From positions 1 through 39,231 of IMG/VR virus record IMGVR_UViG_3300012971_000036: a DNA stretch of 39,231 nucleotides; one strand, 5' to 3'. Source of the DNA: a virus (Duplodnaviria > Caudoviricetes). Made by a program: the position numbers and the translations under genes. Within the stretch, counting starts at the first letter, position 1, and each line of letters begins with the position of its first letter. Of the stretch, positions 1 to 39,231 are shown one piece after another. The notes below the pieces were generated by a model, which searched no databases, was not told the DNA's origin, and worked only from the letters and a program-made list of their open reading frames with translations.

Positions 1-732
1 CAGTGGCAGAAGTCGCTGAAGGTGACCGACGAGAAGGTGCGCGAGGCCATCCAGAACGCCTGCCGCATCATCAAGCCCGTCGAGCGCTATTACTACAACG
101 TCGTCGTCCGCGAGTACGTCAACCCGAAGACCAACAAGCTGGAGAAGAACGTCGGGCCGCTCATCTTCTCGTGCGGCAAGACGGTCCACGCCATGATAAT
201 GACGGCCATCGTGGGTGACGTGAAGGCCGGCAAGAAGCGCAAGGGCGATATTACCGACCCGAAGGAAGGCCGCGACTTCCGCCTGGTCAAGAAGACCGTG
301 CGTGGGGCCGGTGGCTTCGAGTACCCCGGCTACGAGGGCAGTGAGTTCGAGGAGCCGTCGCCAGCCGGCACCCAGGAAGAACTGGAGAAGTGGCTGGAGA
401 ACCTGCACGACTTGACCACGCTTCGCAAGGTCAAGGACTTCGCCACCCTGGACCGCGCCCTCAAGGTCCACAACGGCGTGCTGGAACCGGACGACGAGGA
501 GTTCGACACCAGCGTGTACGAGCGCGGCGGCGACCCCGACAGCGACGACGACGGCACCGGCGGCGCACCAGTGCCGGCGACCCGCAAGCCGCAAGGTCCG
601 GGCGGCGGGGCAGAGAAGCCCATCGCCAAGCAGGAGAAGAAGGACTCGTCCAAGGCCAAGGCGGCTGAGGAGGAGATCATGGCGGACCCGGAGTTCATGG
701 CCGAACTCGACGCCCTCGAAACCGAGAAATGA
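1..732 (+). CDS. T4 gp32-like single-stranded DNA-binding protein (5' truncated by window)
   Basis: Frame is open from base 1. Contains RYYYNVVVR, GDITDPKEGRDFRLVKK and YEGSEF motifs plus an acidic C-terminal tail, and lies upstream of a UvsX/RecA gene. Confidence 0.8.
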   Translation, partial: QWQKSLKVTDEKVREAIQNACRIIKPVERYYYNVVVREYVNPKTNKLEKNVGPLIFSCGKTVHAMIMTAIVGDVKAGKKRKGDITDPKEGRDFRLVKKTVRGAGGFEYPGYEGSEFEEPSPAGTQEELEKWLENLHDLTTLRKVKDFATLDRALKVHNGVLEPDDEEFDTSVYERGGDPDSDDDGTGGAPVPATRKPQGPGGGAEKPIAKQEKKDSSKAKAAEEEIMADPEFMAELDALETEK

Positions 733-743
733 TCTCAATGGTT

Positions 744-783
744 CAGGCGGCACCCTTAGCCCCCGCGTTAAGGGTGCCGCCTG
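744..783 (+). terminator. 15-bp perfect hairpin after SSB gene
   Basis: caggcggcaccctta (744-758) pairs with taagggtgccgcctg (769-783). No long U tail. Confidence 0.6.
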
Positions 784-796
784 GATATATACCCCC

Positions 797-1090
797 ATGT
801 TAATCTCGACGGAACGAGAACTGGTTGCCCTGCGGAGCAGTTTGTGGCGGGGGCCGAATGCCTGGGGCATCCGGGACGGCTACCGCCTTTCCTTGGCCGA
901 AGCAATAGCCAATACCGAATATGGCTGACCAGCAGTGCGGTTAGCGGAGTTCCGCTACGAGTTGACAGAGGGTGGTGTAATATGTGCCCTGCGGGATATT
1001 TGTGAGCATTTCCACGGGGTAACGGGGGAGAGCTACCGCAAGAACGGCCTCGGCCCCCAGGCGACAGCACAAGTATTCAACCTTCCCTAG
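797..1090 (+). CDS. 97-aa hypothetical protein with one in-frame TGA (926-928); candidate selenoprotein or readthrough gene
   Basis: ATG797 to TAG1090 is open except for the TGA at codon 44: MLISTERELVALRSSLWRGPNAWGIRDGYRLSLAEAIANTEYG*PAVRLAEFRYELTEGGVICALRDICEHFHGVTGESYRKNGLGPQATAQVFNLP. It fills the SSB-recA gap and is preceded by ATATATA (785-791). Confidence 0.6.
938..959 (+). promoter_or_regulatory. bacterial SECIS-like hairpin 3' of in-frame UGA
   Basis: cGGU-UAGCGGA-GU-UCCGCUA-Cg has a bulged U and an apical GU, similar to E. coli fdhF GGU-UGCAG-GU-CUGCA-CC. Confidence 0.45.
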
Positions 1091-1139
1091 CACTTACCCA
1101 TTCCACACTCCAGTGCAAAGGAGAAAATATGGAGCAATC

Positions 1140-2351
1140 ATGACCAAAAAGACCCGGAGTGACGACGATCTGTTTCAGGACTTGGCGGCGGCAACGGGCG
1201 GCGAAGTCCTCGGTGAAATTGACACCGTTGCTTATTTCGTGGACACCGGCAACCTGGCCCTCAACTATGCCTGCTCTGGTAAGTTTATCGGCGGCGGTCT
1301 GCCCGGTGGGCGTCTGACGGAAATCTACGGCCCCTCTGCCTCCAGCAAATCTCTCATCGGCACCAACGTCCTGTTCGGCTGCCAGCGCATCAACGGCGTG
1401 CCCATCATCCTCGACACCGAGAACGCAGTGAACAAGGACTTCGTGCAACGGGCGAGCCACTGCAACCTGGCCCAGATCGTCCGCTACACCCCGCAAACTC
1501 TGGAAACCACCTTCGCCAAAATATACAAGGCTGTGGAACACATCCGCAGCCACGCCAAGTACAAAGATTCACCAATTGTCATCGTGTTCGATTCGATCAC
1601 GGTATGCCCGTCTGAGCGTGAACTGCGCGAGATTGATTTGCCGGAGAACTACACCGAGGCCGACTTCAAGCGGATTGTCAAGCAGCACGAGCAACCCGGC
1701 GAACGTGCCCGCATCTGCTCCCGCGAGTTCCGCAAGCTCAACACCGTCATGGAAAAGACGGGGGTGACGGTGGTTATCATGAACCAAATCCGCAAGAAGA
1801 TTGGGGTCATGTACGGTCCCGACACCACCACCGGCGGGGGCGGCATGGCCCTTCCCTTCTACGCCAGTTGCCGCCTGGAAACGCGGACCACGAAGAAGAT
1901 TGAGCGCAACCTGACCGCCAAGCGGAAGAAGGTGCTGGGCGTCCACGTCACCATCAAGAACGTGAAGAACCGGACGTATCGCCCCTTCGTCCAGGCCGAC
2001 GATGTGCCCCTGTTTTTCGAGTCCGGTATCAACCCGGTGGGTGGCCTGCTGACCGCGTTATTGGACGCGGAGCGGATCGACGGCAAGGGCGGGAATTACT
2101 TCGTCAAGGAACCCTGGGCCGGAGGCCAGGAGGTCAAGTTCAAGTCCAGCATGGAGCGTAACGAGGTGCCGATGGAAGTGGTTCTGAAGTGCCCGGCGCT
2201 GATCGACGCCAAGGACGAGCGGCAGATCAAGGATTACTTGGAGCCGTTCACCGGAGCAATGACCTACCAGCCTGCCGGCGACGTGCAGGAGACGGATGTG
2301 GGTGAGGACGACGAGGCCACCGACCTGGAGATTGATGAACAGCTTTCGTGA
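1140..2351 (+). CDS. uvsX: RecA/UvsX-like recombinase
   Basis: Motifs DTGNLALN, GGGLPGGRLTEIYGPSASSKS (Walker A), IVFDS, NQIR, GGMALPFYAS and VKNR. GGAG precedes ATG1140. Confidence 0.9.
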   Translation: MTKKTRSDDDLFQDLAAATGGEVLGEIDTVAYFVDTGNLALNYACSGKFIGGGLPGGRLTEIYGPSASSKSLIGTNVLFGCQRINGVPIILDTENAVNKDFVQRASHCNLAQIVRYTPQTLETTFAKIYKAVEHIRSHAKYKDSPIVIVFDSITVCPSERELREIDLPENYTEADFKRIVKQHEQPGERARICSREFRKLNTVMEKTGVTVVIMNQIRKKIGVMYGPDTTTGGGGMALPFYASCRLETRTTKKIERNLTAKRKKVLGVHVTIKNVKNRTYRPFVQADDVPLFFESGINPVGGLLTALLDAERIDGKGGNYFVKEPWAGGQEVKFKSSMERNEVPMEVVLKCPALIDAKDERQIKDYLEPFTGAMTYQPAGDVQETDVGEDDEATDLEIDEQLS

Positions 2352-2439
2352 GGCGACAAGCAAGCGGCCATAGACCTAGACGGACGTGTAACCCTTATGT
2401 CGATTGTCATGGCCGTTTCTTGCCCTTCATTGCACCCTG

Positions 2440-2468
2440 GGGGCGTGGCTCGTGGCCACGCCCCTTTT
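2440..2468 (+). terminator. rho-independent terminator
   Basis: ggggcgtggc-tcgtg-gccacgcccc followed by tttt, between convergent genes. Confidence 0.75.
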
Positions 2469-2946
2469 ATTTTGCGAGCCGGTAGGTTCCGGCACCCACC
2501 TTGGTGAAGTGAAAACCCTTTTGCCTTAATTCCTTCTTGACCCTGGCGATGTGGTTGCAGAGCGTGGGCGTGCTAAGTTTGTGGCGCTTGTAGCGTTTCT
2601 TCAGTTCCTTCAAGGAGACGGCCTCGCCGTTAAGGAACCGGCCCAGGATGTACTGCTTGATGCGGGCGGCGGTGCGCAGGATTCTGGGCCTGCTGTTCTT
2701 GGGCAGGACCGGGATTTTGACCTCGACCAGTTCGTAGGTAGTCTTCTTGGTCGCGTAGTTGGCATCACAGATCGCCGGGGCCAGGGCTGCCAACTCCAAT
2801 ATATCAGCCTCCTGAACGCGCACGACTGATATTTCCGCCTTGAAGGTCTTCGAGAACTCGATCAGTTGCGGGAAGTTCTTCTCGTGCGTGAAGAACTTGC
2901 GCCTGTCTTTGGTCTTTATCATCAGGCATTGTAAGGGATTAGGCAC
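2467..2946 (-). CDS. hypothetical protein, basic C-terminal (winged) HTH-like domain
   Basis: AGGAG then GTG at 2946. C-terminus is SLKELKKRY...LSTPTLCNHIARVKKEL...GAGTYRL. Confidence 0.6.
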   Translation of the reverse strand: MPNPLQCLMIKTKDRRKFFTHEKNFPQLIEFSKTFKAEISVVRVQEADILELAALAPAICDANYATKKTTYELVEVKIPVLPKNSRPRILRTAARIKQYILGRFLNGEAVSLKELKKRYKRHKLSTPTLCNHIARVKKELRQKGFHFTKVGAGTYRLAK

Positions 2947-3031
2947 TTCGTCGTCTCCTAAATAACCGTGCTTAATTCTACCCCTCCCTAAATATATTTC
3001 AACGGAAATATAATACCTGGGGAGGGAGTAC

Positions 3032-4009
3032 ATGGACTCACCGAAACTACTTTCATTTAGCGAGTGCTACCGCCGGTACGGGGTGGAGATCGAATTGAAC
3101 GCCACGGACGGGCGCAGCCGACCGCCGGGAGAGAACCTGCCGGAAGGCATCTATTATATCGCTAACGTCGTCTGCCAGGCGCTCAAGGTGCCCGTCGAGG
3201 TCAACAAATGGCATCACACGCACCACAACCACATCTGGGTGGTAAAGCCGGATTCGAGTTGCGGCCTGGAGGTTTGCTCGCCGGTCAGCAAGGGGATGGT
3301 GGACCTGCGCAACATCTGTACGGCGGTGGACGCTCTGGGTGGCGACATCGAGATTTCGGCGGACCACCGTTGTTCCCTGCATGTTCACGTCGAGGTTGCC
3401 GATCTGACGCAGGAGGAGTTGGCTTCGGTGCTGGCGTATTGGGTGAAGTGTGAGCCGGTCTTCATGGACTCGGTGCCGGCCAGCCGCAAGCGCAACAGGT
3501 ATTGCCAATTCCTCGGCGTTTCCGAGCTTTTCGAGCATGACAGCGAATATACCCCTCATCAACTGGTGAACCGGCTGAGTGGCTACAAGTATTATACAAT
3601 CAACACCTACCATTATAATAAGGGCAAGCGGGCCACCATCGAGTTTCGCATCACCGAGAACGCCGTGTGCCGCGACTCGTTCCTGCTCAAGAATTGGGTG
3701 CGCCTGGTACTGCACTTTGTCGAGATGGCCCGCCAGCAGCCTTTTCCGACGAAGTTTCAGGAGGATAATCCCTGGTCGTCGTACCTGTGGCTCGACCCCA
3801 GGGACGTGTTCCACCTGCTGGGATTCTTGCCCGGCCAATATCACCTGTCCCCGGAGATGGAGGAAACTCGGACGTGGTTCCTGAACCGCCTCCTGGCCAA
3901 CGCGACGAAAACGGGACTGCCGGGAGTGTGGACGGAGGAGGCCAGGGCGGTGGCTTTTCAGCAGGTGGTGGCTCTGGCACAGGAGCTAAAGACAGGGTAT
4001 CATATTTAG
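3032..4009 (+). CDS. putative amidoligase (COOH-NH2 ligase, Amidoligase_2-like)
   Basis: Motifs YGVEIE, PDSS, LEVCSP, CSLHVHV and TIEFR. Strong RBS. Confidence 0.8.
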   Translation: MDSPKLLSFSECYRRYGVEIELNATDGRSRPPGENLPEGIYYIANVVCQALKVPVEVNKWHHTHHNHIWVVKPDSSCGLEVCSPVSKGMVDLRNICTAVDALGGDIEISADHRCSLHVHVEVADLTQEELASVLAYWVKCEPVFMDSVPASRKRNRYCQFLGVSELFEHDSEYTPHQLVNRLSGYKYYTINTYHYNKGKRATIEFRITENAVCRDSFLLKNWVRLVLHFVEMARQQPFPTKFQEDNPWSSYLWLDPRDVFHLLGFLPGQYHLSPEMEETRTWFLNRLLANATKTGLPGVWTEEARAVAFQQVVALAQELKTGYHI

Positions 4010-4053
4010 GATCGGCGGGGATATATAAGTAGAGTTTTAGACCAGGAGGCGCT

Positions 4054-4515
4054 ATGCTGTACAAAGAACCGCACCTGCACGAACACGTTGAACAAATGCG
4101 AGCGCTGGGCGACCAACTCATTCCCTGCAACTTCCCCAAGGCCCCGGCGGAATGGGAAGACGATATAAATATCCTCAAGGCCCGCGAGATCATCGTTGAC
4201 GGCTACACCGTGGTCGTTCATTACAGCAAGGCCGATTACGACAACCACTACCTCGAAACCCTCCAGATTCTCGGTAAAAGTGGCCCGTTCTTGCCCTTCG
4301 TTTTAATTTGCAAGCTGGCCAAGGCATTCTTGGGCGACCAAGAACTTTCCCTGGTGGAAATCGTGCGGGATAGCCGGAAGATTTACTGCTGGACCTTGAC
4401 GGTGGACGAGGACGGGCACCCGATCCCCTCGCCGTTCCAGCGCGAGGCGGAACCGTGTCAGTTCGAGGGCTTCCGCTACAGCTACATGAACCCCGATCAG
4501 GTTAATTTCCACTAA
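4054..4515 (+). CDS. hypothetical protein
   Basis: AGGAGG RBS, ATATATA at 4021-4027, plausible globular sequence. Confidence 0.75.
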   Translation: MLYKEPHLHEHVEQMRALGDQLIPCNFPKAPAEWEDDINILKAREIIVDGYTVVVHYSKADYDNHYLETLQILGKSGPFLPFVLICKLAKAFLGDQELSLVEIVRDSRKIYCWTLTVDEDGHPIPSPFQREAEPCQFEGFRYSYMNPDQVNFH

Positions 4516-4543
4516 GCGCATATATACAGCGAAAGGAGGCGCT

Positions 4544-4753
4544 ATGATTTCCATTTCCGCCGCAGTGATGGTGATTATTTACCTAATCGTCGCCGGCCTG
4601 GTCTTTGGTCTGCTGTGGTGGCTGGTGGGTTACGTCAACGTGCCGGAGCCGTTCAACAAATTCCTACGGGTTGTGTTAGCGGTCCTGGCGGTCCTCGTAA
4701 TCATCGGGATTCTGCTAAGTCTCGTCACCGGCACGCCACTGTTCAAACCTTGA
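4544..4753 (+). CDS. small two-TM membrane protein
   Basis: Two hydrophobic helices separated by PEPFNK. AGGAGG RBS, ATATATA at 4520-4526. Confidence 0.75.
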   Translation: MISISAAVMVIIYLIVAGLVFGLLWWLVGYVNVPEPFNKFLRVVLAVLAVLVIIGILLSLVTGTPLFKP

Positions 4754-4771
4754 CGACGATCTGAAGCAAGA

Positions 4772-4801
4772 AAGGCCCACGGGCAGTTACCCGTGGGCCT
4801 T
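4772..4801. terminator. bidirectional terminator hairpin
   Basis: aaggcccacggg pairs with cccgtgggcctt, flanked by A- and T-rich runs, between convergent genes. Confidence 0.7.
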
Positions 4802-5995
4802 ATTCTTTTCGTAGGCTTCGTGTTCGGCCTGGGCGATGGCCCGACCGATCTCGGCACCCTTCAGGTGCAGGAAGTCTTCCGAACGGACCTGGGGCTGGTA
4901 GGCGACGAAGTAATGAAGTTCCTCCATGCCAGCCAGCCCGGCGAAGTCGTGGATGTCCTGTTCCATCTCGGCTTTCTTTGCCAGGTCGCCCGTCTGCTTC
5001 CAGATGTCTCGCTTCTGAAGGTACTGCACGATCCGGTGCGGGTCGAAGCGGTGAAGCTGGAGCAGGAACTCCACCCGGTCGAAAATATCGCTCGGATATT
5101 TTAACGCGGTCAGCTTCTTCTTGACCCGCTTCGCATCGTCATTGCCCTTCAGCAACCAGGCCAGGACCGCCTTCGGGTTGCGGATGTCCACCTGCTCGAC
5201 ATCGGACACGCTCATGCCGGGGAACACGGCCCCGAACAGGTGCAGGTCGCGGTAGTTGCGCAGGTAGCTGGCAGGGTTCAGACACTTGCTCAGGCCCGCC
5301 AGCAACTCGTTGACGATCCGCTCGCCGGAAATGCCGGGCAGGTGGCGGTACGCGGCCACGGCGTCCAGGGTGGCTTGATCCAGCCGGGGAACAATGTCTC
5401 CCTGGTTGAAGCGGCCATCGAACCGCAGCAGTCGCAGGATGCGTAGGCGGTCCTCGCGGATACGTTCCCTCGGATCGCCCACGAACCGCACCCGCTTGGC
5501 CTTGATGTCTTCAAAGCCCATCCCCCGGCCCTGGTCGTCCAGGTTGTAGTCCCTGATCTCCCGAAGGTTGGGGTAGTAGCACAGCGCGTTCATGGTGAAG
5601 TCGCGCCGGCTGGCGTCCTTGGCGGCGTCCGAGAACTTCACCCTGTCGGGGCGGCGTCCGTCCCCGGAGTCGGGGTCGTACCACTCCTCCCGGAAGGTGG
5701 CGATCTCGTATTCCCTGCCGTTCAGCACGGCGGAAATAACGCCGAAGCTCTCCCCCTTGGGAAAGACGTTGATGCCGTGGTCCGAAAGGATGGCTACGAC
5801 CTCGGCGGGCTGGGCGTCGGTGGCCAGGTCCGTGTCCTTGGGCGCGAACGGGTGGCCGTGGTGGACGTGGAACAGGTACTCGCGCACCACCCCGCCCACC
5901 GCCAACAACTCCTTGCCCGCCTTGACGAACAGGTGGTTGAGCAGCGTAACTTCTTTTGGCATAGGCACTTCGGCCTTTAGAACCGCGTGGCGCAT
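4787..5995 (-). CDS. cca: class II tRNA nucleotidyltransferase (CCA-adding enzyme / poly(A) polymerase family)
   Basis: Motifs VGGVVRE..DTDLATDA, EIATFR, RRDFTMNAL, EDRLRILRLLRF and ISGERI. GGGAGG precedes ATG5995. Confidence 0.88.
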   Translation of the reverse strand: MRHAVLKAEVPMPKEVTLLNHLFVKAGKELLAVGGVVREYLFHVHHGHPFAPKDTDLATDAQPAEVVAILSDHGINVFPKGESFGVISAVLNGREYEIATFREEWYDPDSGDGRRPDRVKFSDAAKDASRRDFTMNALCYYPNLREIRDYNLDDQGRGMGFEDIKAKRVRFVGDPRERIREDRLRILRLLRFDGRFNQGDIVPRLDQATLDAVAAYRHLPGISGERIVNELLAGLSKCLNPASYLRNYRDLHLFGAVFPGMSVSDVEQVDIRNPKAVLAWLLKGNDDAKRVKKKLTALKYPSDIFDRVEFLLQLHRFDPHRIVQYLQKRDIWKQTGDLAKKAEMEQDIHDFAGLAGMEELHYFVAYQPQVRSEDFLHLKGAEIGRAIAQAEHEAYEKNKAHG

Positions 5996-6143
5996 GGGCA
6001 CCTCCCTTCGTGTTCTTATTGTATTGACACCTGAACCCGGCGTCCGTTCACGTTTTTCCTCGGAAAAATTCGCTCCGAGCATTTCGGCCAGGGCGGGTAT
6101 ATAACGCAGACAATTCGAGTCTCTTACCACAGAGGTTTCCAAA

Positions 6144-6443
6144 ATGAAGACGAATAAAATCCAGGCGCTTCTCATCAACCACCTGAACCACCACGGTCAT
6201 ATTGAGTTGATTCTGCCGGACGGCGTGGTATTGGAAATTGGAGTGAACCAGGAAAATGAGAAGGGTGATATTATAATCACGGATGACTACTGCTGGGTGA
6301 TCGCCTCCCGCAAGGACCGTTCGGCCATTTTGGATTCATATAATTTGGGGTTGAGGTTCGCCAGTGACAGCCGTACAATCTTGTTTGAGGACCGATATAT
6401 CGACCAGAACGGGGACGAAGTGCGGAGGGTTGATGTTGTTTAA
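6144..6443 (+). CDS. hypothetical protein
   Basis: GAGG RBS, TATATA at 6098-6103. Confidence 0.7.
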   Translation: MKTNKIQALLINHLNHHGHIELILPDGVVLEIGVNQENEKGDIIITDDYCWVIASRKDRSAILDSYNLGLRFASDSRTILFEDRYIDQNGDEVRRVDVV

Positions 6444-6778
6444 CCCTGGCAAAATAAACTTCCGAGTGTCCTAAGATGACTCAGCGTGCCGGCAGGTGAT
6501 AAATGCAACTCGCTCGTCCCAACAGCCACGTTGTCCTCGCTCGGCACGTTGAAATCCACCCACAGGATAAATCCGTCTGCCGCCAGTTGGAATCGGGATA
6601 TGGTGACTTGCACGCCCTTCCTGCCGCCCACTTTCTGCTCCACGACGCTAAAGTTGCTGCGCATATTATTGCGCACACAGGCCAGCACGAACGCCATCAA
6701 CTTGGCGGCATCTATAAAATTGGTCCAGTTGGCGACCAGCAATTCTTCCAGTTTGTCCGCTTTGAGAACAGAGGTCAT
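6440..6778 (-). CDS. hypothetical protein
   Basis: 112-aa ORF convergent with the previous gene, protein-like composition. Confidence 0.65.
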   Translation of the reverse strand: MTSVLKADKLEELLVANWTNFIDAAKLMAFVLACVRNNMRSNFSVVEQKVGGRKGVQVTISRFQLAADGFILWVDFNVPSEDNVAVGTSELHLSPAGTLSHLRTLGSLFCQG

Positions 6779-6797
6779 AGAGGTAATCTAGTGAAAT

Positions 6798-7070
6798 ATG
6801 GGTGTGATCTACGCGATTTTGAATTTGAAAAACAATAAACGGTACATCGGGAGTACCGCCAACCACAAGAAGCGGGTCTATGGTTTCCACCGCCCGACTT
6901 TGCGGCACGGGCACCACTTTAGTCGCCACCTACCGTGTGGTGCGATATGTCCAGATGGGCATTTGGTCAATCCGTTGCCCACGAACCTTCTCCGTGCGTG
7001 GAGAACCGGGGCATCTGGGTGTAATGAGTGTTACCACTTATCAAAGGAACAGAGCGATGAAGAAAGTTGA
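6798..7070 (+). pseudogene. GIY-YIG homing endonuclease remnant
   Basis: MGVIYAILNLKNNKRYIGST..HKKR...H..L is a GIY-YIG N-terminus, but the ORF is only 90 aa with no DNA-binding tail. Confidence 0.65.
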
Positions 7071-7323
7071 TACATTACTGCGGGAGTACACCAGCAAGCT
7101 ATCCGACGACAACCTTCGCTTCTTGGATAGCCGCCTGGGGCAGAGGCTTTCGGGCGACCTTCCCGAAGCTCTGTCCTTCCTGGCACAGACCAACGACATG
7201 GACCGTTGGCTGTCCAGCGCCAAGGGTGCCATCGAGTTCTACGATATGGTAGACACGCTGGCCAAATATGTGGAACGGGAATACAAAAAACGCAACCCCC
7301 GCGACGAGGAGGACCGCCGTTGA
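7057..7323 (+). CDS. hypothetical helical protein (88 aa)
   Basis: AAGGA RBS before ATG7057; GC3-rich codons. Confidence 0.7.
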   Translation: MKKVDTLLREYTSKLSDDNLRFLDSRLGQRLSGDLPEALSFLAQTNDMDRWLSSAKGAIEFYDMVDTLAKYVEREYKKRNPRDEEDRR

Positions 7324-7709
7324 AATTTGCACGGACGCAGCCGACGCATCAGGTGAGCATCTACATCGGCAGCAAGCGGGGCTATAAAGGTGCCCCGTTT
7401 GATAAAGCCGAACTGACCACCTACATATGGGACGTGCAGGACGAAGCCGGCCCGGAGGAGGCCAACCCGGTGCGCATTATCGAAACCACCTACCTCTGGG
7501 CAGGGCCGGGCGAAAAGTACCGCGAGGAGGGCTGGGAGATCACGGTCATCAACTACCCACGCCGGCCCAAACCCGCCCAGGTCATTAACCGTTTCGCCCT
7601 GAACCTGGCTGAAAGTCTATTGAAGCACTTCCAGCAGAATCGTATAAGTGTGGTGTTCCCCGACGAGATCGTGATGTTGGAGGCCGATGACCCGGAAGAA
7701 CACAGTTAA
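7320..7709 (+). CDS. hypothetical protein
   Basis: TTG start overlaps the previous TGA; GAGGAGG RBS. Confidence 0.7.
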   Translation: MKFARTQPTHQVSIYIGSKRGYKGAPFDKAELTTYIWDVQDEAGPEEANPVRIIETTYLWAGPGEKYREEGWEITVINYPRRPKPAQVINRFALNLAESLLKHFQQNRISVVFPDEIVMLEADDPEEHS

Positions 7710-7719
7710 AGGAGGACAA

Positions 7720-9753
7720 ATGCCGCCCGTCACCAAGGCCCAGGACCAGCCGGTGCTGGTGGAGAGCAAGGCTTACCCCCACGCCCGATGGGGGTTCCAA
7801 ACTTTCAACCCCGTCCAGTCGCGGGTGTACGAGTTTTATAATCACGACACCAACGGCCTGATCGCGGCAGCTACCTCCGCAGGCAAGACCGTCTGCGCCG
7901 AAATGTTCCTCGCCCATGAAATCCGGGTGCGAGGGGGCAAAGGGATGTTCCTCGGCCCCCTCAAGGCCCTCACCCAAGAAAAAATAGACGACTGGACCGA
8001 CCCCGACAATCACTTCCACGACAAGAAGGTGGCGATTTGCACCGGCGACTACCGCCTCACCAATGAGCGCCGCAAGGAGTTCGAGCAGGCCGACCTCATC
8101 ATCATGACTTCGGAAATGCTCAACCACCGCTCGCGCAACTTCAAAAGCGAGCAGAACCAGTGGATGCTCGACGTGGGCACCCTCGTGGTCGATGAGTCCC
8201 ACCTGCTGACCGTTCCCCGTCGCGGCGACCACTTGGAAGTGGGACTGATGAAGTTCACGGACATCAACCCCAAGGCCCGCGTCGTCATGTTGTCGGCCAC
8301 CATGCCCAACGTGGAGGAGATTGGCGAATGGGTCAGCTACGCCCTTACCAAGCGTGACACGTTCGTGTTGCGCAGCACTTACCGCCCCTGCCCGCTTTCA
8401 ATCCACTATGAAAAGGTCTGGGACCAGGCGGGCAGCTACTTTGCCAACGAGGAAGAAAAGGTCGGCTACGCCCTGGACATCGTGGATTACTACCCCGACG
8501 ACAAGTTCCTGATTTTTACGCATACCATCGACACCGGCTACATGATGACCAAGGCGCTTCAGGAGGCCGGAATCCTGGCCGAATTCCACTGCTCCCTGCT
8601 GGACAAACAGGAGCGGGTGTCCCTGGAACACCGCTTCCGCACCGATCCCGAATTGCGCTGCGTGGTAGCGACCAGTACGTTGGCCTGGGGCCTGAACTTG
8701 CCGGCCCGCCGCGTGATTATATTGGGCATCACTCGCGGCTTCGATATTGTTGAGTCCTACAACATCGCCCAGATGGTCGGACGGGCGGGACGCCCCGGCT
8801 TCGACCCGATGGGGGACGCTTATATTCTGCTGCCGGAACGCACCTTCGATATGCACAAGGAGCGGCTGAAGAAGCCGGAGCCGATCAAAAGCCACCTGCT
8901 CGATGAAAGTCCTGGCGGCAAATACAAGACCTTGGCATTTCATTTGGTGAGTGAAATTCATCACGGCGACGTGCAGGACGCGGACGACGTTCACCACTGG
9001 TTCGGGCGGTCCCTGGCCCACTTCCAGAAGGACACGCTGGCTGATGCAATGGTGGACAAGACGCTGGACGATCTGAAGAAGTGTTACGCCATCAAGGAGG
9101 AGGACGGTAAACTGAAGGCCACGGCGGTGGGCATGATCTCCAGCATGTTTTATATTTCGCCGTTTGACGTGAGCGACCTGCGCCGTAATTTCAAATATTT
9201 GTTCGAGGCCAACGAGCAGGGGGACGACATGGCGGTGGCCTGCGCCCTCGCCGCCATTGACAGTAACATGGTGGGCTTCGCCAACCGCCGCGAGAAGGAA
9301 GAAATGGCCCACTTCATGATCCAGTGGCGGCAGAAATATAGTGACCGCTACCCCGACCCGGTTATCAAGATGGCGTTTTGTTACCACGCCATGATGAACG
9401 GCCAGCATCACCACAAGGCGTGCGGGCCTACGATGCGCAACCTCCAGAGTGATTACGCCCGTCTGGGGCAGGTACTCCTCGCCCTGGACAGCATGACCGG
9501 GAAGTGGGGCCGGTTCAGTTGGTTCCGGGACTTGCACGCCCGCATCCAGCACGGGGTCAAGGCCCATCTGGTGCCCCTGGTGGGGCTGCCTGATATTGGC
9601 AAGGTTCGTGCCGCCAAACTGTACGAGGCGGGACTGAAGACGCTGGAGCAGATCGCGGAGCGGCCCGATTTGGTGAAGAAGGCGCTGGGGTGGAAGGACG
9701 CCAAGGTGCAGGAAGTGGTCGAGGCAGCCAAAGCCCAGCTACTTATTTCGTAA
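7720..9753 (+). CDS. Ski2/Hel308-like SF2 DExH helicase
   Basis: Q motif FNPVQ, ATSAGKT, PLKAL, DESH, LSATMPN, ATSTLAWGLNLPA and QMVGRAGRPGFD, plus C-terminal HhH LPDIGKVRAAKLYEAG. Confidence 0.9.
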   Translation: MPPVTKAQDQPVLVESKAYPHARWGFQTFNPVQSRVYEFYNHDTNGLIAAATSAGKTVCAEMFLAHEIRVRGGKGMFLGPLKALTQEKIDDWTDPDNHFHDKKVAICTGDYRLTNERRKEFEQADLIIMTSEMLNHRSRNFKSEQNQWMLDVGTLVVDESHLLTVPRRGDHLEVGLMKFTDINPKARVVMLSATMPNVEEIGEWVSYALTKRDTFVLRSTYRPCPLSIHYEKVWDQAGSYFANEEEKVGYALDIVDYYPDDKFLIFTHTIDTGYMMTKALQEAGILAEFHCSLLDKQERVSLEHRFRTDPELRCVVATSTLAWGLNLPARRVIILGITRGFDIVESYNIAQMVGRAGRPGFDPMGDAYILLPERTFDMHKERLKKPEPIKSHLLDESPGGKYKTLAFHLVSEIHHGDVQDADDVHHWFGRSLAHFQKDTLADAMVDKTLDDLKKCYAIKEEDGKLKATAVGMISSMFYISPFDVSDLRRNFKYLFEANEQGDDMAVACALAAIDSNMVGFANRREKEEMAHFMIQWRQKYSDRYPDPVIKMAFCYHAMMNGQHHHKACGPTMRNLQSDYARLGQVLLALDSMTGKWGRFSWFRDLHARIQHGVKAHLVPLVGLPDIGKVRAAKLYEAGLKTLEQIAERPDLVKKALGWKDAKVQEVVEAAKAQLLIS

Positions 9754-10422
9754 ACGGCGCTGCAACTTGAGTTGTCGCGCCAGGGCGTTGTCGATGAGCG
9801 TCTGGCGGGGGATGAACAGTTTGCCGCCACGCTGAAAGGCAAAGGCGGCGGTCGGGTTCTTGATGCCGGTCTGCACGCAGGAACAACATTTCGGGTCTTG
9901 CGAGTACAGTTCGACGGTCAGCAGGTCGCCGTCCGCGACGTGGGCGGGGGTGACGCTGCCGTTAATGGTGACGTAGAAATCCTTGCAGGTGTCCTTGCCG
10001 GTGGAGGGGCTGATGGTGGCGTCGATGTCGCCGCTCCCGGCGGCGTAGAGCGTACCGTTGGCGTACTCGATACAGCACACGCCGTCCGTGGTCGTTGGGA
10101 AAATCTGCACTGTGATGGCCTGGCACGGGATCGAACACCCGCCGCTTGCTAACGAATATACCCACTCGCCGCTCGGTGACCTGATCGGCTCGGCCACCGC
10201 AAACTCCGGCATTACCGCGATGGGTGACACCTGGATTTGCGGGATGACCTGCGCCTGGATGGTCGAGCAGCCCTGCGGGTATTGTGGGGTAAGCGGTGAG
10301 CCGCAGTCGAAATAGAGCGTGATGTTCTTATAGCAATACTTCGGCGGGCAGCACTTGCAACCCCAGCACGGGCAGGTGCCATTAGTGCCCCGTACAAACG
10401 GGCCTTGGCATCCGATAGCCAT
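9739..10422 (-). CDS. cysteine-rich hypothetical protein (possibly virion-associated)
   Basis: CPCWGCKCCPPKYC and other Cys clusters, beta-rich middle. Confidence 0.65.
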   Translation of the reverse strand: MAIGCQGPFVRGTNGTCPCWGCKCCPPKYCYKNITLYFDCGSPLTPQYPQGCSTIQAQVIPQIQVSPIAVMPEFAVAEPIRSPSGEWVYSLASGGCSIPCQAITVQIFPTTTDGVCCIEYANGTLYAAGSGDIDATISPSTGKDTCKDFYVTINGSVTPAHVADGDLLTVELYSQDPKCCSCVQTGIKNPTAAFAFQRGGKLFIPRQTLIDNALARQLKLQRRLRNK

Positions 10423-10434
10423 TTCCTACGGCCC

Positions 10435-10707
10435 TCAATCCTTTTTTGATTGCTCGTCCCCGAAGAAGCCTGTTGGGTATTCGATCTTTACCACGCCGTC
10501 GCCGCTTGGCGGCTTGCCGGTTTTCGGGTCTTCAACCCACCAGCGCACTTGCTGGACCGGGATGCCCAGGGCGTCCATATGACAGTTATCGTCCGGGAAA
10601 ACGGGCAGGTGATATTCCTTCCCGCCAATGAGGATTGCCACCTTGCACTGGCCCCGGTGCCTGTCGTAGAGAAGACAGTTCTTGCATTTCGGTTCTATGT
10701 CATTCAT
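10435..10707 (-). CDS. small CxxC-containing hypothetical protein
   Basis: CKNC...C...CH; GAGGA/AGGA RBS. Confidence 0.7.
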   Translation of the reverse strand: MNDIEPKCKNCLLYDRHRGQCKVAILIGGKEYHLPVFPDDNCHMDALGIPVQQVRWWVEDPKTGKPPSGDGVVKIEYPTGFFGDEQSKKD

Positions 10708-10779
10708 TCCTATTCCTCGCCATCAAGGCTTCGCTTATAATCGAGTGTCGAGTTAATAATCCTCGTTGGAGGACCATCC

Positions 10780-11397
10780 GTGAAATATGTTTCCATCGAC
10801 ATCGAGACGACCGGCCTCGATCCCAAGCACAACGACGTTCTCGAATTCGCGGCGGTTTACGACGACCTCCGGGAAAACGTGGACGTGGACAAACTTCCGA
10901 CCTACCACGCCTACGTCTGCCGCGAGGACGACCTTTATCGCGGCTCGGCCTACGCCTTGGCCCTCAACCATAAAATACTCAGTATTTTAGCGGGGCGTGG
11001 CAAGCCGGGGTACGCGATTCACAATTACCAGACCGCCGACAGTCTGCTCTATTCCTTCTACAACTGGCTGGACAAGGTGAATTACCCTGACCCCACCAAC
11101 TCGCACATGGTCGGGGACGATTTGTACTTGTGCGTCACGCCCGCCGGCAAGAACTTCGCCAGTTTCGACAAACGTTTTCTCGAAGAGCAGTGTGAGATGC
11201 CCAAGCAGTTGCGTTTCTCGCACCGCGTCTTCGACCCCGCCCCGTTATATTTCCGTCTCGGTGACGACAACATGCTGCCCGACAGCAAGGAGTGCATGAG
11301 GCGAGCGGACCTGGGCGGGGAAGTGGCCCACACCGCTCTGGAAGACGCCAAGATGGTGGTTCGCCTCATCCGCCACAAGCTCAAGGAGGGAGCCTGA
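10780..11397 (+). CDS. DEDDh 3'-5' exonuclease (DnaQ/oligoribonuclease-like)
   Basis: Motifs SIDIETTGLD, GKNFASFD and HTALEDA. Confidence 0.88.
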   Translation: MKYVSIDIETTGLDPKHNDVLEFAAVYDDLRENVDVDKLPTYHAYVCREDDLYRGSAYALALNHKILSILAGRGKPGYAIHNYQTADSLLYSFYNWLDKVNYPDPTNSHMVGDDLYLCVTPAGKNFASFDKRFLEEQCEMPKQLRFSHRVFDPAPLYFRLGDDNMLPDSKECMRRADLGGEVAHTALEDAKMVVRLIRHKLKEGA

Positions 11398-11568
11398 GTG
11401 GTTGAGAATTTGGTAGGGGAAAAACTGCACGGGTGGGAAGTTCTTGCCTATTTGGGGCGTAGGCAGGGTCGTGCTTCTAATTTTCATTATTGGCAAGTTC
11501 GCTGCTTGGTCTGCGGACAGGTTCTACGAGTATGTTGGACCGCCAGATGTACCATGCTTTCAGTATAA
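11398..11568 (+). pseudogene. 56-aa fragment resembling the N-terminal module of HNH/AP2-type homing endonucleases
   Basis: Read manually: MVENLVGEKLHGWEVL...YWQVRCLVCG, similar to the DLTGQRFGRLTV...W.C.C.CG pattern. Stops at TAA 11566-11568. Confidence 0.5.
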
Positions 11569-11582
11569 ATGGAGGAGATAAG

Positions 11583-12236
11583 ATGTCACGGACGATTGGA
11601 ATTGCAGGCCAGTTGATGAGCGGCAAGGACGTGCTGGCGGATTATTTGGTGAAGCGGCTCAACGAGCGTGAAAAGACCGCCTGGGTGCGCACGGCCTTCG
11701 CCAACGCTGTCAAGCAGGTCTACCAGGACGCTTTCGCCGTGGACCGTGAGTTTGTGGAAAAGTGGAAGCGCATCCCGGACCCGCCGCCCGGTATGAAGAT
11801 GAATGTCCGCAAGGGGCTTCAGTTCATCGGGGATGGTTTCCGCCAGATGAAGGAAGACATATGGATCGAGATTGCCCTGCGTGGGGGCGAGTGCAAGGTG
11901 ATCTCCGACAGTCGCTACATCAACGAGGCCAAGGCCATCACCGCCCAGGGCGGTTTTATGATCGTGTTGTGGCGTCCGGGGTTTGAGAACAACGACCCCA
12001 ACCCTTCCGAGTCGCAGATATTGCCGGTGGTGCAGTGGTGCCTAAACACCCGCCAGGACGGCCCGTTGCACTGGACCTTTGACTACGAATTGCATCCGGC
12101 ACCGGACGGCATCCAATCCTACGACTACTTCATGCGGAACGACGGCAGCATCGAAGACCTCTACGCCAAGGTGGACAAGGAACTCCTGCCATTCTTGGAC
12201 GCGCGGTACGCCGAGAACTTTGGCCGGGCGCTCTGA
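11583..12236 (+). CDS. deoxynucleoside monophosphate kinase (T4 gp1-like)
   Basis: IGIAGQLMSGKD P-loop, FANAVK, RKGLQFIG, ISDSRYINE, NDGSIEDL. Confidence 0.85.
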   Translation: MSRTIGIAGQLMSGKDVLADYLVKRLNEREKTAWVRTAFANAVKQVYQDAFAVDREFVEKWKRIPDPPPGMKMNVRKGLQFIGDGFRQMKEDIWIEIALRGGECKVISDSRYINEAKAITAQGGFMIVLWRPGFENNDPNPSESQILPVVQWCLNTRQDGPLHWTFDYELHPAPDGIQSYDYFMRNDGSIEDLYAKVDKELLPFLDARYAENFGRAL

Positions 12237-12265
12237 TATATAGAGCGTCTGACCGAAGGGGTTCT

Positions 12266-12634
12266 ATGGATTACGTCACGTCACCGGAGCAACGTCACCG
12301 CGTTCTGAAAGGTTGGGGTTGGGAGGATTGGATTTGGAACTCCGACCTGTACTGCGGTAAACTTCTTTATTTCCACGACGGCAAACGCTGTAGTTGGCAC
12401 TTTCACCGGCTCAAAGATGAAGTGCTATATTTACAGGCCGGTCAAGTCCTGGTAAGATTCAGTACGGGGGATGACATCTCCAAGGCCGAGGAAGTTATTT
12501 TGAAGCCTGGTGATGCTTTCCACGTCCCCGTGGGGTTGCGGCACCAGATGGTTGCCACGGGCGAGAGCGTAATTTTTGAGTTCAGCACCCACCACGAGGA
12601 CAGCGACAGCATCAGGATTGTGCGAGGGGACTGA
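12266..12634 (+). CDS. cupin-domain protein (sugar isomerase-like)
   Basis: KGWGWE, YCGKLL, SWHFHRLKDE, PGD.FHVP.G.RH, EFST. Confidence 0.85.
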   Translation: MDYVTSPEQRHRVLKGWGWEDWIWNSDLYCGKLLYFHDGKRCSWHFHRLKDEVLYLQAGQVLVRFSTGDDISKAEEVILKPGDAFHVPVGLRHQMVATGESVIFEFSTHHEDSDSIRIVRGD

Positions 12635-12636
12635 CC

Positions 12637-12969
12637 ATGATCGCGGCCCTCACATATTCACCGCCTGCTTGGGTACATATATGGGTGGAGAAACCCAAGC
12701 GCTTTGTCGATGGAATTGAAATACTTGACGAGCGAATTCTGGAAAAGCATGGAAGCTTCATGCGGGTCAAGCGGTGGCTCCGTGGGGCGCACCCGCACCT
12801 GGGGGTCATCAACCCCAAAGGGTGGACCGGGGTGGAGACGGTGGTGGAAGTGGATGTGATAAAGGCCCTCGATACCTTCGAGGTCCGTGAGGCACCCGTG
12901 GTTGAAATCAAGTACGAGCCTGAAGCCGTACCTGACGCCGCAGCTTGCCCAGCCCTACTTCTGTCATGA
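12637..12969 (+). CDS. hypothetical protein
   Basis: Follows cupin by 2 nt; overlaps the convergent gene by 62 nt. Confidence 0.5.
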   Translation: MIAALTYSPPAWVHIWVEKPKRFVDGIEILDERILEKHGSFMRVKRWLRGAHPHLGVINPKGWTGVETVVEVDVIKALDTFEVREAPVVEIKYEPEAVPDAAACPALLLS

Positions 12970-13597
12970 CGATAAACTCCCAGCCACGGGTTTTGCAGTA
13001 TTTGCCCGCCGCTTTCCACTTGGCCTCGTTGCGGGGGATGGTGGTCTGCTTGGCGGGCTTTATTTCCCACACTTCGATGCGCCCATCCGACCAGTAAACC
13101 CGCAGGTCAGGGAAGTAGTCGTGGAGGGTCGGTTTGCCGCCCTCCTCGAATAAATATTGGACGGCGAATGGTTCGGCCTCGAACTTCACGACTTCGGGGA
13201 TGGCCTCCAGGCACTCGTAGACCTCGCACTCGAACCCCGAACGGTAGTGGATTTCCTTGCCGTTCATCTTGTTGGAGACGAAGTTGCCCTCGCGGAACTT
13301 GGGGCGTTTGGTGCCTTTGATCTTGCCACTTTTCTTGTCGTAATCCTTCCAGATCACCGCACGTTCTTGTTTGTCTTCGGGCAGCTTTTCCTTGGGGTGC
13401 TTGGCCTTGAAGTGCATTTTGAGGTCGCGCACCGGGGCCTGGCACCGTGCCAACGGGCACACCACAAACTCCCGGCCTTCCTCGTGGTTCTCGTGGATGT
13501 GCTTCTTGAATTCGGCAAACTCGGTGTACTGCTTTCCGCAGATGAAGCACTGATATTTCCTGACCCGCTCGTTGGTGAATTCGTAGTTGTAGGGCAT
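12908..13597 (-). CDS. TnsA-N/T4 gp4-like PD-(D/E)xK endonuclease with two N-terminal C2H2 zinc fingers
   Basis: Nuclease motifs YRSGFE, YFPDL, EIKP, K..A...C...GWEF.VMTE. Zinc fingers CFIC-x12-H-x4-H and CPLARC-x9-H-x4-H. Confidence 0.8.
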   Translation of the reverse strand: MPYNYEFTNERVRKYQCFICGKQYTEFAEFKKHIHENHEEGREFVVCPLARCQAPVRDLKMHFKAKHPKEKLPEDKQERAVIWKDYDKKSGKIKGTKRPKFREGNFVSNKMNGKEIHYRSGFECEVYECLEAIPEVVKFEAEPFAVQYLFEEGGKPTLHDYFPDLRVYWSDGRIEVWEIKPAKQTTIPRNEAKWKAAGKYCKTRGWEFIVMTEVGLGKLRRQVRLQART

Positions 13598-14037
13598 TAT
13601 TCCTCATCCGTAATCTTGATAAGCCCGTCGTCGTCCCCTTGCAGGTCGCCGGTCTTCTTCGTGACCGCCGGTTCCTTTTTACCAACCTTCATCAGTTCTT
13701 TCTCACAGTCATCGCGGTCGATCACCTGGATGTCGGGCAGGTCTTTGTGTCCGAAGATGGACTGGCTGGCCTTGCCGGAGAGAGCGTCGAGCAGGTTGAG
13801 GGCCATGAAACTGGCGTCGTCCTGAAAACCACTGGCGTCGTCGTCCTCTGGATTTTTCAGGCGGGCGAAAGTGACGCGGCTTTCTTCCGGTGCCCCAAAC
13901 ACTCCGTCGCCTTTTTTGAAGAACAGGATCAGGTTTTGCCCGTCTAGCAGGCCGCGAACCTTGCCCTCGTCCTCTAGGTAGTCGTCCCACCTGTCTAGCA
14001 GCACCCGAAAACTAGAAAAAGCCGGCGATACTCTCAC
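13597..14037 (-). CDS. hypothetical protein
   Basis: GGAG then GTG; TATATA upstream; coupled to the nuclease gene. Confidence 0.7.
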   Translation of the reverse strand: MRVSPAFSSFRVLLDRWDDYLEDEGKVRGLLDGQNLILFFKKGDGVFGAPEESRVTFARLKNPEDDDASGFQDDASFMALNLLDALSGKASQSIFGHKDLPDIQVIDRDDCEKELMKVGKKEPAVTKKTGDLQGDDDGLIKITDEE

Positions 14038-14048
14038 GGTCGATCTCC

Positions 14049-14074
14049 ATATATAAATCGGTCAATGATATATA
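14049..14074. promoter_or_regulatory. back-to-back ATATATA motifs (putative late promoters) between divergent genes
   Basis: ATATATA at 14049-14055 and 14068-14074 within a 44-nt gap. The same motif occurs upstream of other genes. Confidence 0.6.
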
Positions 14075-14081
14075 GGACAAC

Positions 14082-14453
14082 ATGGTGCCATTTAGTTTTC
14101 GCAAATATGTGCTGATGCGTGAGGACCACCAGGACCGCTTCGCGGGCGTGGCCGATAAGGCGGTGGAACTGGCCCGCTCCATTCGTGACCCTGAGAGTGA
14201 TAATTACATCCCCGACGACAGCGCGCGGGAACTGGTGACGTATTGTCTGGAGGAAGTCCAGCGATTTCTCAACCGGGAGATGAAGACGGGTGACCCGGAC
14301 GAGGGCTTGCTCAAAATCAAGGAATTCCGCCGCAAGGTCTTCGATGAGATCAACAAGGCCGACGAGGAGGCGCACCATTCAATGGACCTGGGGCAGATCG
14401 AGGACATGATTGACAAGTTAATTGCTGATGCTGTAAAGGTGGTAACGGGATGA
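14082..14453 (+). CDS. hypothetical protein, CTS-like N-terminus
   Basis: MVPFSFRKYVLMRE; helical and acidic. Confidence 0.7.
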   Translation: MVPFSFRKYVLMREDHQDRFAGVADKAVELARSIRDPESDNYIPDDSARELVTYCLEEVQRFLNREMKTGDPDEGLLKIKEFRRKVFDEINKADEEAHHSMDLGQIEDMIDKLIADAVKVVTG

Positions 14454-15316
14454 AATCCTTATCGTTTCAATGGTTTTATATCGAGCAGGAAATCGACCGG
14501 GCACGTCACGACCCGGACTCGGTGTGGAATTACTTGCTGCAATTGCACGAAGATAAGCAGTCGGTCCAAGTCCCCGCTATATCGCCCGAATCGGAATACG
14601 ATCAAATCAAACAGAGCGTGAAGCAGATCGTCATGGACAAGGTGGGTGATGTGGCGTTAGACACGACCCCAGGGCTGCTTGGAAATGTGTTGAGTTACGT
14701 TTTTTCCAAGGGCGGGGCGTTCCTGCGGAGGTTGTTCATTCGCCGGCCCCCGAAGCCAACGGCAGACGCCTCGCCAGCACAGTTGAAGGATTACGAATTA
14801 GCCACTCGGAGGCGGGACGAAAAAGGGGAGCGGTTTGGTGTGGCCACCAAGTTCCTGGGCGGTGTTGCCGTGGCGGCATTATATTACGCCCTGATGATTG
14901 GGATGCCCTACATGAAGGGGCGGGAGAGCCGAGAGGGCGAGGTCCAGCAGCTTCAGCAACAAGTCCAGCAATTGCGGCAGCAGGTGGCCGCGTTACCGCC
15001 GGACCAGAAGCAAGCGGGTATGCAGATCGCGCAGGAGCTACAAGGTGGCCCGGAAAAAGGTCAGCAGGGGAAGGCGCTCGACCGGGACAACCGGCAGTTC
15101 ATGCTTCTGATGGCCAACAAAACGTATGAGACGTACCGAAAGCAATATGCCGGCAGCCCGGTGACCATGAAGGACGTGTACCGAGAGTTGGAGTTCGTGT
15201 ACGGCAGGGCGCGGGCAGGGGACCAGGCGGCAAGGTTCTGGTACGACACTGACCCCGACAGACTGGCTGAGTTACTGGCCCAGCGTGTATTTCAGCGAAA
15301 CCGTCGAGGAGGTTAA
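14450..15316 (+). CDS. hypothetical protein with TM helix and coiled coil, CTS-like N-terminus
   Basis: MKSLSFQWFYIEQE; FLGGVAVAALYYALMIGM; QQLQQQVQQL; ATGA overlap with the previous gene. Confidence 0.7.
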   Translation: MKSLSFQWFYIEQEIDRARHDPDSVWNYLLQLHEDKQSVQVPAISPESEYDQIKQSVKQIVMDKVGDVALDTTPGLLGNVLSYVFSKGGAFLRRLFIRRPPKPTADASPAQLKDYELATRRRDEKGERFGVATKFLGGVAVAALYYALMIGMPYMKGRESREGEVQQLQQQVQQLRQQVAALPPDQKQAGMQIAQELQGGPEKGQQGKALDRDNRQFMLLMANKTYETYRKQYAGSPVTMKDVYRELEFVYGRARAGDQAARFWYDTDPDRLAELLAQRVFQRNRRGG

Positions 15317-15321
15317 GGTCG

Positions 15322-15789
15322 ATGTCAGGGAATACTCTAGGCAGCTTCCGAAAGTTCCTTGAAGACCTGGAGCGAAAGGCCCCGGAGGACAAGGACAAGG
15401 ACGAAGATAGCGACAAGCAGCCGATGGACATATTCGGCGGCGAGGAGGAAGAACTGGACATTCCCCCGGACATTCTGGCCAAAATCTACCAGACCGAGCC
15501 GCAGGTCGGCTCGCATATTTCCTTTGACGACTTGGATTGGAAGCTGATGCCCTTCAAGATCAAGCACATGGGCGTTCACGGGGCGGACATCGAGACGTTT
15601 GGTGATGAGGTTCACGCCAGGGCATTCAAGCATGGTGCCCATCAGAAGAAGCACGGCAGGCACAAGGGCCGCATCAGCCGCAAAGACCTGGCGGATTTGG
15701 TCGGCCAGGGTTGGCAGGCAGTCACCGCCCAGGCGGCTGCTGGCGGTGCCCCTGGCGGCGCACCGGCAATGGGCGGACCACCAATGTGA
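15322..15789 (+). CDS. hypothetical protein, CTS-like N-terminus
   Basis: GSFRKFLEDLE; GGAGG RBS. Confidence 0.7.
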   Translation: MSGNTLGSFRKFLEDLERKAPEDKDKDEDSDKQPMDIFGGEEEELDIPPDILAKIYQTEPQVGSHISFDDLDWKLMPFKIKHMGVHGADIETFGDEVHARAFKHGAHQKKHGRHKGRISRKDLADLVGQGWQAVTAQAAAGGAPGGAPAMGGPPM

Positions 15790-15794
15790 GCAAT

Positions 15795-15995
15795 ATGAAA
15801 CTTCAGTTCAGAGAATGGCTCAAGCTGCAAGAAGCCGGCACCGGGACCAACGCCATCGCCGTCTTCGCACGCCCGGTCATGCCCGTCGTTCGTCGCGGCC
15901 CTGCCAACGGGCAGTTCGGCTGCAAGTACGACAAACACGGTAATTGTGGTTTGGCGGGCGACGTGCAACCGATGGCCTTCAGCAGTTGGAAGTGA
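15795..15995 (+). CDS. 66-aa hypothetical protein, CTS-like N-terminus
   Basis: MKLQFREWLKLQEAG from ATG15795. Confidence 0.65.
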   Translation: MKLQFREWLKLQEAGTGTNAIAVFARPVMPVVRRGPANGQFGCKYDKHGNCGLAGDVQPMAFSSWK

Positions 15996-16013
15996 CCCTA
16001 CTATAATAGGGGT

Positions 16014-16316
16014 ATGAAGAATTATTGGCTCAATCGCAGACAGTCCCGCTTGGTGACAAATCTTCAACTCAAACGAAATTCCTTGCAACACGAAATCGCT
16101 CGACTTCGGTTGCTCCTAGCCAGTGAAATAATCCGCTTTATGACCGATTGCCACCGCCAGTTAGACTGGCAAAAGGTGGTTGCCGACATGATCCGGTCCA
16201 GGCTTGCCCTGGAATTTGATAAGCACCGCGAGTATTATTCATTTATCAGGATGACGAACCTGCGTCGTCTGACACTTTATTTCCTCAAGCGGTTCGGTTT
16301 GCAAGAAGGAGCGTGA
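16014..16316 (+). CDS. hypothetical basic protein
   Basis: TATAAT just upstream; begins MKNYWL. Confidence 0.6.
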   Translation: MKNYWLNRRQSRLVTNLQLKRNSLQHEIARLRLLLASEIIRFMTDCHRQLDWQKVVADMIRSRLALEFDKHREYYSFIRMTNLRRLTLYFLKRFGLQEGA

Positions 16317-16319
16317 TGG

Positions 16320-18299
16320 ATGCGCATACTGAAGGCTCCCAAGGTGTATCTGATCGCCCGCCCCCAGATTGTGAAGGAAGGGCTGGCCCAATTCCTCGAA
16401 GACCAGAAACTCGATTGGCCTACACCAACGGACGGGGTGACGGCGGCGGAACAACTGGTGGAGGCGGCAGGCCGGTGCTGTTATATGTCCTTCGGAAAGA
16501 AGGCGGGTAGCAAAACCAACTGGCGTTATATTCAAAACCTCCTGGGCCGCAACCCGGACGGATCGTGGAAGCCCGGCCCCGCCCACGGGTCGGTCACGGA
16601 GCATCCATGCTGGAGCTTCCTGGTCGTCGGGGCCGGGCGGGGCTTCTGTTATGATTCCGAAACTGAGGTCTTGACCGAGGAGGGCTGGAAGCGCTGGCCG
16701 GATATAACGGGGCAGGAGTCTTTCGCAACTCTCAACTTGGCGACGGATGAACTCGAATATCAGCGTGCCACTGCGATTACGCAGGAGCGTTGGGACGGGC
16801 CGATGTACCAATTGAAGTCTAAAATGGTGGACCTCCTAGTAACGCCAAACCATCGGATGCTGCATTTTCCCTACGACGTTCGCAAAAATAAAGCTTGGCG
16901 GATCGGTCCAGCCGTGGACATATTGGGCAAGCGAGTGAAATATAAACGGAATGCCCAATGGATTGGTTCGGACCCAGAACATTTTGAAATTCCATCGGTT
17001 GTAAGCACCCAATCCGTTAGCAATAAGTACGGTGCTAACTACTCCGAACGTAAACACTTATGCCCTGGGTGCAGTTTGCCCGCAAAGGCTTTTGCTACGT
17101 TCTTGGGCTATTGGTTGGCAGAGGGGCATCTCGACCATTGTGAGGGCGGCGGGTATTTTTTGGTTTTGAGTCAAAACGACGACAGCCCGCACTTGCCGGC
17201 CATGCGGGCGTGCATCGAGGCAATGGGATTGACCTATAGCATTGGACGGACAGGGCGATCCAATTGCTTGCGCCTTCGGGTAAACGGGGGACGGGCGTTT
17301 TACGAGTATCTTAAACCCTACAGCACTGCTTTGGGCAAACGAGTTCCCCCCGAATGCAAAAAATGGTCGCCCTCGCTCCTGCGTTGTATTATCGAAGCTC
17401 ATCTCGCTGGTGACGGATCGTTCCCGATTCGCAGCATGGGGGAGGCAAACACCGTCAGTAAGGCACTTGCCGATGATCTTCAGGAATTGGCTTTGAAATG
17501 TGGTATATCCGCCACCATTCGTACAGTGAATCGGCGTTCCGAAATACGTTATTGGCGGGGTGCCCGAATGAAGAACAATCACGTTGGTTATGTCGTTTCC
17601 TATTGTGCGAAGCGGAACACCCCGTTGGTCAACCATAATGGCAAACGGCATGATTCCTTGGTAGATTACAACGGCATGGTATATTGTGTTAGTGTGCCAA
17701 ATGGACTGCTGTATGTTCGCCGTAATGGGCGTCCGGTTTGGTCCGGGAATTCCCATGAACAGGTTCGACATCGTACTGGTTGGGCTTATTCCCAGCTAAG
17801 TACCCGTTACTGCGACTTCGAGCGCGAAGAAGAGGAAGGCACCTGGGAACCGGGTTTCTGTATCCCGACCCTGGCGTTGCTGAGTCCTGATACCGCCGCC
17901 ACCTTCGCCGCCCGTTTACAACACAGCCAGCAGTTCTACGTCGAAGTCCTCCACCAGATCGAGGAGGACTTGCGGGCCAATTCCGCCTTCATGGAAAGTC
18001 TCCAGAAATATGATGAAAAGGAACGTTCCCGCATGATGCGCAAGGCCGCTCGCGGTGCGGCCCGTGACCTGCTGCCCATCGCCACCGAGGCGATCATGGT
18101 GATGAGCGCGAATGCGCGGGCGTTGTGGAACTGCATTGTCTTGCGGGCCAACGAACACGCCGAGGCCGTGATCCGCGAAGTGTATGTCCAAATCGCCAAG
18201 ATCATGGAAAAGGAAATGCCGGCCCTGTTCAACGGATTGAAGTACGAAACGTGTTGGGATGGCACCGAGGCGGTGGTTATGCCCCGCGATAAACTATGA
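16320..18299 (+). CDS. thyX: flavin-dependent thymidylate synthase ThyX with intein
   Basis: Motifs EAAGRCCYMS, HGSVTEH, SHEQVRHRTGWAYSQLSTRY, ARDLLP, NARAL and HAEAVIR. Confidence 0.92.
   Translation: MRILKAPKVYLIARPQIVKEGLAQFLEDQKLDWPTPTDGVTAAEQLVEAAGRCCYMSFGKKAGSKTNWRYIQNLLGRNPDGSWKPGPAHGSVTEHPCWSFLVVGAGRGFCYDSETEVLTEEGWKRWPDITGQESFATLNLATDELEYQRATAITQERWDGPMYQLKSKMVDLLVTPNHRMLHFPYDVRKNKAWRIGPAVDILGKRVKYKRNAQWIGSDPEHFEIPSVVSTQSVSNKYGANYSERKHLCPGCSLPAKAFATFLGYWLAEGHLDHCEGGGYFLVLSQNDDSPHLPAMRACIEAMGLTYSIGRTGRSNCLRLRVNGGRAFYEYLKPYSTALGKRVPPECKKWSPSLLRCIIEAHLAGDGSFPIRSMGEANTVSKALADDLQELALKCGISATIRTVNRRSEIRYWRGARMKNNHVGYVVSYCAKRNTPLVNHNGKRHDSLVDYNGMVYCVSVPNGLLYVRRNGRPVWSGNSHEQVRHRTGWAYSQLSTRYCDFEREEEEGTWEPGFCIPTLALLSPDTAATFAARLQHSQQFYVEVLHQIEEDLRANSAFMESLQKYDEKERSRMMRKAARGAARDLLPIATEAIMVMSANARALWNCIVLRANEHAEAVIREVYVQIAKIMEKEMPALFNGLKYETCWDGTEAVVMPRDKL
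16647..17750 (+). mobile_element. 368-aa intein with LAGLIDADG homing endonuclease
   Basis: N-terminus CYDSETEVLT..GWK, block B VTPNH, FLGYWLAEG and IEAHLAGDG. C-terminus VYCVSVPNGLLYVRRNGRPVWSGN|S. Visibly more AT-rich codons than the exteins. Confidence 0.93.
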
Positions 18300-18436
18300 A
18301 AGACTGCGACGAACGAAGACCGGACGGTTGTGTGGGCTGTATCTTGTTGATACTTGCCATCGCCGTTCTGATATTTCTGTTCAAGTTGGCACTGTGGGTT
18401 CTGTGGGAAGTTTGGAAGTGGAACCCCTTCCAGTGA
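18296..18436 (+). CDS. 46-aa membrane protein
   Basis: ATGA overlap with the thyX stop; MKDCDERRPDGCVGCILLILAIAVLIFLFKLALWVLWEVWKWNPFQ. Confidence 0.6.
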   Translation: MKDCDERRPDGCVGCILLILAIAVLIFLFKLALWVLWEVWKWNPFQ

Positions 18437-18455
18437 GAGGTATGTAGTTCTAGTC

Positions 18456-19208
18456 ATGAGGAGACTGTTTTGTAGCTTATTTATTCTCCTGGCCTTGGCC
18501 GGACTCGCTCCCGGCCAAGTCGAGATAGCCAAGAAAGACCGGGTGGAGAACATCGACCCCGGTTATTGTGCGTGGTGTGCCATCGAAACGCTGGGGCGGC
18601 ATCACGGGGTTGACAAGTTGGTTGGACTGGTCCAGAGCCGAACCAAAGATAGCGACCAGTACGTTCAGGACCAGTGGGGTCGTTGGGTATTGTACAAGAA
18701 GAACGCCGGTTACGATTGGACGATCCGCGACAAGTTGAACAAGATGGGCGTTAAGTACAAGATGTCCAACACCGGCAGTTACGATACCGAAATGGTCCGT
18801 TACGCCATGAAAAACAAGCTCGGCTGTGCCTGTGCGGTGCGGGCTGGGGCCTTGGGGAAAGGCAGTTCTGCCCATGCGGTTACGGTCATTTCTTACGGCG
18901 ACAAAAAGGTGGAATATATCGACCCGAACGACAAGTCTATCTATAGTTGTACCCGGAAGTGGTGGGATTATTGGTGGGATGGGTGGGTATTAGTGGTTCT
19001 TCCTGATGAAAGGACCGAGCGGGCGGTGGCAAAGGCTGAATCCGTGGAGAAGAAAGCCGCCGCTACAACGGAGGCCAAGGTGTCGCAGGCCCCGGTATCG
19101 CCCCAGCCGCCTTCGGTTTCCCCTACCCCGCCTGCACAACCGAGTGTGCCCCTGGACAAGAAGGAAAAGGTGCCTATAATTCAGTGGAAGTATGTGGAGA
19201 ACAAATAA
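18456..19208 (+). CDS. secreted papain-like (C39-type) cysteine peptidase
   Basis: Signal peptide; GYCAWCAIE (Cys), AHAVTV (His), YIDPN (Asp); W..W.GW. Confidence 0.7.
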   Translation: MRRLFCSLFILLALAGLAPGQVEIAKKDRVENIDPGYCAWCAIETLGRHHGVDKLVGLVQSRTKDSDQYVQDQWGRWVLYKKNAGYDWTIRDKLNKMGVKYKMSNTGSYDTEMVRYAMKNKLGCACAVRAGALGKGSSAHAVTVISYGDKKVEYIDPNDKSIYSCTRKWWDYWWDGWVLVVLPDERTERAVAKAESVEKKAAATTEAKVSQAPVSPQPPSVSPTPPAQPSVPLDKKEKVPIIQWKYVENK

Positions 19209-19675
19209 TGATAAAGGGTCTTTGCTTAGCGTTGTCCATTATCGGCGTGGCCGGTGTGGGTTATCTGGTCTATGACCACGCCACCCAGAAGAAGAATACC
19301 CCCAGCGCTACCATCCCGGCGACCTTCCAGACGGAGGACGAGGCGTTTGCCACGGATTTGATGGGGCGTGCGGTTACGCTGCCGGCGGGCCAGTTGTGGG
19401 GCTTTAATTCCGACCAGAACGTGACCGCGAAGCCCGTGAGCAAGAAGGCCGTGGAAGACAACGTGGTGATCGTGGTGGATGTTAAGGCAACCGCCAAGAT
19501 CGACCACAACCCGCCCCCAGGCCCTAATGACAAGGAGAAGGCAAAGCCCGCCCCGCCTGGCACCCCCAAGCAGGTCACCTTGTCCGGTCTAATGAAAATG
19601 TACTACGAAAGGGTGAACGGCCAGTGGTATTTGATCCAACTGGACGGGGTGTCATTGAAAGTCAGTGCTGAGTAG
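19208..19675 (+). CDS. membrane-anchored/exported hypothetical protein
   Basis: N-terminal hydrophobic helix; TAATG overlap with the previous gene. Confidence 0.7.
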   Translation: MIKGLCLALSIIGVAGVGYLVYDHATQKKNTPSATIPATFQTEDEAFATDLMGRAVTLPAGQLWGFNSDQNVTAKPVSKKAVEDNVVIVVDVKATAKIDHNPPPGPNDKEKAKPAPPGTPKQVTLSGLMKMYYERVNGQWYLIQLDGVSLKVSAE

Positions 19676-19689
19676 AAGTCCTCCTAGAA

Positions 19690-19734
19690 ACAGAAACGCC
19701 ACAGAGTCTCGTATGGACACTGTGGCGTTTCTGT
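19690..19734. terminator. bidirectional terminator
   Basis: acagaaacgccacag pairs with ctgtggcgtttctgt (15-bp stem), between convergent genes. Confidence 0.75.
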
Positions 19735-19749
19735 ATTTAGGCGATCACA

Positions 19750-20850
19750 TTAACGGCGTCCGAGGATGCCGAGGCGTCGTCCGCCGCCGACATTTTCATT
19801 GAACCGGATGTTAACGCTTTCGTTTACCCGGTTGCCGCCGAAACGTCCCCCCCGTTCAGCAAAACGGGCATTCAATGAAAAGTTTTCGTTGAAGCGGTTG
19901 CCACCGAAGAAACGGTTGCCGCCAGCAAAACGGGCATTCAATGCAAAGTTTTCGTTGAAGCGGTTGCCACCGAAGAAACGTCCCCGCTCAGCAAAACGGG
20001 CATTGAAGGCGAATTGGTTAAAACCCCGATTGAAGCCGCCGTAGTTGAAACCCCGATTGAAGCCGTAGCCGCCGTAGCCGGAGTTGAAATACGAAGGCAC
20101 GGAGTACGAGCTAAAGGAATACGGCGAAAAGCTGTAGGCCGGTGGCGATGCGTAGCTGTAGGCGGGTGCCGATGCGTAGCTGTAGCTGTAGGTCGGTGGC
20201 GCAGCGTAGCTGTACGTCGGTGGGTAGCTGTAGCTGGGTTGAGAGTAGGCGTAGCTGTATGACGGTGCGTAGTTCTCAGCATAGCTGTACTGTGGCTGTG
20301 CGTAATACTGCGGTGCTGCATACGTTGGGGCCGCATACTGTTGCGGTGCATAATATTGAGGCGGCGGTGCGTATGCCGGGGCCGCGTATTGCTGCGGTGG
20401 GGCCGCGTATTGTGGTGGAGCCGCGTATTGTGGTGGAGCCGCGTATTGCACGCAGACCGGAGCCGCATATTGCTGAATCGGAGCCGCATATTGCTGAATC
20501 GGGGCCGCATATTGCTGAATCGGGGCTGCGTACTGAATCGGGGCCGCATACGACGCCTGGGCCACAGGGAACGCAAACGACGTGGTGACCGGGTATGAGA
20601 AAGCATACGAGGGTGCGAACGAGTACGATGCGGAGAATGGGTAACCATAGCCGAAACCCAAACCGTAGTTGCTGAAAGCAAACCGATTGAATCCATAGCC
20701 TCCGAAACCATACCCCCCGAAGCCGCGATTGAAGCTAAAGCTGCTGCGGAATCCGCCACCGTAGCCGTGGGCTTGCGCGGTCGGTGTCGCCACAAACATG
20801 GCGACGAACAGAGCAACTGCCGTTGCTATGCCCAAAAAGAACTTCTTCAT
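19750..20850 (-). CDS. secreted Tyr/Gly/Phe/Pro-rich low-complexity repeat protein
   Basis: Signal peptide ending AQA; YAAP, SYSY, GYGFN and NRFNENF repeats; AGGAGG RBS. Confidence 0.8.
   Translation of the reverse strand: MKKFFLGIATAVALFVAMFVATPTAQAHGYGGGFRSSFSFNRGFGGYGFGGYGFNRFAFSNYGLGFGYGYPFSASYSFAPSYAFSYPVTTSFAFPVAQASYAAPIQYAAPIQQYAAPIQQYAAPIQQYAAPVCVQYAAPPQYAAPPQYAAPPQQYAAPAYAPPPQYYAPQQYAAPTYAAPQYYAQPQYSYAENYAPSYSYAYSQPSYSYPPTYSYAAPPTYSYSYASAPAYSYASPPAYSFSPYSFSSYSVPSYFNSGYGGYGFNRGFNYGGFNRGFNQFAFNARFAERGRFFGGNRFNENFALNARFAGGNRFFGGNRFNENFSLNARFAERGGRFGGNRVNESVNIRFNENVGGGRRLGILGRR
19857..20004. repeat. 66-nt coding tandem repeat (about 2.2 copies)
   Basis: cagcaaaacgggcatt recurs at 19857, 19923 and 19989; encodes NARFA..RFFGGNRFNENF. 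Confidence 0.85.
20381..20550. repeat. 18- and 21-nt coding tandem repeats (QYAAPP / QQYAAPI)
   Basis: gccgcgtattgtggtgga occurs twice plus a partial copy; g(a/g)gccgcatattgctgaatcg occurs three times. Confidence 0.85.
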
Positions 20851-20930
20851 GTAACCTCCTAGCTAGGTATTAGAGTAGGAATGCGCTATTTCCCGTTATG
20901 TATATACGCCCTTCGGAGGATTTTTTCAGA

Positions 20931-22067
20931 TTATTGGCCGGCGAGCCAGGCCATGATTTGACCGTATTCTTCCGGGCTGGGGCGGAACTGCGAAGTGCGA
21001 GGAGGCATCCTGCCCGCCTGAAGCTCCCGTTCCATGCTGCGGAACGGGGCGTCAGGGTTCAGGATGCCGGGCTGAATAAATATCACGGTATCGCCACGGG
21101 CACCGCCTCCCGTGTGACAATATGCGCAGTTCCGGCTAAGTGCTGCGATGGCCGGAACTGCTAAAGGGCTGTTGGCCGATGGTCTGCTGCTCTGAGGAGC
21201 GGCGTTGGTGGGCGGAAAACCCTGGGGTTGTTGTGTTTGTGGCGGGGTAACTGTTGGATAACCGCCGGGGCCGGAACCGGGGCTGCCGGAGGACGGGGCG
21301 GCAGGGGCAGCCCCCACCGGCGGCGAAGTGCCACTCACCGGCGGTGGTCCGCTATCCGAACTTGGCCCTCCTTGCGACTGGCGCTGCATCTCTGCAAGCA
21401 CCTGTGCCGCCAGTTGTTTTATTTGTTCTTGCGTGAAGTTGCAATTCACCGACGTGGCTTGCACCGGCTGTTGACCACCGGCCATCGGGTAACCCGGCTG
21501 CGGCGGTTGCCCTGGCGGGGCGTACCCAGGCATCGGCTGCTGAGGCGGTGCGGGATTATATGGAGAGGCGTAGGGGCTGCTAAACGAGGGCGATGCCCCT
21601 GCATAGCCGCCACTGGCGTATCCTGGGCCGCTCGGCGGCGGATATGCGTATTGCGCCCCCACCTGCCCCGGTGCCGCAGGGGCATAGCCCGGCTGGGGCG
21701 GCGCGGCAGCCGCCGGCGCATACGCGGGCGGTGGCTGCATGAAAGCCTGAGTGCAGGGTGGCGCACCTTGCACTGCCGGGGCAGCAAACTGGACCGGCGG
21801 GGCAGCAAACTGGACCGGCGGGGCAGCAAACTGGACCGGCGGGGCGTACTGGTAGGTAAAAGCAGGTACGACAATTGGGACTGCGACCGGGACTTCGACC
21901 GGGGTAATGACCTCCTTGACCACTACCTCCTTTTTCACATACGGCACTACAGGCGTGTAATTCTGCGTGGTGTAGACCGGGCCGTAGGAGCGTCGATAAC
22001 ATTGCCCAAAGGCCGGGGCCGCGCAGACCGTCAGAATGAGAAGACAACCTAGAAACTTACCTTTCAT
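20931..22067 (-). CDS. secreted Pro/Gln-rich protein with C-terminal c-type cytochrome domain
   Basis: Signal peptide (AFG); CAYCH at 21114-21128; distal GRMPP and closing helix IMAWLAG. Confidence 0.8.
   Translation of the reverse strand: MKGKFLGCLLILTVCAAPAFGQCYRRSYGPVYTTQNYTPVVPYVKKEVVVKEVITPVEVPVAVPIVVPAFTYQYAPPVQFAAPPVQFAAPPVQFAAPAVQGAPPCTQAFMQPPPAYAPAAAAPPQPGYAPAAPGQVGAQYAYPPPSGPGYASGGYAGASPSFSSPYASPYNPAPPQQPMPGYAPPGQPPQPGYPMAGGQQPVQATSVNCNFTQEQIKQLAAQVLAEMQRQSQGGPSSDSGPPPVSGTSPPVGAAPAAPSSGSPGSGPGGYPTVTPPQTQQPQGFPPTNAAPQSSRPSANSPLAVPAIAALSRNCAYCHTGGGARGDTVIFIQPGILNPDAPFRSMERELQAGRMPPRTSQFRPSPEEYGQIMAWLAGQ
21777..21845. repeat. 21-nt perfect tandem repeat x3 (PPVQFAA)
   Basis: cggggcagcaaactggaccgg occurs three times. 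Confidence 0.9.
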
Positions 22068-22145
22068 CCGTATCCTTTCGCGTGCGGATGGAAGCCGCAG
22101 GCGCAGTATTAGAGTTTCATTGTTTTATTTCTCAACCTCCATGCC

Positions 22146-23867
22146 TCATTTTTTCGGCGTATATACCGGCACAGCAGTAGGTAACTGCGGCTGTGCTTGT
22201 GGCTGCACGGATGTCGCCCTGGTGGCCTGGATGAGCAACATGAACGAACCGTAGGATTGCTCGAAGTGGTCGCGCCGCACCGGGCGGATCGGCATTTTGA
22301 TGAGGCCCAGGATCACCGGGTCGTTGGACAGGCGGACATACTTTTCCAACTCTGCTTGCGTGCAGCAGCATTCTCGGCAGATTACCTCCTTGGTCAAGTT
22401 CCATTCCTGGTAGGCATCCCAAATGATGGCGAACTGTTTGCCGTTCGCATTCGGATCGAGTCCGTTGACAAAACCCACCGCGTCAGCGAAAAGTTGCTGG
22501 TCTTTGACGATTTGTTTGTCTAAATCGGACCCGAAAAGGTCCACGACCTGATACGCCTGCTCCTCATCTGTTATCAACAGCCTGACGCTTTCCAGGTTGG
22601 TCAACTTGCGGTTGAGTTGACGGATGTTGTCCTCAATCGGTTTGATGCCTTCAGAATGGCAAATCATGCAGCTTCTACCCGTCCGCACGATGCGATCCAC
22701 GGAGGTATTGTCGATGGCCACGTCCGGGTTGGCGAAATCAAGCCGGTTCCCTTTGCCGTCCGACACGAAATACGCCTGGAGGCCGTTAGGCAGGGTGCCG
22801 ATGATCTCGGAGGCATCAAATTTCTCGTGGAGGAAGTTGATGAGGAAGTTTTTGTCGTTGGTGCTGGTGAGAACGTCGTGGCTTGCCCAATAATACCCGT
22901 TGGTAAACGTCGGTGAACGGGTGAGCGTGCGGTTATTGCGGGCCACCATCGACTGGACGACCACCGCCTTGAACTGCGACCGAGCCTTTTTCGCCAGTTC
23001 TTCGTTGGCGAAGACCAGATTCTCGAAGTCCTTCTCCTTGTTCCCCAGACCAAGGAAGTTATAATAGGCCGGCGGCACGCTGGCGTTGACGATAAACCAA
23101 TCCGCCCGTAATATCGGCACTTCGGAGTAGGTCAGCTTAATTAGCTGGGCGAGGGCGGTGGGGTCCAGCCACGGTGCTTGGGAGAACAGGGCACCCCCGG
23201 CGACGACTTCCTGAACCGGCACCTCCTCCTCGACCTCAATTGTCTCTGTGACCTTTCTTGTCTCGAAGATGGGCCGGCGGTACGAGTCGTAAAAACCCGT
23301 GAAGACTTGTTTGGTCCTCTCGACTTTCTTCTGGACCTTCTTCTTTTCGGTCTTTGTGACCGTTTTCTCACCCGGTTTCGTGTATTTGATGCCGTACTTG
23401 TCCATGTACTGCATGTTCACTTCGCTCAGGAGGACGTGGAAGTAGGGGTCGGGGAAGGGTTTTTGGCCACTCCCCTCCTTACCGAGTTTGTCCCACTGCT
23501 TGGGGTCGATGTCGTAATCCTTGAGGTTGAGTCGGATTACCGTGCTGTCGCTGCCGCCGACGAAGACTGGAATGTATATTTGCCGGCGTCTGCTGAGCGA
23601 ATTGATGACGAAGGAAACCGTCTCACCGACTTTCTGGCGGTGGACCTTCGGGACGTTGTAGAGGGACAAGTAACGAATATAAGGTTGAATGGACGGGTCG
23701 ATGCCGGCGAGGTCAGCGAGCGCGTACTTTACGGAACTGTCGGGGGTGAAAAGAACCTCCGCTTGCTGCGGTTGCGGGTACTGCCCTTTCGCGTCCTGGC
23801 CCGGCAACAAACACAGGGTCACCGCCGCCACTATGGACGCGCATAGAGCGTACAAAAAGACCTTCAT
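22146..23867 (-). CDS. secreted 573-aa protein with single CxxCH heme-binding motif
   Basis: Signal peptide; RYLSL, ILRADWF, NNR, GYYWASHD, ASEIIGTLPNGLQAY, RSCMICH (22656-22670). Confidence 0.75.
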   Translation of the reverse strand: MKVFLYALCASIVAAVTLCLLPGQDAKGQYPQPQQAEVLFTPDSSVKYALADLAGIDPSIQPYIRYLSLYNVPKVHRQKVGETVSFVINSLSRRRQIYIPVFVGGSDSTVIRLNLKDYDIDPKQWDKLGKEGSGQKPFPDPYFHVLLSEVNMQYMDKYGIKYTKPGEKTVTKTEKKKVQKKVERTKQVFTGFYDSYRRPIFETRKVTETIEVEEEVPVQEVVAGGALFSQAPWLDPTALAQLIKLTYSEVPILRADWFIVNASVPPAYYNFLGLGNKEKDFENLVFANEELAKKARSQFKAVVVQSMVARNNRTLTRSPTFTNGYYWASHDVLTSTNDKNFLINFLHEKFDASEIIGTLPNGLQAYFVSDGKGNRLDFANPDVAIDNTSVDRIVRTGRSCMICHSEGIKPIEDNIRQLNRKLTNLESVRLLITDEEQAYQVVDLFGSDLDKQIVKDQQLFADAVGFVNGLDPNANGKQFAIIWDAYQEWNLTKEVICRECCCTQAELEKYVRLSNDPVILGLIKMPIRPVRRDHFEQSYGSFMLLIQATRATSVQPQAQPQLPTAVPVYTPKK

Positions 23868-23943
23868 TACATTGATCCCTCAACTTTCCTCCATAATTAT
23901 ATTTCGCTCCCTCAAGCCGAGCCAATCCTCGCTCATCGGAGGC

Positions 23944-24690
23944 TCAACGACCTCCAGCCTTCCTCAAAATACCCATCACTTCGGCCTCGGAAGCCGGAAT
24001 CGGGGTGGCTGAGACGACGGCACCCTGGTCGGTTTGCACGATCATGGCGTTATTGCCGCCGACCTGTTGCATGACCTTATCCAGCCCGCGCTGAGCAACC
24101 ACCGGCGAACTTTTGTCATATATTCGGAAGAAATGCCCCGCGTCGGTGACGGATTTCCGCAAATTTGGATTATTTAACAGTTGGGCTACTTGGGGCGTGG
24201 TGTTGTTCAAATCCAGCACAAAAGTAACATGGAACGGACCCTTGGCAGCAGGTCCGGGTGGGTTTGGACCCGGTGGAGCCGGTCCAGGTGGGGCCGAGGC
24301 CGAGGAAATTTGGATATTGGTTGACACGAAGTCCGTCATTTTTCCGCCCACGTTGCCGATGGCAAACACCGTGATAACGCCCCCGGTACACGGGATCGAA
24401 ACGATCACCGTGTTGCCGTTGGTGATATATTTCACCTTAACGCTGCTGATGACCAGGAACTTGACATCTCCTTTGCACTCGGCCTGGATGGAAACGAATC
24501 CCTCATCGCTCCTCACCGTTGCGTCAGGCGGCAGGCTGATACCGTCTGCTTTGTTGGCTGTGTTAGCCTTCGGTGCCTGGGCCGCAGGCGGTCCTTTGGG
24601 ACTATCACCCTTTTCATCCAACTCCGGTTGTGCCCAGGCGGGAACAGCGAGCAACGAAAGCGCCAGAAGGGCGCTGAAGAATTTGTGCAT
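23944..24690 (-). CDS. secreted hypothetical protein with Pro-rich linker
   Basis: AGGAGG then ATG24690; signal peptide AWA; PPGPAPPGPNPPGP separates two domains. Confidence 0.75.
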   Translation of the reverse strand: MHKFFSALLALSLLAVPAWAQPELDEKGDSPKGPPAAQAPKANTANKADGISLPPDATVRSDEGFVSIQAECKGDVKFLVISSVKVKYITNGNTVIVSIPCTGGVITVFAIGNVGGKMTDFVSTNIQISSASAPPGPAPPGPNPPGPAAKGPFHVTFVLDLNNTTPQVAQLLNNPNLRKSVTDAGHFFRIYDKSSPVVAQRGLDKVMQQVGGNNAMIVQTDQGAVVSATPIPASEAEVMGILRKAGGR

Positions 24691-24818
24691 GAAACCTCCT
24701 ACTGAGTGCCGCCATAATATAGTCTGGCAATTATTTTTCAATGCGCTGCCGCACAAAAACTATTAACCGGCCTTGATCCCGCCCCGTTTTGCGGTAAACT
24801 TTGATGGAGGAGGCCATT

Positions 24819-25034
24819 ATGCGAATTGTTCTAAAGCTTTTGTTCTTCATGTTGTTGGCTGTCGGACTATTCGGCATCGAATATTGGCTTCTGCACGTTT
24901 ACCAGCCCGTACATTTATCGCTGATGCCGGTTGTTGATCCCCTGCACGCACACCTGGCCTACGCGGGTGCGGTATTGTTTTTGGGGCTGGTGCTTTTTTG
25001 GTCCGAATTGGAATATTTCCGATTGCGTCGATGA
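24819..25034 (+). CDS. small membrane protein
   Basis: GGAGGAGG RBS; two hydrophobic segments. Confidence 0.65.
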   Translation: MRIVLKLLFFMLLAVGLFGIEYWLLHVYQPVHLSLMPVVDPLHAHLAYAGAVLFLGLVLFWSELEYFRLRR

Positions 25035-25212
25035 AATCTGCCGACCTTGCTCTTATAAAGAGCCGGGCGGAAGGAATGGCCGGCGGGATGTCGTCTACAT
25101 CCCTACCCAGGAGGGGATTTGTTGGTTCTCCTTGTCGCAAGGCGATCCAGGCTTTCGGGCCTGGATCGCCTTATTTTTTCCCCGGCGGGAATAAATACGT
25201 CAGGAGGACCAC

Positions 25213-25455
25213 ATGAAGAACTACTGGCTGGAGCAAGAACGGCAACCCGACACGCTCCGCGAGTCCATAAACCTGGCGGACGACCATGCTACGCGGTACG
25301 CCCGCTATCTCAAGGGGTACGTTAACGGCGTCTATACCCTGCCGGCGTACCGGGAAGGTTACTACTGCACCCTTGCCAACGTCACCCCATTGGGAAACGG
25401 TTTGTCCCAAGTACAAATAACCTGGGAGCGTAAAACCCCCAAGCGGCTTGACTAA
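25213..25455 (+). CDS. hypothetical protein
   Basis: TAAATA at 25192, AGGAGG RBS; begins MKNYWL. Confidence 0.7.
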   Translation: MKNYWLEQERQPDTLRESINLADDHATRYARYLKGYVNGVYTLPAYREGYYCTLANVTPLGNGLSQVQITWERKTPKRLD

Positions 25456-25493
25456 TGGCACCCAGGCCCCTCTAATATCACAAAGGGGCCAAT

Positions 25494-26885
25494 ATGGGTT
25501 TGATTAGCGATTTCCTAGCTCGTGACGACGGCACTACGCTGCGGGTCGGAGTGTTCGGGGACTGCATGGTTGACGAATATTACTACACAGAAGTTAATCG
25601 AATAAGTCCCGAATTCCCGATCCCGGTGATGCGTTCATCGCGGGAGGACATGCGCTACGCCCTGCCCGGCGGTGCCGCCAACGTCGCCTACCAGTTCCGC
25701 CATTTTAACGTCAACGCCTATCTCGTGGCGATGGTTAATGATTACGCGAAGCAGGTTTACGACCTTGCGGGTGTGAACACAACGTTATGTCGCCATTGCG
25801 AACATCAGGTGCCCGTCAAGAAGCGGTTTTACCATACCGACTTCCCTCTGTCCCGTTGGGACATCGAAGGACCGAGCGAGTTCCATAGTGAGCCGGTTTA
25901 CGAAGGCATTCTGGATACCCTTCTGGGGATGGACGTGTTCGTATTCTCGGATTACAACAAAGGTTTCTTCGATGACGTTACCCACTACGATCATGCCTTC
26001 CGGCCCCTTATCACCCAGACCTCAATTCCCACCATCGTGGACCCCAAGGCCGAGGACATCGAAAAGTGGAAAGGCTGTACCGTTTTCAAACCGAATGCGC
26101 TGGAGGCCAAGCGGTTAAGCAAGGGGCGGGCCGACTGGTGCAGTCAGGCCCGATATTTTCAAAAGAAGTTGGGCTGCAAGGCGGTTGTTATAACGATGGG
26201 TGGCGAGGGAGTCAACTGCCTCGTGGAAGGGCATATTTTCAAATACACGCCGAGGCGGACTGCCAGTAACGTCAACAGCGTCGTCGGGGCCGGCGATTGC
26301 TTTATTGCTTTTCTGGCGATGGCCCTGGGACGGGGTACGAGCGTGCAGGAAGCCGTCGAAATTGCCTACGAGGCCGGGGCGATATATGTCCAGAATAAAC
26401 ACAACGAACCCGTCACCCGTCATCTCCTTCTTGCCCAGGAAGACCCCATCGCCGCCAAGTTCCGCTCCCCCAAAGACCTGGCCACGCGGGATTACAAGTT
26501 AGCCTTCACCAACGGCTGCTTCGACCTCCTCCACCCCGGTCATCTCGCCACCCTTCAGTTCGCCAAGGACAAGGCCGACAAGTTGGTGGTGGCAGTAAAT
26601 GGTGACCAGAGTGTGGCCCGGCTTAAAGGACCGAGCAGGCCGGTAAACGGTCTGGCGAACCGCATGAGGTTGCTTGCGGCCCTCCAGATGGTGGATTTCG
26701 TGGTGTCCTTTGACGAGGACACCCCCGCCCGTCTGATCGACGCCATTCGCCCCGATGTGTTGGTAAAGGGTGGTGACTATCGCCCGGAACAAATCGTCGG
26801 CTACGAGACGGTCGCGGAGGTCTTCGCGGCACCGATGGTCGAAGGTATGTCCACGTCCATTTTGATCGAACGCATGAGAAAGTAA
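25494..26885 (+). CDS. hldE: bifunctional heptose-7-phosphate kinase / heptose-1-phosphate adenylyltransferase
   Basis: GDCMVDEY, RISPE.PIPV, GGAANVA, SDYNKG, VDPK, KPN, GAGD, then TNGCFDLLHPGH, RLKGPSRP and VKGGDY. Confidence 0.93.
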   Translation: MGLISDFLARDDGTTLRVGVFGDCMVDEYYYTEVNRISPEFPIPVMRSSREDMRYALPGGAANVAYQFRHFNVNAYLVAMVNDYAKQVYDLAGVNTTLCRHCEHQVPVKKRFYHTDFPLSRWDIEGPSEFHSEPVYEGILDTLLGMDVFVFSDYNKGFFDDVTHYDHAFRPLITQTSIPTIVDPKAEDIEKWKGCTVFKPNALEAKRLSKGRADWCSQARYFQKKLGCKAVVITMGGEGVNCLVEGHIFKYTPRRTASNVNSVVGAGDCFIAFLAMALGRGTSVQEAVEIAYEAGAIYVQNKHNEPVTRHLLLAQEDPIAAKFRSPKDLATRDYKLAFTNGCFDLLHPGHLATLQFAKDKADKLVVAVNGDQSVARLKGPSRPVNGLANRMRLLAALQMVDFVVSFDEDTPARLIDAIRPDVLVKGGDYRPEQIVGYETVAEVFAAPMVEGMSTSILIERMRK

Positions 26886-26886
26886 T

Positions 26887-27489
26887 ATGTGCTTTTCCGC
26901 CGAGGCCAGTTTTGCTGTAAGCGCTGCCCTTCTACCCTGCGGGGTGTATTGCGTGCGGGTTGCCTTGCGGAAAAACCCGGACTACTTGCCTCTGGCGGCG
27001 GTTCCCTTGTTTTTTAGCATCCAGCAGTTCTTTGAAGGGCTTGTCTGGCTGGGGCACCCGGCTGCCCAGGGGTTCCTATTTTTCGCTATCGCATTCTGGC
27101 CGATTTGGATTCCTTGGAGCCTGTTCTGCATCACCAGACGATTGGAGCCGTTGTTTTTCGTCGGCATGGGTCTGTGTTGGCTGACCTTATATTTGCTTAT
27201 CGCTTTCCAGCCGGTTGAGGTAACGGTGGTGAATCACTCCCTCCATTATGATGTGGCGTTGGCCGATGATCCCTTCATGAGACTGTTGTATCTTCTGAAC
27301 GTGGTGGCACCGTTGTACTTCTCGCACGACCGCTTCCTGTGGGTGATGGGGGCGGTGGCGATCATCACCGGCGTCCTGACACATATATTGCTTTCGTATG
27401 CCTTCGTGTCCTTGTGGTGTTTCTTCGCGGCGCTGATTTCCTTGGCCCTGTGCTATCGGTTCTATAAAATGAAAAACCCCGCCGGTTAG
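26887..27489 (+). CDS. multi-TM membrane protein (DUF6629-like)
   Basis: MCFSAEASF, PLFFSIQQFFEG and SLWCFFAA. Confidence 0.75.
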   Translation: MCFSAEASFAVSAALLPCGVYCVRVALRKNPDYLPLAAVPLFFSIQQFFEGLVWLGHPAAQGFLFFAIAFWPIWIPWSLFCITRRLEPLFFVGMGLCWLTLYLLIAFQPVEVTVVNHSLHYDVALADDPFMRLLYLLNVVAPLYFSHDRFLWVMGAVAIITGVLTHILLSYAFVSLWCFFAALISLALCYRFYKMKNPAG

Positions 27490-27500
27490 GCGGGGTTTTT
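27472..27500. terminator. bidirectional rho-independent terminator
   Basis: aaaaaccccgcc-ggtta-ggcggggttttt. Confidence 0.85.
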
Positions 27501-27502
27501 CA

Positions 27503-27847
27503 TTACTTCTTGCAGGTACAGTCGGGACTACAGGGTGTGTCGGCGGTGGCACACTTGCATTTACCCTTCTGGCCTTCGCAGGTGCAGCCAGGATTGCAGC
27601 CGCATTTGGCCTGTCCGGCAACCTTGGTGGTCTTTTTGTTGCAGGTACAGCCGTCCGAGCATTTGTCATCCGGGGTGCAGCTACAGTCCGCGCCGCAGGT
27701 GCAGTCGGGGTTACAGTTGCAGTCCTTCGTGACGGTCACCCACTTGGGGTGCAACCAGGGACACTTCTCCACACTCCAGACCAATAGAACGCCGCCGAGT
27801 AACACGCCGAGGGTCACTCCGAGCAGGACGCCAAAGAAAGTTTTCAT
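27503..27847 (-). CDS. membrane-anchored metallothionein-like Cys-rich protein
   Basis: N-terminal TM helix followed by two 9-Cys CxC-rich units; AGGAGG RBS. Confidence 0.7.
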   Translation of the reverse strand: MKTFFGVLLGVTLGVLLGGVLLVWSVEKCPWLHPKWVTVTKDCNCNPDCTCGADCSCTPDDKCSDGCTCNKKTTKVAGQAKCGCNPGCTCEGQKGKCKCATADTPCSPDCTCKK

Positions 27848-27917
27848 GGGATTCCTCCTGAAAGGGGTTAACTACTAAAATATAGTCTGAGGCGGCGATT
27901 TACACAATAGGATTCCG

Positions 27918-28193
27918 ATGGCCAGGAGATATTCACGCCAGCAAGTAAAGAAGCTGATGGAAAAGGTCTGCTATTTCTGCGGCGAGGACGACTACAACCT
28001 CCTCGACGTTCACCGAATCCTCGAAGGGGCGAACGGCGGCACCTACCACGACCGCAACACGGTTTGCGTCTGCTCGAAGTGCCACCGCAAAATCCATTCG
28101 GGCCGCATCGTCATTCACGGGAAATATATGTCCACCGGGAAGAAGTTATGGGTGCTGCATTTTACGGAGGACGGCGAGGAGAAGTGGTCATAA
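27918..28193 (+). CDS. HNH endonuclease
   Basis: CYFC, DVHRI, GG.Y, NTVCVCSKCHRKIH. Confidence 0.85.
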   Translation: MARRYSRQQVKKLMEKVCYFCGEDDYNLLDVHRILEGANGGTYHDRNTVCVCSKCHRKIHSGRIVIHGKYMSTGKKLWVLHFTEDGEEKWS

Positions 28194-28209
28194 GTGGCTT
28201 ACATAGAAC

Positions 28210-28626
28210 ATGAAGAAGTTCGGTCGGCTCGAACAGTTTGCGCACCTTTTCACGTTCTGGACCGGGACGACCTGGGCATTCTTCATGGCCCTGTTGGTCG
28301 TCTTGGTTTGGCTGGTCACCGGACCCTATTTCGAGTTCTCCGACACCTGGCAGTTAGTCATAAACACCGGCACCACGATAATAACCTTCCTTATGGTATT
28401 TCTTATTCAGCGAACGATGAACAAGGAGATGCAGGCCGTCCAGTTAAAGTTGAACGAACTGATCGCGGCAATGGAGGGTGCCAGCAACCGCTTGATAAAT
28501 GTCGAGGACTTGAGCGAGGACGATGTGCGGCGGTTGCACCAGCGCTACCGGCGGTTGGCCACGAAGTCCCTGGTCGATGACAAGCGGACCAACTCCCACT
28601 CGATTGAGGAGGAGGATGATGACTGA
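28210..28626 (+). CDS. low-affinity iron permease family (Fet4-like) protein
   Basis: FSDTWQLVINTGTTIITFLMVFLIQ, AVQLKLNELI and N.LINVEDL. Confidence 0.88.
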   Translation: MKKFGRLEQFAHLFTFWTGTTWAFFMALLVVLVWLVTGPYFEFSDTWQLVINTGTTIITFLMVFLIQRTMNKEMQAVQLKLNELIAAMEGASNRLINVEDLSEDDVRRLHQRYRRLATKSLVDDKRTNSHSIEEEDDD

Positions 28627-28664
28627 AGATTTGGCCCACGGGGGCTAAATAAATTGGAGGCAGT

Positions 28665-28985
28665 ATGGCTCGATTCAGAACGTTTAGAGAATGGTTGAAG
28701 ATCAGGTTAGAAGGAGATGTCCCTGGGGGTACAAGCGTGCCCACCAAGGCCAGCCCCAACATGGACCTCGCCTCCAAGGCGGTCACCCAGGCCACCACCG
28801 ATATTGCCACAACCAAGAAGGTAGCCCCTAACGATCTAACCTCGACCCCGGCGGGCCAGGCCGAGATCATGAAGAAGGCCCAGGACACGGCCAAGAAGAT
28901 AAACCCCGCCGCGACACCCAACGTGGCAGACATGGCCACGGTCGTGAGCGGTGACGATAAGAAGGCCGCGATGAGGAAGCGATGA
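28665..28985 (+). CDS. hypothetical protein, CTS-like N-terminus
   Basis: MARFRTFREWLKIRLEG; TAAATA at 28646, GGAGG RBS. Confidence 0.7.
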   Translation: MARFRTFREWLKIRLEGDVPGGTSVPTKASPNMDLASKAVTQATTDIATTKKVAPNDLTSTPAGQAEIMKKAQDTAKKINPAATPNVADMATVVSGDDKKAAMRKR

Positions 28986-29221
28986 TGACGTTCGGCCAAT
29001 TCCTGGTGGAGATGGAAAAACGTCTGGTGCTGTTTGGTATTGAAGCTGCCAAGGCCAAGAAGGGCGGCGGCACCAAGCAGAGCGGCGGCGACCGGGCCTC
29101 GCCCACGCGCATGATGGCTCGACCCAACCTCAAAGTCGTCAATCCTGCCAGCATCTACGACGGGATGCCGGTGACAGCCAGATTCGACAAGCCGCCCAGC
29201 AACGTTGTGGCGAAGCGATGA
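28982..29221 (+). CDS. hypothetical protein, CTS-like N-terminus
   Basis: MMTFGQFLVEME; ATGA overlap. Confidence 0.65.
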   Translation: MMTFGQFLVEMEKRLVLFGIEAAKAKKGGGTKQSGGDRASPTRMMARPNLKVVNPASIYDGMPVTARFDKPPSNVVAKR

Positions 29222-29421
29222 ATTACACCCTTTATAACAAACGACTGAAGCGCCGCCTGACTCACCCGGCGGTGGGCCTGTGGTTTACCCCCAAATTTCA
29301 GGATGCCGTGGACATGCTCCGGGCTTGCAAAGAGTATGTTCGCACCTTGGGTGCCCAGGAGGACGACTTTGTAATTGTCGAGGTCGAGACGATGCAAGAG
29401 GTTAACGACAGTTGTAGTTGA
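29218..29421 (+). CDS. hypothetical protein
   Basis: ATGA overlap with the previous gene. Confidence 0.6.
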   Translation: MNYTLYNKRLKRRLTHPAVGLWFTPKFQDAVDMLRACKEYVRTLGAQEDDFVIVEVETMQEVNDSCS

Positions 29422-30079
29422 TGGTAACTTCGCCGGTGTGCGCCCACGGCTCGTCGTTTTTCATCCACCTTTCCACCAAATCCCAATCATTGGGGAAGGT
29501 GTGGTTCTCGGTGGTGGTGGGGTCGGCACGCCAGCCGCCGTATTTGCCGATCAGTCCCCGGCGGTGCATAATCTCGGACGTGTCGATGGCCGCGAATCGC
29601 GGAGGCCCCAGATCGAGCCGCACCCACGCCTTGGCCCCACCCCTGAACACGTTGGTGCCGGTATAAGCAAATTGCACATTCTTCTCGGTCAGGGTCTTGT
29701 AGAGCAGTTCCAGGTGGTTGGGTTCCCACCAGTTGTCGTCGTCGAGGTACGCTATAAGGTCTATTTCACTGTTGAGGATGCAGAAGTTGCGACCACCCCA
29801 CCCGCCCCCTTGCATATTGATTGGCAGCGCGAAGTACCGGAAGCGGCAATCCTTGGCGATAATGTGTTGAGCGAGCTTTCGGGTTTGTTCGCACTGGCCA
29901 CACTCCAAACACGCCCTCTGGGTGCTGTAGGGGTGCAGGCAGGCGGCTTCGCGGCAGCCGTCCTTCACGATCCAGCACTCGAAATCGTTGTGGGTCTGCC
30001 AGCGCACCGACTCCACGGCCCGCACCAGGGAATCCGGTCTATGGTAGGTGGGAAGGCAAATCAGTATTTTCTCACTCAT
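29402..30079 (-). CDS. GT2 family glycosyltransferase
   Basis: LPTYHR, AVESV..QT, KDG, RN, IAYLDDDNWW.PNHL, DWDL. Confidence 0.88.
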   Translation of the reverse strand: MSEKILICLPTYHRPDSLVRAVESVRWQTHNDFECWIVKDGCREAACLHPYSTQRACLECGQCEQTRKLAQHIIAKDCRFRYFALPINMQGGGWGGRNFCILNSEIDLIAYLDDDNWWEPNHLELLYKTLTEKNVQFAYTGTNVFRGGAKAWVRLDLGPPRFAAIDTSEIMHRRGLIGKYGGWRADPTTTENHTFPNDWDLVERWMKNDEPWAHTGEVTINYNCR

Positions 30080-30596
30080 TCAGAACCCCGTAAATCAAAT
30101 TGTCCACCCATTGTCCCGCTCGCCAGACGGCCTGTCGTTGAAAACCCTCCTTTGTAAATCCGGCGGCTTCCGCGCACCGTTGGGACACCTTGTTGGTGGT
30201 CAGAATTTGTGCGTTCAGCCGGTGCAGATTCAGAATCCGAAACGCGAACTCCTTCCCCGCTAACACGAGCTTCTTGCCCAGCCCTCGGCCACGGTGGTCT
30301 TTATAAATGTCCCAACCGACCTCGGCACCACGATTCTGCCAGTCAATGTTTTGAAACTTGAACACCCCAACGTTATTCTCTCCCTCCGACCCGACGAGGA
30401 CGAGGTTCCGGGGCGTGTGTACGTCTTCTTCGCCCAGGGATCGGAACCACTTTTCCTGGGTGCAGGTATTGGCGACCGTAATTCGATGGGTGCCAAACCA
30501 GCTTTCATTCTTCAGGTTCAACAGGTCGATCAGGTCGCTGTCCTCCATCCTTCGGAATGAAATGCCGTTTTCATGGCAGAATAAAGGGTGTATCAT
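30072..30596 (-). CDS. GNAT (RimJ/PseH-like) N-acetyltransferase
   Basis: IDWQNRGAEVG, HRGRGLG, LNLHRL, N..S...E..GF.KEG..RQ. ATG overlaps the DegT stop. Confidence 0.85.
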   Translation of the reverse strand: MIHPLFCHENGISFRRMEDSDLIDLLNLKNESWFGTHRITVANTCTQEKWFRSLGEEDVHTPRNLVLVGSEGENNVGVFKFQNIDWQNRGAEVGWDIYKDHRGRGLGKKLVLAGKEFAFRILNLHRLNAQILTTNKVSQRCAEAAGFTKEGFQRQAVWRAGQWVDNLIYGVLNE

Positions 30597-31720
30597 CACC
30601 ATCCTCGTTGGATGCAGTCCACGATGCGCTCGCGGTCTTCGGGAGTGACCCACCAGCCGCAGGGCAGGCAAATCATCTCCTTGGCGAGCGTGTCGAGGTT
30701 GGGAAGCTGGCATCGGTATTGCTTCAAACAATCGTGTTTATCGTTGCGGTCGTGGACCTGACTGACCATAATGTTGTTCTCGGTCATCTTGCGCACGAAA
30801 TCCGCCCGGTTTTCGACACGCAGCGAGTATATCCAGTACGAGGATTCGCGGTCCTCGGCGTCTTCCATGAGGGTCACTCCCGGTATTTCAGCCAGGGTTT
30901 TATTGTAGTACCGCCCGTTCTCCCGGTTGATCTTGAGCAACGCCCCGATGTGGGGATAATTCCCCAGCCCGATGGTCGCGGCGATGTTATTCATGTGGAA
31001 CTTAAAGCCCCATTCTTTAATGTTCTGCTGGCATCGAAAGTCGGCGGTGGCATTGCGGTCCAAACCGTACCATCGCAACAGCTTGGTCCTTTGGTGGTCG
31101 GCCTCGTTGGGCGACAAAAGGCAGCCGCCGTCCCCGGTGGTCAGGTGTTTGATGGCCTGGAAGCTGAATACCGCCGCGTTGCCGTGGGTGCCGAGCAGTC
31201 GTCCTTGGTAGGTTGCCCCCCAGGCGTGGGCACAGTCCTCAATCACCGGCGGTGACCACCCGTAGAGGAGATAGCAGTTGTTCTGGATTTCCTTGATGCG
31301 TTCCAAGTCGCAGGCATAACCGCCCCAATGGACCACCATGATGGCGGCGGTCTTATGGGTGATCTTGCGGGCCAGGTCGTCCGTGTCAACGTTGCACGTT
31401 CGGGGGTTGACATCGACCCAACGTAGCCGCAGGTTCTCTGCGGTGATGGCGAAGTTGGTGGCCGTACAGGTGAGCGGGGTTGTCAGCACTTCCGAGTCAG
31501 CCGGTAGCCCCTGGCCTTTCGCCATATGCACGGCGAGTTGAAGGCCCGATGTCGCACTATTGACGGTATTCACCCAGGGGTGGCCGAAATGCTTGCGTAG
31601 GACTTCCTCGAAGTCTTCCACCTGATCGCCCTGGCCGATGAAACCGCTAAGCAGGGTCTTGCCTACCGCTTCCGGCACGTTGTCGTGCATGAAAACCTTG
31701 AACAGTTCGATCTTTTTCAT
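30596..31720 (-). CDS. DegT/DnrJ/EryC1/StrS nucleotide-sugar aminotransferase
   Basis: NSATSGL, VHWGG, EDCAHAWG, FSFQAIKHLTTGDGG, LPC. Confidence 0.92.
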   Translation of the reverse strand: MKKIELFKVFMHDNVPEAVGKTLLSGFIGQGDQVEDFEEVLRKHFGHPWVNTVNSATSGLQLAVHMAKGQGLPADSEVLTTPLTCTATNFAITAENLRLRWVDVNPRTCNVDTDDLARKITHKTAAIMVVHWGGYACDLERIKEIQNNCYLLYGWSPPVIEDCAHAWGATYQGRLLGTHGNAAVFSFQAIKHLTTGDGGCLLSPNEADHQRTKLLRWYGLDRNATADFRCQQNIKEWGFKFHMNNIAATIGLGNYPHIGALLKINRENGRYYNKTLAEIPGVTLMEDAEDRESSYWIYSLRVENRADFVRKMTENNIMVSQVHDRNDKHDCLKQYRCQLPNLDTLAKEMICLPCGWWVTPEDRERIVDCIQRGW

Positions 31721-32715
31721 TATTCCCCTTGATAATATGTCCCGGCCTGGATGTACTTCCTGTAGAGATTGCAGTAGTCGGGGTGTTGATAGATTTTCGC
31801 CTCGATCTCCTTGGCGTATCGTCGGAAGGTGGCGATGCGGCTCCTTTTGCCCGACTCGGAGTCCCAACTCATGGTGCCGAAGTGGATGAGCAGGTCCGGG
31901 TCGAGTGCGGCGAATTTGCGGTTATCCTGGCACAACTGGTAATACATCCAGGCCCCCATTTCCATCGTCATGTATTCGTAGGTGGCATTCTGGTCCGGCG
32001 GCTCGGCCAGGGCGTCGTGTTCCCGGTAATACTGGAGGAACTGCTCGACGTTTACTTTCTCGTGGAGCTTGAAGGGCGGGGTCGGAATATGCCAGCCGCA
32101 CCACGTTGTCCCGGTCTTTTCCAGCCACTTGCGGCGACACACCAGGAAGGTACAGAGCAGGTGGGGGACACGCAGGATTGGTTTGTCCTTGTGGGTGGAC
32201 GAGTCGCACTTGGCGCACAATAACCGTGGGGCGTAGGCAATGGCTACGTCGTCGTCGCCGTAGAATTTGTCCTCGACTTCCCGCAGCCAGTTGTCCTTCA
32301 TGATGATGATGTCATCGTGCATCAGCAGGTAGGCGTCGGTGTGGACCCAGGGGATGGCCATTTCCACCGCCTCCGGGTGGCCGATGCGGCTCCACGCCCG
32401 GATGACCGAAATGGGCATGTCCTTCTTCACCTGGGGCCGGTCGGCGTGATACCATTTCATATCGCGCAGTTCTTCGAGGAATTGCTGCTTCAAGTTGCAA
32501 GGGTTTTCGTCGCCGGTGCGTGCGTCGGGGCCGTTGATGCAAACCATGAAATGTTCCAGCAAGTCATTGGGTTTGGTTCGCAGCAGCAGACTGAAGACCG
32601 ACCAGAGCAGGCATTCAATCGGGCCGGCGGCGGTGGGGATGATCGCCGTGATCTTTCCGGGCAGGGCGGTCGTCTCCACGCATTCGTCGCGTTCATAAAC
32701 CATGTGCGGGTGCAT
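31720..32715 (-). CDS. GT-A fold glycosyltransferase-like protein (paralog of 36053-37039)
   Basis: ITAIIPT, NGPD.RTGD, RAWSRIGH, LLMHDDII, IHFG. Confidence 0.7.
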   Translation of the reverse strand: MHPHMVYERDECVETTALPGKITAIIPTAAGPIECLLWSVFSLLLRTKPNDLLEHFMVCINGPDARTGDENPCNLKQQFLEELRDMKWYHADRPQVKKDMPISVIRAWSRIGHPEAVEMAIPWVHTDAYLLMHDDIIIMKDNWLREVEDKFYGDDDVAIAYAPRLLCAKCDSSTHKDKPILRVPHLLCTFLVCRRKWLEKTGTTWCGWHIPTPPFKLHEKVNVEQFLQYYREHDALAEPPDQNATYEYMTMEMGAWMYYQLCQDNRKFAALDPDLLIHFGTMSWDSESGKRSRIATFRRYAKEIEAKIYQHPDYCNLYRKYIQAGTYYQGE

Positions 32716-33514
32716 TATTTGCTCCTTCTATAATGCCGGTGAGTCGTTCATAATAGAGCCTGTGATCGGCAAAAATCTCGCAGGGCAAAACCTGACCCCG
32801 CCACTCTGGCCACGATGACGGCAGGAAGACCTCGCGGAAGTTTCTGGGGTCCAGGTACAGTTGTACCGGCACGAGCAGGTCGGCATTGTTGGTGTGGTAG
32901 TACCAGGCGCACACGCCATAACTGTAAAACGGCATCCGATACTTGTTCCCGAAGTCCTTCATTTTGACGCCGGCCTCGTGGAATGCCTTGGAGAAGGTTT
33001 CCTGATCCCTGTGCGGTATGTGTCCGTATTTGTCCCAGACCTGCTGGAAGGCCCAAGCAGGCACCACCCCGTTCGACACCGAGGCCAGGGCCGGCTCGAC
33101 GCGACCGCACCAGTAGCCAACACTGGTGTCACTAAGATACTTCTCAAGGATGCGGTCGAAGTCATCCTTCACGAACACATAGTCGTCCTCAACGAGAATG
33201 TAAGCGTCGAAGGCATCACGGTAACGCTCGAAAACCCACTGGTACGGGCCGTAGGATGCCCCGGTGTTTTCGGTTTCCATGACCACAACCGGGGTTTGCC
33301 GAATTTGAGCAGGCCATTCATTTAGAAACGCCCGAAATTCGGGCGGCTCCTCCAGGTTTTTCGGTATGCAAAGGGTGATTTGTGCCAGGTTGTGCCGTAG
33401 CTCCCACAGCCGCATCAACTGTACGCGCAGGTAGAGGGAACGGTCGGCGTTGTAAAGGTCGGCCCCGCCCCGCCGCCACCCCGACCAACACGGGCAGACG
33501 TAGTTAAGTTTCAT
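32693..33514 (-). CDS. glycosyltransferase-like protein
   Basis: ENTGASYG and YILVEDDY (DxD-like). Confidence 0.6.
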   Translation of the reverse strand: MKLNYVCPCWSGWRRGGADLYNADRSLYLRVQLMRLWELRHNLAQITLCIPKNLEEPPEFRAFLNEWPAQIRQTPVVVMETENTGASYGPYQWVFERYRDAFDAYILVEDDYVFVKDDFDRILEKYLSDTSVGYWCGRVEPALASVSNGVVPAWAFQQVWDKYGHIPHRDQETFSKAFHEAGVKMKDFGNKYRMPFYSYGVCAWYYHTNNADLLVPVQLYLDPRNFREVFLPSSWPEWRGQVLPCEIFADHRLYYERLTGIIEGANNAPAHGL

Positions 33515-34358
33515 TGCCCAGGTTCTCCTTCCAGGCTTCCTCCAACGCTCGCATTGCCTGATGCGGGTCCGAGTTTATCTTGGTCGTCCCTCCGACAAGG
33601 TGGTACAGAAGCCGCTCCCTTGGCAATTTGTCTCGCAGCCCGAAGTTGGTGCGATAGAGATTGCTGTAGTAGTTGTGCCAGTCCACCGTTTGGAACGAGA
33701 GCCACCGCCAGTCGTTCTGTTGACACCACAGCCAGAGGTTACAGGTGGTGTCGTAGGTGCCCTTTGGGTTGGGGAATTTAAGCCAGTGTTCCTTGAGGGG
33801 GCCGGGGACAAGATACTTGCCATCGGGCATGTCGAAGTAGGTAACTTCCTCCCCTTCCTTGCCCGGCAGGCGAATCGGTTGGCTGCCGGCCAGGAACTCC
33901 GGTCCTGGTAAGCGCGATTTTCGCAACAGCATACAGTATGGGCAGGGGAAAAAGGTCTGAACCAGCAGGGGCGGTTTGTGGGTGCTTACGCCAACTGCGA
34001 AAAGGTTATGTTTCTCCATCAGACGAAGATATATTTCGTCCGTGGCAGCACAAAAGAACAGGTCCGGGTCCGTTACCAGCACATGATCGTTGGCGGCTTG
34101 TTGGAGGGCGTAATGCAATCCCAGAGCATGGAGCCTGGACGGCAAGCGCTCCTGGGGCGGTGTGGTGAACTCCAGCCCCGTCCCCACGCACTTGACTGTG
34201 ATCTTTCCCAACGTTTTCTGCCAACCCTCGCCTTCCTCCAGGTCATTTTGGGCAAGGATCACTTCGGTTGTATGCCTGGTATACCGAGCGATGCTCTCCA
34301 AGAATATCTCCTCGAAGGGCTTCAAAACCTTCAGGACAACCGCACATATTGTTATCAT
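33504..34358 (-). CDS. GT-A-like protein, paralog 3 of the MIT(L/I)C family
   Basis: HALGLH, TDPDLFF, CNLWLW...RWLSFQT.D.H.Y, LYH. Confidence 0.7.
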   Translation of the reverse strand: MITICAVVLKVLKPFEEIFLESIARYTRHTTEVILAQNDLEEGEGWQKTLGKITVKCVGTGLEFTTPPQERLPSRLHALGLHYALQQAANDHVLVTDPDLFFCAATDEIYLRLMEKHNLFAVGVSTHKPPLLVQTFFPCPYCMLLRKSRLPGPEFLAGSQPIRLPGKEGEEVTYFDMPDGKYLVPGPLKEHWLKFPNPKGTYDTTCNLWLWCQQNDWRWLSFQTVDWHNYYSNLYRTNFGLRDKLPRERLLYHLVGGTTKINSDPHQAMRALEEAWKENLGNET

Positions 34359-35226
34359 TTTTTTTGGTATCCTCGTAAAGTCGCTGATAGTCGTGTATCT
34401 TTGCCGCTTGCTGATAGCCGTTTGTCAGGTGGTAGAGAAACGGTTCGTTGGGCATCTTGTCCATCACCTTGAAGCTGCCCCGGCATATCCGCTTGTTGTA
34501 AGTGTGGTGGTCCAGTGTTTGGAAGGCAAGCCACCGGCTCCCCTGTTCTTGGGTCCAAAGCCAGAGGTTGCAGCCGATGTCAAAGATGGCCGTTTTTTTA
34601 GTGTTGGGGAAACGGTGGCGATATTGGAGGAGACACCCCTGGAGCAACCAGTAGCCGTCCATCGCCACCCACTGGTCCGGCGTGGATAGCTCCCACCCCG
34701 CGTATATGTCCTCCCAGCAAGGCTTGGCGAACAACTTGCCTTTCAGCCAGTCGTCGGGAGGCAGAGACTTCCGTTTCGCCATCATGCTGATGACCGTGGG
34801 GAAATAGAGGTAACAAAAGTCCAGGGCCATGTAGTGGGAGACGCCGACGAAATTTAGCGAGTAATTCTGGATGAGGTCGTAGTAAAACTGGTCCACTGCC
34901 GAGTACCAGAAGGTATCGAGGTCTTGGAAAAGGACGTATTCCTGGGTGGCGTGCTTGATCGCTGTGTGTAGGCCGATGGCTTGACCAAACTCCCTGGCGA
35001 TGGGCGACAACTCCGGGTGCCGTCTTTCCAGGCAATGGCCGACCCGCTTTACAGTTATGGACCTACCTGTTGCGGTTTTAATGCCATATTCGTGGTCACA
35101 ATCGTCCTTGTCTAGCTGGACCAGGACCACTTCGCTCACGAGGGTGCTGCGGGTGGTGAGGAAGTCGAACAGGATACGCTCGTAAACTCCGAAGAAATCA
35201 TAGGTAACGGTGCAAAGGGTTATCAT
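34243..35226 (-). CDS. GT-A-like protein, paralog 2 (true stop may be near 34355)
   Basis: QAIGLH, QDLDTFW, DIGCNLWLW, RWLAFQTLD. The C-terminal extension overlaps the next gene by 116 nt. Confidence 0.7.
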   Translation of the reverse strand: MITLCTVTYDFFGVYERILFDFLTTRSTLVSEVVLVQLDKDDCDHEYGIKTATGRSITVKRVGHCLERRHPELSPIAREFGQAIGLHTAIKHATQEYVLFQDLDTFWYSAVDQFYYDLIQNYSLNFVGVSHYMALDFCYLYFPTVISMMAKRKSLPPDDWLKGKLFAKPCWEDIYAGWELSTPDQWVAMDGYWLLQGCLLQYRHRFPNTKKTAIFDIGCNLWLWTQEQGSRWLAFQTLDHHTYNKRICRGSFKVMDKMPNEPFLYHLTNGYQQAAKIHDYQRLYEDTKKNDNNMCGCPEGFEALRGDILGEHRSVYQAYNRSDPCPK

Positions 35227-36056
35227 TTGTCATGGCTCTCCTTATACGCGGCCTCAAAGGTCCGGTAGGCGTCTTGCAGGGCGCGGGCGCAGTTCGTTTG
35301 GTGATATATCAGTCTTTGGCGGGCGATCCTTTCGTCCAGCTTAAAGTTGCTGCGGTGAACGTTGGTGGTGTACACATGGGTGTCCAGGGTGGGGAAGGAC
35401 AGCCACCTGCCCTGGTGGTTCTCATTCCACAGCCAGAGGTTGCAGCCGATGTCGAACCAGCAGTCGGGGGCCTTGTTCGGGAAGAAGGCTTGCCACTCTG
35501 GCACTACGCCGGGGAGGAGGAAACTGCCGTCCCCGTTGTCTAGCTTCGGTGGTTCGCCCATCGTTCGCATGAGAAAGCGGCCACGTTTGAGTAGTCCTTT
35601 GCCCCAATCCGGTGGGGGCATGGCGGATTTGCGCATGAGGAGGTTTATGGCGCAGGGGAAGAACAGCATGGCCTCGCCCAGCGCGTTGTGGTGGGCGACC
35701 CCGACGACATCTAAGGAGTGGCGCTGGTGGAGGTCAAGATACAGGTCGTCAACGGCACCGTAGAAGAACACGTCTGGGTCGCAAAGTAGCACGAAGTCGT
35801 TGGCGGCGCGGTCGATGCAAGCGTGCAAGCCGAGGGCGTGACCCAACTGCCCGCCAACCAGATTCTCGACATAATGTCCGAACTTCCTCACCCGAATCCG
35901 GCCCGCTAGGGTTTCGTCGCCTCCCCAATTGCCCTGGGTGTCGATCTTGGCGACCAACACTTCCGAGATGTGTTTGGTTCTCCGCACCACTGAATCTACC
36001 AGGAGGTCGGTGAACGGTTCGATGCCGTCGAGGACCACGGTGCAAAGCGTTATCAT
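35223..36056 (-). CDS. GT-A-like protein, paralog 1
   Basis: MITLCTVV from ATG36056; HALGLH, CDPDVFF, DIGCNLWLW. Confidence 0.7.
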   Translation of the reverse strand: MITLCTVVLDGIEPFTDLLVDSVVRRTKHISEVLVAKIDTQGNWGGDETLAGRIRVRKFGHYVENLVGGQLGHALGLHACIDRAANDFVLLCDPDVFFYGAVDDLYLDLHQRHSLDVVGVAHHNALGEAMLFFPCAINLLMRKSAMPPPDWGKGLLKRGRFLMRTMGEPPKLDNGDGSFLLPGVVPEWQAFFPNKAPDCWFDIGCNLWLWNENHQGRWLSFPTLDTHVYTTNVHRSNFKLDERIARQRLIYHQTNCARALQDAYRTFEAAYKESHDK

Positions 36057-37039
36057 CGGTATTTCTCGAACAGGGGGCCGTAGGCGGGGTGGGCGGCGAT
36101 TTGCGATTCCAGTGGTCCCAATATTTCCTGCTTGGTGTCGAGGATTTCTTGAAAACGTTTGAGATGGACCCTGCTGGCCCCTCCCAGGTGTTCCACGATG
36201 TCCGGGTCCAGGGCAACGGTGTCGAAGCCATTCTGGCATGACTGGTAGTAAACCCAGGCCCCCATGCCCATGTTAAGGAAGTTGTACGGGTCGCTGGTTT
36301 GCGGCGGGTTCAATAGCAGGCCCTTGTCCCCGTAGTAGCGACTGAATTCGTCCAAGTCACCCACTTCGTCCCCAAGGTCGAATTGGATCGGGTTCTGTGG
36401 GCTGCCGAGGTTGTAATGGTTCCAGTGGGCGCGGGCCTGGTGGACGCAAGACTTGCGGGCCACCAGGAAATAAGTGTAGGGGTGCGGCACCCGCAGCATG
36501 TACAGGCCGTGGGCGATGCAGTGGTCGCAGTGGGCGAACAACAATTCGGGGCTGCCGTAGGCCAGGGCCGCGTTTTTATTGGGCAGGAACTTCTTCTTGA
36601 TTTCCTCCTCCCACTGCTGGGTCATGATAATTGTGTCGTCGTGCAGCAATAAATAACAGTCGGTGTGTATCCACGGCATAGCCATTTCTACCGCCTCGTC
36701 GTGACCGACCCGGCTCCACGCCCGGATCACGGTGATCGGCATGTCGCGCTTATTCTGCGGGTTGTCAGTTGTGTACCACTGCATCTGCCGCAGTTCTTCC
36801 AAGAACGCCTGCTTGCGGTCTTGAAGGGCGGGGTCGCCCGTTCGTTTGTCGGGGCCGTTAACGCAGACCACAAAATGCTCCATGAGGTCATTGGGGGTAG
36901 ACCGCAGCAGGAGCGAGAATATCGACCACATAAGGCACCGGATGGGTGCTGGGCCGGTGGGAATGACGGCAGTGATTCGGTTGCCGAGATGGGTAAGTTC
37001 GATTACCTCGTCTATGGAGAGCGCCATGTGTTTGTGCAT
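36053..37039 (-). CDS. GT-A fold glycosyltransferase-like protein (paralog of 31720-32715)
   Basis: ITAVIPT, NGPDKRTGD, RAWSRVGH, LLLHDD, EHLGG; AAGGAG RBS. Confidence 0.7.
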   Translation of the reverse strand: MHKHMALSIDEVIELTHLGNRITAVIPTGPAPIRCLMWSIFSLLLRSTPNDLMEHFVVCVNGPDKRTGDPALQDRKQAFLEELRQMQWYTTDNPQNKRDMPITVIRAWSRVGHDEAVEMAMPWIHTDCYLLLHDDTIIMTQQWEEEIKKKFLPNKNAALAYGSPELLFAHCDHCIAHGLYMLRVPHPYTYFLVARKSCVHQARAHWNHYNLGSPQNPIQFDLGDEVGDLDEFSRYYGDKGLLLNPPQTSDPYNFLNMGMGAWVYYQSCQNGFDTVALDPDIVEHLGGASRVHLKRFQEILDTKQEILGPLESQIAAHPAYGPLFEKYR

Positions 37040-37079
37040 CGTTACTCCTTTAATTCGCCTCCGTCAAGAAAATAGTAAT

Positions 37080-37712
37080 ATGTCATATAATTCTACCGGG
37101 AACGGCTATAGCCTGTTGGTGTGTTGCGAGGGTTCCCGCCACCACGATTGGATGTCCTTCGCGGCCTGGTATTCGCTCAGCCGCAACCTCCCCGATGCCG
37201 CCTGTGCGGTGTTGGCCACACGGACGGCAACCGGCGACTATTTCTCCTGGGTACAAGCCGCCCGCGTGGCGTTTCGCTACCACGCGGATCAGGGCGGGGA
37301 TCGCAAAGCGTGGATGTCCAAGTTGGCTCTCCATCTGGGTCTGGTGAAATTGCCCCTGTTCGTCGTTGACCCGGACGTTCTTGCCGTCCGAGAACTCCCC
37401 CAGGAGGTAGCGACCTGGCAAGACTGTCAAGACCCCGCCTGCAAGGTCTGGCTGCTGAAAAACAGTATGGACAAACCTCAAAAGGTCGAATCCCGTCTGT
37501 GTTCTTCGGCCCAGGCCGACGATTTCTCGATATTCGCCAGCTACGAAGAACGCTGGGGTAAGTTTGTTACGCGCGCCTGCATAAATAGGGAAGACTATCC
37601 GTTCCGCAGGGTTGAAAGGTTTCAGGGTGAGGAAATGTCACTGAATGAACTCAGGATATTTGAGTTGTGGACCCGGATGGACCGCCTATTTACCGCTTTT
37701 GCGAGAGGTTAA
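37080..37712 (+). CDS. hypothetical protein, possible degenerate GT-A (DPD)
   Basis: ATG37080; LFVVDPDVLAVR. Confidence 0.55.
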   Translation: MSYNSTGNGYSLLVCCEGSRHHDWMSFAAWYSLSRNLPDAACAVLATRTATGDYFSWVQAARVAFRYHADQGGDRKAWMSKLALHLGLVKLPLFVVDPDVLAVRELPQEVATWQDCQDPACKVWLLKNSMDKPQKVESRLCSSAQADDFSIFASYEERWGKFVTRACINREDYPFRRVERFQGEEMSLNELRIFELWTRMDRLFTAFARG

Positions 37713-37714
37713 AC

Positions 37715-38038
37715 ATGCCAAGATGGAATTATGATGACGACGAGCAGGAGAACGTGGACCGCTTTTTCGGTGACATGGAGGAGGAAGAAGAAGTCGAGCA
37801 GTACATTTCCGAGGAGGAGTACGAGGAGCTAGTCGCCAAGGCCAGTCACGCCCAGGAGGTCCAGTTGGAGTTGGTCGAGCAAGAAATGAACCAACGCCTC
37901 CTGGCCGACGCGGTGGCGTTTGCCAAGAAGTCCTGGCGGTGGTTTTTCCTTTCCCATAAGGCCCGCCTCAAGGAAGTCGCCCGTACTTACCGCTACTTCC
38001 AGAAGTTGACGGACTGCAAAGGTAAAAGGCAGGAGTAG
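37715..38038 (+). CDS. acidic hypothetical protein
   Basis: GAGG RBS, ATG37715. Confidence 0.65.
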   Translation: MPRWNYDDDEQENVDRFFGDMEEEEEVEQYISEEEYEELVAKASHAQEVQLELVEQEMNQRLLADAVAFAKKSWRWFFLSHKARLKEVARTYRYFQKLTDCKGKRQE

Positions 38039-38065
38039 CCCTCTATTATAACACAAGGAGGGTTT

Positions 38066-38398
38066 ATGCCTTTTTACGACTTTGAGTGCCGCAAGTGTCA
38101 TCTCGTGTTTGAGGAGATGTGCCCCTACGACGAGGCCGATAAATACCCCACTGTCTCCTGCCCAAAGTGTGGGTCGAAGAAGAAAAGTCGGGTGTTCACG
38201 TCCTGCAATATAAATGTGAAATTCACCAACCCGAAAGACAGCAGCAAATGGGACAACTTCAGTTATCGTGCGGGTTATAATATGGAGAAGGCGCAGAACG
38301 AGCGCCGTGCTGCCGAGGAAGCCTCCCGCATGGGCGGAAGCCCGTACAGCAATATAGATGACCTGAGCGGTGGCGATAAATTCGGTGAAGTGAAGTGA
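38066..38398 (+). CDS. FmdB-family zinc ribbon protein
   Basis: MPFYDFECRKC...FE...CPKCGS. Confidence 0.85.
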   Translation: MPFYDFECRKCHLVFEEMCPYDEADKYPTVSCPKCGSKKKSRVFTSCNINVKFTNPKDSSKWDNFSYRAGYNMEKAQNERRAAEEASRMGGSPYSNIDDLSGGDKFGEVK

Positions 38399-38943
38399 TC
38401 GTGGATTTTACACGGCCACCCGGCGAGTGGCCCATTGACCTTGCGCACAATGCGTTCCTTTTCGGCAGCGTGCTGGCCCGGAAGCCGCACGACGTTTTGG
38501 AATTGGGGATCGGGCTGGGCTATGTCACCCGCGTGGTCCTGGCGGCGTTGAAATATAACGGGCGTGGCCGGTTGGTGTGCGTGGAGAACTGGAGCGGCTG
38601 GGGTGGGCGGGAGCATGAAGTTGCCGACCTCCTTCGCAAGCTGGGTGCCGAGATCGTGGTGGGGGATGAGCGGGTGTACGTCGAGGGCTGCCCGGATGAC
38701 AGCTACGACCTGTTGATTTCCGACGCCGACCACGACAACAGCCACCTGTGGCTGGAAGGTTACCTGCGGATTACCCGGCACGACGGTTTTATGTTTTTCC
38801 ACGACACCAACAATATATGGCCGGGCCTGCGTGCCATCGAGGATAGAATAAAGCACATGCCATATTTCCACTTCAAGGAAAGCACGAGGCCCGACGAGGA
38901 GTGTGAGCGTGGCTGGTTGTTCGTCGTGAACAAGAAATATTGA
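38395..38943 (+). CDS. class I SAM-dependent methyltransferase (Methyltransf_24-like)
   Basis: VLELGIGLG, YDLLISDADH, G.MFFHDT. Confidence 0.82.
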   Translation: MIVDFTRPPGEWPIDLAHNAFLFGSVLARKPHDVLELGIGLGYVTRVVLAALKYNGRGRLVCVENWSGWGGREHEVADLLRKLGAEIVVGDERVYVEGCPDDSYDLLISDADHDNSHLWLEGYLRITRHDGFMFFHDTNNIWPGLRAIEDRIKHMPYFHFKESTRPDEECERGWLFVVNKKY

Positions 38944-38961
38944 AAATTTCGATATTCCCCC

Positions 38962-38990
38962 TTGCACCGAAATATGTCGCCAATTATATT
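38962..38990 (+). promoter_or_regulatory. sigma70-like promoter
   Basis: TTGCAC-N17-TATATT upstream of prkA. Confidence 0.55.
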
Positions 38991-39052
38991 GCAGTAGACA
39001 TTGGGGCATCCGAGTCAGAGGGCTACGCATGGAACAAACTCTGGAGAGGAAT

Positions 39053-39231
39053 ATGAACTACCTGGATAAAGTCGCTTCGCAATACGACCGGGAATCATTC
39101 TTGCGGCTCAACGAGGAGATGAGCTTTGCCGAGTACCTGGCCAAGTGCTATGAAAACCCCCGCATTTGCCGATCCGCGTACCAACGGCTGTACGACATGA
39201 TTATGTCGGCGGGGTCATTCGAGTTCGAGAA
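39053..39231 (+). CDS. prkA: PrkA/YeaG-family serine kinase/AAA+ protein (3' truncated)
   Basis: Read manually: MNYLDKV...EEMSFAEYLAKCYENPRICRSAYQRLYDMIMSAG, matching the PrkA N-terminal pattern F.EYL....P....A..R...MI...G. GGAGAGG RBS. Confidence 0.75.
   Translation, partial: MNYLDKVASQYDRESFLRLNEEMSFAEYLAKCYENPRICRSAYQRLYDMIMSAGSFEFE

Follow-up and report, generated by a model that had tools for sequence, protein, structure and literature searches.

The SECIS of Escherichia coli fdhF presents a bulged U17 and an apical G23/U24 that are bound by SelB, and SelB–SECIS pairs can be species-specific. In phage Q-beta, the coat/A1 gene is subject to leaky UGA read-through. According to the available text of one account, bacterial decoding by SelB and Sec-tRNA proceeds in competition with termination, and read-through is promoted both by downstream (3') structures and by a C at +4, UGA-C being a leaky-stop context (PMC7026636). 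The legend to Fig. 2A of a catalogue from 2026, which covers 119 families of prokaryotic selenoproteins, gives a rule for bacterial elements (bSECIS), namely a loop of 3–9 nt, a stem of 4–16 bp, a spacing of 16–37 nt and an MFE of −7.5 or lower, and further demands that one of the first two loop nucleotides be G (PMC13188914); an apical-G criterion also appears in the accessible part of PMC13582414. The words ‘phage’ and ‘virus’ are absent from the portion of the catalogue available to us. Among viruses, the selenoproteins named in the accessible text of PMC8310308 are the glutathione peroxidases of molluscum contagiosum and fowlpox viruses, and an excerpt of PMC6145125 gives a predicted tRNA-Sec gene in Basilisk-like Bacillus phages. 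No phage-encoded selenoprotein was found in the literature searched, with bioRxiv supplements and most subscription journals outside its reach.

Here, we consider a stretch of 39,231 nucleotides of Caudoviricetes DNA (IMG/VR record IMGVR_UViG_3300012971_000036), which in its entirety is called the window below. Judging from comparative sequence data, the gene in its ssb–recA gap is probably a host-dependent phage selenoprotein, with UGA44 decoded as Sec. The locus is composed as follows:

1–732, + strand: upstream neighbour ssb (single-stranded DNA binding protein; phrog_224, E 3e-14), its 5' end cut by the contig
741–786, + strand: 20-bp hairpin after ssb (z −6.6), likely a terminator or processing site
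785–791, + strand: ATATATA motif, probably an element of the promoter −10 type
797–1090, + strand: read-through gene, 97 aa with UGA as a residue, the founding member of a phage family
926–928, + strand: in-frame TGA, codon 44, candidate selenocysteine (TGA in 9/9 DNA copies, Cys in the protein P0024)
929–931, + strand: invariant Pro45 codon (CCN; 9/9 copies), which supplies the UGA-C context
1140–2351, + strand: downstream neighbour, UvsX/RecA-like recombinase (phrog_97, E 2e-49)

The gap between ssb and recA is one 98-codon frame from ATG797 to TAG1090, and its sole internal stop is TGA926–928, in the context EYG*PAV. The first-pass annotation had described a single frame broken only by TGA926, and the ORF reading of 797–1090 bears this out. 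It had also remarked that the ATATATA motif is shared with other genes; the window indeed has six copies (785, 4021, 4520, 12236, 14049 and 14068), each followed within about 30 nt by an ATG on the + strand, and the motif is a candidate phage promoter element. In L002, the nearest phage that lacks the gene (RecA 87% identical), the ssb–recA gap is ~120 nt, the extra sequence of the window matches the read-through ORF almost end to end, and ATATATA is missing at the corresponding place. A profile search of the L002 record (343 kb, 69% complete) found no copy of the gene. A hairpin with a different sequence follows ssb in L002 too (about 2890–2933), in the same place as that at 741–786 of the window. 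An Rfam scan of window positions 600–1300 returned six matches, none at the gathering score, and no RNA dataset is among the sequencing runs listed for the sequence. Elsewhere in the window, a 659-aa thymidylate synthase-like ORF (16320–18299) has PHROG matches in separate blocks, which suggests an insertion such as an intein.

That TGA otherwise serves as a normal stop, as had been claimed, is evident from the two neighbours, ssb (732) and recA (2351), which both end in it. It terminates 22 of the 45 window ORFs of at least 150 aa (shadow ORFs included), and among long ORFs it is the most frequent stop in each of the five records counted; hence, recoding at codon 44 would be local. A member of the family itself, the L008 copy, terminates with TGA, and with ssb and recA ending likewise, genome-wide UGA reassignment (code 4 or 25) was rejected.

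We compared nine distinct DNA copies from eight records: the window, six IMG/VR contigs (14–262 kb) and two paralogs from LR756511.1, which is probably the 595-kb phage given as complete, circular and curated in Table S1 of PMC7162821. All nine have TGA followed by a Pro codon (CCN) at codon 44, at pairwise identities of 35–56%. After the stop, frame 0 is open for 40 codons in every copy (mean identity 0.50), and most copies have stop codons in both shifted frames. At the three codon positions, nucleotide identity is 0.58/0.70/0.32, third positions being near saturation. The frame 797–1090 is a real gene, and coding selection acts both before and after the stop. The protein databases tell of the same boundary: a phmmer search over 1.8 billion representative proteins gave 11 matches, comprising six N-halves ending at Gly43, four C-halves starting at 47–49 and one repeat artefact, and all 15 matches to an N-half profile (protein records only, with proteins of up to 105 aa eligible) end exactly at Gly43. 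A word-seeded search of proteins, with the read-through protein alone as query, found no match. The first-pass annotation had held that homologs with TGA plus hairpin, or with Cys, at codon 44 would favour Sec, and that absence of coding conservation across the TGA would count against it; homologs of the former kind were found (9/9 DNA copies and P0024), and both sides are conserved in 9/9.

The TGA at 926–928 is also no assembly error, a concern raised at the outset, as it recurs in other contigs. It is unchanged in a 99.9% identical IMG/VR contig and in contigs of runs X2, X5 and X7, of which X2 and X5 may be the source sample. In a diverged sibling from run X1, 29 differences are listed, 23 of them at third positions (20 synonymous; seven changed codons), with none listed at 926–928. 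There is one difference in 935–967 versus 22 listed in 797–934, which is weak support for conservation of the hairpin stretch.

The UGA44 genes form a family of small genes of large uncultured phages that appears to be new to the literature. The gene occupies the same ssb–recA slot in L012 and lies just after recA in L009 and L011; the other five copies are elsewhere. Long, unconserved C-terminal tails extend past the conserved domain in three copies (L009:4162-4324, L010:4162-4342 and L011:4162-4432), the products of which are 151–187 aa in all. One LR756511.1 paralog (L049; LR756511.1:436347-436640) is situated within a tRNA array, the genes of which are for Ser, Leu and Tyr. The L008 copy (also L029) is on a 33.6-kb contig present in both a GTDB Parcubacteria MAG and the IMG/VR viral set, likely a mis-binned phage fragment. 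In two DNA copies of the same subfamily, IscA/HesB-like ORFs (L047:2485-2820 and L022:9365-9703) lie 1–3.5 kb from the gene; from their GGCSG motif, we take these to be Fe-S assembly proteins.

What occupies position 44 in the exceptional sense forms is informative. A full-length profile search recovered seven matches, two of them whole (P0024 and P0025). P0024, the only Cys form (a protein record only, from a 944-nt contig), has Cys at position 44; it shares 80% identity with L047, one of the UGA copies of LR756511.1, with which it pairs as sister within the UGA clade (support 99/97), and thus reads as a Sec-to-Cys change. The UGA form is far commoner in the family than the Cys form. P0025 (539-nt contig, again a protein record only) has Trp at this position. 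P0033 and P0034, which also have Trp, fall in clusters that include the identical stop-ended halves P0016 and P0015, respectively; hence, their Trp is most likely TGA read under code 4 by the gene caller, and the Trp of P0025 may be the same artefact. The conserved motif around codon 44 is [YF]-G-U-P (Gly-Sec-Pro) with no partner Cys: the family has no conserved second Cys, and alignment A8 has no conserved Cys, Thr or Ser three residues from position 44 as in CxxU or UxxC/T/S. A JGI metagenome scan used a pattern that spanned Cys44 and was blind to UGA copies; its sole weak match among 63 stretches (L023; 33%, no N-half) was dropped as chance. From the protein matches, P0009, a low-complexity repeat, and P0032, an unrelated 690-aa cluster member, were dropped too.

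Two RNA structures have been proposed around the stop:

942–957, + strand: SECIS-like hairpin, a 6-bp stem (942–947/952–957) with loop AGUU (948–951) and G949–U950 at the apex
924–945, + strand: alternative helix pairing the UGA (924–930/939–945), in the window only

The hairpin drawn in the first-pass annotation is present, but its 2-nt loop is not physical, the loop being AGUU. It starts 14 nt after the UGA, with a spacing of 19 nt and a stability of about −8.6 to −8.9 kcal/mol, and a G940–C958 pair with U941 unpaired can extend it. An fdhF-like bulged U, likewise asserted there, is not conserved: U is found at +13 in four of the nine copies and is paired in at least one of these. The window hairpin alone is ordinary against dinucleotide shuffles (z −0.89), and its weight accordingly derives from conservation rather than from the stability of a single sequence. 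G at +21 and U at +22 occur in 7/9 copies. In the nine-copy alignment, a seven-pair helix around the loop at +20 to +23 has 68% of its cells paired and two-sided changes in five of its seven pairs; its covariation is 0.425 versus 0.189 in shuffles (0/500 as high), and six slid controls range over 0.06–0.20 (all at most 0.198). The closing pair follows the amino-acid changes at codons 51–52, with four pair types and 8/9 copies paired. When synonymous codons were resampled, 8/9 copies folded better than the null (p 0.007–0.125; L049 0.56), the combined Fisher p of ~5e-6 being optimistic because the loop position was chosen after the sequences were inspected. RNAalifold found no consensus hairpin at the site across the nine copies, since the hairpin registers shift between them. 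The other proposal, a switch that sequesters the UGA, was rejected: its fold is the MFE structure in the window, with a probability of 0.53, and falls to at most 0.04 in each of the other eight copies, being private to the window.

Under the bSECIS rule the window passes (loop AGUU, 6 bp, spacing 19, −8.9 kcal/mol), and applied strictly at the main hairpin, the rule admits three of the nine copies (the window, L009 and L049, the hairpin of the last being displaced 5 nt downstream). L010 and L047 miss the energy limit only, and the L007 loop, AACU, has no G. L008, L011 and L012 fold in other registers; L011 passes only via another hairpin, while L008 and L012 fail. As for specificity, a relaxed SECIS rule passes 23/196 ordinary TGA stops, and with the spacing restricted to 18–20 it passes 4/9 family copies versus 4/196 ordinary stops. 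The UGA genes of Planctomycetia were scored in the same manner, leaving out rows L115 and L122 as false hits of the pattern (L105 was not caught). All seven scored genes of the formate-dehydrogenase type have a 6–7 bp stem, a GGUCU loop and a spacing of 18, one base nearer than the 19 of the phage hairpin; the G rule excludes two of the four selD UGA genes, and failing it therefore does not disqualify a true Sec gene.

The read-through protein is predicted to form a single compact domain (pLDDT 93.9, pTM 0.85), mostly helical with one small hairpin. The N-half modelled alone gives pLDDT 73.6 and pTM 0.43, a gap in pTM that is partly an effect of method because its alignment is shallower (8 vs 22 rows). 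Position 44 is placed at the N-terminal end of a helix (45–52) in the model. Sequence comparisons with Pfam, NCBIfam, PHROGs and PDB yielded no family match; Foldseek returned none at E 0.001 in PDB or BFVD, and the fold search listings contain no thioredoxin-like family. The best VIA match, to the helical C-terminal portion of glutamyl-tRNA synthetase (Z 4.5, rmsd 3.1, 73 aligned), was set aside, its score being below the level that means more than a common arrangement. The modelled product thus appears to be without a known fold, such searches not amounting to proof of a new one. No cellular homolog was found in 401 Planctomycetota genomes (0/401). A GTDB pattern scan gave 15 matches, of which 14 were dropped as chance and the one real one was the phage contig L008; a plasmid search gave one weak, unrelated match.

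The first-pass annotation had pointed to selA, selB, selC and selD, in phage or host, as bearing on the question. selA, selB and selD each score over the cut-off in 0/5 phage records, LR756511.1 alone among them being complete, and no true tRNA-Sec was found in eight. The sole tRNA-Sec match over the cut-off in the eight (in G002) is a tRNA-Ser with the TGA anticodon, and a selB match in the phage record G004 is EF-Tu. The machinery would therefore have to be the host's. The G004 EF-Tu (L093:1480-2658) has its best full-length matches in 10 Planctomycetia genomes (530–578 bits), against 458–523 bits in seven genomes of other groups, on which basis Planctomycetia, the closest of the groups tried, is a likely host group for at least this member. 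Comparisons of the CCA enzyme and IF-3 of the window's phage singled out no host group, and the accessible Table S4 of PMC7162821 settles no host for the 595-kb phage. Within Planctomycetia, selA is over the cut-off in 61/121 genomes and selD is present in 15/15 selA-positive genomes tested; full Sec gene sets in four planctomycetes are given in the available text of PMC4807772.

Certain tRNA genes of these phages are noteworthy in themselves. A tRNA array of G004 includes a 111-nt tRNA-like gene (L069:2192-2302; G004:C1:41992-42102) with normal acceptor and T arms, a G before the 3' end, and a greatly extended middle arm with UCA in its capping loop. It scores 23.7 bits versus a tRNA-Sec cut-off of 47, and was not found whole in five other records, where only its 3' T-arm end matches. 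G001, a phage with the UGA gene, has two CUA-anticodon (amber-reading) tRNA genes (L072:8583-8655 and 8804-8876).

Together, these observations support the first-pass reading of site-specific Sec insertion or programmed read-through in a small protein of unfamiliar family, with Sec favoured. We propose that host SelB-GTP-Sec-tRNA would bind the apical loop (GU) 19 nt downstream and decode UGA44, in competition with termination; the host, likely a member of Planctomycetia for at least one phage, would provide SelA/B/C/D. Sec44 would then be the working residue, and when selenium or SelB is absent, a 43-aa fragment predicted to fold poorly would result. Should Sec be inserted, we give about an even chance to the single selenol at the helix N-terminus (Gly-Sec-Pro) being a nucleophile or a redox or metal site in a helper of DNA replication-recombination, a role suggested by the position of the gene in four of the nine copies. 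We also lean towards viewing the family as a giant-phage-only selenoprotein family with an undescribed fold, in which Sec is ancestral and Cys derived, dependent on host selenium and SelB.

Another account of the conserved UGA-C is programmed leaky read-through, whereby a near-cognate tRNA-Trp or tRNA-Cys would read UGA-C at a low rate, aided by the hairpin, and so set a low level of full-length protein. The context is present in 9/9 copies, but its C at +4 follows from the invariance of Pro45. The imperfect SECIS matches across copies and the lack of a redox partner residue also fit this account, as does the Trp at position 44 of P0025, although the Trp of P0033 and P0034 is most likely a code-4 artefact of the gene caller and the sole clear sense replacement is Cys. 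Moreover, the stop splits one predicted domain mid-way and adds no tail, and the apical GU is within one base of its position in the Planctomycetia SECIS. All considered, we judge leaky read-through, the chief alternative, unlikely. That a phage-encoded opal-reading tRNA decodes the UGA, inserting Ser or serving as a precursor for Sec, appears far less probable. The 111-nt tRNA-like gene of G004, with UCA in its terminal loop and EF-Tu encoded in the same phage, and the place of the L049 paralog within a tRNA array would suit it. However, that element falls well short of the cut-off and has an abnormal arm, no UCA tRNA was called in the sequence fetched for G001, G002 and G003, and a general suppressor would read many true TGA stops too; for LR756511.1, anticodons were read for part of the tRNA genes only.

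If the two halves, which gene callers annotate separately, were instead two small proteins of 43 aa and about 50 aa, the latter would have to arise by re-initiation after the stop. A GTG or TTG no more than six codons after it is available in 4/9 copies, but 5/9 are without such a start; Pro45, immediately after the stop, is invariant, no copy has a frameshift or a change of spacer, and a fused Cys form exists in P0024. We hold this to be slightly less credible even than the opal tRNA. As for a nonsense mutation in a dead gene, or a sequencing error, some relatives can do without the gene, no copy having been found in L002 at the locus or elsewhere in its 343-kb record. Yet the same stop has been kept with both halves conserved though third codon positions are near saturation, and it is found in both paralogs of the curated complete genome LR756511.1; this conservation refutes the dead-gene or error account, to which we assign practically no likelihood. 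Sec decoding at UGA44 hence stays our preferred reading.

If Sec decoding at UGA44 is indeed the case, phages evolve selenoproteins of their own and exploit host Sec decoding, a phage replication-recombination protein depends on the selenium supply and SelB of the host, and selenium chemistry works on a scaffold lacking any known redox motif. Such genes would also sit unseen in annotations as ‘intergenic’ or split ORFs. A split-UGA scan of five records gave 11 candidates, two of them the UGA44 family and the other nine mostly implausible frames; the scan is insensitive because it missed the family copies in G002, G003 and G004. In-frame TGAs with SECIS-like hairpins are seen at L078:14168 (+; context GYG-stop) in G001 and at L062:14574 (+; a very stable hairpin) in G002. 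Being small and having a Cys form in nature, the UGA44 family lends itself readily to testing.

How, then, does the family compare with the described systems? Like the Q-beta coat/A1 gene, it has a UGA within a phage gene, a stop codon elsewhere, and two possible products; unlike A1, UGA44 interrupts a single predicted domain, and no role is apparent for the short product. With the bacterial SelB/bSECIS genes, as represented in the available text of PMC13188914, it shares the in-frame UGA, a stem-loop 16–37 nt downstream in the coding sequence, a G in the first two loop positions (in the window) and a Cys-bearing homolog, and its geometry is within one base of the Planctomycetia version of the formate dehydrogenase alpha SECIS. 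In contrast to bacterial selenoprotein families, it is phage-encoded, with no cellular homolog found in the Planctomycetota genomes, and matches no entry of NCBIfam or Pfam, which, by the accessible portion of the same catalogue, define most of the 119 families. It also departs from the thiol-oxidoreductase selenoproteins, being without CxxU/UxxC and with a model not seen to match the thioredoxin fold. The Basilisk-like phages too link phages with Sec, but there the link is a tRNA prediction with no phage selenoprotein in the available excerpt (PMC6145125), whereas no convincing tRNA-Sec was found in the eight records with UGA44 genes. Finally, as with the poxvirus glutathione peroxidases described in the accessible text of PMC8310308, a virus gene would lean on the Sec machinery of its host, and as in the fowlpox enzyme, the SECIS lies inside the coding sequence; however, the poxvirus enzymes are captured eukaryotic proteins with a eukaryotic SECIS, whereas the phage family combines a fold without a known match with a putative element of the bacterial type.
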